From positions 558,001-622,000 of the forward strand of contig NW_026515682.1 of the NCBI RefSeq assembly GCF_025526975.1: a stretch of 64,000 nt of DNA, given 5' to 3'. Origin of the DNA: Fimicolochytrium jonesii (taxonomy: Eukaryota). Shown here piece after piece: positions 1 to 64,000 of the stretch; positions within the stretch are counted from its first letter, which is position 1, and every line of letters begins with the position of its first letter. The notes below the pieces were generated by a model. The model was not told where the DNA came from. It ran no database searches and saw only the letters and a program-made list of their open reading frames with translations. The translations under genes and the position numbers were made by a program.

Positions 1-119
1 CAGTTACCCCGCGGTTGCCCATACGTCTGCCGACCGCTGTGCAGACACCATTGCAATCACCCCCGCGATTTGAGTTCCCACCGTCTGTCCATCGCCACTT
101 GCCCGAAGCAATTGCAGAC

Positions 120-3100
120 ATGGTCAGCGAGAATTCCGGCGATGACGACGGGCAGCACCAGCAGCGAGGGCTTTCACCTGTGGAAAGGGGTCTGCAAGGT
201 CCGTTGAACCTCCCCGCTCCTATCCCTTTCCCTTTTCCCAGCACACCGGGTGGATCCCTGGTGCTTGAACCCCCGCCTCCACCACCAATTCAACGACCCC
301 GCCCGCAGACGCATGCCAGCACGAAGGTTTCCCTTCACCGAGTCCGTAATCACAATCAAGTGCAAAGGGAGCCCCTGACAACCTTCCTCGGCAATGTTCA
401 CGTCCTTGTGCGCCACACCACGTTCTTTCTCAAGTACTACCTTGGTGAGTTTTTGAGGTACACTGTATATTTCCCATAATATTTCCCATAACAATGTCCT
501 GACTGCTACATCTGCCCACCCCACCACAGCTGATCATCCTCTACACGATTTCCCGGACATCACCGACAAGCACATCAGTGTGATGTTTGAGCTGCTCAAC
601 AATCCAGGCTACAACGGCAATCCGGTCATCGCGCAAGAGTTGCGTCCACGGGTTCAAGAGTACTGTAATGTTCACGGATTTGCCCCCATCCGCATGCGAA
701 ATAGCCAACAGACCGCAGCGTACACCGCTCAGAGCATCTTCACCAACCTCAAAGTCAACGTATAGGAGCATTTTATGCAAATGTTTCTGCGCTATGTCAA
801 TGAACGGCTTGGTTTGAAGCAAGTTGTACTGCATCTCCGGAGAGCGCAGCGGCAACACTATTATCGTTGTGTCCGCCAATTCACAAAGTACGCGACATTT
901 GAAGAGTACCCAACGGAAGAGGAGCTTGCCGGCCTCACACGACTTGAGCGGACTCTCCTCGACGAGTTATGGGCTCTGTTTCCTCCCCAGGATGAGCCGC
1001 TTGCGTACAGCCTTGCGGTGGACGCAATGCCATATTTAGGTGAGTCAGCATATTTCCGCCCCCCCCCCCCCCCCCTCGGCTTCCTCTTTTGTCTAATCAT
1101 GGTTCACACCTGCCTCTCCACAGGTGCCTATTGTGAGCTCTCACGCCTCTATGAGCGCCGTGGAATGCAGCTGTTTTCCGCTATCCCGCTGCGCAAATCT
1201 CGAATCCAGTCATCTGTTCGGATCGACACGCTGATCCTAGGCACTCATATCCTGGATATCGGCCAACGTCGCATGGGGAAACTCACTGATGAACGCAAGC
1301 AGGAGCTGTGGGGGCAGTTCCTCAATGTGAATGTAAGTTAAGTCTGTCCCCTTCTGTGCTTGATTCAATCAGATTGCGTCGCTGAATGACGGATTGTAGG
1401 ACAAGGTCTTCAAACATCGAAAGAAGCTTGGTCTCAAGTTCGATGGGTCAATTAGCACCGACGGGTATTCCGCTACCATCCACTTCAAGAAGCCAGGGCT
1501 CAAGTACGGCCATCGCGCCCGGAAGCGCAGCAAAGCCCAAATGCAGGAAGAAGTCAAACAGCTGTATTTTGAGCACCACATTGACGACTTAAGGGAGGCT
1601 TCAAACATCGTCTGCATTGATCCGGGCAAGCGTGACCTCCTATTCTGTTGAGACAACAAGAAGGAGCGGCCATTTCGGTAAGTTTCAGTTGATTACTACT
1701 GCCCTGCTGTCCCCACCATCCCCCCCCCCCCCCCCAACCCTCGATTTTGCGGAAGATGGTGCGGAGGTGTTTGTGGACGTTGACTTGGAAGGGGTGGTTC
1801 CCCTGTTTGCGGACACGGGCAACGAAGTCGGTCCAGACGGCGTTGGCGGCTTCCGCAGCAGCCATGTTGGCAACGAGGGCCTCGGTGGCGCTGATCATGT
1901 TGTAGCAATTGCCACCGTTGCGGATCTGGGCAAGGAGTTTGTTGATGGAGTTGGACGATGACAGAGCCATCTACAGGGATGCCGCCCGCCGATGACGGAG
2001 GGTTGAAGGTCTTGGCAAGGCTGTTCGCAAGGGTGGCGATGGCTTCATTGTAGACAGCGGTGTCGCCGGCCATGTTGAATGGGAGTTCGGCAAAGCTGAC
2101 TGAGAAGCGTTTGCGGATGAGGGAGCGGACGCTGTTGGTTTGCTCGTTGCGCGTCATATCCACCTCTTCCCTGCTCGTCGCGTGGCCCATGTTGATGACC
2201 TGCATGATGGTGTCAAGGCCAGCCCTGTCCTCGTCCCCGTCCCCATCTTCCCCCCCCCCCCCCCCCCCCCTCACCGTCCCCACCATCTGTTGCCGCGTCC
2301 TCACAATGCACCACCCCATATCAGATACACATCCAATCAACGGGCGTTCGAGACAAAGTCTCGGTACTTTCAAAGAGACATGACAGAGCGAAAGATCAAT
2401 GCCGGCGTTGCTGAGATGGAATCACATATTCCGTCGCACAAGAGCATGAACATCGAGGCGCTCTCAGCGTTCATTGTGGATTACGAACATGCGGGTATGA
2501 TGTTCTACTTCAACTTTGATTTTCAAATTTGGTAATACAGGGGCTGACATCCATATCCCAGATCCAGCCCTGGATGAGTTTTACCAGGATGAGATTCACG
2601 TAGCTCGCAGATTCAAGGCGTTCTCACTGCGGCAAAAGTCTGAGAGCAAGCTCATCAAGAACATGCGACGCCTGTATGGAAAGCATTTTGAGGTCATCTT
2701 GGGTGATTGGAGCGACGCTGGAAAAACCATGCGCTTTCAGGAGTCATCAAAGACCAAGGGGTGAGTGACTATCATTGGTAGTAGCTACGATGTATTATAA
2801 TATGCTAACTCATCATGGAAATCAGATTCCGCACACTCTTTGCGAGAAACAGCATTCCATGCTACTTGCCGGATGAGCATCGAATGTCCTCCGTGTGCCC
2901 AGACTGCCACGGCCGTGTGAAGAAAAACATCCGACAGCGGCTGTCATCTCGGCCATGGCAAGCTAGAAAGGGAAGAATGGAATATATCCATGGATTGGTG
3001 GGTTGCCCCAACCCCGAATGTATCAACCAAGACTGGACACCATTTGAGATTCCTGGAAGACGACCACTACGGATGAAAGTGCACAATCGGGACATCCTAA

Positions 3101-3183
3101 GCACCAAGAATTTCCTCTTGATTGTGCGTTTGGTGGTGTTTGGCAATGGCCGCAGACCAGACGCATTCTCCCGTAACCGGTAG
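120..3183 (+). pseudogene. Fz1: Fanzor1 (TnpB/Cas12-like RuvC RNA-guided endonuclease), 7 exons, ~682 aa, with two in-frame stops
   Basis: Exons 120-444, 530-1039, 1124-1332, 1400-1677, 2325-2494, 2562-2760 and 2826-3183 join in frame across GT-AG introns (85, 84, 67, 647, 67, 65 nt), most with a CTRAY-like branch point. Motifs: TNLKVNV*EHFMQMFLRYVN (resembles SpuFz1, from memory), FDGSISTDGYS, RuvC-I VCIDPGKRDLL, FRYTSNQR, VILGDWS, RuvC-II DEHRMSS, Zn ribbon CPDC...CPNPEC, RuvC-III NRDILSTKN. Stops: TAG 763-765 and TGA 1649-1651. Confidence 0.93.
1721..2287 (-). other. ~567-bp insertion in Fanzor intron 4 carrying a frameshifted antisense coding-like fragment
   Basis: A 12-bp direct repeat GTCCCCACCATC lies at 1709-1720 and 2276-2287, with poly-C tracts at both ends. 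Removing the insert shrinks the intron from 647 to 80 nt, like the other introns. Minus-strand ORFs 1696-2373 and 1554-1970 span it. Confidence 0.6.
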
Positions 3184-3300
3184 TCTCGAATTTTCACCCC
3201 ATTCCATTTTCCGTGGTGGTTATCTGCCATCCACATCATTGTACCTCTGCTGGAGGCGTCGCCGATGATGGCAACTTGTAAAGTTTCTGTAGATATCTGT
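3184..3300 (+). ncRNA. Putative Fanzor omegaRNA (scaffold to ~3281, guide from downstream flank)
   Basis: ~98 nt after the stop codon are conserved between the two copies and end abruptly at ...GGCAACTTGTAA (3281). Stems: GTGGTGG/CCATCCAC, and CATCATTG/CGATGATG enclosing CCTC/GAGG. Confidence 0.7.
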
Positions 3301-3475
3301 AAGGAAAATTGTTTCCTCCACCCCGCTTTGACCGTTTTCCACAAGTCGGAAAAGAAACACTTTGCGTCACAGTTCTGTTGAAGGCATCACGTTCATGTGA
3401 AATGTACAGTATACACAAAAATTTCCAGCCCCGACAACAAACGAACCCTTCCACACACACCAACCCAGTCCCCCC

Positions 3476-6034
3476 CTACCGCCGATAATAATGCCTCTTA
3501 AAATGGAACCAAAGCTGCAACACGCCCCGATCAAAACTGCTCCTAAACCCCTTCTTATGGCTATACTCCCACTCCCGATTCACAATCTTGAACGCGATAT
3601 CCTCGTACGGCGGCCCGGCTTTGAACCGCAGGATGATGGTGTCGTCTTGCGCTTTGCTGTTGGTTGGGTCGGTTGGGTCTACCGCCGTGGAGGTTGAGGT
3701 GGGGTCTTTTTCGCGGACGTAGGTTGGGGCGATGGATTTGTCGATTAGGTCCGGGTAGAAGATGTTGAATTTGTAGCCTTGGACGACCTGTTTAGTGGAT
3801 CTTGTTAGTGGGGTGTGGTCGGGTGGGGGGTGGGTGGGTTCTCTAAGGATGAATAGGGAGAGCCTTACCTTGGGAGGAGGGTTATCGCCATCATAATGCG
3901 TCTGGTTATACTTATTCCACTCGTATCCTGTATGCACACGGTTAAAGTAGCGCGGTTTACGTGGACGGTACTTATCCTGCCACAGGTACGTATCCTACAA
4001 AAGCCATAGAGTCAACACCAATGCCAGGCGGTAAGTCAGTCGATATTGTAGTTACCTGCGACGCGGAAATGACAACAGCCTCCTCGTTGAACGCGGCCTC
4101 GTCCATGCCCATGTTCTCGGCCGCGTCGCGGATGAAGGCCTTCTCGGCAACGTCTTCCATGGATTGGTTGGCGCCGACAAGGGCGAGGGCTTGGTGGGCG
4201 GGCGGGCCACCGAGGGCTTTTGTGACTTTTTCTCGGAGTGCAATCTAAAGGAAGGAAGGGGGAGTATCAGTTTCTGGAACATACGGATATTCGTGACGAC
4301 AGTATAGCCGCAACCCACCAACTGCCTCAAATCCTCCTCCTCATCCACAACCTCAAACCCGGCATCCGCCTTGGGTATCCTCCCACACACCACGGGCCCC
4401 ATACTCTCCTCATATTCTTCCACCTCCCCATCACTCTCCTCCTCCTCCTCCCTACCGCCCACGTCCACATCCATCTCATCCTCCTCCACATCCGCCCGCC
4501 CACTGCGCACATGCTGCACAAGGATCCGCGGTTGTTGTGAAGCGCCAGAGTCCTGATTGAGCGCGCGCTGCTCACGGAGTCGGTCGAGACGTTTGCTGAG
4601 GAGGAAGGAATGCATGTCGCGGAGTTTCGCTTTGGCTTTCCAGACTACTAGGGCTTTGATCGCTGCTTCCCAGTAGTCCACGTCAACAGGCGGTGCGGGT
4701 TCACTCATAGACGATGCGCCGGTGAGAGCAGCAGCAGCGGCCCCCGCGGCAGCCAACTTTTTCTCAATCTGCGTTTGGAGGATGCTGAGCTGGTCGTAGG
4801 TTTTGTTGGAGAACATCCGCTCGATGTCCTGCGTTACGGCTTTGCTGACGCCTGAAGAGCGCCCGCCGGAGGAGAGATCTTCGCGGTGTCGGCTGAGCTC
4901 GTCGTCGCAGACGACGATCATAGCCTCCCAGAAGCGTTTGTTGGTGTGGTCGGTTTCCAGGGAGAGGTACAGCTGAATATCCTTATGCAGCTCCTCGACT
5001 TCTGGGAGGGAGAGGTTACGGAAGATGAGGTAGGGCTCCTCAACGCCCATTTCCAACCCCAGGGCGTCAAACTCCTCCGCCAGTTTCGTGTCGCTCGCCA
5101 AACTGAGATTCATAGCGAGGATATCAATCGGCTTAGCCCGCCCCTCCTTGATCCTGATCTGCGCCCTTGTCTTCGCCTGACCCAAATGAAACTCATTCTC
5201 TTTCGCCTCCCAATCCCCCAACGCCAGTCGGTCCTGCTCCCGCTGCAGCCGCGCCTGCTCCTCCTCTCTCAACTGCATCTCGATCTCGCGCTCGTTACGT
5301 CTGCGTTTCAGTTTGGATAGCTCGTCCTCAACTTCTTCGCGGCGTGACATGTCCCGCCTGGCGCGCTCGGCAGCCGATAACCCGCTCTTACTCTCCTTCT
5401 CGCGTTTCTTCAGCCATAAAAACTTATTCGACAGGTTACTGTCCCCGAACGGGTTCTCGGTGTTGGAGTAACCCAACGAAGCAGACATCTGCGCAGCGAG
5501 CTGGGACTCCTTCTGAGCCTGGATCTCGTCCTTCAGCTGCTGTTTCTCGAGTTTGCGCTCGGCTTTGCGGATTTTCTTCTCGACGGAGGTTTCCCGTTGC
5601 TTTTTGGGCTTTTTTGAACTGCTTTTGGATTTGCTGCCGCTTCGGCTCCCACTGCGGTCGTCACGCTTTTCGGCTTTGCTAGTTCGCTTCCGCTTCCGAG
5701 ACCGGTCATGCTCGGAATCAGACGAAACTGAACCGCTGTCGCTGCCCCGTCCACGCTCATCACCCCCTCGTCGCCGCCTCCCACCCCCATCCTCACTAAC
5801 CACCGGACTACGATTCCTACTCCCCCTGTGATCCCGGCTATCATCCCGCCTCCTCCGCACACGATCATCCTCCACCGAGCGATCCCGCCCCCGTCGCCGG
5901 TCATCATCCCAATCCCGATCCCAATCCCGACTTTTGTCGTCCCTCCGGTCCCTGCGTAAGGTCTCTGAATCTCCCCGCCGCGGTAAGCTCGTGGACCTGC
6001 TTCGGTCGCGGTGGGATTTGTAGCGGTCGCCCAT
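3476..6034 (-). CDS. CACTIN: Cactin (spliceosome-associated factor), 4 exons, ~780 aa
   Basis: Exons 6034-4319, 4244-4056, 3994-3869 and 3787-3476 with GT-AG introns. RS/RD-rich N-terminus. Cactin_mid motifs YSNTENPFGD and RIKEGRAKPIDIL. C-terminal KYRPRKPRYFNRVHTGYEWNKYNQTHYD...GYKFNIFYPDLIDK...AGPPYEDIAF...FHFKRHYYRR. Confidence 0.96.
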
Positions 6035-6178
6035 TGGGTGTGATAGGGTGTAAGCGGAAACTGGGGGCGAAAGTTACTCGACCGGCGAAATGTAAGGTCC
6101 GTGAGGGAGTCGGTTCAGGCACGAAAACTAGCCGCTGGAAGCGAAATACATGGTCTTTTGCAGGTTGCGATCGTCGAT

Positions 6179-6218
6179 GAGTTGGGCAAGTTTGCGAGTT
6201 GGGCAAGTTTGCGAGTTG
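6179..6218. repeat. 17-bp tandem duplication upstream of cactin
   Basis: GAGTTGGGCAAGTTTGC x2 followed by GAGTTG. Confidence 0.8.
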
Positions 6219-6437
6219 ATAGTTAGGGCTTTCCTCAGCGAATTAAAGTTTTATAAGGTGCCATGTGACATATGTTCGTTTATTTACTGGACTTCTTCCC
6301 ATCTGGCAGTGGGAACTTCTAACAGAGAGAGCTGGGACCTCCCATTCCCCTCCAATTTGCAAAAGTCCGACGGTCACGTCGCAAATTTTTCTATACAAAA
6401 AGCGAGGGTCCATCTATATAAACAAAAGTCTGTCTCA

Positions 6438-7889
6438 TCAATTCGGCGTCCCACCCGCCTGCAACCGATAGATAACCAACACAACCCCCCTACTCTCCAC
6501 CCTCGGCCCCAGCTCTACCTTAACTACCTTATCATCATCACATCTATACCACTGCGGCAGTCCCCTCAACCTCGTATACGTCAGAAAATGTCCCTCGGTC
6601 TGCGTGACGAAGCCGTGCAGTCTATAAAACGTCTTTTGGTCGGATTGGCGGTTGGAGAGGTAGAACCCGAGATCGACTTCGGTAGGGAGTTCTACGGGGG
6701 TGTTGTGGTAGGTTTGGGGGGTGGTGGGGTCGAGTGGGCGTTGAAAGTAGATGGTGAAGAAGTGGGGAAGGACGGTGATGCGGGTTTGGGTTTTGCGAGG
6801 GGGTGGGCGGGGTGTTGGAGGTGTGAGGGGGCGGCCGGTGGGTGGGTGGAAGGAAGAATGGGAGGAGGGCGACGAGGTGGAGGAGGATGAGGTCGGTGGG
6901 GTGGGGAGTTGAGATTTCATGAGTGAGCGGTTGTTGAAGGCGCCCCCAAAGAAGAACGTCGCGACCGCGTGGCCCAGGTGGTCGTTTAGCAACGAGAGCA
7001 GGGTCACGCAGTCGTTGCGGGAATACTGGGCGAGCGATATCTTGAGGAACTTTGCAGTTTCGTGGTTCGATTTCGCTCGCTTGCTTCCATTCTGTGTTGT
7101 CCCGTTCTCCTTAGCTCCCTCCGTGGTCCCGTTCTCCACACCTTCCTCGTGGGTAGAATCACCATCGGTATCCACATGCGCATTCCGATCGCCCACCCTT
7201 CCCGCCCTTTCCGGGACACAATCCGGATGTGGCCCGTGCACCAACCCAATCTGAAACCGCTGCCCGAATCTCGTCAACAGCAACACATCATCAAACAACG
7301 TGCTCAAAATCGAGTCCACGCTCTCATGAGGCAGCGTATGTCTCGCATCAGGGCTATCATCATGCGGAACCCGAGATGCGCTCCTCCACCATTCCAACTC
7401 CAGCGAATCGGCCGATGCCACGCGTGGCGAGGGCACGTCGTCGGAAACGGGGTTCCCGTGTAATTGGAGCACAGTGCACACAAAATCGGATACTGCGGCG
7501 TAGGGCGATGCGACGGGTAGCTCTTCGTTCAGATCAGGTAGGGTAGTGAAGGCTTGTAGGAGGGCGTTTAGAGCTGACCGGGGTTTGGAGTTGTGCGGGT
7601 TCGGGAGGCCCTGCAGGAAGCTTTGCGAAATAAAGCGGCAGTGAGAAGATGCGCTGAATGAGTGAATTCTGACGACTTGACTCACTCATTCGGAGGATAG
7701 CTAATACACGGCTCATTCAGTTTCTCTTCCTGAGGTGGATATACAATTACTGTAGGGAGGGGACGACGCCAGGAGCGTGAGAAAGGGGTTCCGTCTATTG
7801 CATTTTCCCACGACCCCGACGCGCAAAAAAAAAGGCTGGCACGTAACAAACCACATACCTTGTGGGTTCATCACCTTGAGATTCACCAT
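6438..7889 (-). CDS. Ubiquitin-specific protease (peptidase C19)-like protein, probably catalytically inactive
   Basis: Long ORF 6438-7685. His box YRLHGFVTQTEGHFLTY...WYRCDDDKV and a degenerate Cys box GLPNPHNSKPRSALNALLQAF. Tentative exons 7889-7859, 7749-7686, 7620-6438; the 5' structure is uncertain. Confidence 0.65.
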
Positions 7890-8214
7890 GGTGATAGTGC
7901 GATAGGAGAGGATATCAGCCAACTGCTTCAGAAACTGGGTGGGATGTTGGAAGAGGTCAGGGCGCGATTGAACAGGATGTGGGTGGCTTGCAAGCGGGTT
8001 GCTCCTGAAGACGGGCGATCGTTCTGTACGTGGGCGAGGGCCCGGTGGTCGGCGGCTGAGGGTAGCTCGGTATCTTTCCTCGTCGCTGATTGCTACCCCT
8101 GGTTGTTGTCTGTGGGAACAGGGACGGATGGTGGAGTGTTGTTGAGGCGAAGCTTGCCCTAAGTCGAGAAGGCTTCAAGACCAAGGCTATGGGCAACAAA
8201 AGGGACGTGACGGC

Positions 8215-8332
8215 TTGGTTGTGGCCATTAGATGTTACAAGTTGCCATCATCGGCGACGCCTCAGGCAGAGGTACAATGATGTGGATGGCCGATAACCAC
8301 CACGGAAAATGGAATGGGGTGAAAATTCTAGA
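8215..8332 (-). ncRNA. Second putative Fanzor omegaRNA (same scaffold, different guide)
   Basis: The reverse complement of 8235-8332 matches 3184-3281 with a few substitutions. The flank beyond 8235 (CATCTAATGGCCACAACC...) is unrelated to the copy-1 flank. Confidence 0.7.
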
Positions 8333-9227
8333 CTACCGGTTACGGGAGAATGCGTCTGGTCTGCGGCCATTGCCAAACACCACCGAACGCACAATCAAGA
8401 GGAAATTCTTGGTGCTTAGGATGTCCCGATTGTGCACTTTCATCCGTAGTGGTCGTCTTCCAGGAATCTCAAATGGTGTCCAGTCTTGGTTGATACATTC
8501 GGGGTTGGGGCAACCCACCAATCCATGGATATATTCCATTCTTCCCTTTCTAGCTTGCCATGGCCGAGATGACAGCCGCTGTCGGATGTTTTTCTTCACA
8601 CGGCCGTGGCAGTCTGGGCACACGGAGGACATTCGATGCTCATCTAGCAAGTAGCATGGAATGCTGTTTCTTGCAAAGAGTGTGCGGAATCTGATTTCCA
8701 TGATGAGTTAGCATATTATAATACATCGTAAGTACTACCAATGATAGTCACTCACCCCTTGGTCTTTGATGACTCCTGAAAGCGCATGGTTTTTCCAGCG
8801 TCGCTCCAATCACCCAAGATGACCTCAAAATGCTTTCCATACAGGCGTCGCATGTTCTTGATGAGCTTGCTCTCAGACTTTTGCCGCAGTGAGAACGCCT
8901 TGAATCTGCGAGCTACGTGAATCTCATCCTGGTAAAACTCATCCAGGGCTGGATCTGGGATATGGATGTCAGCCCCTGTATTACCAAATTTGAAAATCAA
9001 AGTTGAAGTAGAACATCATACCCGCATGTTCGTAATCCACAATGAACGCTGAGAGCGCCGCGATGTTCATGCTCTTGTGCGACGGAATATGTGATTCCAT
9101 CTCAGCAACGCCGGCATTGATCTTTCGCTCTGTCATGTCTCTTTGAAAGTACCGAGACTTTGTCTCGAACGCCCGTTGATTGGATGTGTATCTGATATGG
9201 GGTGGTGCATTGTGAGGACGCTGCAAC
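8235..9227 (-). pseudogene. Fz1: 5'-truncated inverted Fanzor1 copy (exons 5-7 plus 3' end)
   Basis: Near-identical inverted duplicate of 2288-3281. ORFs 8333-8701, 8752-9000 and 8981-9226 mirror copy 1. Lacks the N-terminus and RuvC-I. Confidence 0.92.
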
Positions 9228-9902
9228 GGAAAGTCTCGCCGCTTTTATCGCAGACGCTGCAACTACTCCGCCAAGCAAGCCAGGAAGGATGGCTACCCAA
9301 TGTGGAAGGATCGCGGCGAAAGCAAGTAGAAGGTATCGGTGGCGACAAGTAGCCATACATGGAAAGGCGAGTCACACATCCCACATTATAAAGCAAGCAA
9401 AACACTGAACTCAACCGCATCGCCGACAAGACCTCATCCCTGATATTCTCCCCCCTTACAAGCTGTCGGCGGAGATGCGGTCGGTGGCCAGAGGGGTATG
9501 GCAGGTTACGTAGCGGGTGGTAGTAGCGGGGACGATGTCGACGGAATCATTGGAACTTTCCTTGCCAGAGCTGGTGGGGGGAAGAGGACGACCAGGAGAA
9601 AGACGCTGGAGCGGGACGTCGTCCATTGAAGGGATGGGACATGGCAATATGAAGGTACTCGGCGAGTGAGGCTTTGGAGACGGAAGTGATGGACAGGGGA
9701 GAGTGGGGCGAGCAACCATGCCGTCCGTTCATATCATACAGTATCATCCCGCGAGCCCTCCTGCCCGCAACGGTTCGATGACATGGACGCAATGAACTTA
9801 ACTAGCCGAGCTCAACTGCCCCCCCACCAATCGCCTCCCAGCCCTCGGTACATTGCGTACATATACCGGCTTGCCTCGTCTGCAAGAAGGTGAGAGTACG
9901 TA

Positions 9903-11130
9903 CAGTATGTGACTATATGTCTGCGACCACCCGTGACTTCCAGGTCGGGAAAAGCACCATGGATACATTGCAATTCAGGAGCGGGTCAGCATTACCGCAG
10001 TCAAGTGAACCGTGAAAGTCTTTCAAAACGACGACCCCAGCGATCCCAACTCCTACCAGTCCAAGAAAAAACCAGGAAGACCTGCTAAGTGGCAACCTTC
10101 ACCGCCTGAAATTGAGCAACTTCAGCAGCTTGTCATGGCTGACAACGAGACCAGGAGGAAATCACTCGCAGTTCTTACAATTGAATTCACAGCTCTCTTC
10201 CGTATCAATGTTTACAAAAAGACGGTGCGACAGTATCTCCGAAAACACTTGGACCTCCATTCGCGGTACAAAATTCGGAAACCAATGTTAACTGATTGGC
10301 ATCGGGCTGCGAGACTTGCGTTTGCATTGGAGCATCAGAATTGGACGTACGCTGACTGGTCACGGGTGGTTTGGACTGACGAAACATCGTTTGAAATTGG
10401 GTGGGTCCCTAAAATGCGATGCTGGCGCCTTCGGACTGAAGCTCTCCATCCCGATTGCGTACAGGTCACACAGAGGAGCAGCCGTAAAACATTCATGTAT
10501 TGGGGAGCCTTCATAGGGAATGCCATTGGCCCAATGAACGAGGTGGAGCGAGTTCAGCGTCCTGGCGAAAACCGTAGAGGTATCAACTCAACTGCTTATG
10601 TTGCACACTTGACAACTCACATGTTGCCCTTGTGGCATAATCTTGAGATTTTTATCCCCAATCTGATTTTCATGCAGGACAACGCACCTATCCACACCAG
10701 CGCTGAAACCTGACAATTCTTCAACAAACACGGCATTGAGGTTATGCCCTGGCCTGCTCAAAGTCCCGACCTCAACCCAATTGAGAACCTCTGGGTGATG
10801 ATGAAGCGGGAGGTCTCGGCAGCCAATGCAACGGCAACGACAGTAGATGAGGTAGTGAAGAACCTTTGGCCAACGATGGGTAGGTATCTGGACAATTTAG
10901 TTAGATCCATGCCAAGGAGAATGGCTGCGGTGATAGCTGCCAACGGGGGAAGCACAAAGTATTAGGAGACTGATGCCGTGCCGTGGTTTAGGATGATTGT
11001 GGTATCCACAACTCACTTTGACTGGGCAGAAATCAACATTGCGGCGACCATCGAAGCCGTCAACTTAATGGCAGCGCGCAATGGACACTGACTTAATCAC
11101 GTGAGGTCGCAGACATATAGTCACATACTG
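9903..11130 (+). mobile_element. Tc1/mariner DNA transposon (DD34E), defective
   Basis: Perfect 26-bp TIRs CAGTATGTGACTATATGTCTGCGACC at 9903-9928 and 11105-11130; TA TSD at 9901-9902 and 11131-11132. Confidence 0.95.
9958..10965 (+). pseudogene. Tc1-like DD34E transposase with in-frame stops
   Basis: VWTDET...FMQDNAPIH...WPAQSPDLNPIENLW with 34 residues between D and E. TGA at 10006-10008 and 10711-10713. The N-terminus appears truncated. Confidence 0.92.
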
Positions 11131-11261
11131 TACTGTACAGTATGAAAAAAGAGTGAGGTCGCACACACGCGCACACGACGGAACCAACCCGCTCCACCCC
11201 GTCTTTCCGGCCCCCGAGGAACATGTGCAAGTCTGGCGAAACAAAACACTTGGCGACCCCT

Positions 11262-11299
11262 TGTTGGAGGTATAATCCCCCCGAGTCCCCGGTTAGGGT
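11262..11299 (+). mobile_element. First 38 bp of a copia family-A/B LTR, interrupted by a gypsy LTR
   Basis: TGTTGGAGGTATAATCCCCCCGAGTCCCCGGTTAGGGT matches the LTR starts at 13073 and 37593. Confidence 0.8.
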
Positions 11300-13072
11300 T
11301 GTAACGTCAGAGGAAACGTAGACGATACTGGGCCCTTCCGAGAGGGCTGAGAGCAGTGTATTGTAGTGAAGAAAAAAGTAAGAAGTTCTTTGCAGCGGCC
11401 GCTCGACTGACAGCTTTATATATGGGCTGCCAGTGGGGCTTGCGTGGCTTCAGTGAGGCTTGACGCCTTATGTAATGTATCACCGAGAGCTCGGGTGGCC
11501 AGCCAGGGTCTCGGATCAAGTAGAAGTAAAGAAAAATAATATGAAATACAAGTGAAGATGAGATATCCTTGACACTTCCCTCAGATCCTGAGGAGGGCGC
11601 CGAATAAATAAGAGGTGAACTACGAGGGATATGTGAAGAAAGGGAGAGCTCATGTTCATTTTAAAGTGTTGACGCACTTGTTCATTTTATAGCGTTGACG
11701 CACTGTGTGATGTGTGTGTTTGAGGCAAAGGCGTCCCTAAGCCGACGTCGTGTGTGATGTGTGTGTATAAGGTCGGTTCTTGCGTCGCCGAGCGTGATGT
11801 GATGTAGTTTACGTTGCTTTTGTCAGCAGTGTGATTGATAGTGAGCGGTTCTTGCGGCGTCGTGCGTGTGATGTGATATGAGATGCTCTATGCTGTTCGT
11901 CTCCGTATCCACAAAGATTGTGGATGAGCTTTTCACCATCGTTTGTAGGCAGGCGTGCAGCGAAGTGCGGATTTGGGTTCCCAAGTAGGGTCGGGATAAC
12001 CGAGCCCTTTGACTAGAAGATTTCGTACGGCGCGTCGCTCGTCGATGATATCTTCTACAACCCATTCAGGTTGTCCGCGTTCTTCGATTGGCGGATGAGG
12101 TTGTGGAACTGCACATTGCGGATATTGCTCTTCGCGATGTGGTCGTAAAATATCGACGTGAAAGATGGGCCAGATGCCGCTGATCTTTGATGGTGATAAA
12201 TCGAGTTTGTAGGTATCAGGATGTGCTCCCAGTGCGATGACTTTGAATGGTCCGATCCACGTAGCTGAGTATCGAAGTGCTCTTTGAGCATCTACTTCTA
12301 GGTTGATTCCTTGTCGATTTAGATCGACGAGGTCGCCAATTTTGTATGCAATTGGCGTTCGACCTTTGTCGTGTTGATGTGCAAATTGGTCTTGCGATCT
12401 CTGAAGTTTTTTGAGTACAATGCGGGCGATGTCTTCCTGCCCTTTCTTGAAGAGTTCGATTTCATTCCAATCAACAGCTCGAAGTTTGAGTTCTTGTCCT
12501 TCGAGAGTGGGATTCCAACCCGGGAGGATTGGAGAGCGTCCGAGATCTACTTCGAATGGCGATAAACCTTCATATTCCTCCCTCGGAGCAGTGTTGTATG
12601 CGAATTCGATTAAAGGCAATAGTTTCTTCCAATTGCTTTTGTCATAGTTGGGATATTGCTTCCAAATCCTTTTCAGGGTTTGGATGGCTTGCTCAACTTT
12701 GCCGTCGGTTTGATGATGACGAGCCGTAGCGAATTCGTGTTTTACACCGAGGAGAATATGGAATGCAAGGAAGAAGTCAGAAAGTGCGCCAGGTTCGCGA
12801 TCCGTAAAGAAGACTTTTGGCGTACCGACATGTTTCCAAACATGATCTAGAAAGACTTGGGCTAGTTTGCGTCCAGTGATTGTCTTCTTGATCGGTGTCA
12901 GAACCACACGTCCGGAAAGATAATCAATGCAGACGAGACAAGAGTTTGTTTCATCTACTTTGAAAATGTTGAATCCGATCGTGTGCCATCTTCCAAAAGG
13001 TATAGGAAGAGGTCGAAGAAATCCGTATCGACGCTGACCAGGTTTGAATTGTCAACAGGATTTACAAGTTCC
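11300..13072 (-). mobile_element. Ty3/gypsy chromovirus 3' fragment (integrase + chromodomain, 3' LTR 11300-11574)
   Basis: ORF 11933-12907 has HHQTDGKVEQ, WIGPFKV, WPIFHVDILRP and EWVVEDIIDER...PTWEP. TG...CA LTR with an adjacent purine tract on the minus strand; tandem repeats in the 3' UTR (~11650-11880). Confidence 0.85.
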
Positions 13073-13473
13073 TGTTGGAGGTATCATCCTCCGGAGTCTC
13101 CGGTTAGGGTTCTGGTAGTTTATTTCCTCACGTGACTCCCCTCCCGCTTACGCCACGCTTCCGCGTACGGGACTTCACTCTTTTCTTCCCTTTCGGACCT
13201 CGCGTCCTCTTTCTACTTCAGACTTCACTGTATTCCTTCTTATACATAACAAGAGCCCAGTCTCACCATTAGATAGAGTTCGCTCAGTCATCTGCTTCCT
13301 CTGCCGACTACTGCTAAGTGGTTATGAGCCCTGGCTTCGCCCGCAACTAGCGGACGTTCCAGGATAAAGAACTCACGGTCTCCAGTCACCGTTCTCATAG
13401 AAAGCACCATGCCACCTAAGGATTCAACAACCCAACCTCAGAAGGGCTACGCAGCTGCAGTAACAGCCGGCAA
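13073..13473 (+). mobile_element. Ty1/copia copy A: 5' LTR (13073-13319), PBS and start of gag
   Basis: PBS GGTTATGAGCCC at 13320-13331; gag start MPPKDSTTQPQK is homologous to 32052; interrupted at 13474. Confidence 0.88.
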
Positions 13474-14025
13474 TGTTATGGACGATGCGCCCATACCATA
13501 AGCTTACCTACTGCCAGCCGCCAATGTCAGCCGCCAATGTCAAACGCCAATGCCAATGTCAATGTCAGTGTGAATGTCAGTGTCACTGTCAATGTCAATG
13601 CCACTCCCCCTATCTCCTCTCATTTTGCCAATCCTCCCGCAATATTGCCACTCCCCCTCTCTCCTCTCATTTCGCCAATCCCCCTCGGCTTCTCCACGCC
13701 CCCCACTACTTCTCCATAGCCAGCAGCTGTAGCAATGCTCTCTACGCTCGCTATGCACGCTCTAGGAGCATAGCTGGCGCCCCCTCCCCCCCCCCCCCCC
13801 CAGTCCCCTCTTGTTGTTGTTGTTCTCTGGCCTGCTGGGTTGCCTATCTATAAATAGCGGGCCTCTCTTCGTCCATTCCCTTCCTCCCCAGCAGATCAAC
13901 ACCAGTTCTTCTCATCTCCTGTTCTAGTCCTTGTTTCTTGTTTCGCCAATACAATCTCTTGTCGCCTATCGCTCTCACCTTGTCTTCTCTGCTTCGCTTC
14001 CGCCTCAGTCGTCGAGATCATAACA

Positions 14026-14037
14026 GTTTGATCTGCT
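14026..14037 (+). promoter_or_regulatory. Self-priming PBS (Tf1-type)
   Basis: TTGATCTGCT (14028-14037) is the reverse complement of AGCAGATCAA (13890-13899), ~40 nt after TATAAATA (13849). No TGG tRNA-type PBS is present. Confidence 0.8.
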
Positions 14038-15073
14038 CCAACACTGCGAAGTTCAGAACCCGTCCAGCCCTGCATCTGCCACACCTTTTCGCCATGTCCC
14101 AATCCGAATCCGTACCTTTCACCGCCGAGCAATGGAATGATATGTGCCAAGCCATCGCCGCCTTGCAAAGCCAAAACGCCAACTTGCAGGCCAACCTAGC
14201 ACAAGCCCAAGCCGACGCACAAGCCGCCCAGAACAATGCTGCCCAGGTCCAAGCCGATGCGTACACCCGTCCTCAAGTCACCAACCCTGCTCCCGGAGCT
14301 CTGGAGCCAAGAATCAGCCCGCCTGCAAAGTTTGATGGTACCCGCAGCAAATTCCGTGGGTGGTTGAACAGCATCCGGTTGATGTTTGCTCTCCAGCCCG
14401 ACCGCTATCCCAGCGACATCATCAAGGTCCAAACCATTGGCACCTACCTCACCAGCACTGCGCAAGCCTGGAGGACGCCCCTAGTCAAACGCCAAGATCA
14501 CAGCCTTCAGAACTTCGATAGTTTTATCGGTCAGATGCAATCTGTCTTCGGAGACAGCGACAGGGTCTGAACCTCCGAGAACAAGCTCCAGAACCTTTGC
14601 CAAACCCGTGCAGCCACCGAGTACGTCCCCAAGTTCCGCCAGCTACAATGCGATGTCTCCTGGAATGACCAGGCCCTGATTGCTACCTTCCGCCGTGGCC
14701 TCAAAGAGGACGTCAAGGATCTGATGCTCACGATGCCTGCTGCTGCCACCATGGATACGGTGATTCAGCAGGCAATCCAGTGCGATAACCGAATGTTTGA
14801 GCGCCGCCTGGAACGAAACAGAACCCGCCAGACCTTCTGAGTTCCCCATACCTCGTTTACCACTACCACCACCGTCAACCACAGCGAGCCCATGCAGATT
14901 GACGCCGCTCGTCCCCGCGGCCCTCTGAGCCCCCAGGAACGCCAATGCCGCATTCCCAACAACCTCTGCCTTTACTGCGGTGGCGCGGGGCACATTGCAA
15001 AAGCCTGCCCAGCCAAGAACAAGACCACCACCCGTGCCGCCAATGTCGACATCAAAGAACGCTCCGCGGAACA

Positions 15074-15118
15074 GGGTTTTCCCAAAGTCCAGCCGCAGTA
15101 AAGCCCCAGCGGCTGGAC
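15074..15118 (+). promoter_or_regulatory. -1 ribosomal frameshift signal (gag-pol)
   Basis: Slippery G GGT TTT, 6-nt spacer, 10-bp stem GTCCAGCCGC/GCGGCTGGAC; pol is in the -1 frame. Confidence 0.85.
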
Positions 15119-15791
15119 AACACACACTCCTCCGGGCCTCCTAACCTCGCAGCTCCTGCAACGGAAGAGGCCACCCTCCTGGTTCCCGCCTCCGTTATAG
15201 CCGACACAACCCTCCTAGCCGCCACCCATGTCGAAAACTCCGAAATTAACCCACGCGCCATGCTTGCGCTGGGTCCTGCCGAACCCTTCAACTACCCCGT
15301 TACCATCATGGTACCATCCAGCCGTGCCCCAATACCTACCTCAGCCATGATCAACAACGGGGCCCTGTCTTGCTTCATCGACAAGGACGTTGCCCGCAAG
15401 CACCGCATCCCCCTAGTCCAACATCAGCCTCCCCTGACGATCGAACTCGTTGACGGTCAACCCAGCTCTGCTGGGCCCATCACCCATTACACCCAACCAG
15501 TAGGCATGTGGGTTGACGACCACTTCGAAGAACTCGTCTTCCATGTAACCAAATCACCCCACGCTCCAATCCTTCTTGGTCTCCCCTGGCTCCGCCTCCA
15601 CGATGTTAACCTTGACTTCAAGAACCTTTCGGTTGGTTTCCGTTGCGACTGTCAGTACCATGAATTTGCAAATTGGGACCGCTCCCCGGCACCCCCGAGC
15701 CCAGCACCCGCCAGAGCTCCCGAGCCCTTGATCCGCATCCCCCAGGATGAAGTCCCCGTCGACGAAACATGGTCGTCCCAGTACCCAAGGT

Positions 15792-18700
15792 TGTTATGAT
15801 CTTGACGACAGGGGCGGGAGCGAAGTAGAGAAGACAGGGCGAGTGTGATAGGCGACAAGAGATTGTATTGGCGAAACAAGAACCAAGGACTAGAACAGGA
15901 GATGACAAGAACTGGTGTTGATCTGCTGGGGAGGAAGGGAATGGACAAAGAGAGGCCGCCTATTTATAGATAGGCAACCCAGCAGATCAGAGAACAACAA
16001 CAACAAGAGGGGACTGGGGGGCGCCAGCTATGCTCCTAGAGCGTGCGTGGCGAGCGTAGAGAGCATTGCTACAGCTGCTGGCTATGGGGAAGCAGTGGGG
16101 GTGGTGGAGAAGCCGAGGGGGATTGGCGAAATGAGAGGAGAGAGGAGGAGTGGCAATATTGCAAGAGGATTGGCGAAATGAGAGGAGAGAGGGGGAGTGG
16201 CGATATTGCAAGAGGATTGGCGAAATGAGAGGAGAGAGGGGGAGTGGCATTGACATTGACATTGACACTGACGTTGACATTGACATTGGCGTTGACACTG
16301 ACATTGACACTGACATTGACATTGACATTGTGCGTTTGACATTTGGCGGTTGACATTGGCGGCTGTCAGTAGGTAAGCTTATGGTATGGGCGCGTCGTCC
16401 ATAACATCACCCCTCTTTTTAGCGGCGGTGGCGGCGGCGTCGGGTTTGGTGTGGCCGCAGAGGAGGTGCTACGGGGACAGAGGAAGGCTTGTTGGGGTAC
16501 GCGCTGTAGAAGTCCTGGAGGAGTGCGTCTGTATGGGTGAGGTGTTCCACGGGCTCCCAGGTGTTCTCGGAGTCAGGCCAGCCCTGCCATTTGACCAAGT
16601 ACTGAAGGCGACGACAATGGATGCGAGAGTCAAGGATGGCTTCGACAGCCCACTCTTCTTAACCCTCAACGGTCTCTGGGGGCGCGGGTTCGGGTTCGTG
16701 TCCTTCGGGGATGGTGAAGCGGGGTTCGAGGAGCGAGCGTGGAAGACATCGTGGATTTTGCACGTAGGCGGGAGCTTGAGCCGGTAGGCGACGGGAATGA
16801 TTTTTTCAATGATGGGGAATGGCCCAATCTTGCGATGGTCGAGTTTCTGAGAGGGCCGGGTTGTCTGGAGGTTTTTGCGGAGGAGCCAGACGTGGTCGCC
16901 AGGCTTGAAGTCTGGTCCAGGAATTCGCTTAGCGTCGGCATAGCGCTTCATTCGGTCTTGGACTTCCTTGAGCTTGAGGGCGAGCTGTTTATGGACTTCC
17001 CTGATTTGTTTAGCGCGGGCTTCAGCGGCGGGGTTGACAGATTCGGAGGTAGCAGAGGCCGCAAAACTGAAGCGGGGGTGGAGACCCTTGTTGGCGTAGA
17101 AGGGGGTGGTCTGGGAGGCGGACTGGTGGGTGTTGTTGTAGGCGAACTCGGCGGACGACAGAAGCCGCTTCCAGTTGTCCTGTTGGTGGTTGCAAAAGCA
17201 TCGGAGATACTGCTCCAGGATCTGGTTGGTGCGTTCCGTCTGGCCGTCGCTCTGGGGGTGGAAGGCCAAGGAGAGGTTGGCTTTTGCCCCAAGGAGTTCG
17301 AGAAGTCGACGCCAGAAACGGGACTTGAACTGGGGTCCTCGGTCAGAGATGATGTCGTCGGGGAGGCCATGGAGACGGATGATATTGTGGGAGACTAGGT
17401 TGGCGGTGGATTTGGCGGATTCTGACTCGCTGCAGGCGATGAAGTGGGCCATCTTGGTGAGGCAACAATTGACGTTCAGGATGGAGTCGTACCCGTCCAC
17501 GGGAGGCAGACCGGTGATAAAGTCCAGGGACCAAGATCCTCAAGGGCGGGTAGGGATACTGTTGGGTTGGAGTAGGCCGTAAGGTTTGTGTTGACTGGAT
17601 TTCGCTTGGCGGGTGTCCAGACGTACGGGATGTCTTTCCGGGTCAGGGCTGTGAGCGGGGTAGCGATCTTGGAATAACCTTGGATGAATCGGCGATAGAA
17701 GTTGGCAAAGCCGAGGAACCGCTGGACGCCTTTGACCGTCTTGGGAGGTTCCCAATCCGTGATGGCAGCGATCTTCTTGGGGTCCATCTGGATGCCTTTC
17801 TCGGAGATGATGAAGCCTAGGAACTCAACGGATTCGCGGTTGAATTCGCACTTCTCTGGTTTGGCGTACAACCCATGCTGTCGGAGGCGGGACAAGACTT
17901 CGCGGACATGTTTGGGGTGATCTTCGGGGTTCTTGGAGAATATCAGGATATCGTCGAGGTAGACGACAACAAACACATCGAGAATGTCGCAGAAGATGTT
18001 GTTCATCAGGTACTGGAAGACGCCAGGAGCATTGCTGAGTCCAAAGGGCATGACATTGTATTCGAATAGACCGTAGCGGCAGCGGAAGGCGGTCTTCCAT
18101 TCATCGCCCAGGCGCATGCGTAAGAGGTTATAAGCGCCGCGGAGGTCGATCTTGGTGAGACCGCGGGCGCCGCGCAAACGATCCATGATACCGTTGATCA
18201 GGGGCAGGGGGTAGCGATTCTTCACCGTGATGCTGTTCAGGCCTCGATAATCGACGCAGAGGCGGAGAGAACCGTCCTTTTTCTTCACGAATAAGACTGG
18301 CGCACCGGCAGGGGACTTTGAGGGTTGGATGAATCCTTTGGCGAGGTTTTCTTTGAGGTATTCGCAGAGTGCCTTCATTTCTGGTTCGCTGAGGCTGTAG
18401 ATCGGGCCGAAAGGTGGCTGCTTGCCTTCTTCCAGATCGATTGGACAGTCGTAGGGCCGGTGCTTGGGGAGAGTGTCAGCCTTTCTCCTTTCGAGAACGT
18501 CAGCGAAGTCTTGACACTCGGGGGGGCAGGAAGTCTTTGATGTCTTTCTCGGGTGTCGGGGGGTTACTGGGGCTAGGCGAGGCCGGGAGATCGGGTTTTG
18601 CAGGGTTGGCGTAGGCGACAAAGACCTGGTCATGCCTTGCTGCGACCTGGAAGGCTGGGGCGGAGACGAACGAGACTCGGAGCGGCGTGGGAGCCGGTTC

Positions 18701-21091
18701 TGGGGTGCTGGAGCGAGATACCTTGGGTACTGGAATCGACCATGTTTTGTCGACGGGGACTTCATCCTGGGGGATGCGGATCAAGGGCTCGGGGGTTCTG
18801 GCGGGTGCTGGGCTCGGGGGTGCTGGAGAGTTGTCCCAATTCGGAATTCATGGTACTGACAGTCGCAACGGAAACCGACCGAAAGGTTCTTGAAGTCAAG
18901 GTTAATGTCGTGGAGGCGGAGCCAGGGGAGACCAAGGAGGATTGGAGCATGGGGTGATTTGGTGACATGGAAGACGAGTTCTTCGAAGTGGTTGTCGACC
19001 CACATGCCTACTGGTTGGGTGTGATGGGTGATTGGCCCAGCAGAGCTGGGTTGACCGTCAACAAGTTCGATCGTCAGTGGACGCTGATGCGGGACTAGGG
19101 CGATGCGGTGTTTGCGGGCAAAGTCTCTGTCGATGAAACAGGACAGGGCACCGTTGTCGATCATGGCTGAGGTGGGTATCAGGGCGCGGCTGTATGATAC
19201 CATGATGGTAACGGGGTAGTTGAAGGGTTCGACGGGACCCAGCGCAAGCATGGCGCGGGGGTTAATTTCGGAGTTTTTGACAAGGGCAGTGGCTAGGAGG
19301 GTTGTGTCGGCTATAACGGAGTCGGGAACCAGGGGAATGGCCTCTCCCGTTGCAGGAGCTGCGAGGTTAGGAGGCCCGAGGCGGTGTGTGTTGTCCAGTC
19401 GCTGGGGCTTTACTGCGGCTGGACTTTGGGAAAACCCTGTTCGGTGGAGGGTTCTTTGATGTTGACGTTGGCGGCACGGGTGGTGGTCTTGTTCTTGACG
19501 GGGCAGACTTTTGCAATGTGCCCCGCGCCACCGCAGTAAAGGCAGAGGTTGTTGGAAATGCGGCGTTGGCGTTCCTGAGGGCTCAGAGGGCCGCGGGGAC
19601 GAGCGGCGTCAATCTGCATAGGCTCGCTGTGGTCGACAGTGGTGGTAGTAGTAAACGAGGTGTGGGGAACCGGGACAGTCTGGCGGCTTCTGTTTCGTTC
19701 CAGGCGGCGCTCAAACATTCGGTTATCGCACTGGATCGCCTGCTGAATCACCGTATCAATGGTGGCAGCAGCAGGCATCGTGAGCATCAGATCCTTGACG
19801 TCCTCTTTGAGGCCACGGCGGAAGGTAGCAATCAGGGCCTGGTCGTTCCAGGAGACATCGCATTGTAGCTGGCGGAACTCAGCGACGTACTCGGTTGCTG
19901 CATGGGTTTGGCGAAGGTTCTGGAGCTTGTTTTCAGAGGTGCGGACCCTGTCGCTGTCTCCGAAGACCGATTGCATCTGACTGATAAAACTATCGAAGTC
20001 CTGAAGGCTGTGATCTTGGCGTTCGACTAGGGGCGCCATCCAGGCTTGCGCAGTGCCGGTGAGGTAGGTGCCAATAGTTTGCATCTTGATGATGTCGCTG
20101 GGGTAGCGGTCGGGCTGGAGAGCAAACATCAACCGGATGTTGTTCAACCACCCACGGAATTTGCTGCGGGTACCATCAAACTTCTCGGGCGAGCTGATTC
20201 TTGGCTCCAGAGCAGGGTTGGCGACTTGGGGACGGGTGTACGTATCGGCTTGAACCTGGGCGGCGATGCTCTGACCAGCTTGTGCGTCGGCTTGGGCTTG
20301 GGCTAGGTTGGCCTGCAAGTTGGCGTTTTGGCTTTGCAAGGCGGCGATGGCTTGGCACATATCGTTCCATTGCTTGGCGGTGAAAGGTACGGATTCGGGT
20401 TGGGACATGGCGAAAAAGGTTTGTCGGATGCAGGGCTGGACCGGTTCTGAACTTCGCAGTGTTGGAGCAGATCAAACTGTTATGATCTCGACGATGGGGG
20501 CGGAAGCGAAGTAGAGAAGACAGGGCGAGTGTGATAGGCGACAAGAGATTGTTTTGGCGAAACAAGAACCAAGGACTAGAACAGGAGATGAGACGAACTG
20601 GTGTTGATCTGCTGGGGAGGAAGGGAATGGACGAAGAGAGGCCGGCTATTTATAGATAGGCAACCCAGCAGATCAGAGAACAACAACAACAAGAGGGGAC
20701 TGGGGGGCGCCAGCTATGCTCCTAGAGCGTGCGTGGCGAGCGTAGAGAGCATTGCTACAGCTGCTGGCTATGGGGAAGCAGTGGGGGGTGTGGAGAAGCC
20801 GAGGGGGATTGGCGAAATGAGAGGAGAGAGGAGGAGTGGCAATATTGCAAGAGGATTGGCGAAATGAGAGGAGAGAGGGGGAGTGGCGATATTGCAAGAG
20901 GATTGGCGAAATGAGAGGAGAGAGGAAGAGTGGCATTGACATTGACATTGACACTGACGTTGACATTGACATTGGCGTTGACACTGACATTGACACTGAC
21001 GTTGACATTGACATTGGCGTTTGACATTTGGCGGTTGACATTGGCGGCTGTCAGTAGGTAAGCTTATGGTATGGGCGCGTTGTCCATAACA
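15792..21091 (-). mobile_element. Family C element C2, internally deleted, nested antisense in C1
   Basis: LTRs 15792-16406 and 20478-21091; TSD AAGGT at 15787-15791 and 21092-21096. Intact gag 19410-20408; RT with VYLDD; RNaseH to INT-N-terminus deleted at ~17608. Confidence 0.95.
16122..16330. repeat. Family C LTR internal tandem repeats (47-bp unit; TTGACA/CTGACA hexamer run)
   Basis: The unit ATTGGCGAAATGAGAGGAGAGAGGAGGAGTGGCAATATTGCAAGAGG recurs with 47-bp period, 2-4 copies depending on the LTR. Confidence 0.9.
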
Positions 21092-21889
21092 AAGGTATGT
21101 CGCTCCACGCCGCTCCGAGTCTTGTTCGTCTCCGCCCCAGCCTTCCGGGTCGCAGCAAGGCATGACCAGGTCTTTGTCGCCTACGCCAACCCTGCGAAAC
21201 CCGATCTCCCGGCCTCGCCTAGCCCCAGTAACCCCCCGACACCCGAGAAAGACATCAAAGACTTCCTGCCCCCCCGAGTGTCAAGACTTCGCTGACGTTC
21301 TCGAAAGGAGAAAGGCTGACACTCTCCCCAAGCACCGGCCCTACGACTGTCCAATCAATCTGGAGGAAGGCAAGCAGCCACCTTTCGGCCCGATCTACAG
21401 CCTCAGCGAACCAGAAATGAAGGCACTCTGCGAATACCTCGAAGAAAACCTCGCCAAAGGATTCATCGAACCCTCAAAGTCCCCTGCCGGTGCGCCAGTC
21501 TTATTTGTGAAGAAAAAGGACGGTTCTCTCCGCCTCTGCGTCGATTATCGAGGCCTGAACAGCATCATGGTGAAGAATCGCTACCCCCTGCCCCTGATCA
21601 ACGGGATCATGGACCGTTTGCGCGGTGCCCGCCATCTCCCCAAGATCGACCTCCGCGGCGCTTACAACCTCTTACGCATACGCCCGGGCAATGAATGGAA
21701 GACCGCCTTCCGCTGCCGCTACGGCCTATTCAAATACAATGTCCTTGCCTTTGGACTCAGCAATGCTCCTGGCGTTTTCCAGTACCTGATGAACGACATC
21801 TTCCGCGACATTCTCGATGTGTCTGTTGTCGTCTTCCTTGATGATACCCTGATATTCTCCAAGAACCCCGAAGATCACCCCAAGCACAT

Positions 21890-24800
21890 TGTGGTATGCA
21901 GGGAAAATGTGTATGTATTTGGTTAAGGAGTAAACCTTCGACGCCGCGAGCGGGCGGAAGAAGAGAAGAAGAGATACAACATGAGAACACGTGAGTCACA
22001 TAACTACATATATAAACTAAATAAACTACACGTGGGGAAAGGTGTGGAAGTCCACCCAGGGTTCCGCACCACACCACATCCTCCCCCTGCCTCCGTGGGC
22101 TAAGCGAGTGCCAGAAGAGGTGTTTCCGATTGAGATGGACGGCGCTGTCGATGGCAAGTCTGATTTGGTACTACACAGCGTACGGAAGGCAAGGTGTGAA
22201 TTGTGGAGAGGAGCCGGCCAAGAATGCATCCGAAAGAAAAAGAGTCAATGGCGAAGAAGGAGTCAAACGGCGTGTTGGTACAAACAGGGAGGTTGACGCG
22301 ACGGAAGAACGACTTGGTTAACGGGGAAATTGGTGTCCTGGAGATGTAAGAAATGAGCCGCAAACGGCGTGTCGGACGGGATCGGAGGTGTACCGGGATG
22401 AGCGTCGACAAGAAGTGGCACGATGTCGGAGTCGGCGGAAGCAGTGCTATCTGGGGTGGATGAACGTGGGAAATCATTGGCGATCTCTTGGGACTCGACA
22501 GGAAGATCGGGACCAAAAGCGTAGCGAGGAGGGTAACCAGACGGATCGGCAGACGACCGGGGGACGTGGAAGTCCCCACGGAGGGGCCGCGGAAGGCGGA
22601 AGAATACCAATCGGGTTGAACGCGGCAGGGGATCAAACGAAGATGATTCACGGGTCGACCGTTGAACGCCAGTTGACCGGATTCCTTGTGAAGCAGATAG
22701 GTATTGCCGGGGTAAGCCTTGACGACTTGATACGGGCCAGTCCACCGGGCAACAAGCTTGCGGGTTGAGGTATAACTTTGCTCCAATTCATTGCGGGCGA
22801 CAAACACCCACAAGCCGATGGCGTACGTTCGAGGAGGACGGCGTTTGGTGTTGATGCGGGCAGTTTCCTTTTTACGAAGCTCATCCGCATGTTGCAAAGC
22901 CCAGGTGCGGAGGAGGTTGCGTTCTTCTCGGTAACAATCACTGAGAAGCTCGTCAATGGTGTCTGGATCGAGCGGGGTACGGGTCAAGGTGTTGATGTTG
23001 CAATGTTGACCAAAGACCATGTTGTAGGGAGATAAGCTGGTCGTGCGCGACACATGATTGAGATACGTGTGTAGGGCGGTGTCCAAACAGTCTGGCCAAA
23101 TGGTCAAATTGGGCTCGGAAGGATTCTCCGCGCGACCCAAAACAATATGCGAGAGAGAGCGGGTGAAGTCTTGGACGAATTTCTTGCCCTTGCCGTTACC
23201 CATGGGGTGCATAGTAGACGTTGGAACTTGTTCAATCGACTTGCGCGCAGTCCAGGCGGCGAAGGCGCCTTCAAAGAAGTACTGGGCATTGTCCACAACG
23301 ACGTGGATAGGGAAGCCGTAACAAGCGCACCAGTCACGCATGGCCAGAACAATGGGCGCGCCGTCGAATGCCTTGAGAGGATAGACCCAACCATATGAGG
23401 AGGGATAATCAATGATGAGCAAGGCGCCGATATACACGTGGCGGGACTGGAAGATCTGGGCAAGCGGGTAGTTGAAGCAATCGAGCGCGAGAAGAGTGAA
23501 CAAAGTCGACGGGGGAATTATGCGAAAGAGCTGATATTGATGGGGCCTACGCATTTGACGAAGTTGCCACACATGGCAGGCGCGTATTAACTCTTTGATA
23601 TCGTTGTACATATCGTACCAAAAGTAGCGCAATGCAATCATCTGGTAAGCTGTGAGAACACCCAGGTGGCCGAATTGGTCCGAACCATGGAAAGTACGTT
23701 TGTTATGTGGGACCTCTTCGAGACGAGGAACGAGGCGCGGAGGTATGCCCGGGAGCGCCCGGCGATAGAGGCGGTTTTCGTAGAGAAAGAATTTCTTGGC
23801 CAGCGACCGGATGCGATCGTATTGAGCCGGATCGTCGTGGAAGACCGCGTGATCGCCCGCAAGGTAAGTGCAAATGCTTTTGTACGGCTCCCACCCAATG
23901 GTGATCAAGTTGACGTGAATGTCGACAGCGAACTCGGTCAATGGCGAATGGCGTAGGGCGTCCAGATCGTCGTCAACGGTCGTGGCGGGAATTTCTGGGG
24001 AATTGGCAACGGGTCGTCGAAACAGCCCATCAGCATCGATATGGTCGGCCGTCCGACGAAAGATGTATCACGGCCACCCTTGAGCTGTGGGGATGGGGTT
24101 GATAAACTTGAACCACTTCAAGATTCTCTTGTTGGGTGTCTTGACATTCTGGCACCGGATCCATGGGAGATTATCGGTGATGATATAAGATTCAAAGCCG
24201 AGATGAAGTGACGCCTTGAGGAGCCTGTAAGCGATAGCGGCGAGTTCACGTTCTGGTTGGCCGTAATGTAACTCGGCGTTGACCCAGGGTCGAGAGAAGA
24301 ATTCGCACGGTACGTAAGGTGTTTGTGCCGTGACTGCGTAATCGTCCTCGGGATTCTTGCAGTGCGCGATTACCACACCTGCGCCGGTACCGGACCCGTC
24401 AGCTGCGATGATGACGGGGCGGGCGGGACCATACGCTGAAAGCGCTAAGCTGTGATTCACGAGAGCCTTGATGTTGAGAAACGCGCGGGCATACGTCTGA
24501 CTTGAGTACCATTCCTTTTGGAAGCCGCGACGATCGGCATATTGTTTGTTGAGCAGTTTGTTCAAGGGATGCATGAGAATGCCGTAATCGGGGAGACCGT
24601 CCGAAATGAATCCCAGAAATCCCCGGAAAGACCGAATGTCTTCTTGGCGTTGTGGTGTAGGCCAGAAAAGTACAATGTCAAGCTTGCCGGCGGTAGTGGC
24701 TATCTGTCCCGACCCAACAATCTTGCCAAGCGCTGGAACACGCTGAGCAGCGATCAAGCATTTGTGTTCGGAAATGGAAGCAGTGTGGTCTTTAACAGCT

Positions 24801-27800
24801 TGGAGAAAAGCACGGATGCGGTCCAAGTGAGTGGGGCGGTGAGGATCATCGGGAGGTGCACGTAAATTGTCGTCCTCATCGCCAAGGTAGCCGTCATCAC
24901 GGAAGAATTTGGTGTGGTCTTTTGAGCAAGACGACATCGCGGAAAATGTCATTGAGTTGAAAGGAGAACCATTTGCCGGTGTCGCAGAAGCCCATGCAAC
25001 CGACAACATATTGATATATGCCGCGCGGCAAGAGGATGGAAGTAAGCCAGCGCGCAGCCACATGGAGAGGACATTGATGATATCCCAGTCGAAAATCGAA
25101 CGACGACAAGCGGCGGTATCTTGCGATGCGCTGAAGAATAGTATGAGCGGGAAGGATGGGATATCAGATCGGTTCGATCTCTGAATTGACCTTGAAGTTG
25201 GCGCAGACGCGGGCGACGCCATTTTTCCACAGAACGAGCGGAAGCAGTCTTTGGGGGTTCTTTGGCCGGTTCCAATTTGTTCCATGCAAGCATGCGGTCG
25301 AGCCATTCGTTCAACAGTTTCATATCGCGCCGTTACAAATATCGTCTAGAACTTGTTGACCATCATAATCGAATTCAACGCGCATACCCTTCACCGGCAG
25401 ATCTTCCTTTGTCAATTGAGCCATGCTGGCGACGCGAGTTTCCGAGCGGATGCGAGGAGCAGAAGGAGCGATTGTCTTGGGAACACGACCATGGGCCTCC
25501 CCGTCGGCTTCTTTGGCAGCGGTCAATTCACGAATCTGTTCGGCTTCCCCCGTCGCTCCGTGCACAGTGACCCAGCTGGAGTGCACCCGAAAATGGTACA
25601 AGGCACCCTTCCACTCGGTAATCGCGTCACAGTATTCGAAGAAAGGACGACCGAGCAGGCATTCAGCGTCCATATTGTGGATAGAGAGAACGTTGAGAGG
25701 AATCTCCCGCGATGGTGACCACTAATCCGTGCCCTTCGCCCTCGATACTAGGGGAGGTACCGTCGACCATGCGGAGCCGAAAGGCGGGATTGACTTGGGA
25801 TAGGCGCCAATGGTTCTTCTGGCGAATCTTGGCGCTGATGGCGAGCAGACAACAACCGCTATCGAAATAGCACTTGGTCATAACCCCTTGCACCGGTGCA
25901 TTGACGAAATGCGTCCCGGTTTCGGAAACATTGATCTTCAGTTTCTTGAGATGAAAGTCGATACGACTGTCGAGATCTTGGGGATCACCGGGAGGATCGA
26001 CGTCGGGATGCCAGGCACCTAATAGCGGTTCACGAAAACATAAAGCTGCACGACGAGGCTTGGGCACCAGTTTCATGGCATCGCGTAACTTCTCCCGAAG
26101 CGCGGGGCTCCATTGCAAGAGGTCCGCGAGGGTGAGGCCACAAACTTCCGTTTCGTTGAGAAACGTAACGATGTCAAACGGTTTGCGGTCGATTAAAGCA
26201 CGAATAACGGTTGGGATCCGCCCATCTTCCGGTGGTGGGGGAGTGACACTGCGCGCGGGAGATGCTGCCCGTGGAGGCGGGGACTTAGGGCGGGACGAAC
26301 CAGCAGCCGCCGGCTTGGGTTTCGGAGGTGTCGGTGGACGAACAGGCGAATCGACGTCCATGGGAGGGGAAGGGTCCTGAAAGCCAACATTCTTGGCCAG
26401 AGGAGGCGGTACAGGTACCGAAGTTCTGACGTTATCCCAAGTCGACGTGCACGCTTGATACGGTGCTTGAGAGAACGCACCGGACCGCGACGGATGACGT
26501 GTCACGGGATCCGAAGCCTTCGCCGGGGGTGGTTGAGGAACAGCCTTCGCCGGTGGTGGTTGAGGAACAGGAAGTGGTCGTTGGTTTGGTGGCCATTGAG
26601 GGAGAGGAGTCGTCGTGATATTCAACCGCTTGGAAGGTGGTAAAGCGCTCTCATCCTCAACCGCTTTTCGTTTTTCGGCTAACCATACAGCTTATTCACC
26701 GTAATCCCAAGATTGAGGTAGTTCATGGGAGAGATCGGGGCCCTCTACGCCGAGCTCCCATGCCAAAAATCCGCTTCTTCCGGTTCTTTGTAGTAATCCC
26801 CAACCTTGCGCAAGACATTCATGTAGTACTCCTGATGTTCGTCGTCGTATTCGTGATCAGGATAGAAGGAAGCGGCAAGTTGATAACCTCGCCAAGTGTC
26901 AAGCTTGGTCATCGACTTGCATTCGCGGGCCATATGGCTGGTCTGGCCGCAACGGAAACAAGAACGTTCACGTCGCTGGGGACGAAGAGACGGCGGTCCG
27001 GGGGGATACCAGTTGGCATTGGCACCCGTTTTAACCGCGAGATTCTGCATGCGCGTGGCGAGGTCATCTACCGCATTCGGAACCGCCGGAATGGTGGTCG
27101 TAGTGGTAACCGCTGCCGGCGTCGTCGCTGCGCGTGTACCGGGAGCACGAGACGGAAGGGTCGCACGCTGGTTCCATCGAGAAATAGAAGATCGCAAAGT
27201 GTCGGGGACCGCCGGACGATCTTGAGATACCGTACGGTTGCCAGCCGGAGTAGAGTAGGCTTCGTCTCGTTCGGCGTACGCAGCACAAGCGCGCACCAAG
27301 TCGGTAACCGGGATGCTGTTAAAGTTCGGGAGTGCGAGGGCATACGCGCGAGTACTTGAATCACCTAATCCGCGAAGGAAGGCACGCGCAATCTGAGACT
27401 GTGTCAGCTCCGTGGAAACCATAGCAATATGTTTGTTGAGATATTCGAGCTCGTCGACCATTGAAAGGAACGAGCTACCATACTGTCGGACGGTCTGACC
27501 TTCGGCACGGGAGAAGGACTGGATGCAATCCGCAACGAGGGACGAATCACGATCGACCGACGAGGCACATTCCAAGACCATATCGGTACGAACCCGGGCC
27601 CAATCTTGATTGTTGCCTTTGTACGCTGTGTACCAAGTCCACGTTAAGGTGTCCTTGTCGTCGAGAGCCTGGGACAACCACCGAAAGCGATCCTTTTCTT
27701 GTACGCCGCACGAGTCGGCAAGACGATCAAACGTACGGAGCCATTGAAGAATGCGGCAGGAATCTTGATTATACTTGGTGCCATCGTATTTGGGCAGACC

Positions 27801-28932
27801 TTTGGTGACTCCGGTACCCGACGCAGTGGGAGTTACGCGTTGCATCTGATCAAGAGTGCGATCGATTAAAGCCATCATCTCCTGCGGTGACGGGTTGATA
27901 GGAGTACTCTGAGGACGTAAATCGGCATCAGCACCAGGACGAATAGCACCAGCATGAACCGGCAGGAGACGGCCCGTAGTACGCTGACGATTGGGTCTGG
28001 CTTGGTATCGATTGCGCGCAGAACGCCATTGGATCGCAACGCGGGTGATATCACCGAGTTCGCGCAAAGCGAACTGAGAGGGGTTGGCGTCGATAGCGTA
28101 GCGCAAACGCAAAGCGGTGGCGGTCGGGCGTTCGAGAGTGTTTCCGGCCAAACCTTTGCAAACGGTATCAAAGTTCAGCCCCATCTCAAAACAGAAGCGC
28201 AAGAAGCCGAACGCGATTTCCTCATCCAAGTGCGTGAAAGGTCCATACAGCGCAACACCAAAGCCGTTGTAATCGATGCCGCCAGCGGCAAGATAACAAT
28301 AGATACGAGCGCGGGAAGCGTCGGAACCACAAGCGCATGCGGAATGTTCGCTGTCGGAATCGCTATGATCCGTGGGATCCTCGCGGGGGTCATGCAAATC
28401 ACTAATGACCTGAAGGGGCTCGCGCCAAGTGCCACCGTTGTCACCGAACGAAGAAGGAAAAGCGGACATCGTGGAAGCGTGTACGAGCGGGCTAGCTGAG
28501 AAAGATCTTGTGTAAACCTTGGAAGGCCGGTGGATGGATAGATAGATGGATGGATGGATGGATGGATGAATGGATGCCGGAGGAATCCGCGTGGGACTAT
28601 GGATTTTCTTAACAACAAGCGGTACGATACGGACGTTGCTGTACTTCCAGCGAGTATGCGGGAACGGGCGGATATTCGTATCTGAAGATGGTTTTTGTCG
28701 CTAGGATAGGCAAAATAACTCACTTCCCCATTCTCCACCAGAATGTGGTATGCAGGGAAAATGTGTATGTATTTTGTTAAGGAGTAAACCTTCGACGCCG
28801 CAAGCGGGCGGAAGAAGAGAGGAAAAGATACAACATGAGAACACGCAAGTCACATGACTCCAGATATAAATTAAATAAACTACATGTGGGGAAAGGTGTG
28901 GAAGTCCACCCAGGGTTCCGCACCACACCACA
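21890..28932 (-). mobile_element. Ylt1-like Ty3/gypsy element F, full length but degenerate
   Basis: 189-bp LTRs at 21890-22078 and 28744-28932; 4-bp TSD ACAT/ACGT that restores the host RT frame; PBS TGGTGGAGAATG (tRNA-Ala-like); PPT AGGGGGAGGA. gag 26745-28469 with CFRCGQTSHMAREC; protease YFDSG; RT/RH 24068-25306; INT 22100-23941 with no chromodomain. Confidence 0.9.
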
Positions 28933-31869
28933 ACGTCTGCGAAGTCTTGTCCCACCTCGGCCAGCATGGGTTGTATGCCAAACCCGAGAAGTGCCAATTC
29001 AACCGCGAATCTGTCGAGTTCCTCGGCTTCATCATCTCCGAGAAAGGCATCCAGATGGACCCCAAGAAGATCGCTGCCATCACGAATTGGGAGCCCTCCA
29101 GGAATGTCAAAGGCGTCCAGCGTTTCCTCGGCTTTGCCAACTTCTACCGCCGATTCATCCAAGGCTATTCCAAGATCGCTACCCCGCTCACAGCCCTGAC
29201 CCGGAAAGACATCCCATACGCCTGGACACCCGCCGCAAACACTGCCTTCGAGATCCTGAAGAAAGCATTCACCACCGCCCCCATCCTTGCTCACCCTGAC
29301 CCAGAGAAGCCCTTCGTCGTCGAAACTGACGCCTCCGACTTCGCTCTTGGCGCAGTTCTCCTCCAACCTGACCAGGACAATCAGCTCCACCCCGTGGCCT
29401 TCCACTCTCGCAAATTCACGGCCGAAGAGATCAACTACAAGGTCTACGACAAGGAACTTCTGGCCATCCAAGACTCCTTTGCCCAGTGGCAACACCATCT
29501 CATTGGCGCCCGTCACAAGATCACCGTTTACTCCGACCATAAAAACCTTCAGTACTTCATGACCACCCGCACCCTGAACCGCCGCCAAGCCCGCTGGTCG
29601 ATATTCTTCTCGGATTTTGACTTTGTCATTACCTATCGCCCCGGTTCCCAGCAGCACCAAGCTGATGCCCTCTCCCGACGCTCCGAACATGAGCTAAAAA
29701 AGGGGGAAGAAGCGTTCCGCTCCCAGGCAACCACAATTTTGACTCCCGAACGCCTTCGACTCGCCGCGGCCTACCTCACACCCATGGATACCATGCTGCT
29801 TGACAAGATTAAGGCCGCCCAGGCCTCTGACCCCCTCGCTAAGACCATCCGCAAAGAGCTCAAGTTACCCCTTGCCCAACGGACCGAGGAAACCCAAGAT
29901 CGTATCAAGCGGTTCTCAGATGAAGATAGGATCCTGCTGCACGATAACCTGGTCTACGTCCCCACCAACGAGCTCCGAGCTGAAGTCTGCCACGACATGC
30001 ACGATACACCCCTAGCCGGCCACTTTGGGATGTCCAAGACGCTCGAACTTGCCTCCCGCAACTACTGGTGGCCCAGCCAGTGGCGCTTCGTCAAGGCCTA
30101 CATCAGGTCCTGCGATATCTGTAGCCAAGCGAAATCCAGTCAACACAAACCTTACGGCCTACTCCGACCCAACAGTATCCCTACCCGCCCTTGAGGATCT
30201 TGGTCCCTGGACTTTATCACCGGTCTGCCTCCCGTTGATGGGTACGACTCCATCCTGAAGGTCAATTGTTGCCTCACCAAGATGGCCCACTTCATCGCCT
30301 GCAGCGAGTCAGAATCCGCCAAATCCACCGCCAACCTAGTCTCCCACAATATCATCCGTCTCCATGGCCTCCCCGACGACATCATCTCTGACCGAGGACC
30401 CCAGTTCAAGTCCCGTTTCTGGCGTCGACTTCTCGAACTCCTTGGGGCAAAAGCCAACCCCTCCTTGGCCTTCCACCCCCAGAGCGACGGCCAGACGGAA
30501 CGCACCAACCAGATCCTGGAGCAGTATCTCCGATGCTTTTGCAACCACCAACAGGACAACTGGAAGCGGCTTCTGTCGTCCGCCGAGTTCGCCTACAACA
30601 ACACCCACCAGTCCGCTTCCCAGACCACCCGCTTCTACACCAACAAGGGTCTCCACCCCTGCTTCAGTTTCGCTGACTCTGCTACCTCCGAATCCGTCAA
30701 CCCCGCCGCTGAAGCCCGCGCTCAACAAATCAGGGAAGTCCATGAACAGCTTGTCCTTGAGCTCAAGGAAGCGCAAGACCGAATGAAGCGCTATGCCGAC
30801 GCTAAGCGAATTCCTGGACCAGACTTCAAGCCTGGCGACCACGTCTGGCTCCTCCGCAAAAACCTCCAGACAACCCGGCCCTCTCAGAAACTCGACCATC
30901 ACAAGATTGGACAATTTCCCATCGTTGAAAAGATCAATCCAGTCGCCTACCGGCTCAAGCTCCTGCCTACGTACAAAATCCACGATGTCTTCCATGTCTC
31001 GCTCCTTGAACCCCGCTTCACCATCCCCGAACGACACAAACCCAAACCCGCGGCCCCAGAGACCGTTGAGGGTCAAGAGGAGTGGGTTGTCGAAGCCCCC
31101 TTGACTCTCGCATCCATCGTAGTCGCCTTCAGTACTTGGTCAAATGGCAGGGCTGGCCTGACTCCGAGAACACCTGGGAGCCCGTGGAACACCTCACCCA
31201 TACCGACGCACTCCTCAAGGACTTCCACAGCGCGTACCCCAACAAGCCTTGGGAAGCTCTGTCCCCGGTGCCCCTCCTCTGCGACCACACCAAACTCGAC
31301 GCCGCGGCAGCCGCCGCTAAAGAGAGGGGTGATGTTATGGACGACGCGCCAATACCATAAGCTTACCTACTGACAGCCGCCAATGTCAACCGCCAATGTC
31401 AAACGCCAATGTCAATGTCAATGTCAGTGTCAATGTCAGTGTCACTGTCAATGTCAATGCCACTCCCCCTCTCTCCTCTCATTTCGCCAACCCTCCCGCA
31501 ATATTGCCACTCCTCCTCTCTCCTCTCATTTTGCCAATCCCCCCTCGGCTTCTCCACATCCCCCACTACTTCTCCATAGCCAGCAGCTGTAGCAATGCTC
31601 TCTACGCTCGCCACGCACGCTCTCGGAGCAAAGCTGGCGCCCCCCCAGTCCCCTCTGGTTGTTGTTGTTCTCTGATCTGCTGGGTTGCCTATCTATAAAT
31701 AGCCGGCCTCTCTTCGTCCATTCCTTTCCTCCCCAGCAGATCAACACCAGTCCTTCTCATCCCTTGTTCTAGTCTTGTCTCCTGTTTCGCCAATACAATC
31801 TCTTGTCGCCCCTCGCTCTCGCCTTGTCTTCTCTACTTCGCTTCCACCTCAGTCGTCGAGATCATAACA

Positions 31870-34800
31870 ACTTCAGACTTCCATACCTACTTCACAGTAC
31901 TACATCTCACACAACATAGAGTTTGCTCAGTCATCTGCTTCCTCTGCCGACTACTGCTAAGTGGTTATGAGCCCTGGTTTCCCCCGCAACTAGCGGACGT
32001 TCCAGGATAAAGAACTCACGGTCTCCAGTCACCGCTCTCTTAGAAAGCACCATGCCACCTCAGGATTTGACAACCCAACCTCAGAAGGTCTACGCAGCTG
32101 CAGTGACAGCCGGCAAGCCCTCCGCCCACCACACGCGGTCCCAAGGAGGAGCTCTCCTGGGACCCCTACCTGCGGCTACTAGAGGAGGAGGAAACAAAGT
32201 TCAACAACCCCCTGTTAAGAGTTCTGAATCTATTAAGCAGCGCTCTGGCATTGACTCACGTACTCCGCTTAATCAAGGCGTAGCCCGTCATGCCAACTTA
32301 CGCAGTGAACCAACACCTACCCCGCCTTACAAAAGGCCTGGTGGATTTGTGGATGAGAAGAAGAGGAAAGAGGAACTTTCCGCCACTATTGCAGAATGGA
32401 ATGACGCAACCACGCCATATGTGGATGCGCCTGAATCACGCGGACATACCGGAACCGCAAACAACCCCTTCCTGATGGATTCCATTCAGAAAGAACCTAT
32501 GCCTGTCAAGCAGGAAGAGGAGATGATTCAAATAAAGGATCAAATAGCCAATCTGACTGGATTGGTTACCTCGCTCTTGAATTCGGGCCGAGCGCCACAA
32601 CAAGGCAGACCTCCCGTCCCCTCCGTGAACCCGCTTGCTCAGTCGCCTGTGAACAGCACTCGCTCTCAGTATTCGACTAGCCCTATCCAGGAAAACGTGC
32701 CATATATGACCTCTGTGTCGCCGGCACCCCATGCGCCTCCTCAGCGCGCTATGGCCTGCTCCGTCCCATACGCTTACAAAGCCCCGGAACGGCATCCATA
32801 CTTTCAAACCCAGTCTCAAAGCCCTCCTTTCGCTGAAATTCCTCACAAAAGTGCATCTGTGAGATCAGTTACTCCCGTAACACCCCCCACGGCCGGCGAA
32901 TCAGCTTCCAAAGTCTTCATCAACACTACGCTTAGTGAACTCGGCACCTACAACGACGACCCCAATGTTACCAAGCTTCAAGGGTTCCTTGATCACATCG
33001 ACGTGATTATGAAGTACCAGATGATTTTGCCTTCCGCATGCGTAGACTTCGTCGTCAACGCGCTCACTGGACCAGCTCTCCAGTGGTGGAAAAGCCTTCC
33101 TGAAAACGAGCGCTTCTCCATAATTTCATGGCACAATATTCAAGACGCCTATGGACTGCCCCCGCAACTCGGATTACGCTCCGCGATGTTAAGGCGCTTC
33201 ATTCCCCGGACTCATCTGCCGCAAGTTCTTCACAGACTGCGCGCACTGAAGCCCAAGTCCATCCACCATCAAGGTTTAACTGAATTCGTCGCCCAGTTCA
33301 ACCTTTTGGCTGCACAACTCCCCGGGCTCCTGGAATACGTGCTCTGTGCCGACTTCCTTCAAGCCCTTCCTAAGAATCTAAGTACCCTGATCACTGCTCA
33401 GGCTCAGTACGACGATAGACTTAGCCCTTCTCAAGAAGCCGCGATTCGTATAGCCGCCCAGCTCAACAAGAAGACCCCGAGTACGCCTCAGTCGGGCGCA
33501 TCCGCTGCCCACCTTACTTCCGCTCAACCTCAGAAGAACAAGAACAAACCCCAGACTGGCGACTCTAGAGGCTCCTCCTCTACCCAATCCTCGTCTTCTG
33601 ACGCAACCAAGAAACCTCCCCAGTGCAAATACTGCCAAAGGGACGGCCACAAGTCGGAAAACTGCTTTACTTACAAAGCTGTCAAGGATATTATGGACAA
33701 GAACACGAAAACCAAGCAGGACGCACCCGCTGCAGGCTCCATGGCTTATGCCATGCACGTTCGAGTCCAACCAGCCAACCACGACATCCGCCTCTTCAAG
33801 GCGAACGTGGATTCCGGTTGTACGAATCATATGACCCCCTATATCGAGGATCTGGATCCATCTTCTCTTCAAGACTACCAACGCCTTATTGGACTCACGG
33901 ATGCGACTACCATTACCTCTCAAAAGAAGGGTACCGTACTTATCCAACCTACGTCCGGCGGCAACGTTCTCGCTCTTCGCGATGTTCTCTTGGTTCCTAG
34001 TCTTGCCCAGCCGCTTATATCTGTTGCTAAATGCACTGATAACGGCGTTACCGTCTCCTTTCACCCCACCAACGTCGTTACGTTCAATACCGACCGACAT
34101 TTACTTGCGATGGGGATGCGCGAAGGCGACGCGTACTATTTAGAAGAACGGGTTACTACCTACAAGCCCAGTGCACATGCACTGGTCGCTTCCATAACCC
34201 CCCAACTTCTGCATCAACGTCTTTGACACCCTGGAAACCAAATTCTCCCGGTTATGCCTAAGATAGTAGAGGATTGGCCTCCAGTGAGGGCTACGCCGGA
34301 CTCCGGCGCACGCTGCGATCCATGCGCTCTCGACAAAGCTACCCGCCTTACCTTCCCTAAATTGACATCCCCGCCACACAAAGCCGGCGAGCTGATTCAC
34401 AGCGATTTACAAGGTCCATTTCGGATCCACGGCATCGACGGAGAGCGCTACAGTCTCGCGTTCCTCGACGATGGCTCCGATTTCGCCCGTACCTACTCCA
34501 TCAAGGACAAGGAGGCATCCACTATTACCGCAAGGTTTATGATCTTTCATAAGTGGCTCAAGAATCAAACTGGCGTCTCCCTCAAGAACCTACATACGGA
34601 TAGGGTAGGAGAATACACTGGCGAGCTCACGTCGTACCTACACGACAATGGGATTACCCATGAGTCTACTGTCGCCTATTCTAGTCAACAAAACGGAAAA
34701 GCAGAGCGCCTCAATCGGACGTTGCTGGACCGCGTACGCGCCATCTTCGCGGACACTCACCTTCCCCGCAAGCTCTGGCCGTACATCCTGGAGGCTGTCT

Positions 34801-37800
34801 CTTACCTGCACAACCTCTATTCGCATTCAGTTGCATCCCCGGACGCTAAATCGCGCTCCGAATTCCTTACCGGTCGCCGCCCAAGCATCGCGCATCTGCG
34901 CAAGCTCGGATGTCTCACGTACACTGTTGTTTCACCCAAGGGCCGGGACAAGATGGCAAATCGTGCTACCAAGACGTACCTGGTGGGCTATGCTCACGAA
35001 CAAGGCACCAAAGGTTATTATGTCTGGGATCCAGTACACGACACCGTCGCCGTCTCCTGTGACGTTCGTTTCGACGAATCTACTGGACTCCCTGAGCACC
35101 TTCGTCAAGATCCTGCTCTCCTAGACCTTCTAGAAGATGCTCCTACCTCGCAAGAGGAGTTCCCTATCGAACACATCCTTTCCGAATGTCAGCGCCGTGG
35201 CAAGAACATCCAAAAGGAATACCTCGTCAAGTGGGTTGGTTTTACTCCCCCCACCTGGCAACCACGCTCTGATCTCATTGAGACTGAAGCGTTGGACATC
35301 TGGGAGTCTTGTCCAGACGCTTTCAACGCCCGAACCATTGAAGCCCTCTCAAACGCCTTCAACAAGCGTACCGAAGACACGCCTCAATCCGTCACTATGA
35401 CCTGGCGACAAGCAATGGCCTCCCCTCAATCAGCTGACTTCAAGCTCGCAGCTGATAAAGAGTTCCAAGCCCTAGTTGATAACGGGACTTGGGAGCTCGT
35501 ACCCCGTCTGCGCAATCAGCACGTACTCGGTAGTACTTGGGTACTTCGTCAAATCTTCAATCCGGACGGTTTTTTCAAGAAATTCAAGGGCCGCGGTGTA
35601 GTTCAAGGTTTTTGTCAGTCCAAGGGTATTGATTATAACGACACCTACACCCGAACCCAACCCATGTCAGTTCTTCGCCTTTTCCTCTCCATTGCCGTCT
35701 CTCTTGATATGGAAATCCATCAACTCGACGTCCCCAACGCGTTCTTACGCAGGGATATCGACGGACCTGTCTATGTTGAACAATTTCAAGGCTACGAAGA
35801 TCTGCACAAGCCGCGCGCAGACTGGGTATACCTACGCCGTGCGCCGTCTCTGCGCGTACCCGATCAGCCTCCGCATGCCCTCCTTTTTATAGCAAGCTTC
35901 TCTACCAGGAAGCAGTGGGGGCCCTCACATGGGATCCATTACCTGGCACTGCGATATTTCAACTGCCGTCGGCTTCGTCGCACGTCAGGTCTCAGCTCCT
36001 ACCCAAGCCGACTGGAATGACGTACTTCGCATCATGCGCTACCTGAAAGGTACCCGCACCTTCGAGCTTACCTACAAGTCCGGTCATTCAGATTAAGCTG
36101 GACTTCGCGTCTATACAGACGCATCCTACGCAGACGATGTCAACGACCGCAAGTCTACCGCGGGCATCGCCAGCTTCTTCAACGGCCAGCTTATCTACTC
36201 AAAAAGCACCAAGCAGAAGTGCGTAACTCTCAGTTCCACGGGAGCTGAGTCTATCGCCGCAGCCCTCGGTTACAACGAGGTCATCTGGCCCCGCTCAATC
36301 ATCGCGGAGGTCTTCGGCAACGAATACGGCAACATCAAGGACCCCATGCCATTCCACATTGACAGACAGAGCGCCCGCGAGATTGCCAACTCCACGGCTA
36401 TTACTCAACGCTCCAAACACTTCGACGTACGCTACCACAAGGTACGCGACGGCGTGGCGAAGAAAGACGTCGTACTCCTCAACACCGCGACGCAGGAACA
36501 ACTGGCTGATTACTTTACCAAGCCCTTTCCTCCCGAGGTGCATATAAAATCTATTCAAGCGATTCAAGAAGGACGTGTCGCTAGCAATAGACAGCCGGCG
36601 ACGACTACGTCCGAATGAGACATACAGAACACCCATACCGGGACGGCTTCTGGGCACTATATACGACTTCGGCACCTTAACCGGCCATCGTGATAGCCGC
36701 CGCTGCCCCGGCAACGGGGGCTCCACCGGCTCCGGCTCCGCCTCCACCAGGCGGACCCCCTGGACCACCTCCCCCGCCGTTTCCATCACCGTCTCCGTCA
36801 TCACTCGAAGACGAATCATCCATGTGCTTTCGCAAGTACTGGAGTTGCTTCATCATCTTGTCTCGCTCCCGTCTCTTGACCGCATCACTGCGGCGCTTCG
36901 CCTCTTTCATCTTTTCTTTTGATATGCTGCCTTTTCCTTTATATCGCGACTCCGATACTGCATTACATCCCAGGTAGTCTGCCTCCTCCATCAATGCCTC
37001 GAATGACCCCTCCTTTCGCTTCGATCGATCCAGTTTCGCCTTCGTAAAGGCCAGGTGCTTTGCGAGGTTCTCATGGTTATCCTTGCGGTACCTCAACGTC
37101 GACACCTCCGTTGCCAATTGAAGAGCTTCTCTCACTCGGGCTTTCGACATCGAAGAGTCGCTTGCGGACGCTGTGGATGAAGCGCGCGTAGAGCGCGTAG
37201 TCGGTCGTGAGGGTCCCAGCGGAGGTGCAGCTGGAGGGGCTGCTGGCGTCACCGTCTCACAGGCTGTTTGCTTCTTCTTGCCGTCACCACTCTTCTTGCC
37301 GTTCCCGCCGTTCTTGCCTCCGTTTGCCATTGTTTTGCGTATTGTGTGGTAGTCTGGGATACGGTAGTTGAGTATGGGAACGTTGGTCTTACCTCTCTGG
37401 GGCGACTGACAGCTGTCTCTTGTTTAATACTCGAGGCGTTTCCCTCTTCTTTCATTTTACTCTTTCATTTCTTTCGTTTTTAGTCATAGCTATTCACCCG
37501 ACGTCCGCCCGCTTTTCGCGTACGGGCGCACCATTGTACTCATTGTTTAAATTGATCTTTCACTTAGATAGACTCGTGAGTTTGAGTGGAGGTGTTGGAG
37601 GTATCATCCTCCCAAGTCCCCGGTTAGGGTTCCCATAGTTTATTTCCTCACGTGACTCCCCTCCTGCTTACGCCACGCTTCCGCATACGGGACTTCACTG
37701 TTTTCTTCCCCTTCAGACCTCGCGTCCTCTTTCTACTTCAGACTTCCATACATACTTCACAGTACTACATCTCACACAACATAGAGTTCGCCCAGTCATC

Positions 37801-37827
37801 TGCTTCCTCTGCCAACTACTGCTAAGT
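31870..37827 (+). mobile_element. Ty1/copia copy B with integrase chromodomain and antisense ORF
   Basis: Partial 5' LTR to 31962; PBS GGTTATGAGCCC; gag-PR 32052-34226 (CKYCQRDGHKSENC, VDSGCTNHM). INT precedes RT (HSDLQGP, QQNGKAERLNRTL, LDVPNAFL); RT core deleted near 35830; RNaseH to 36618; 3' LTR 37593-37827. Confidence 0.93.
36677..37330 (-). CDS. Antisense accessory ORF inside copia (217 aa, basic/low-complexity, unknown function)
   Basis: Uninterrupted ATG-started ORF between the pol stop and the 3' LTR. K/R-rich helical core, acidic/Gly tail. Confidence 0.55.
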   Translation of the reverse strand: MANGGKNGGNGKKSGDGKKKQTACETVTPAAPPAAPPLGPSRPTTRSTRASSTASASDSSMSKARVREALQLATEVSTLRYRKDNHENLAKHLAFTKAKLDRSKRKEGSFEALMEEADYLGCNAVSESRYKGKGSISKEKMKEAKRRSDAVKRRERDKMMKQLQYLRKHMDDSSSSDDGDGDGNGGGGGPGGPPGGGGAGAGGAPVAGAAAAITMAG

Positions 37828-38279
37828 GAAGGTCCCATCCGGCTACAGATCATTCATGGCCCTCAGCCAACCGTGCTCTCTTGCGTCGCAGAGCCTCAGT
37901 TTCCCTTAGAGCGCTTCCGCTTTCGCTTATCTGTAACGGATTCTACTTCACCATGGACCAAGATGAAGTCGTCTAACGCAGCGCAGTCTTTCACTCGCTC
38001 GTGCGTTTCCCATGTAGTCTGCTCAGGTGGGTAACCCACCCACTGAGCAGGATACTCAGGTTTTCCATGGACCAACCTACGTCCGATAATCTTATCGACA
38101 TAGTATTCTTCCTTGGCTTCCACTTGGACGGGCCCTGGGTTAGAGTCCTCTACATCGTCGATGGGCAGTGGATCTGAAATTGGCTCGTGCCATGGCTTCA
38201 AGATATCCGTATGGAAGACCGGGTATAAAACGCCCATTAAAACTGGCAGCTGTAACTCCTATGTTTCCGGGTGTGGTCC
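37828..38279 (-). mobile_element. Gypsy family D 3' fragment (integrase end + chromodomain)
   Basis: YPVFHTDILKPW...EEYYVDKIIGRR...QWVGYPPEQTTWE; homologous to 55200-55351 and 61233-61301. Confidence 0.85.
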
Positions 38280-41200
38280 TATTGAAACCTTAGCTGATAT
38301 AGGTGTATCTGAGAGGTCACTAAGACTGGTTTGCCGATGACTGAGGGACGTAGCTGCCCAAAGGGCAGTGTTGTGATGTGGAAGACAGTAGTGTGGCGAG
38401 AGTAGTGTGATAGAAAGTAGTGTATTGAAAAGGATAACGTGAAGAGGGGGGATGGGCAACAGGTCTGCCTTTTATACGAATCTGGGGCTTCTTTCTTGGG
38501 GATTTAGCTATGTGCTGGGGCGTCCGAAGCACCCTCAGAGGACCCCTCAGAACGCCCAAGGCGTCTCTGAGTGCCGCAATTAAGGTTGGTAAGGTTTTGC
38601 GAAGTCTGTGTAGCCTGCTGATGCCCCCATGGACGTCTGCCAAGTCCGCGAAGCCCGCGTCAGGTGCTACAGGCTTCCACAAGCTCAATGAAACCCAATC
38701 TAGCTACTGCAACCCGATCACAACTCCATACGGGCACTACCGACCGCCGTGAGCTCTAAGAACATCACGAAAGCGCAGAGCTGACGCCTGGATGTCGGGG
38801 AAACGGTCCAGACATCTTCAGACGCGTCCTAAGTCTTGCAGAGCCTTCCAAGTGCCGCATCTTGATGCTATCTCAATACTCCCTCTCATTTGAAGGCTCT
38901 GCAGCCTCTAAGTGCATCGCAACTCTCAGACGTGTGAAGTCTGGCATGGGGAGGGGCTTGGTGAGCGCATCAGCTATCATCTCCTTTGTTGGGCAGTACT
39001 GGAGGGTAACTGTCTTGTGGGCAACCTGTTCACGAATGAAGTGGTATCGGATGTCGATGTGCTTGGTTCGTGCATGGTGAACTGGGTTTGTGGCGAGTGC
39101 CATAGCTCCTTGGTTGTCTTCCCAGATGACTGTGGGGCCTTGGACGAGTCCTGCCTTGTCGTGGTGCGTGCTCAGTTCTCTGAGTAGAGATCTGAGCCAC
39201 ATGGCTTCTTTACAGGCGTCTGTAAGTGCCATGTATTCGCCTTCGGTGGAGGAGAGTGCTGTAGTGCGTTGTCCTCGTGATTTCCACCTTACTGGACCGC
39301 CGAAGATGAAGAGGTATCCTGTGGTCGATCTTCGAGTGTCTGGGCAGCCTCCCCAGTCTGAGTCTGACCATCCCACGAGTTTGGGGGTTCCTTGGACGGC
39401 TCCCAGTCGAAGTTGGTAGTGTTTGGTCGTCTTGAGATACGCCAGAATGCGTTGGGCAGCTTTCTAATGTCCTTTGCCTGGATTGGCTAAGAACTGACTC
39501 ACAGCTCCAACTGCTTGGGCTATGTCTGGTCTTGTGCCGATCATTGCGTAGGTCAGACTGCCTACAATGGCTCGATAGGGCTTGTTCTGCATATCTGCAG
39601 TGTCTTCAGGCGTTTGAGGTGCCATTTCCTTCGTGAGAGAGCTTCCCACGACGCTGGGAGTTGATACAGGCTTGCAATCGGTCATCCCATATGTTTCAAG
39701 GCATTCTTCGATGTACCCAGTTATTGAGCGTCAGGAGTCGTTTGGCTCGGTCTCGAGTGACTAGGAGACCCAGGAAGTAGTGCAGGGCACCTAGATCACG
39801 CATTTCGTACGCCTTCTGAAGTTCCTTGGCCTTGAAGCCGTCAGGATCGAGTCTCTTGTTGCTCATAAGTATGAGATCGTCCACATAGAGGATCAGGATG
39901 AGTAGCGAGCCCTCAAGGAACCTGATATAGACGCAATGGTCTGAATCAAGACGAGTGCAGCCTTTCTCAACGAGAGTGCCGTGGATTTCGATGTTCCATT
40001 CCCTAGGGGCTTGTTTAAGACCATAGAGTGTCTTCTTGAGTTGAAGCACGAGATGCTCTTCTCCTGGCATGATGTAGCCCGGTGGCTGCTTCATATAGAT
40101 CTCCTCACTGAGTGTCGGGTTCAGGAACGCAGTGGACACGTCCATTTGGTCCATTTTGAGGTCCTGAGCTGCTCCCCACGACAGGAGTAGCCAAATGGTG
40201 TCAAACTTGGCCACGGGTGCGAACGTTTCATTGTAGTCAACTCCCTCTTCTTGTGAGAAGCCTTGGGCGACTAGTCTGGCCTTGTAGCGTTCGATACTGC
40301 CAGCAGCATTCGTCTCGACCTTGTAAATCCACTTGCAGCCGATAAGGTTGCGATCTTTGGGTGCTCGACAGAGCTCCCAGGTGCCGTTCTTGACGAGGGA
40401 TGCGTATTCAGCATCCATGGCTTCCTTCCACTTGGCTGAGTCGTTCAACTTTAAAGCTTGCTTGAGGGTTTTGGGCTCTGTGCGCAGTACTTCGGTACCA
40501 GGGCATAGGCAAGGTTGCTTTGGCGTACTCGAGTGCTCTGGGAGCGTATGATGCGTCCGTAATGCACCAAATCGTCATCTTCCTGGTCTTCCTGGTCGTC
40601 TAGGTCCTCTGGGGCCTCTGCCCATTGATCAGTGTCAGGTTGTGAGTTGGGAGATGCGTCAAGGAGCTCAGAATCCCCTCCTGCAGCGTGCGGGCGTAAT
40701 TCGGTAGTGTCTGTGGGCTTGGGTGCGGGTGAAACGATGTTGTCAGGCTCAGGATCGAATTCAAAGCTAGCTAAGCTGTCATAGGAGCGATCTGAGGCAC
40801 TTCTTGGCTTTGTTGTCCAGTTTTCCTCGGTTTTTCATGAGTACCATAGCATAGGCTATGCATCCAAACACTCTGAGATGAAGGAGGAAGGGTTTGCGAC
40901 CGAAGAAGGCTTCGTATGGCGTCTTGGGGTTGTCTTGGGCAACCATAGGCAGCGATTTCTAATGTGGACAGCTGCAAGCAGCGCTTCTCCCCAGTACTTG
41001 TGTCCAAGACCAGCCTGGGTGAGTAGGCAGCGTGCCATTTCGACTAGAGTTCGATTCATATGTTCCGCTACTCCGTTCTGCTGTGGGGTGGCGGTAGCAG
41101 CGCACTGGTGTTGGATTCCAGCCTTTCTGAGTGCGACGGCGAATTGGATGGATTCATATTCGCCTCCTTTGTCCGATCTGAGGACTTTAATTGATTTCCC

Positions 41201-43620
41201 AGTCTGTTTCTCCATAAGGGCCTTGTATTCCTCCCAGGTATCAAAGGTATCGCTTTTCTTGCGTAGGAGCTTGACCCAGACGATTCTGGACTTGTCATCA
41301 ATCCATGATGCGAAGTAGGTACATCCCCCAAAGGTAGACGTCCTCATGGGGCCACAGAGGTCAGTGTGGACGAGTGCCAGGACTTCTGTGGCTCGGGTCG
41401 CTTGCTTCTTCGGGAAGGGAGCTCTGGACTGCTTGGAGAGCGTGCAGACTTCGCAGATGTGGCCATCAGGGTGTCCGGTGACCCTGATGTCGCGTTGGTA
41501 GCGCTTCTGGACGTCTTGGGCATTCAGATGACCGAGTCTCTGATGCCAGATATGAAAGGGTGTGCTACAAAGTGCTCTCGCTGAGTAGGCGTGTTCACGG
41601 GTAGCCTGGGCTGTCATGGTGTACAGGCCGTTGTCCTTGAGAGCTCTGAAGGCGAGAGCGCCGTCCCTGGTCTTGATTGTGCATTCTGCACTCGAAACCT
41701 TGACTTGTGCTCCGTTCTCAGTCAGCTGGGCTACTGAGATGAGGTTCTTTTCCAGTTTGGGAACAAACCAGACGTTTCGAAGGGTGCCAGCATGCTCCCA
41801 TTGTGTTCTGATCGAGATGGAGCCTGTTCTGATGGCTAGAGCTGACCGGTTGTCAGCTAGCTGAACCTGGATCTCGGTTTCCAGCGTCTTGTAGTCCTCG
41901 AGCCATTCCCTGACGTGTGTCATGTGTGAGGAGGCTCCTGAGTCGATAATCCAGCACCCTTGGCTGATTTTCGTGCGTTTCATAGCTGCCATGAAGGGAA
42001 ACCCGGTTCCCTGGCTGGCCTGGTGTTCGGCTTGATTCGCATTGTTGGCTTGAGCTAGCTCTCGTCTGAGCTTCTTGCACTCTTTCTTCCAATGCTCTTC
42101 AATACCACAGTGATGGCACTTTCCCTTCTTCCTGGCGAACCTGGCTGAACCCCCAGCCTCCTGCTGCTGTCCTCCGTCCCCAACGAAGGCGTTTCCAGTC
42201 GATCTGACTGGTTTCGAGTTCTCCTTGCGCCTAGCTTCTTCGTTCAGAAGTCTGGCCATCAAAAACCCCATGTCTAAGCCGTTGGCCCTGCTTTCAAGGC
42301 TCGTGATGACTTGTTCATAGCTGTTGGGTAAGCTGTATATCAAGGTCGTCATGATATCGTCTTTGGGTACTGGTGCGCCGATAGCCTCCAGCTGTTGGGC
42401 GAGCTGTCTGACTTTGTTGATGTGGTCTGTGATCGAGTCAGACTCATTCATAGTGATGGTAAGGAGCTTTCGACGTAGGAAGAGCTTGCTGGCGAGCCCC
42501 TTTCGTTTGTGCACCTCAGCTAGCTTAGACCAGGCTTCCCAAGCTGTCTGAGCTGTATGCACATGCATAAGCTGCGTGTCGTTCAGACTGAGGCAGATGT
42601 ATGCCAGAACCCTCTCGTCCTGACTCCTCGTCCTCCCCTTCAGCCCCCTTTCCCTGCGACGAGCTTGCTGTAGCCGTAGCTCCTTCCTTCTCCCTCTTCC
42701 CAGCTTCCACTGCTACCCAAAGTCCCTTCGCCTTCAACATCATCATCATCCGAAACTTCCATAGATGGTAGTTCTCCCCTGTGAACTTATCCACCATAAG
42801 TTTCGAAGTCTCTGAGTCTCCAGCCATTGTGTGTTCGAGCTAAAGTCGTCTGTTTCGGGTGTGTGGACGCGTTTTTGGATGTCAAGTAGTGCGTATCTTG
42901 TCGAGTTGAGCACTTTGGCGCGTTTTTCGGTCGGACGCTCGTGATTTTGGAGGGATGTGTCAAGAGTAGGGCGTAGGTAGCGTCCGTAGGGGGTTGGGAA
43001 CGTCTCGAATGGGATTGGCGAAGACGGTTTTAGTGATGATAAAGCTCAGGGCTCATAACCTGTTGAAACCTTAGCTGATATAGGTGTATCTGAGAGGTCA
43101 CTAAGACTGGTTCTCCGATGACTGAGGGACGTGGCTGCCCAAAGGGCAGTGTTGTGATGTGGAAGACAGTAGGGTGGCGAGAGTAGTGCGATAGGAAGTA
43201 GTGTACTGAAGAGGATAACGTGAAGAGGGGGGATGGGCAACAGGTCTGCCTTTTATACAAATCTGGGGCTTCTTTCTTGGGGATTCAGCTATGTGCTGGG
43301 GCGTCCAAAACACCCTCTGAGACCCCCTCAGAACGCCCAAGGCGTCTCTGAGTGCCGCAGTTAAGGTTGGTAAGGTTTCGCCAAGTCTTCGTAGCCTGCT
43401 GATGCCCCATGGAATTCTGCCAAGGCTACAGGCTTCCACAAGGTGAATAAAACCCAATCTAGCTACTACAACCCGATCACAGCTCCATACGGGCACTACT
43501 GACCGCTATGAGCTCCAAGAACATCATGGAATGGCAGTGCTGGCGCCTAGATGTCTGGGAAACGGTCCAGACATCTTCAGAGTCTCCCAAGATGCGTCCT
43601 AAGTCTTGCAGAGCCTGGAA
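38280..43620 (-). mobile_element. Ty1/copia family H element, degenerate
   Basis: 3' LTR 38280-38878; 5' LTR 43061-~43616 (truncated); PBS GGTTATGAGCCC at 43049-43060. gag from 42827; WIIDSGASSHM; INT; RT YGLKQ/LYVDDL; RNaseH TKHIDIRYHF; several frameshifts. Confidence 0.93.
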
Positions 43621-44411
43621 GTACAGCATACTCGCTGGAAGTACAGCAACGTCCGTATCGTACCGCTTGTTGTTAAGAAAATCCATAGTCCCACGCGGAT
43701 TCCTCCGGCGTCCATCCTACCATCCATCCATCCATCCATCTATCTATCCATCCACCGGCCTTCCAAGGTTTACACAAGATCTTTCTCAGCTGGCCCGCTC
43801 GTACACGCTTCCACGATGTCCGCTTTTCCTTCTTCGTTCGGTGACAACGGTGGCGCTTGGCGCGAGCCCCTTCAGGTCATTAGTGATTTGCATGACCCCC
43901 GCAAGGATCCCACGGCTCATAGCGAGTCCGACAGCGAACATTCCGCATGCGCTTGTGGTTCCGACGCTTCCCGCGCTCGTATCTATGTTTATCTTGCCGC
44001 TGGCGGCATCGATTACAACGGCTTTGGTGTTGCGCTGTATGGACCTTTCACGCACTTGGATGCGGAAATCGCGTTCGGCTTCTTGCGCTTCTGTATTGAG
44101 ATGGGGCTGAACTTTGATACCGTTTGCAAAGGTTTGGCCGGAAACACTCTCGAACGCACGACCGCCACCGCTTTGCGTTTGCGCTACGCTATCGACGCCA
44201 ACCCCTCTCGGTTTGCTTTGCGCGAACTCGGTGATATCACCCGCGTTGCGATCCAATCGCGTTCTGCGCGCAATCGATACCATGCCAGACCCAATCGTCA
44301 GCGTACTACGGGTCGTCTCCCGCCGGTTCATGCTGGTGCTTCTCGTCCTGGTGCTGATGCCGATTTACGTCCTCAGAGTACTCCTATCAACCCGTCACCG
44401 CAGGAGATGAT
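43621..44411 (+). mobile_element. Fragment of element F (5' UTR + gag N-terminus)
   Basis: Near-identical inverted copy of ~27875-28660, including the (ATCC)n microsatellite. Confidence 0.9.
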
Positions 44412-47400
44412 TGTTATGATCTCGACGACGGGGGCGGAAGCGAAGTAGAGAAGACAGGGTGAGTGTGATAGGCGACAAGAGATTGTATTGGCGAAACAAG
44501 AACCAAGGACTAGAACAGGAGATGAGAAGAACTGGTGTTGATCTGCTGGGGAGGAAAGGAATGGACGAAGAGAGGCCGGCTATTTATAGATAGGCAACCC
44601 AGCAGATCAGAGAACAACAACAACCAGAGGGGACTGGGGGGGCGCCAGCTTTGCTCCGAGAGCGTGCGTGGCGAGCGTAGAGAGCATTGCTACAGCTGCT
44701 GGCTATGGAGAAGTAGTGGGGGATGTGGAGAAGCCGAGGGGGGATTGGCGAAATGAGAGGAGAGAGGAGGAGCGGCGATATTGCGGGAGGATTGGCAAAA
44801 TGAGAGGAGAGAGGGGGAGTGGCGATATTGCAAGAGGATTGGCGAAATGAGAGGAGAGAGGGGGAGTGGCGATATTGCAAGAGGATTGGCGAAATGAGAG
44901 GAGAGAGGGGGAGTGGCATTGACATTGACATTGACACTGACGTTGACATTGACATTGGCGTTGACACTGACATTGACACTGACATTGACATTGACATTGT
45001 GCGTTTGACATTTGGCGGTTGACATTGGCGGCTGTCAGTAGGTAAGCTTATGGTATGGGCGCGTCGTCCATAACATCACCCCTCTTTTTAGCGGCGGTGG
45101 CGGCGGCGTCGGGTTTGGTGTGGCCGCAGAGGAGGTGCTACGGGGACAGAGGAAGGCTTGTTGGGGTACGCGCTGTAGAAGTCCTGGAGGAGTGCGTCTG
45201 TATGGGTGAGGTGTTCCACGGGCTCCCAGGTGTTCTCGGAGTCAGGCCAGCCCTGCCATTTGACCAAGTACTGAAGGCGACGACAATGGATGCGAGAGTC
45301 AAGGATGGCTTCGACAGCCCACTCTTCTTAACCCTCAACGGTCTCTGGGGGCGCGGGTTCGGGTTCGTGTCCTTCGGGGATGGTGAAGCGGGGTTCGAGG
45401 AGCGAGCGTGGAAGACATCGTGGATTTTGTACGTAGGCGGGAGCTTGAGCCGGTAGGCGACGGGATTGATTTTTTCAATGATGGGGAATGGCCCAATCTT
45501 GCGATGGTCGAGTCCCTGAGAGGGCCGGGTTGTCTGGAGGTTTTTGCGGAGGAGCCAGACGTGGTCGCCAGGCTTGAAGTCTGGTCCAGGAATTCGCTTA
45601 GCGTCGGCATAGCGCTTCATTCGGTCTTGGACTTCCTTGAGCTTGAGGGCGAGCTGTTTATGGACTTCCCTGATTTGTTTAGCGCGGGCTTCAGCGGCGG
45701 GGTTGACGGATTCGGAGGTAGCAGAGGCCGCGAAACTGAAGCGGGGGTGGAGACCCTTGTTGGCGTAGAAGGGGGTGGTCTGGGAGGCGGACTGGTGGGT
45801 GTTGTTGTAGGCGAACTCGGCGGACGACAGAAGCTGTTTCCAGTTGTCCTGTTGGTGGTTGCAAAAGCATCGGAGATACTGTTCCAGGATCTGGTTGGTG
45901 CGTTCCGTCTGGCCATCGCTCTGGGGGTGGAAGGCCGAGGAGAGGTTGGCTTTTGCCCCAAGGAGTTCGAGAAGTCGACGCCAGAACCGGGACTTAAACT
46001 GGGGTCCTCGGTCAGAGATGACGTCGTCGGGGAGGCCGTGGAGACGGATGATGTTGTGGAAGACTAGGTCGGCGGTGGATTCGGCGGATTCTGACTTGCT
46101 GCAGGCGATGAAGTGGGCCATCTTGGTGAGGCGACAGTTGACGTTCAGGATGGAGTCGTACCCGTCCACGGGAGGCAGACCGGTGATAAAGTCCAGGGAC
46201 CAAGATCCTCAAGGGCGGGTAGGGATACTGTTGGGTTGGAGTAGGCCGTAAGGTTTGTGTTGACTCGATTTCGCTTGGCGGGTGTCCAGACGTACGGGAT
46301 GTCTTTCCGGGTCAGGGCTGTGAGCGGGGTAGCGATCTTGGAATAACCTTGGATGAATCGGCGATAGAAGTTGGCAAAGGTGAGGAACCGCTGGACGCCT
46401 TTGACCGTCTTGGGAGGTTCCCAATCCGTGATGGCAGCGATCTTCTTGGGGTCCATCTGGATGCCTTTCTCAGAGATGATGAAGCCTAGGAACTCAACGG
46501 ATTCGCGGTTGAATTCGCACTTCTCTGGTTTGGCGTACAACCCATGCTGTCGGAGGCGGGACAAGACTTCGCGGACATGTTTGGGGTGATCTTCGGGGTT
46601 CTTGGAGAATATCAGGATATCGTCAAGGTAGACGACAACAAACACATCGAGAATGTCGCAGAAGATGTCGTTCATCAGGTACTGGAAGACGCCAGGAGCA
46701 TTGCTGAGTCCAAAGGGCATGACATTGTATTCGAATAGACCGTAGCGGCAGCGGAAGGCGGTCTTCCATTCATCGCCCGGGCGCATGCGTAAGAGGTTAT
46801 AAGCGCCGCGGAGGTCGATCTTGGTGAGACGGCGGGCGCCGCGCAAACGATCCATGATACCGTTGATCAGGGGCAGGGGGGTAGCGATTCTTCACCGTGA
46901 TGCTGTTCAGGCCTCGATAATCGACGCAGAGGCGGAGAGAACCGTCCTTTTTCTTCACGAATAAGACTGGCGCACCGGCAGGGGACTTTGAGGGTTTGAT
47001 GAATCCTTTGGCGAGGTTTTCTTCGAGGTATTCACAGAGTGCTTTCATTTCTGGTTCGCTGAGGCTGTAGATCAGGCCGAAAGGTGGCTGTTTGCCTTCC
47101 TCCAGATGGATAGGACAGTCATAGGGCCGGTGATCGGGGAGAGTGTCAGCATTTTTCTTTTCGAAAACGTCAGCGAAGTCTTGATACTCGGGGGGCAGGA
47201 AGTCTTTGATGTCTTTCTCGGGTGTCGGGGGGTTACTGGGGCTAGGCGAGGCCGGGAGATCGGGTTTCGCAGGGTTTGCGTAGGCGACAAAGACCTGGTC
47301 ATGCCTTGCTGCGACCCGGAAGGCTGGGGCGGAGACGAACGAGACTCGGAGCGGCGTGGGAGCCGGTTCTGGGGTGCTGGAGCGAGATACCTTGGGTACT

Positions 47401-49225
47401 GGAATCGACCATGTTTTGTCGACGGGGACTTCATCCTGGGGGATGCGGATCAAGGGCTCGGGGGTTCTGGCGGGTGCTGGGCTCGGGGGTGCTGGAGAGT
47501 TGTCCCAATTCGGAATTCATGGTACTGACAGTCGCAACGGAAACCGACCGAAAGGTTCTTGAAGTCAAGGTTAATGTCGTGGAGGCGGAGCCAGGGGAGA
47601 CCAAGGAGGATTGGAGCATGGGGTGATTTGGTGACATGGAAGACGAGTTCTTCGAAGTGGTTGTCGACCCACATGCCTACTGGTTGGGTGTGATGGGTGA
47701 TTGGCCCAGCAGAGCTGGGTTGACCGTCAACAAGTTCGATCGTCAGTGGACGCTGATGCGGGACTAGGGCGATGCGGTGTTTGCGGGCAAAGTCTCTGTC
47801 GATGAAACAGGACAGGGCACCGTTGTCGATCATGGCTGAGGTGGGTATCAGGGCGCGGCTGTATGATACCATGATGGTAACGGGGTAGTTGAAGGGTTCG
47901 AAGGGACCCAGCGCAACCATGGCGCGTGGGTTAATTTCGGAGTTTTCGACATGGGTGGCGGCTAGGAGGATTTTGTCGGCTATAACGGAGTCGGGAACCA
48001 GGAGGGTGGCCTCTTCCGTTGCAGGAGCTGCGAGGTTCGGAGGCACAGAGGAGTGTGTGTAGTCCAGTCGCTGGGGCTTTACTGCGGCTGGACAAAACTA
48101 TCGAAGTTCTGAAGGCTGTGATCTTGGCGTTAGACTAGGGGCGCCATCCAGGCTTGCGCAGTGCCGGTGAGGTAGGTGCCAATCGTTTGGATCTTGATGA
48201 TGTCGCTGGGGTAGCGGTCCGGCTGGGGAGCAAACATCAACCGGATGTTGTTCAACCACCCACGGAATTTGCTGCGGGTACCATCAAACTTCTCAGGCGA
48301 GCTGCTTCTCGGGTCCAGAGCTCCGGGAGCAGGGTTGGTCACTTGAGGACGGGTGTACGCATCGGCTTGGACCTGGGCAGCAATGTTCTGGGCGGCTTGT
48401 GCGTCGGCTTGGGCTTGTGCTAGGTTGGCCTGCAAGTTGGCGTTTTGGCTTTGCAAGGCGGCGATGGCTTGGCACATATCATTCCATTGCTCGGCGGTGA
48501 AAGGTACGGATTCGGATTGGGACATGGCAAAAAGGTGTGGCAGATGCAGGGCTGGACGGGTTCTGAACTTCGCAGTGTTGGAGCAGATCAAACTGTTATG
48601 AGCTCGACGACTGAGGCGGAAGCGAAGTAGAGGAGACAAGGCGGGAGCGTTACGCGACAAGAGATTGTATTGGCGAAACAAGAGACAAGGACTAGAACAA
48701 GAGATGAGAAGAACTGGTGTTGATCTGCTGGGGAGGAAGGGAATGGACGAAGAGAGGCCGGCAGATAGGCAACCCAGCAGATCAGAGGACAACAACAACC
48801 AGAGGGGACTGGGGGGAGGGGGCGCCAGCTATGCTCCCTAGCCTAGAGCGAGCGTAGCAGGCGTAGTGAGCAAGCTACAGCTGCTGGTTGTGGAGAAATA
48901 CTGGTGAGGTTGACAAACGGCCGGAGATTGGCTCACAGTTGAGCAGGGTAAAAGAGGAGCGGCGAATGGAGGGTTGGCGAAATGAGAGGGGAGAGGAGGA
49001 GTGGCGATATTGCGGGAGGATTGGCGAAATGAGAGGAGAGAGGAGGAGTGGCGATATTGCGGGAGGATTAGCGAAATGAGAGGAGAGAGGGGGAGTAGCA
49101 TTGACATTGACATTGACACTGACATTGACACTGACATTGACATTGACATTGGCGTTTGACATTGGCGGTTGACATTGGCAGCTGCCAGTAGGTAAGCTTA
49201 TGGTATGGGCGCGTCATCCATAACA
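44412..49225 (-). mobile_element. Family C element C3, internally deleted, chimeric LTRs
   Basis: LTRs 44412-45075 and 48594-49225 (the latter is a divergent variant lacking the TATA box). Same RH-INT deletion as C2, plus a gag deletion at ~48093. Flanks ATGAT and GTATT do not match. Confidence 0.9.
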
Positions 49226-52200
49226 GTATTCAGAATAGGTTCGTCGTCGATTGGGCTGAAACAGTCCCTCATAATCGACGCCGTGATCACTGTTCGAATC
49301 TGAAACAAGACTTTCTTCGGTGTCGGATTCTTCGGATAGCATTGGCATGTCGTCCATAATTGACTGCTGTCGGTAGGTAAACGCTTGTACGTGGTACTCG
49401 ATTGATTGTTTGTAAGCTTCTTCAACGTTGTGTTCTGAATCTCGTTCGTTGTCTGTTGTAACTGCATCGGTCGGTTCTTCAGTGACGTTTCCTTTTGTCA
49501 AATCATATTCTTCGCTGTCCGTTTCTGTCTCATAGTACTGAATCATGTACGGTCGCATTTGTAGGGGCCGTCGGAGTTTGTGTCCGTAAAGCATTTCGAT
49601 GTCTTCGAGGTATTTGGGGTGAACCCAACGTTTTGATGTCTTCAAGTACGTGTCCAGAGGTTGAATCCCATACTTAGCTGGTGCGGCGGGGAATTGAGGG
49701 CTTTTGGCAGATTCTGGGCCGAATATATGACACCATACACTTCCATCATCACAATTCTTCTCTTCTAATCGGGTAATTTGGCGGTAAGGTCTTCCCAAAA
49801 TCAAATAATGACTGAGAGACTCGGAACTGACAAAACAAGCGGTCGAGCAACTGATGGATCCAATAGAAATCTTGACGTCGTAGACGACACCATTAATTCG
49901 ACTGGGTCTTCCATCCATATTCTTCAGTGTCGTATTTGCAGGAATGGTCTCTTCGATTGGGATGTTCAGGGCTTCGAATAAACGTAGCAACATTAGATTC
50001 ACTTCGGCGCCGGAATCCAATAGTGCAACGATCGAGTTTGAGTACTGGTTGATTTTAACGTTCGCATGCGGACTGATTCCACTCAGAGTCGGGGTCTTAT
50101 AATGTTCCGTCGCGATTTGTCGAAACATCATCACTTCTCCTTCATCCATCTCTTCAGACTGAATGTTGTACACATTTTTGAGGTACTGCTGAGGGCGTGC
50201 CGCATGCTGGATGGCGTTCACATTGAACGACATTTCGGCAATTTGTTTGTCACGGGCTTTCTTCTGCTTTTCTCGATCACTTCGTTTCTGGTTTCGTTCT
50301 TCATACTGGTCGATTGGTACACGGTGTTGTTGTAGGTCAGATGCAACGGATTTACGAAACTCGGGACTGAGCGTCATCAGTTCCGGCAAAGTAATGCCAA
50401 TATTGACATTCTTGTAGAGTCTGCGTTTGATTGCGTCAACGGGATGATTGCCTTGGTCTGCAATGTCGAGATGAAACTACAACTTTGGCTGTCTTTGCTT
50501 GGGTTGTTCTTCATCCGTATCGGTCTCAGTATCAGTCTCCATCAGCTTAACAGGTCGATCGTCAATTGATCGGTCTCAAATCGGACGGCGTTTCTTTTTC
50601 TCTCCTGGTTTTAGGATATCCCTTCCAGCAAATCTTTCTCGGACGGCTCGGGTAGGCAATTTTCTCTTTCGGATGGTGTCATCTGCATCTTCCGTATCGG
50701 TTCCAGCTCTGGCCCTGCTTGTCCACTTCGGGGTCGGTTTCTGTCAGCTGGATCAGCAACAGCAGGTTGTTTCGGATCGCGGGCTTGGGCAATAGCCGTA
50801 TCAAAATGAATGGGATCGTCCCAGTTCGTAATGTTCCGCAACATATAGGTCAAATCTTTGGCATGTTCTACAAGATAATCGCGAATTTCCGATGAGCGTT
50901 TGGAGACTTTGCGGGTCTTTTTCTTGTCATCGTTTCGCAGCATAAACGAATTGATTGAATGACTGTAGGATCTCCGATTGGCGGAAGTGTCGCGGTTGCG
51001 GAGTACGGCAGCTTTGGCATCTTCGAAAACTTTCTTGATTCCTCCTCGTCCAATTTTCAAAGGGATTTCTTGTCCAGGTACTCCAATCGTCGTATTGTCA
51101 GGGTACGCAATTCGTCCTTGTCCGTTAATAACTAACTCTCCTCGGTTCTGAACCTTGGAAAAGTCTCTGCAAAATCTGCGCTGGTGTCCTTCCTCATCAC
51201 AATAAACGCATTGCAAGGGTCCAACATTCGCGTTGCCGGTATTTGTTGAGCTACTGCCTTGCAAATCGTTCGCAGGCGGAAGTCAGGTCGCAGGAGTCAA
51301 GCTCTGCTGGATTCGGTTCTGGCTAGTCTGCAACTGTGCCATTTGTTCGGTCATTTCACGTACTGCTTGGTCAAGTTTGCTCTCGGTCTGCAATACTTGT
51401 CCTTGTACAAATTCAGCTGGTCGCTAACAGTCGGGTTGGCAATACCAGGGATCGTAAGAATCGGTTTCTGAACGGTCATAGATCGTACGTTGGAATCGGG
51501 TTGCTTGATAACTGTCGTAAGTCGAGAAAGCGCGGCATCTTCATTGATTGCTTTGGTGAGGGCTTCCATAATTCGGCTAACGGAGGGTAACTGAGTCGGT
51601 CGCAAGTGGGTTCCACGTTCAGCAGCAAGTCGTCGGGCTTGTTCCAGAACTCGTTTGTCGAAGCCGGGTTTGTCTTTCCACGGGGTCAGAAGCAGATTGA
51701 TTTTCTCTTTATCGGTGACGCCATCGATTCTTGAGTATTGATAGGCCATTTCGTTGATAAATTCAGCAACGTTGGCAGTATTCTGTTTGATATGGTCTCG
51801 TCGACTGAGAGCCCATTGTTCGAGGTTGTTGAAGGTATGGTGAGTTTGAAATGGATCAAAGTGCAATATCACTTCTTCAGTAAACGTCGCCCAGGTTGGT
51901 TCTTCTCTCCATCGAGTATATTCGGTTATGTTGAGCAATTGGAAACTAGGCATACTACGAAGCAGCGGTCGAATGCTTGGTTTCAAATACCGGCTGAATG
52001 TCTGCATCCATCGTTTGTGTTTCAATTCCACGATTTGTAGTTCCCGCTGATTAGCAATAGCAGGATCTTGCGGGTTGTACGGACTGCAAAGTGTGGTGTG
52101 CAGAGGGTTTAGGACAATGCTTGGGTACTTGACGTCAGGTTCGTATCCAGCGTCGTTAAGTTGAGCATAGAATAGGTCGATTTTCTCTTGTACATCTCGT

Positions 52201-53080
52201 CCATCGAACTCTATAGCTCCAGGTTGTCCTGTCATAGGTAAACGTTTTGAACTAGCAATTTGAAGTAGTATTGCGAACTGGTCGGCAGTCATAGTAAACA
52301 TCAAGTTATTCGTACCATAGTCGGGAGGCGGGTTGTTTGGGTTCGGGTTGGGATCGGGATTCGGGTCAGAATTCGGGTTATCGGGCGGTGGATTAGCGTC
52401 TGCCATTTTGTCAAGAAAGTTGCTATTACTCAAAGAAAATGCGAAGGTGTCTAAAATAAACAGTCGGAAGTCGCCTCTAGAAACGAGTCGGTCGTCGGAG
52501 TATGAAAAAGCTGACGTCAAAGAGTGGCGCAGCAGAATGCACGTGTGAAAACGCGCATTTGCGTGTCGAAACAAGGGGTAGGCTGTCGAAAAGTCGGGCG
52601 GAGACACGCTGTCAAGCTGTCGAAAAGCGGCTGTTTTTGGTAGATAGCGAGTCAAATAACTAGCGTATCATTTTTTGTCGGTTTTTGTTGTAGAGTAGGT
52701 ACAAAATCTATACGGATAAACGGGTTGAAGGGAACTCTGAGCGATAGAATCTCTTTTTGTCGAAGAAAAGGACTCCCGGTAGGATCGCCTGGTGGTGGCC
52801 AGCAGAAGCGAGGGTCTGTCAAGTACGGGGTTACGGTCGGGTGTCGGGAAAAATAAGCTGCCGGTCTCTCAATAGCACAAGAAGAGATCTCAAGCGAGAG
52901 CGTTGTCTTGCCACCTTAATATCCAGGTGCTTTGAAAGGAGTCCTTCTTCTAATACGGGGTCAGGAATTACGGGCACGGGCACAAAATACGGAATCGGAA
53001 TATCTGCGGGTTTGACTACAAAACAAAACAACGGGGTTATCCAGTCTCACTCTCAGCTCTTCTTACGAACTTCCTGAACT
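49226..53080 (-). mobile_element. Ylt1-like gypsy family G 5' portion (gag, Zn knuckle, protease)
   Basis: gag-like ORF 51351-52655; CVYCDEEGHQRRFC; ELMTLSPEFRK; VALLDSGAEVNLM...ILGRPY. The 5' boundary is uncertain. Confidence 0.75.
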
Positions 53081-53869
53081 GTCAAGTCCTCGGCGACGTC
53101 AGCAAAGTACAAGTCACAACACTCGGGGTCGTCTTGTCTAAGCTCTCCGGGTCTATGAGCGCGCCTTGAAAGTCTATCTGAAACTGAAAGAAGTCGTTGG
53201 GAGTAGAGAAGTAGAAAGGTCTGTTGTTGATCGGGATCTGTGTTCTGCGTATCGTACAGAGGTCTTGGGAAAACAGGCGGGTTTTCATATGGATTTTTCT
53301 AGGCTACGGGATTTTGTCGAAGTCCAAAATCTCTACTAGTCGTCTCTAGAGGATTTAGCTACGTCGGGGTCTTTTTCTCTTTTCCTGCGGCGGTCTACAT
53401 AGTTTTTCCTTTTTCCATTCGCATTTTTGGCGCTGATACAGTCTTATCGCTAATCTTTTCTTGGGGGTTTCTGCAACGTTCAGCGTATACGGCCACCGGA
53501 AATTGGTCTTCTTGTTTTGTAGGTGATTTCGTCAGTGTTTCGGGCGTCGTGGGAGCTTCTGGTTGGTCGAGAGTCGGGTTGGGGGTGCTTTCATGTGTGA
53601 GATCCTCTCCTACGCCTACATTTTTCGCATGTCAGTTGTATCCGAGGACAAAACGTTGTTGTGAAGCAAGGTTTTGGTAAAGGTAGTTGTATTTGGTAAT
53701 CGTCGGAGTGTCGGGAACGCGAGTGTGCCCATCTATTGTCGGAATTTTTGACGGTATTTTAACGTTGTCATATAAAGGTGATTTCTTTCGCTTGTCAAAG
53801 ATTCTAGGCGTATAATTGGCGTCGGAATATTCTCAATTTCAAGCGCAGTTCGAAGCGCAATACTACATC

Positions 53870-56800
53870 GTTGGAACACTGTCGCGGATGTGCTGAGTCG
53901 TAATCCTTATTATGCTCCTCGCTGCGCCAAGCGTAACAAGCGAGTAGAAATCGCTGCGGCCATGGGGATGTGCATTGGGTATATTCTTTAGGGAATGTTA
54001 CGCTTGGAGATTGGGTACAAACCTTGGCGGCTGATGAGTCCTTCGCTTTGCGGAAAGAGGCGTTGTCACAGCCGAAGGAACAACAGTCTACATTCGATCG
54101 CCGTTTTTCGATCGATGAGTATGGGCGTTTACTGTACCACGATAAGTTCTATGTGCCAGCTGCTTTACAAGGGACTGTATTGCAGGCGTACCACGACTTG
54201 TTGCTCACTGGCTCGCATACGGGGGTACAAGGTACATTGGGCAAACTCCTACGTGAGTTTTACTGGCTTGATATGGACGCAGATGTCAGAGGGTACATCA
54301 AGACTTGTGAGTCTCGCCAAAGGTTCAAGTCGCCGAAGAATAAGCGTGTCGGCTTACTTCGTTCGCTCCCAGTTCCCGACCGACGTTGGCACACGATGGG
54401 TTCGGACCCTGTCTCGATGCCAATAACACGGTCGTGGGGGGGGAAGGTGCATAGTGATGCGTTTGACGACAGTATTATTGTCTTCATCAACTATCTGTCA
54501 GGGCGCGCATACTTTGTACCTGCGGCATCCACGATAAGTGCCAAAGAGTTGGCGCATCTTTACTTCCGTGAGGTATGGCGTCATACAGGTACTGTAGCTG
54601 TGATCATCAGAGATCGAGATCCTTGCTACCTGGCAGACTTCTGGAAGGCGTTTCAATCGTTGTTGGGCACTAAGCAGAGCTTGAGCACGGCACGACACCA
54701 ACAGACGGACGGAAAGGTCAAACGGTGTATCTCTATCTTGAGAAAGATGTTTAAACCGTACCTTAATGTAACGGGAGACCATTGGGTCGACAAACTGCCA
54801 ATGTTGGAGTTTGCCTACAACCGTACGCAGAACAGCACCGGATACTGCCCTTTCGAGGTTGATTTGGGTAGAATTCCGCAGGCGCCGATGCATTGGCAAG
54901 TTGACGCAAAGGTGTTGGAACGTATGGACGATACGTCGATCCCATTCTTGCATAAGTCATGACATGAGATCATTAAACAGATGGAGAAGCGTGCTGAGGC
55001 ATACCGATCCATTGAACTCATAGTGCAGCAGAAACTGCGGGAGAGCAGGACAAACAAGCAAAGTATCACGATCGTGGACGTCGTGTACAGAGCTTTAGTC
55101 CAGGAGATAAAGTCCTGTTGAACAGCGACGGGATAACGATCCCTGCTTTCAATAAGAAGCCACCCAAGTTTAGACAGAGCTGGCTAGGACCCTTCATCGT
55201 GAAGAAGGAAGGACCACACCCGGAAACATACGAGTTAGAGCTGCCAGCTTTGATGGGCGCTTTCTACCCAGTCTTCCATACGGATATCTTGAAGCCTTGG
55301 CACGAGCCGACTTCAGATCCGCTGCGCATCGACGATGTAGAGGACTCTAACTGTTATGAATGGGCGGAGCCGATGGAAATAGAGGCGACTTGTGGTGCAG
55401 GTTGTTGACAGGTAATGATATTCAGACCGAAACAAGAACTAGAACAAGACTAGGAAGAACTGGTGTTGATCTGCTGGGGGATCAGGAAGTGGGGAGCTCA
55501 GGGGAGGCGACTATTTATGTTTTTCTGGGAAGGCTGGGGAAGCGTGGGGAAGCAGAAGGGTACGGAATGAGAGGGAAGCCAAGAGAAGCGCCAAGGGTGG
55601 GGAAGCATAGAAACAGAAGACTGGGGATGGGGTGGCTACGCTGAGGCTGTGGGCGGGTACGTGGGGAAGTATGGAGAAGGGTTTGTAAGCGCCGAGTGTT
55701 GGGAGGTGTGGCTACGTGCGGCTGCGTGGAGAAATGAAGGCAGTGGCAGGTGTGGGGTAGCGCGGCTGCGTGCGGCTGCGAGGTTTGGCAGACGTCAGGT
55801 TTTGACAGGGAATTGACATTGACTGACTGTTGGGATGCTGTCATGAGGTAAGCGCATGGTATGGACGCGTCGTCCATAACATCACCCCCTCCTTTAGCCA
55901 CGGCCTCCGGATGTTGTTTTGATGTTGGCAGGCTTTGGTCGGGGTTTGTCGGGGTACTTTTGGTGGAACTGGGCAACAAGCTCTTGACATCGGGCAAGGT
56001 GTTCCACTGGCTCCCATGTGTTCTCCGAGCTTGGCCAACCCTGCCACTTGATGAGGTACTGAAGGTGTGTGCGTCGAATACGGGAGTCAAGAATGTCTTC
56101 CACAATCCATTCCTCCTGTCCTTCGACTTCTTCTGGTGGGGTGGGTTCTGGCTCAGTTCGCTCCGGAATGGTGAAACGTGGTTCAAGAAGGGAGACATGG
56201 AAGACGTTGTGAATTTTGTAGGATGGGGGAAGCTTGAGGCGATATGTGACCGAGTTGATCTTCTCCGTGATTGTGAAGGGGCCAATCTTACGGTGATCAA
56301 GTTTCTGGGAAGGTCGGAGAGTCTTGAGATTCCGCTGTAAGAGCCAGACACTGTCCCCAGGTTTCATGTCTGGGCTAGGTGCCCTCTTAGCATCGGCAAA
56401 GCGCTTCATGCGTCCTTGGGCCTCCTTGAGCTCAGTGGCAAGCTGTTCATGGATTTCCTTGAGATGGTTGGCACGAGCTTCGGCTGCAAGATTAAGGGAT
56501 TCGGTTGTGGTGGCGGAAGCTAGACTGAATCGAGGATGGAACCCATAGTTGGCATAGAAGGGGGTTGTATGGGTGGCGGAGTGGATGGTGTTATTGTAAA
56601 AGAACTCAGCAGAAGACAAGAGTTCCTTCCAGTTATCTTGTTGATAGTTGCAAAAGCAGCGAAGGTATTGCTCAAGAATCTGATTGGTCCGCTCGGTTTG
56701 TCCATCGCTCTGGGGATGGAACGCCGATGAGAGGTTGACCTTGGTTCCCAGGAGAGCGAAGAGACGTTTCCAGAAGTGGGAGTTGAACTGTGGGCCACGG

Positions 56801-59800
56801 TCAGATACAATATCGTCGGGGAGTCCATGGAGCCGGATGACATGGTGCCAGATCAGATCTGCAGTTGACTCAGCGGTGGCAGTTTTCCTGCACGGTACAA
56901 AGTCCGCCATCTTGGTGAACCGGCAGATGACAACGAGCACAGAATCAACCCCATCACTGGCGGGTAGATCCGTGATGAAGTCCATGGAAATTGACCCCCA
57001 GGGGCGGTCAGGGACCTGCAGGGGTTGGAGGAGACCGTAGGGCTTGTGTCTGCTGGTCTTGGCTTGAGCACATACGTCGCAGGACCTGATGTAGGACTTG
57101 ACAAAACGCCACTGGCTAGGCCACCAGTAGTTGCGTGAGATGAGCTCCAGGGTCTTTGACATGCCGTAGTGTCCTGCCAAACGCGTGTCATGCATGTCCC
57201 GGCAGATCTCAGCACGGAGCTTGTTGGTGGGGACGTAGACAAGGTTGTCGTACAGCAGAACCCCATTTTCCTCGGAGAATCGCTTTATCCGTTCTTGGTC
57301 TTCTTGAGATTGCTGGGCAATGGGGGCCCTAAGCTGTCGCCGGATGGTTTGCGCAAACACATCGGATGCCAGGGCAGCTTTGATTTGGTCAAGGAGCGAG
57401 GAGTCCAGTGGGGTCAGATAAGTGGCGGCCAGGCGGAGATGGTCAGGGGTGAGGATCGTGGTTTCCTGGGAGCGGAATGCTTCTTCCCCCTCCCTTAGCT
57501 CGTATTCAGAGCGACGAGAGAGGGCGTCAGCTTGGTGTTGCTGGGTACCAGGACGGTATGTGATGACAAAGTCGAAATCAGCAAAGAAGATTGACCAGCG
57601 GGATTGGCGGCGGTTGAGGGTAAGGGTAGTCATGAAGTACTGGAGGTTCTTGTGGTCACAGTAAACGATGACCTTGTGGCAGGCACCAATGAGGTGGTGT
57701 CGCCATTGAGCAAATGAGTCTTGGATGGCCAGGAGTTCCTTGTCGTAGATCTCATAGTTGATTTCCTCAGGAGTGAATTTGCGGGAGTGAAAGGCCACGG
57801 GATGGAGTTGATCTGTGTCATCGGGTTGAAGGAGGACGGCGCCAAGGGCAAAGTCGGAGGCATCGGATTCAACAATGAAGGGCTTGTCAGGGCCGGGGTG
57901 AGTCAAGATAGGTGCGGAGGTGAAGGCTTTCTTGAGGGTTTCAAAAGCTAGGTGTGCAGCGTGGGTCCATTTGAATGGCAAGTCTTTGCGAGTGAGCGTG
58001 GTCAGGGGTGCAACCATCGCAGAGTACCCTTTGATGAATCGCCGGTAGAAGTTGGCAAAACCAAGGAAGCGCTGGATGCCTTTGACATTCGTCGGGGGTT
58101 CCCATTCGGTAATGGCAGCCGTCTTCTTTGGGTCCATGGAAATGCCTTGCTGGGAGATGATAAACCCCAGGAACTCAACAGAGTCACGGTTGAATTCGCA
58201 TTTTTCCGGTTTCGCATACAGCCAGTGCTGGCGGAGTCGTGAGAGCACCTCTCGGACGTGGTTGGGGTGGTCTTCTGGGTTTTTTGAGAAGATCAGAATG
58301 TCGTCAAGGTAGACCACAACAAAAACGTCGAGAATGTCACGGAATATGTCGTTCATGAGGTGTTGGAATACTCCAGGGGCATTGGTGAGCCCAAACGGCA
58401 TGACATTATACTCGAATAGGCCGTAGCGACATCGGAACGCTGTCTTCCACTCATCCCCTGGCCGGATCCGAAGAAGGTTGTAGGCTCCCGGGAGGTCAAT
58501 CTTGGTGACCCGGCGTGCCCCTCGAAGACGATCCATGATGCTGTTAATCAAGGGCAAGGGATAGCGATTCTTGATGGTGATATTGTTGAGTCCACGATAG
58601 TCGACGCACAGACAGAGGGAACCGTCCTTTTTCTTGACAAAGAGGACTGGGGCACCGGCGGGAGACTTGGAGTGCTTGAAGAACCCCTTAGCTAGGTTCT
58701 CTTCAAGGTAGTCACAGAGTGCCTGCATTTCAGGCTCGCTGAGACTATAGATCGGGCCGAACGGTGGCTGTTTGCCCTCTTCTAAGTCGATGGGACAGTC
58801 GTAGGGTCGGTGCTCTGGGAGGGTATCCGCGTTCTTCTTGGCGAAGACGTCCGCAAAATCTTGGTATTCTTCAGGAATGATGGCCTTCGGATCTTTTGGA
58901 GGAGTGGTCGCCAGGGCTTGGGAATCTGACTTGGTCGGATTGGCGTAGGCAATGAATGCCTGGTCATGCCTTGCCGCCACACGGAAAGCTGGGGCGCTGA
59001 TAAACGATACGTGGATCGGTGTGGGTGCTGGGTCCAGTGTGTTGGGTGTCTGGGCTAGTGAGACTGAAATCTCGTCTTGATGGATACGGATCAGAGGTTC
59101 AGGGGTTTTTGAGGGTTTCGGGCTAGGTTCTGTTGGCAGGGCATCCCAGGAGGCGTATTGTCCAAAACCGCAATGGCAGCGGACGCAAAGAGTGCGAGTC
59201 TTCCAGTGTAGCTCCACATCATGGAGCTCAAACCAGGGAAGCCCCAGGATGATTGGCGCATGCGGGGAACATGTCACATGGAATACCACCTCCTCAAAAT
59301 GGTCGTTGACCCACATACCCAAAGGTTGGGTGTGATGGGTAATGGAGCCCGCATGGCTGGGACGTCCGTCAACCAGTTCAAGCGCAATGGGTCCTCCTTC
59401 TTGACAAGTGGGATGCGGTGCTTGCGGGCATAACTTTCGTCGATGAAGCACGACATCGCACCGGTGTCGAGTAGTGCTGAAAGCTGAACTGGAGCTCGCT
59501 GGGCCGATATCTGCAGGGTAACAGGGTACTCGAATGGTGAGGATGGGCCCAAAGTCCGCATGGGTGAGGGTATCTCAGATAGGAGATTGACATTGTTGGT
59601 GGTCAGGAGAAGGGTGTTGCTGGAGATGCCAGGATCGGAGCAAGGTTTTGTGGCTTCTCCCTTGGCAGTACTTGCGTGGTGAGAAGGCCCAGGACAGGTA
59701 TTGCCCAGCTGCTCGGCCTTTACTGCAGCTGGACTTGGGCAAAATCCTGGATGGGTGCAGGTTCCTTAACCGCGACATTCGCCGTGCGTATCTTGTTCGG

Positions 59801-61301
59801 GCAGAGTTTGGCTATGTGGCCAGGTTTACCACAATAGAGGCAAAGTTTGTTTGTGATGCGGTGTTGGCGCTCTAGCGGTGTGAGGGGTCCTCACGGACGA
59901 GCAGCGTCAATGATCATAGGGTCGTCTGGGCGGTTGTCGGGGCCCATGAGGGTGGGGCTAGTGGTAACTGGCACATAGGGCTGTCGGTTCCTGCTTCGCT
60001 CTAGACGGTGCTCAAACAATCGGTTGTCACATTGGATGGCCTGTTCCATCACGGTGTCGATTGAGGCGGTAGGGGGCATCGTGAGCATTAAGTCCTTGAC
60101 GTCTTCTTTGAGGCCGCGACGGAAGGTGGCAATCAATGCCTGGTCATTCCACGACACATCGCATTGCAGCTGTCGGAATTCAGCTACATACTCTGTTGCT
60201 GCACGGGTTTGTCGAAGGTTCTGGAGCTTGTTTTCGGACGTGCGGATTCTGTCGCTGTCTCCAAAGACTGCTTGCATTTGCTGGATGAAATCATCCAGGT
60301 TCGTAAGGGAATGATGGTCTTGTTCGACAAGGGGCGCCAGCCAGGCCTGGGCGGTGCCAGTGAGGTAGGTGCCAATAGTTTGTATCTTGGTCTGATCGTT
60401 GGGGTAGCGCCTGGGTTGGAGGGCGAACATGAGCCGGATTTGGTTGAGGAACCCACGGAACTTGCTTCGGGTGCCATCAAATTTGTCTGGGAGACTGATT
60501 TTGGGTTCGGGGGCGTGGGTGGCAGGGGCAGTGGTCTGGGTTTGCGCTAGTTCGGCTTGTAGGGTGGTATTCTGCGCTCGAAGTTCGTCAATCGCATTGC
60601 ACATGGCTTGCCAGGCTTCGGCCGTGAGGGGAAGGGCGTCGGACATGGTGATTTGGCGTGGAGGCACAGCGGCTGAGGGTTGTTGAGCAGATCAAACTGC
60701 TAAGAATGGGCGGAGCCGACGGAAATAGAGGCGACTTGTGGTGCAGGTTGTTGACAGGTAATGGTGTTCAGACCGAAACAAGAACTAGAACAAGACTAGG
60801 AGGAACTGGTGTTGATCTGCTGGGGGATCAGGAAGTGGGGAGCTCAGGGGAGGCGGCTATTTATGTTTTTCTGGGAAGCCTGAGGAAGCGTGGGGAAGCA
60901 GAAGGGTACGGAATGAGAGGGAAGCCAAGAGAAGCGCCAAGGGTGGGGAAGCATAGAAACAGAAGACTGGGGATGGGGTGGCTACGCTGAGGCTGTGGGC
61001 GGGTACGTGGGGAAGTATGGAGAAGGGTTTGTAAGCGCCGAGTGTTGGGAGGTGTGGCTACGTGCGGCTGCGTGGAGAAATGAAGGCAGTGGCAGCTGTG
61101 GGGTAGCGCGGCTGCATGCGGCTGCGAGGTTCGGCAGATGTCAGGTTTTGACAGGGAATTGACATTGACTGACTGTTGGGATGCTGTCATGAGGTAAGCG
61201 CATGGTATGGACGCGTCGTCCATAACACTAACCCAGGGCCCGTCCAGGTCGAAGGCGAGGAAGAATACTATGTCGATAAGATTATCGGATGTAGGTTGGT
61301 C
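53870..61301 (+). mobile_element. Gypsy family D integrase/chromodomain remnant, split by element E
   Basis: ADVLSR, HTG...C, HQQTDGKVKR, WLGPFIV; the sequence resumes after 61232 with EEYYVDKII. Confidence 0.85.
55352..61227 (-). mobile_element. Complete Ty3/gypsy chromovirus E
   Basis: 530-bp LTRs at 55352-55881 and 60698-61227; TSD CTAAC on both sides. gag 60667-59891 (premature TGA); protease LLDTGA; 1185-aa ORF with RT (VYLDD), RH, INT and chromodomain (EWIVEDILDSR...YLIKWQGWPSSENTWEP); one frameshift at ~59395. Confidence 0.96.
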
Positions 61302-61716
61302 TTATAGGGGTAGGGTTGGTCTAAGACACCTTCATATTCTACTCTGCTTGAGCTTGCTGGGCAGGTTCGCGTTGTAGAATCTGGGGGGGGTGTAATGTGG
61401 AGTGTCCAGTCTTATTGGAGAACGACACGTCGCGTCTGTTAGAGAGGCTTGGGGAAAAACACCTGTATGTGATGGGAATAGACAGGTATTTCCTGGCCTA
61501 CGGCGGGTCTCGACAGTGTTCTCCAATTGACTCCGACCTCACGGGTACTTTAACAGTGCTCGTCGCGAGTTCCTATGCACAACAAGTAGTTCTTTTACTA
61601 CATATCGCATAGCAGAGCCGACGAACACCCAGTCCGTCTACAATACCTTACAGCAAAGTAGTTATTGTATACGAACATCAGTTAAACAACCCGTGTGGAA
61701 GGTAGTCCACATCACA

Positions 61717-62250
61717 ACAGATATCGAAGGACTTGACATAGGCTTCAACAAAGCGCCACTGGCTGGGCAACCCGTAGTTGCGGAAGACGAGTTCGAGCGT
61801 CTTGGACACACCGAAGTGGCGGGCTAGGGGTGTATCGTGCATGTCGTGGCAGATTTCGGCTCGGAGCTCATTGGTGGGGACATAGACAAGGTTATCGTAC
61901 AGCCGAATCTCATCTTCATCCGAGAAGCGTTTGATACGATCTTGGGCTTCTTCGGTTTGTTGGGCGAGGAGGATCTTGAGCTGTTTGGGGATGGTTTTTG
62001 CAAGGTCATCAGTGGTGTGGGCAGCTTTGATCTTGTCGAGGATTGCAGAATCGAGGGGGGTGAGGAATGCAGCGGCAAGGCGGAGACGGTCTGGGGGGAG
62101 ATTTGTCGTTTCCTGGGATCGGAACGCCTCTTCCCCCTCCTTTAGCTCGTATTCGGAGCGGCGAGAGAGGGCGTCAGCCTGGTGTTGCTGGGTGCCGGGT
62201 CGGAAGGTAATGATGAAGTCAAAGTCGGCGAAGAGAATCAACCAGCGTGC
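61717..62250 (-). mobile_element. Family C/E-like RNaseH-integrase fragment
   Basis: ARWLILFADFDF...HQADALSRR...HDTPLARHFG. Confidence 0.85.
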
Positions 62251-62954
62251 TATTGACACCTTAGCTGATATAGGTGTATCTGAGAGGTCACTAAGACTGG
62301 TTCGCCAATGACTGAGGGACGTAGCTGCCCAAAGGGCAGTGTTGTGATGTAGAAGACAGCAGTGTGGCAAGAGTAGTGCGATGGAAAGTAGTGTATTCAA
62401 GAGGATAAAGTGAAGAGAGGGGATGGGCAACAGGTCTGCCTTTTATACGAATCTGAGGCTTCTTTCTTGGGGATTCAGCTATGTGCTGGGGCGTCCAAAG
62501 CACCCTCTGAGACACCTCAGAACGCCCAAGGCGTCTCTGAGTGCCGCAGTTAACTTTGTGAAGGTTTTGCCAAGTCTGTGCAGCCTGCTGATGCCCCCAT
62601 GGACGTCTGCCAAGTCGGCGGAGCCTGCGTCAGGTGCTACCGGCTTCCACAAGCTCAATAAAACCCAATCTAGCTACTACAACCCGATCACAGCTCCATA
62701 CGGGCACTACTGACCGCGGTGAGCTCTAAGAACATCATGAAAGCGCAGTGCTGATGCCTGGATGTCTGGGAAACGGTCCAGACATCTTCAGAGCCTCCCA
62801 AGACGCGTCCTAAGCCTTGCAGAGCCTTGTAAGTGCCGCATCTTGATGCTATCTCAATACTCCCTCTCACTTGAAGGCTCTGCAGCCTCTAAGTGCATCG
62901 CAGCTCTCAGACATGTGAAGTCTGGCATGGTGAGGGGCTTGGTGAGCACTTCAG
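62251..62954 (-). mobile_element. Copia family H 3' LTR (62251-62859) plus RNaseH end
   Basis: Homologous to 38280-38972; same TATTGA...TCAATA termini. Confidence 0.9.
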
Positions 62955-64000
62955 TGTTATGGACGACGCGCCCATACCATAAGCTTACCTACTGACAGCC
63001 GCCAATGTCAACCGCCAAATGTCAAACGCCAATGTCAATGTCAATGTCAGTGTCAATGTCAGTGTCAATGTCAATGTCAATGCCACTCCCCCTCTCTCCT
63101 CTCATTTCGCCAATCCTCTTGCAATATTGCCACTCCCCCTCTCTCCTCTCATTTCGCCAATCCTCTTGCAATATTGCCACTCCTCCTCTCTCCTCTCATT
63201 TTGCCAATCCCCCCTCGGCTTCTCCACATCCCCCACTACTTCTCCATAGCCAGCAGCTGTAGCAATGCTCTCTACGCTCGCCACGCACGCTCTAGGAGCA
63301 AAGCTGGCGCCCCCCCAGTCCCCTCTGGTTGTTGTTGTTCTCTGATCTGCTGGGTTGCCTATCTATAAATAGCCGGCCTCTCTTCGTCCATTCCTTTCCT
63401 CCCCAGCAGATCAACACCAGTTCTTCTCATCTCTTGTTCTAGTCCTTGTCTCTTGTTTCGCCAATACAATCTCTTGTCGCCCATCGCTCTCGCCTTGTCT
63501 TCTCTACTTCGCTTCCGCCTCAGTCGTCGAGATCATAACAGTTTGATCTGCTCCAACACTGCGAAGTTCAGAACCCGTCAAGCCCTGCATCTGCCGACCC
63601 TTTTTCGCCATGCCCCAATCTGAATGCGTCCCTTTCACCGCTAAGCAATGAAATAATATGTGCCAAGCCATCGCCGCCTTGCAGGCCGACCTAGCCCAAG
63701 CCCAAGCCGACGCACCAGCTGCCCAGAACATTGCCCCCCAGGTTCATCCCGATGCGTAAACCCATCCCCAAGTCACCCTAGCACCCAACACCAGCTCGGC
63801 TCAACACCTCCAGTAACCCGGTCACCCTGTAACTAAACCCCATACCCCGACACACCACCTCCGACACCCTGAGACCCTCAACACTCCACCCGCTCTGTCC
63901 GTGTGGTTTCCTTGGACTTTCTCACCTCCGCATCTACTGCAACGGAAGAAGCCAACCCTCTCGTTCTTGCTCGACACCCCTGTTTTCCGGTCATCCCAAT
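62955..64000 (+). mobile_element. Family C element C4: 5' LTR (62955-63540), self-priming PBS, degenerate gag
   Basis: TG...CA LTR; GTTTGATCTGCT at 63541; gag start with stops. Confidence 0.9.

What the first reader, a model, noticed from the sequence alone, without database searches (positions are those of the whole stretch)
120..3281. Six-intron Fanzor1 RNA-guided nuclease hidden from the ORF track, fully reconstructable
Seen: seven exons splice in frame to ~682 aa with all three RuvC catalytic motifs (IDPG, DEHR, NRD) and a CxxC...CxxxxC zinc ribbon. The only stop lesions are TAG 763 and TGA 1649, each revertible by one T>C change (to CAG and CGA). Established: Fanzors are eukaryotic TnpB/Cas12 relatives guided by an omegaRNA encoded at the element's 3' end. 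Inference: this is a recently inactivated copy of an intron-rich SpuFz1-like ortholog with a Pro-rich N-terminal extension; intact copies may exist elsewhere and the protein could be resurrected.
Basis: partly seen in the sequence, partly recalled or inferred. Interest (0 to 1): 0.88.

Follow-up and report, generated by a model that had tools for sequence, protein, structure and literature searches.

The report
Decayed six-intron chytrid Fanzor1 copy
This is a broken copy of a six-intron fungal jumping-gene nuclease (Fanzor1) whose family has stop-free members in public databases, so it is mostly ordinary; the points of note are introns likely gained in this lineage and a piece of a host gene lodged in one intron.

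Summary
The seven-exon model is right: 682 codons, six GT-AG introns, stops at 763 and 1649, 45% identical to SpuFz1. 'Recent' and 'fully reconstructable' are not supported. The frame is open from base 3, and 15 of 57 family gene models start about 31 residues before the window. The copy also has three substitutions around catalytic E581 and a change at the omegaRNA base that pairs with C6 in SpuFz1. It is among the more diverged copies (37th of 48). Stop-free paralogs are already annotated in Fimicolochytrium jonesii (761 and 693 aa). Fragments of this copy and of a second, 5'-truncated copy (8235-9230) are listed as putative Fanzors in Yoon 2023, Table S2. Intron 4 holds a 479-nt antisense, decayed fragment of a host GBP-like GTPase gene. 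None of the six intron sites is shared with intronless SpuFz1 or five metagenomic relatives. Two TAM-reading residues differ from SpuFz1. The scan noted similar dead intron-split Fanzors in other fungi, but none of this family. Verdict: new member of a known kind.

The parts
3..444 (+). Exon 1, 5'-incomplete in the window. Pro-rich, predicted disordered extension, then the first WED strand. Family start about 31 codons upstream of base 3.
   Evidence: pLDDT below 50 for residues 1-39 and 41-129 of paralog P0039
445..529 (+). Intron 1 (85 nt, GT-AG, phase 1)
   Evidence: 11 of 14 family models agree
530..1039 (+). Exon 2 (REC); premature TAG at 763-765 where paralogs and SpuFz1 (Q148) have Gln
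1040..1123 (+). Intron 2 (84 nt, phase 1)
   Evidence: 12 of 14
1124..1332 (+). Exon 3 (REC/WED)
1333..1399 (+). Intron 3 (67 nt, phase 0)
   Evidence: 21 of 25
1400..1677 (+). Exon 4 (WED, RuvC-I IDPG at 1616); premature TGA at 1649-1651 where 27 of 30 paralogs have Arg
1678..2324 (+). Intron 4 (647 nt, phase 2), C-rich with poly-C tracts, holding a foreign insert
   Evidence: 28 of 32
1742..2220 (-). 479-nt antisense fragment of a host GBP-like P-loop GTPase gene (P0048 residues 187-373; 128 of 158 aligned residues identical; 29-codon deletion, one frameshift), between the hexamers AACCCT (1736) and AGCCCT (2221)
2325..2494 (+). Exon 5 (RuvC insertion helices)
2495..2561 (+). Intron 5 (67 nt, phase 1)
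   Evidence: 37 of 39
2562..2760 (+). Exon 6 (RuvC, lid region)
2761..2825 (+). Intron 6 (65 nt, phase 2)
   Evidence: 39 of 39
2826..3183 (+). Exon 7: RuvC-II Glu (DEHR at 2872, with P579, H582, M584 departing from the family), zinc finger, RuvC-III NRD at 3085, stop TAG 3181-3183
3206..3280 (+). Candidate 75-nt omegaRNA scaffold and element right end, ending in TA. Position 20 (nt 3225) is T here and G in copy B. Predicted guide is the next ~15 nt.
   Evidence: positions compared with PMC10432273 section 10
8235..9230 (-). Copy B: 5'-truncated inverted copy (end of intron 4, exons 5-7, omegaRNA candidate 8236-8310); 13 differences in 996 nt from copy A; 11-nt direct repeat at its truncation junction

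Best explanation
This is a pseudogenised copy (two in-frame stops, further substitutions, a foreign insert in intron 4) of a multi-copy, six-intron SpuFz1-like Fanzor1 gene that likely rides a non-autonomous DNA transposon in a chytrid fungus, most likely Fimicolochytrium jonesii. How an intact copy would work: splicing gives a ~760-aa protein with a basic, probably nuclear-targeting, disordered N-terminus (inferred). It binds a ~90-nt omegaRNA made of the 75-nt right end plus ~15 nt of flank (inferred from SpuFz1). The likely purpose is to cut the empty donor site so that repair copies the element back (proposed in the literature, shown for bacterial TnpB, not for Fanzor). This copy can make at most a product cut off at the first stop, in REC. 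It decayed by neutral, C>T/G>A-rich drift (12 of 28 departures can be explained that way), took up a host-gene fragment in its C-rich intron 4, probably by microhomology-templated repair (inferred), and shares a recent ancestor with the truncated inverted copy 5 kb away.
For: Splice model and stops. Exon hits to SpuFz1. Paralog P0039 against SpuFz1 E 4.6e-149 over residues 129-759. AlphaFold model of P0039 (pLDDT 76.8) matches SpuFz1 structures first (Foldseek E 1e-49, TM 0.83-0.87 by target), then PpFz1 and GtFz1, then Cas12/TnpB. 57 F. jonesii-labelled proteins at mostly 80-98% identity, on many contigs. These form one branch, support 100, with a Gaertneriomyces protein as sister (quick tree). 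Two copies agree up to ...CTTGTAA and then diverge. The scaffold is 75 nt and ends in TA, with 10 of 16 (copy B) and 9 of 16 (copy A) of the SpuFz1 omegaRNA positions named in the paper matching without gaps. Decay measures.
Against: No left end or terminal inverted repeat could be seen: it lies outside the window, and no inverted match of the right end was found near either copy. Transposon status therefore rests on copy number and the shared right end. The omegaRNA candidate folds no better than shuffles (z -0.7 and -0.85), the two copies show no covariation, and there is no Rfam match. All six splice sites and the D-E-D and four-Cys residues are intact and there is no frameshift, so decay is not advanced. 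No expression, splicing or cleavage data were available.
Confidence: 0.9

Rival explanations
1. One reading: a very recently killed copy whose two stops are the only lesions that matter, so that it would otherwise be an active nuclease.
For: No frameshift; all GT-AG sites, catalytic D/E/D and zinc Cys kept. Both stops are single C>T transitions from the family residues. The insert has no donor-like or branch-plus-AG motif in my scan, so intron 4 might still splice.
Against: P579, H582 and M584 flank the catalytic Glu and are absent from 39, 39 and 38 of 39 paralogs. Eleven positions carry residues shared with none of the other aligned paralogs, the stops apart. Divergence rank is 37 of 48. The insert has already drifted 19% from its donor protein. 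G20 of the omegaRNA is lost.
Confidence: 0.12
2. The protein is dead, but copies A and B still act like Spu-1 'ghost' loci and supply omegaRNAs with new guides to intact paralogs in trans. This is compatible with the main reading.
For: Both keep the full 75-nt scaffold. Copy B keeps C6 and G20. Two of the three A/B differences fall in a predicted hairpin loop. Ghost omegaRNAs work with SpuFz1 (PMC10432273, passages).
Against: Copy B lacks the element's 5' half and any left end, so its transcription is unexplained. Copy A has lost G20. Neither predicted guide has a match closer than 3 mismatches elsewhere in the window (64 kb only).
Confidence: 0.25
3. The stops are recoded or are assembly errors and the locus is a live gene.
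For: Only two stops in 682 codons.
Against: TAG ends both this gene and the neighbouring cactin gene, so it is a working stop. Paralogs have Gln and Arg there, not the Trp that A-to-I editing would give. Many other family models are also fragmented.
Confidence: 0.02
4. The family is a domesticated host gene family, not a mobile element.
For: Intron-rich structure; no transposase linked to the copies and no TIR seen.
Against: Dozens of mostly broken copies on many contigs; only 2 clean full-length models carry all motifs, the third being chimeric. Sharp shared right end ending in TA. Spu-1 also has no transposase of its own (PMC10432273, passage).
Confidence: 0.03

Closest known systems
SpuFz1 / Spu-1 element of Spizellomyces punctatus (PDB 8GKH; Saito et al. 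2023, PMC10432273)
   Same: 275 of 612 aligned residues identical; same domain order and catalytic D-E-D; 75-nt right-end scaffold ending in TA with the conserved 5' UUUUCCG and loop positions; many copies, most partial; no own transposase seen.
   Different: SpuFz1 is a single ORF (1917 nt for 638 aa), against six introns here. The N-terminal extension is about 130 aa against about 20. TAM-contacting R96 and N133 align with G and A in this family, while Q129, Q130 and Y345 are kept, so the TAM may differ from CATA. Mg-ligand N385 is G (the DPG motif). Inverted repeats could not be tested.
Putative Fanzor hits from Fimicolochytrium jonesii (Yoon et al. 2023, PMC10711439, Table S2)
   Same: 33 rows from this species, including KAI8820010.1 (exact product of exons 6-7 of this copy) and KAI8820013.1 (exact product of copy B).
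   Different: All 33 rows are fragments, the longest 410 aa. The full-length models P0039, P0040 and P0008 were not found there by accession. The main text does not mention the species or introns.
Intron-containing Fanzors (Jiang et al. 2023, PMC10530073; e.g. Chlamydomonas CrFNuc)
   Same: Intron gain up to about 9.6 per kb, N-terminal NLS and multi-copy spread are described there (passages); this gene has about 2.9 introns per kb of coding sequence.
   Different: Different clade and transposon association; that paper gives no position-level intron comparison within the SpuFz1 clade in the passages I read.
Gaertneriomyces sp. protein KAJ3177236.1 (P0056, 637 aa)
   Same: Closest non-family relative found, 54% identical, sister branch with support 99 (quick tree).
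   Different: No long N-terminal extension as annotated; its intron structure could not be seen.

Membership tests
Fanzor1 | RuvC D-E-D triad with the Glu six residues before the zinc finger (rearranged site) | tested here: met
   D422, E581 and D653 align with SpuFz1 D383, E541 and D606; six residues lie between E581 and C588; definition from PMC13565253 passage
Fanzor1 | DPG motif in RuvC-I and a four-Cys zinc finger | tested here: met
   IDPG at nt 1616, CPDC at 2896, CPNPEC at 3004
Fanzor1 | Enlarged REC/WED lobe and overall Fanzor1 fold | tested here: met
   Exon 2 hits the SpuFz1 REC; predicted model of paralog P0039 matches SpuFz1, PpFz1 and GtFz1 before any Cas12/TnpB
Fanzor1 | Eukaryotic, multi-copy, element-borne gene | tested here: met
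   Spliceosomal-type introns, cactin and Ty3/Tc1 neighbours, 57 labelled family proteins
Fanzor1 | omegaRNA scaffold at the right end with a variable 3' guide | tested here: inconclusive
   Shared 75-nt end and divergent flanks in two copies; 9-10 of 16 named SpuFz1 positions match; but fold z-scores are weak, there is no covariation and no expression data
Fanzor1 | RNA-guided, TAM-dependent DNA cleavage | not testable with these tools
   needs biochemistry
Active Fanzor1 gene (this copy) | Uninterrupted reading frame | tested here: not met
   Stops at 763 and 1649; met by paralogs P0039 and P0040
Spu-1 element family | Single intronless ORF at about 82% identity | tested here: not met
   Six introns, 45% identity, separate branch
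Spu-1-like TIR transposon | Terminal inverted repeats and target-site duplication | tested here: inconclusive
   Right end ends in TA; the left end is outside the window for copy A and deleted in copy B; no inverted match found

The most novel reading that the evidence does not exclude
The F. jonesii family is an uncharacterised, recently active SpuFz1-clade nuclease that gained six introns at positions found in no sampled relative while it stayed mobile. It has lost two of SpuFz1's TAM-reading side chains, so stop-free P0039 with the copy-B omegaRNA scaffold would cut at a different or looser TAM than CATA. Its C-rich intron 4 would act as a cargo site that takes up host gene fragments, making it a Pack-type Fanzor element.
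Probability: 0.25. Interest if true: 0.55.

Novelty: new member of a known kind. Interest (0 to 1): 0.3.

Why it matters
As a single locus it matters little: it is a dead copy, and its fragments are already in a published hit list. The useful leads are three. (1) A ready-made full-length SpuFz1 relative (P0039) plus a defined omegaRNA candidate with altered TAM-contact residues could widen Fanzor targeting range if active. (2) The clade shows 0, 1-2 and 6 introns at unshared positions, a compact case of fast intron gain in a transposon gene. (3) One copy has captured a host gene fragment inside an intron.

Tried and rejected
No whole genome is held for this window. No sequencing run was listed, so splicing, expression and the stops were not checked in reads. 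Pfam found no Fanzor family for single exons, P0039 or even SpuFz1 in the local copy, and NCBIfam none either; the precomputed PF26935 label on family proteins could not be named. Rfam: no match in 1-11500. I first read the 12-nt repeat at 1709-1720 / 2276-2287 as a target-site duplication of the intron-4 insert. I rejected this because two paralog models that read into intron 4 (P0043, P0054) show the same C-rich repeat unit as native intron sequence with no GTPase piece. The idea that the insert is a giant-virus capsid fragment (prompted by PMC12247965) was dropped once its homologs proved to be P-loop GTPases. The fold of P0048 was low-confidence (pLDDT 42) and was not searched. The protein atlas did not answer. 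No TIR was found in L002, L003 or L005, and the best inverted match in L002 was within shuffle range. A three-way automatic alignment of the omegaRNA candidates was uninformative. The careful tree did not finish, so only the quick tree is used. The Tc1/mariner at 9900-11133 has ends unrelated to the Fanzor right end, so I do not count it as the mobilising partner. The 23 viral-contig loci (21-28% identity) and the 66 more distant metagenome loci were not analysed beyond a motif scan and the flanks of 8 of them.
Full report
Observation. Joining the seven exons by coordinate gives 2049 nt, 682 codons plus a TAG, with six GT-AG introns, no frameshift and two in-frame stops, TAG 763 and TGA 1649. 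Exons 7, 4, 6 and 2, searched one at a time against PDB sequences, each hit SpuFz1 first (E 2e-27, 4.9e-17, 5e-17, 3.4e-22).

The family. Exon 7 found 13 proteins among 41 candidates, all labelled Fimicolochytrium jonesii, a spizellomycetalean chytrid. Cluster look-ups and two more searches brought the labelled set to 57 proteins on many contigs. Two of them are exact products of this window: P0014 of exons 6-7, and P0001 of a second copy. The window is therefore most likely from this species. Family models span the six junctions as modelled in 11/14, 12/14, 21/25, 28/32, 37/39 and 39/39 cases. These are automated models, not read evidence, and no runs were listed. Three models carry every motif I tested; P0039 (761 aa) and P0040 (693 aa) are clean and P0027 is chimeric. 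P0039 aligns with SpuFz1 over residues 129-759 (E 4.6e-149). Its AlphaFold model (pLDDT 76.8; residues 1-129 almost all below 50) matches SpuFz1, PpFz1 and GtFz1 ahead of Cas12 and TnpB. In a quick tree of 34 proteins, ten family members including this copy form one branch (support 100), sister to a Gaertneriomyces protein (99) and apart from Spu-1 (the careful search did not finish).

(a) Start: the frame is open from base 3 and matches P0039 from residue 32. About 31 codons lie outside the window. (b) Lesions: paralogs have Q (16/16) and R (27/30) at the stops, as guessed. But the copy departs from an 80% majority at 28 of 720 positions, stops included. Among them are P579, H582 and M584 around E581, where paralogs (39/39, 39/39, 38/39) and SpuFz1 have L, Y and T. 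A five-residue gap in REC is shared with 3 models, while 12 have the longer form, so it is a family variant. (c) Age: in the core it departs at 21 of 555 positions (3.8%), 37th of 48 rows; P0039 is at 1.8% and P0040 at 3.8%. It is not an unusually young copy.

Second copy and right end. A 5'-truncated inverted copy lies at 8235-9230 (13 differences in 996 nt). It begins at the 3' end of intron 4, with an 11-nt direct repeat at the junction, which suggests a repaired deletion (inference). It shares otherwise private residues with copy A (L487, H582, M584, I618) but has the family L and S where copy A has P579 and L666. The two agree up to ...CTTGTAA at 3281 and then diverge, which fixes the right end to within a base. 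Local transposition followed by deletion, or ectopic gene conversion, would both explain this; I cannot separate them.

omegaRNA. Counting back 75 nt from the terminal TA gives 3206-3280. Saito et al. describe a 75-nt scaffold with U5, C6, C7, stem-loop 1 bases U16-G22 and a C6:G20 pair near the active site (PMC10432273, sections 7 and 10 read; the pair also in PMC11423790, passages). Without gaps, copy B matches 10 and copy A 9 of the 16 positions I took from that text; the difference is position 20, G in B and T in A (nt 3225). A stem at positions 8-29 is predicted in both. A metagenomic relative at 41% identity (L002 and near-duplicate L003) has a similar 76-nt tail from TTTTTCCG to TTTGTA. 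A motif written after the fact from these examples occurs once in the 64-kb window (copy B) and in 2 of 95 loci. Against: fold z-scores of -0.71 and -0.85, no covariation, no Rfam hit. TAM contacts named in the paper: Q129, Q130 and Y345 are kept, R291 is kept in P0039 and P0040 (Q in this copy), but R96 aligns with G and N133 with A in all three. A TAM different from CATA is therefore plausible but untested.

Intron 4 insert. The 647-nt intron holds an antisense reading frame with GC3 of 0.77-0.80. It matches residues 187-373 of a 492-aa F. jonesii protein (P0048) conserved in Blyttiomyces and Cladochytrium. That protein has a P-loop and weak matches to guanylate-binding proteins (PDB E 2e-4; Pfam GBP below cut-off). 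The fragment has 128 of 158 residues identical, a 29-codon deletion and a frameshift; 15 of its 30 substitutions can be C>T or G>A. It lies between AACCCT (1736) and AGCCCT (2221), flanked by poly-C. Two paralog models that read into intron 4 show the C-rich flank without the insert, and the search found no other F. jonesii protein of 136 aa or more with it. I read it as a host-gene fragment copied in at microhomology; DNA or cDNA origin is open.

Intron history. SpuFz1 is 638 aa on 1917 nt, hence intronless (supplement row). Of the six closest metagenomic loci (37-46% identity), five were examined in detail (L003 duplicates L002). L001, L002, L004 and L006 share an intron-like break near P0039 residue 273; L002 and L006 have a second near 697; L004 has one near 648; L005 has only a frameshift. 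None lies at this family's six sites (178, 353, 423, 516, 572, 639). L001 ends at residue 702. The simplest reading is six gains on the line to this family; the nearest named relatives could not be checked.

Context. Cactin lies immediately downstream on the minus strand, a ubiquitin-hydrolase-like frame between the copies, a Tc1/mariner with 37-nt inverted repeats at 9900-11133, and nested Ty3/gypsy repeats beyond.

Literature. Intron gain, NLS gain and multi-copy spread of Fanzors are published (PMC10530073, passages). Yoon et al. list 33 F. jonesii rows among about 2500 putative Fanzors (PMC10711439, passages, section 27 and all 33 supplement rows seen), including the products of both copies here. 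All 33 are fragments of at most 410 aa. The species is absent from the searchable supplements of Saito (9 files, one scanned file not searchable) and Jiang (2 files with no hit even for Spizellomyces, so a weak negative). Library searches for Fanzor with Fimicolochytrium, jonesii, chytrid, intron, gene capture, Fanzor1 orthologs, IS607 and SpuFz1 showed no description of this family's gene structure, omegaRNA or activity; subscription papers are mostly not covered. Restorative homing as the function is from the review PMC13565253 (passages), where it is shown for TnpB/IscB and not for Fanzor. PMC12247965 (passages) is unrelated. That this species is a harmless soil saprobe and that PRRKRRK is NLS-like are recalled, not from a call.

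Verdict. It works like SpuFz1 when intact and meets the sequence and fold criteria of Fanzor1. This copy is a pseudogene and not a Spu-1 member. New member of a known kind; interest 0.3.

Noticed in passing
window 1742-2220 (-): Decayed fragment of a conserved chytrid GBP-like P-loop GTPase gene (P0048; about 64-71% identical across three chytrid genera, uncharacterised) inside Fanzor intron 4.
   Followed up: partly
window 9900-11133: Tc1/mariner element with 37-nt inverted repeats (95% complementary) and a broken transposase frame at 10009-10713 (Pfam HTH_Tnp_Tc3_2).
   Followed up: partly
window 3476-6073 (-): Cactin gene, convergent with the Fanzor, ending about 200 nt from the element's right end.
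   Followed up: partly
window 6438-7685 (-): Ubiquitin C-terminal hydrolase-like frame (Pfam UCH, E 4e-11) lying between the two inverted Fanzor copies.
   Followed up: no
window 11300-64000: Dense nest of Ty3/gypsy LTR retrotransposon copies at 70-97% identity to each other.
   Followed up: no
window 9231-9895: About 660 nt of unassigned sequence between copy B and the Tc1 element; on the minus strand near 9455 it contains CAGCTTGTAA, which resembles the element's right end. No Pfam match in its frames.
   Followed up: partly
L002 5944-6019 (also L003): Metagenomic two-intron Fanzor1 (41% identical to P0039) with an omegaRNA-like 76-nt tail from TTTTTCCG to TTTGTA and strong predicted hairpins.
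   Followed up: partly
protein P0082: F. jonesii gene model joining a tyrosine-recombinase-like N-terminus (Pfam Phage_integrase E 6e-4, below cut-off) to a piece of this Fanzor; may be a chance chimera of adjacent elements or a Crypton/DIRS link.
   Followed up: partly
proteins P0092, P0233-P0236: Phlyctochytrium arcticum has a cluster of six near-identical Fanzor1 proteins (489-693 aa), suggesting a recently active family; some rows from this species are in Yoon 2023 Table S2.
   Followed up: no
protein P0237 versus window 55346 and 60692: A paralog's gene model runs from Fanzor sequence into sequence matching a repeat of this window, suggesting a retrotransposon inserted into that copy.
   Followed up: no

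Follow-up and report, generated by a model that had tools for sequence, protein, structure and literature searches.

By its sequence, the segment that follows the stop codon of a Fanzor1 gene in Fimicolochytrium jonesii forms the right end of a Fanzor1 element that contains introns and is related to SpuFz1. Positions 3206–3280 on the plus strand and their twin at 8310–8236 close a Fanzor1 transposon with multiple copies on its right side, which ends in TA, and they are likely the template of an omegaRNA of the SpuFz1 type. F. jonesii is a chytrid of the order Spizellomycetales, and the window, i.e. the whole stretch of DNA that was analysed, comprises 64,000 nt of the forward strand of NW_026515682.1 (558,001–622,000). 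The sequence-only reading had proposed one omegaRNA scaffold with two guides and the TA as target-site duplication (TSD). This is still the best reading of the locus, and its support now comes from outside the comparison of the two copies, because the adjacent gene is related to SpuFz1, the RNA segment has an Fz1-like stem-loop 1 and independent contigs break off at the TA.

The Fanzor1 gene of copy 1 is a pseudogene at positions 1–3183 (+), whose 5′ end lies before the window. On the basis of its sequence, the translations and tblastn with family proteins, seven exons (<1–444, 530–1039, 1124–1332, 1400–1677, 2325–2494, 2562–2760 and 2826–3183) and six GT-AG introns were assigned. The frame upstream of the segment closes with a TAG at 3181–3183, and two further stops occur in frame at 763–765 and 1649–1651. 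Copy 2 is a 3′ fragment only (8333–9230, −), which starts inside intron 4, continues with exons 5–7 and lacks the 5′ two-thirds of the gene (exons 1–4); neither its upstream exons nor its left end were found within the 64-kb window. The two copies are inverted relative to each other and share 996 nt (2286–3281 on the plus strand and 8235–9230 on the minus strand) at 98.7% identity with 13 differences. Neither of them has an intact reading frame and, given the stops in copy 1 and the truncation of copy 2, any RNA from either locus would act in trans. A third copy of the element end was not found within the window, with up to three mismatches allowed. Intron 4 of copy 1 (1678–2324) is 647 nt long. 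It includes two tracts of poly-C, and direct repeats of 12 bp (1709–1720 and 2276–2287) flank a segment of about 550 bp without a Pfam match. A long C-rich sequence is also present at the position of intron 4 in other family members, and copy 2 ends there. The many short gene models of the family were considered as a sign of a bias to 5′-truncated copies; we did not adopt this view, as gene models could just as well be broken by the long C-rich intron 4.

Protein comparisons place the gene close to SpuFz1. The last exon of copy 1 matched SpuFz1 (8GKH) with an E-value of 2e-27 and PpFz1 with 8e-7, these being the only two matches, and the family protein P0002 matched SpuFz1 with an E-value of 3e-122. 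Identity between family proteins and SpuFz1 is 44–46%. All 13 matches of a first protein search came from F. jonesii (68–98% identical), and four protein clusters alone comprise 38 members, 35 of which are named F. jonesii records. P0008, another member of the family, shares 56% identity with a Gaertneriomyces protein and 41–46% with S. punctatus paralogues. An AlphaFold2 model of P0098, a family member other than the window pseudogene, reached a mean pLDDT of 83 and best matched 8GKH and 9CEU (TM 0.75–0.79, 42% identity), followed by PpFz1 and GtFz1; the WED/REC/RuvC/TNB architecture of Fanzor1 proteins of the SpuFz1 clade was recognized in the sequence and in the fold of this model. The RuvC D-E-D triad and the zinc-finger cysteines are found in the window in the motifs IDPGKRD, DEHRMSSVCPDC and HNRD, and D383, E541 and D606, which form the catalytic triad of SpuFz1, are retained in the alignment of P0008. 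The exchange corresponding to N385G was rejected as a catalytic defect, since DPG is described as the usual Fanzor signature motif (PMC10711439). Pfam searches detected no Fanzor or TnpB family in the four exon pieces scanned and a single TNB match, below threshold, among four family proteins. One Fanzor1-like protein, P0057, is filed under a Bacteroidota MAG on a contig of 3.3 kb, which is probably a eukaryotic contig in that bin.

To locate the end of the element we used four public metagenome runs that carry small shares of it, all as DNA contigs of related organisms. Mapped to copy 1, four independent contigs from two studies reach the end; three of them stop at 3280 and one at 3281. Mapped to copy 2, the same three stop at 8236 and the fourth shares two bases of the flank. 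Each of the four carries its own flank, and in all of them the divergence from the window copies sets in at +1 to +3 after the TA. Counting the window copies, the base after the TA is A in three of six ends; the others have T, C or G, of which the C and the G come from two contigs with merged loose ends that were decoded by hand from opposite-strand consensus lines by alphabetical tie-breaking, which fits 30/30 positions. Because three of the four contigs stop at 3280 and the following base is mixed, we place the element end at the TA; of the 'TA or TAA' that had been suggested before, the TA (3280) thus stands and the TAA (3281) does not. Homology running well past this point would have spoken against the omegaRNA reading, and in all four contigs it breaks off, so that a sharp right-end boundary followed by a variable flank is seen in the two window copies and in four contigs.

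The TA at 3279–3280 (+) would serve both as a putative TSD and as the last two bases of the scaffold, an assignment based on the contig ends and on the precedent of SPu-1, for which terminal inverted repeats (TIRs) of 33 bp as well as putative TA TSDs have been described (PMC3627910). The left TA of copy 1 lies beyond the window, and neither a second TA nor an element-free allele was observed. Fz1 scaffolds are predicted to include both the TIR and the TSD (PMC10711439). For the F. jonesii element, a probable right TIR of at least 39 nt including the TA may be placed at 3242–3280 (+), as one contig of the X1 run matches this part only (0 mismatches to copy 2) and does not include stem-loop 1. 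This contig probably represents the left terminal repeat, a single inferred observation.

The divergence of the two window copies after 3281 and 8235, with the flanks quoted in the sequence-only reading, was reproduced from the sequence, and so were the approximately 98 nt that both copies share after the stop, which contain four differences (3187, 3225, 3251 and 3252). The claim that all of these 98 nt form the scaffold did not hold, as homology to SpuFz1 gives a scaffold of 75 nt at 3206–3280. The RNA of SpuFz1 is reported to be 88–90 nt long and to consist of a 75-nt scaffold and a guide of 14–15 nt (PMC10432273). With this length and register, and with the end set by the contigs, the predicted scaffold of copy 1 extends over 3206–3280 (+); that of copy 2, placed by its fold and by the contigs, extends over 8236–8310 (−) and carries a minority G at position 20. 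The first 22 nt after the stop (3184–3205, +) are probably not part of the scaffold, to judge from the register of the SpuFz1 RNA and from the changes in an independent contig, which has substitutions at 3187 and 3203 and indels at 3178–3190. From the divergence point and the length of the SpuFz1 guide, a guide of 14–15 nt in unique flanking sequence is predicted at 3281–3295 (+) for copy 1; the predicted guide of copy 2 lies at 8221–8235 (−). The predicted guides thus start at 3281 and 8235, both with an A. No further target of these guides with up to two mismatches was present in the window besides the loci themselves, and none of four window sites with three mismatches to guide 1 is preceded by TA.

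The part of the scaffold that most resembles known Fz1 RNAs is a UCC leader (3210–3212) followed by stem-loop 1, which together cover 3210–3234 (+) and lie 26 nt 3′ of the stop. Stem-loop 1 has 7 bp (3213–3219 with 3227–3234, including one bulged base) and a conserved loop of 7 nt (3220–3226), one base longer than in SpuFz1; a stem of seven base pairs is reported for all three Fz1 structures (PMC11423790). By eye, each of the seven published Spizellomyces and Parasitella RNAs examined (PMC10432273) shows a TCC leader, then a 7-base arm whose last base is G, and a loop that reads TT(A/G)TCG. A strict TCC-arm-TT(A/G)TCG motif had one match in the window, namely copy 2, with 0.24 expected. A relaxed motif, with one more loop base and a 7-bp stem, matched both copies only and none of 200 resampled 64-kb sequences, the extra loop base having been added after copy 1 had been seen. 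Stem-loop 1 alone (3206–3236, a region chosen post hoc) folds better than shuffled sequences in both copies (z −3.2 and −2.5), and the 98-nt segment shows no folding excess over shuffles (z −0.01 and −0.48). Read by eye in register with SpuFz1, both copies share U5, C6, C7, U16, U18, C19, C32, U35, C40 and A75. Of the 19 SpuFz1 scaffold bases named in PMC10432273, 10 are identical in copy 1 and 11 in copy 2, which adds G20; G17, G22, A29, C34, G37, G70 and A72 of SpuFz1 are unmatched in register. Rfam returned nothing at 3184–3305 and four weak matches elsewhere in 1–10000 (E 1–4). A spliced omegaRNA was rejected, as inspection by eye showed no GT(A/G)AG donor in the 75 nt.

Position 20 is U in all four independent right-end contigs that cover it and in 5/6 ends overall. 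Therefore, the loop of the family is read as UUAUC(U/G)G, in which the G of copy 2 is the minority state. A broken C6–G20 pair in copy 1 with an intact pair in copy 2 was rejected, because U is the majority state in the contigs; G21 would then be the likelier partner of C6.

Evidence for constraint on this region cannot be drawn from the two window copies, because the post-stop stretch differs at 4/98 positions and the rest of the repeat at 9/898 (Fisher p = 0.03), so that the former is the more divergent part. The earlier statement that the differences avoid the stems was not confirmed, with two events within the scaffold. Among 34 family proteins listed, DEHRMSS occurs in the products of the two window loci only (P0065 and P0001), the others having DEY; by sequence, copies 1 and 2 are sister copies, and their identity thus reflects a recent duplication and an approximate end rather than constraint. 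These observations would also fit a dead relic, in which the segment is derived from an omegaRNA, the loci or even the whole family no longer yield a working nuclease and the 98 nt are a recently duplicated end kept for its terminal repeat. The two stops in copy 1 and the fragmentary state of copy 2 agree with such a relic, as does the G20 of copy 2, which permits a rival helix and weakens stem-loop 1 (pair probability approximately 0.2 in the bare 75-mer and 0.7 with flank); so does the loss of the arginine that anchors the target-adjacent motif (TAM) from 15/17 family proteins. However, both copies retain an intact stem-loop 1, and the two differences that could be placed in independent contigs (3203 and 3225) fall outside its pairs; elsewhere in the family, P0097 and P0098 are full-length gene models that carry all three catalytic motifs; and ghost loci without a gene are reported to give working RNAs in S. 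punctatus (PMC10432273). On balance, we consider a dead relic possible but unlikely.

If the segment is the template of an omegaRNA, as we prefer, the right-end transcript would be trimmed to about 89–90 nt, i.e. the 75-nt scaffold and 14–15 nt that run on into the flank as guide. The RNA would then be loaded in trans onto Fanzor1 protein from intact copies elsewhere in the genome, in the manner of the SpuFz1 ghost RNAs. The complex might cut an element-free allele (NNTA followed by the right flank), and repair from the occupied allele would restore the element. Such restorative homing has been shown for TnpB and IscB (PMC13565253) and is presumed for Fanzor, the biological role of which was called unknown by Saito et al. 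(PMC10432273). The occupied allele would be spared, presenting TGTA at the TAM position. Since TGTA precedes the guide match in this allele, the TAM would then read NNTA, where NN is not TG, and is probably not CATA. A DDE transposase that generates TA duplications may mobilise the element itself in trans. A Tc1/mariner element at 9903–11133 was rejected as the mobiliser, its terminal repeats being unlike the Fanzor end and giving no BLAST match; it has TIRs of about 27 bp, a flanking TA and a transposase frame in which a stop occurs near 10711. Host genes for cactin, at 3476–6034 (−), and for a protein with a ubiquitin C-terminal hydrolase domain, at 6438–7685 (−), lie between the two Fanzor copies, and the region 11300–64000 is a dense nest of Ty3/Gypsy (some with a chromodomain) and Ty1/Copia retrotransposon fragments.

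The REC loop is an oddity of the family. The equivalent of R96 of SpuFz1 is absent from 15 of 17 family proteins, which have Gly instead, and from the window (560–640, exon 2), so that the conserved arginine is retained in P0084 and P0095 only. The TAM-anchoring Arg is present in 26/32 relatives, 12 of the 32 being S. punctatus paralogues. The loop comprises 19 residues in the family compared with 22–24 in most relatives and is five residues shorter than in SpuFz1, and N133 of SpuFz1 is replaced by Ala. The equivalent exchange R85A is reported to have abolished GtFz1 activity (PMC11423790), and in the one probable left end, from the X1 run, the repeat is preceded by (A/G)(C/G)TA, not CATA, according to hand decoding. 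In a family that makes its RNA, the short Arg-less REC loop might give a nuclease with an altered or relaxed TAM recognition or a weakly cutting RNA-guided DNA binder. We regard this as improbable: four of the 32 relatives have neither Arg nor Lys in this column, the catalytic triad is intact, and the loss of Arg may be decay in a family that is spread by a transposase in trans. Similarly improbable is a wider scenario, in which an intron-rich F. jonesii Fz1 would have kept its triad and omegaRNA, shed the Arg loop and rebuilt the region after stem-loop 1 from a new terminal repeat; it would use a different or relaxed TAM or act as a DNA binder, and dozens of broken copies would supply guides in trans. 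The family-wide loss of Arg is the one feature that merits an experiment, as it bears on the evolution of TAM recognition in Fz1, and an Arg-less family could yield a compact editor with another TAM.

Returning to the predicted omegaRNA, the region that follows stem-loop 1 is described as possibly unconstrained in Fz1 (PMC11423790), and two of the helices that the sequence-only reading had drawn were recovered by folding. The hairpin CCTC/GAGG is firm (pair probabilities 0.91–0.97 overall and 0.94–0.96 in copy 1), and the stem GTGGTGG/CCATCCAC is probable (0.65–0.87 in copy 1). The second stem, CATCATTG/CGATGATG, turned out to be a minority fold, with a pair probability of 0.32–0.45 in copy 1 and about 0.1 in copy 2, and of 0.15–0.20 when stem-loop 1 was enforced; under these conditions a second hairpin (53–70) was favoured (0.58–0.78). 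A closing helix like that of SpuFz1 can be drawn with four pairs, two of them G–U (U35–A75, G36–U74, U37–G73 and A38–U72); in free RNA its pair probability is 0.0, and it is about 6 kcal/mol costlier than the open form. Most likely, the region would close on the terminal UA (U35–A75 and G36–U74) as in SpuFz1, held by the protein. Homology favours this helix, because the register holds for U35, G36 and the terminal UA, the contacts to stem 2 are kept and PpFz1 is reported to manage with four pairs (PMC11423790). In P0008, K312, R317 and Q482, which contact the base of stem 2, are identical to SpuFz1 and R315 is replaced by Lys (three of four identical, one conservative); identity is 7/17 for residues that contact stem-loop 1 and 1/4 for linker contacts. 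A scaffold of about 98 nt that ends in TAA and has CATCATTG/CGATGATG as its second stem is very improbable even though an A follows the TA in both window copies and in one of the four contigs and the 8-bp stem is able to form, its energy being within about 1.5 kcal/mol of that of the competing pair of hairpins, for the other three contigs stop one base earlier, the first 22 nt tolerate substitutions and indels, and the stem would use up U35 and G36 and leave the last 10 bases unpaired, where Fz1 scaffolds are reported to end double-stranded (PMC10432273, PMC10711439).

A metagenome scan yielded five related loci (L024–L028) from 286 candidates. L025 and L026 represent one and the same element, and the sequence of L028 does not extend to the stop. 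In L024, L025/L026 and L027, a TCC-stem-loop is found by eye just after their own Fz1 stop, with arm sequences that are unrelated. The scripted motif matched none of the five loci. Covariation in a 5-row alignment of stem-loop 1 was not significant, 44 of 500 shuffles reaching the score, and the whole scaffolds of the distant loci could not be aligned with MAFFT. L027 folds as stem-loop 1 and a long stem that closes on the terminal TA (91 nt), and its sequence makes it a clean candidate orthologue. At 3327–3417 of L027, the Fz1 relative looks unspliced and 3328–3415 folds at z −3.3; letters of its terminal stem are shared with the SpuFz1 RNA. In L024 (3190–3290), the ORF and stem-loop 1 overlap in the last codons, and a 28-nt GTAAG...TAG stretch downstream resembles, by eye, a very short intron. 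An inverted terminal repeat was not found in L024–L028. Related loci were detected neither among 16 candidates in genome contigs, with no matches in a further search, nor among 124 candidates in viral contigs. A 17-nt motif had 23 matches in viral contigs, and the seven examined were chance matches (27–40/100 identical). Together with the published RNAs and three metagenomic relatives, the segment suggests a short omegaRNA signature of the clade that consists of TCC, a stem of 6–7 bp and a loop with C(N)G at its end.

The architecture of the element has been known since 2013 and 2023 for SPu-1/SpuFz1 of Spizellomyces punctatus (PMC3627910, PMC10432273; PDB 8GKH and 9CEU–9CEZ), and the F. jonesii element is a new relative. 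For this reason a specialist would not be surprised by it. Introns and nuclear localisation signals in Fanzors were already known (PMC10530073), and Yoon et al. (2023; PMC10711439) had already listed Fanzor proteins of F. jonesii in their Table S2, where the genus name occurs 33 times. In the openly accessible full-text literature, as opposed to subscription papers, patents and Repbase, we found no published account of this RNA. Neither the genus name nor the window motifs occur in the searchable supplements of Saito et al. (eight of nine), and the genus name is absent from two supplements of Jiang et al., a weak indication as Spizellomyces was missed there too. The coordinates of the scaffold, the TA boundary and the guide start can now be tested for an uncharacterised family of SpuFz1 orthologues.

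Compared with SpuFz1, the F. jonesii family belongs to the same fungal order and has the same protein fold and D-E-D triad at the identity given above. As in SPu-1/SpuFz1, the element ends in TA, a predicted 75-nt scaffold lies between the stop and this TA and the variable flank would provide the guide; the UCC leader and a 7-bp stem-loop 1 closed by G–C are shared as well. Like SPu-1, the part of the element within the window shows no transposase inside. Unlike SpuFz1, which is encoded by a single ORF, copy 1 has six introns, and the gene models of the family carry an N-terminal, Pro-rich extension that spans about 130 residues and contains a basic cluster. The proteins also differ in DPG versus DPN, in N133A and in the shorter REC loop that mostly lacks R96. 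In the RNA, the arms of stem-loop 1 are unrelated in sequence to those of SpuFz1 and the loop has 7 nt; the region behind it is likewise unrelated and is predicted to fold as two small hairpins, whereas SpuFz1 has one long stem. The terminal repeat is unrelated to that of SPu-1 and apparently longer (at least 39 nt versus 30–33), and CATA is probably not the TAM.

PpFz1 of Parasitella parasitica (Xu et al., 2024; PMC11423790; PDB 9CF0–9CF3) shares the TCC leader, the 7-bp stem and the TTATCG loop, the same six letters occurring in copy 2, and has a second stem of four base pairs only. However, its protein is approximately 20% identical by structure, its RNA is shorter and its TAM is ATN. The SfAV Fanzor1 reRNA (Yoon et al., 2023; PMC10711439) belongs to a viral element with a different TSD. 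Likened by description, it nevertheless agrees with the F. jonesii element in a TIR and TSD predicted within the scaffold, in a predicted three-stem shape and in a guide that extends about 15 nt past the TSD.
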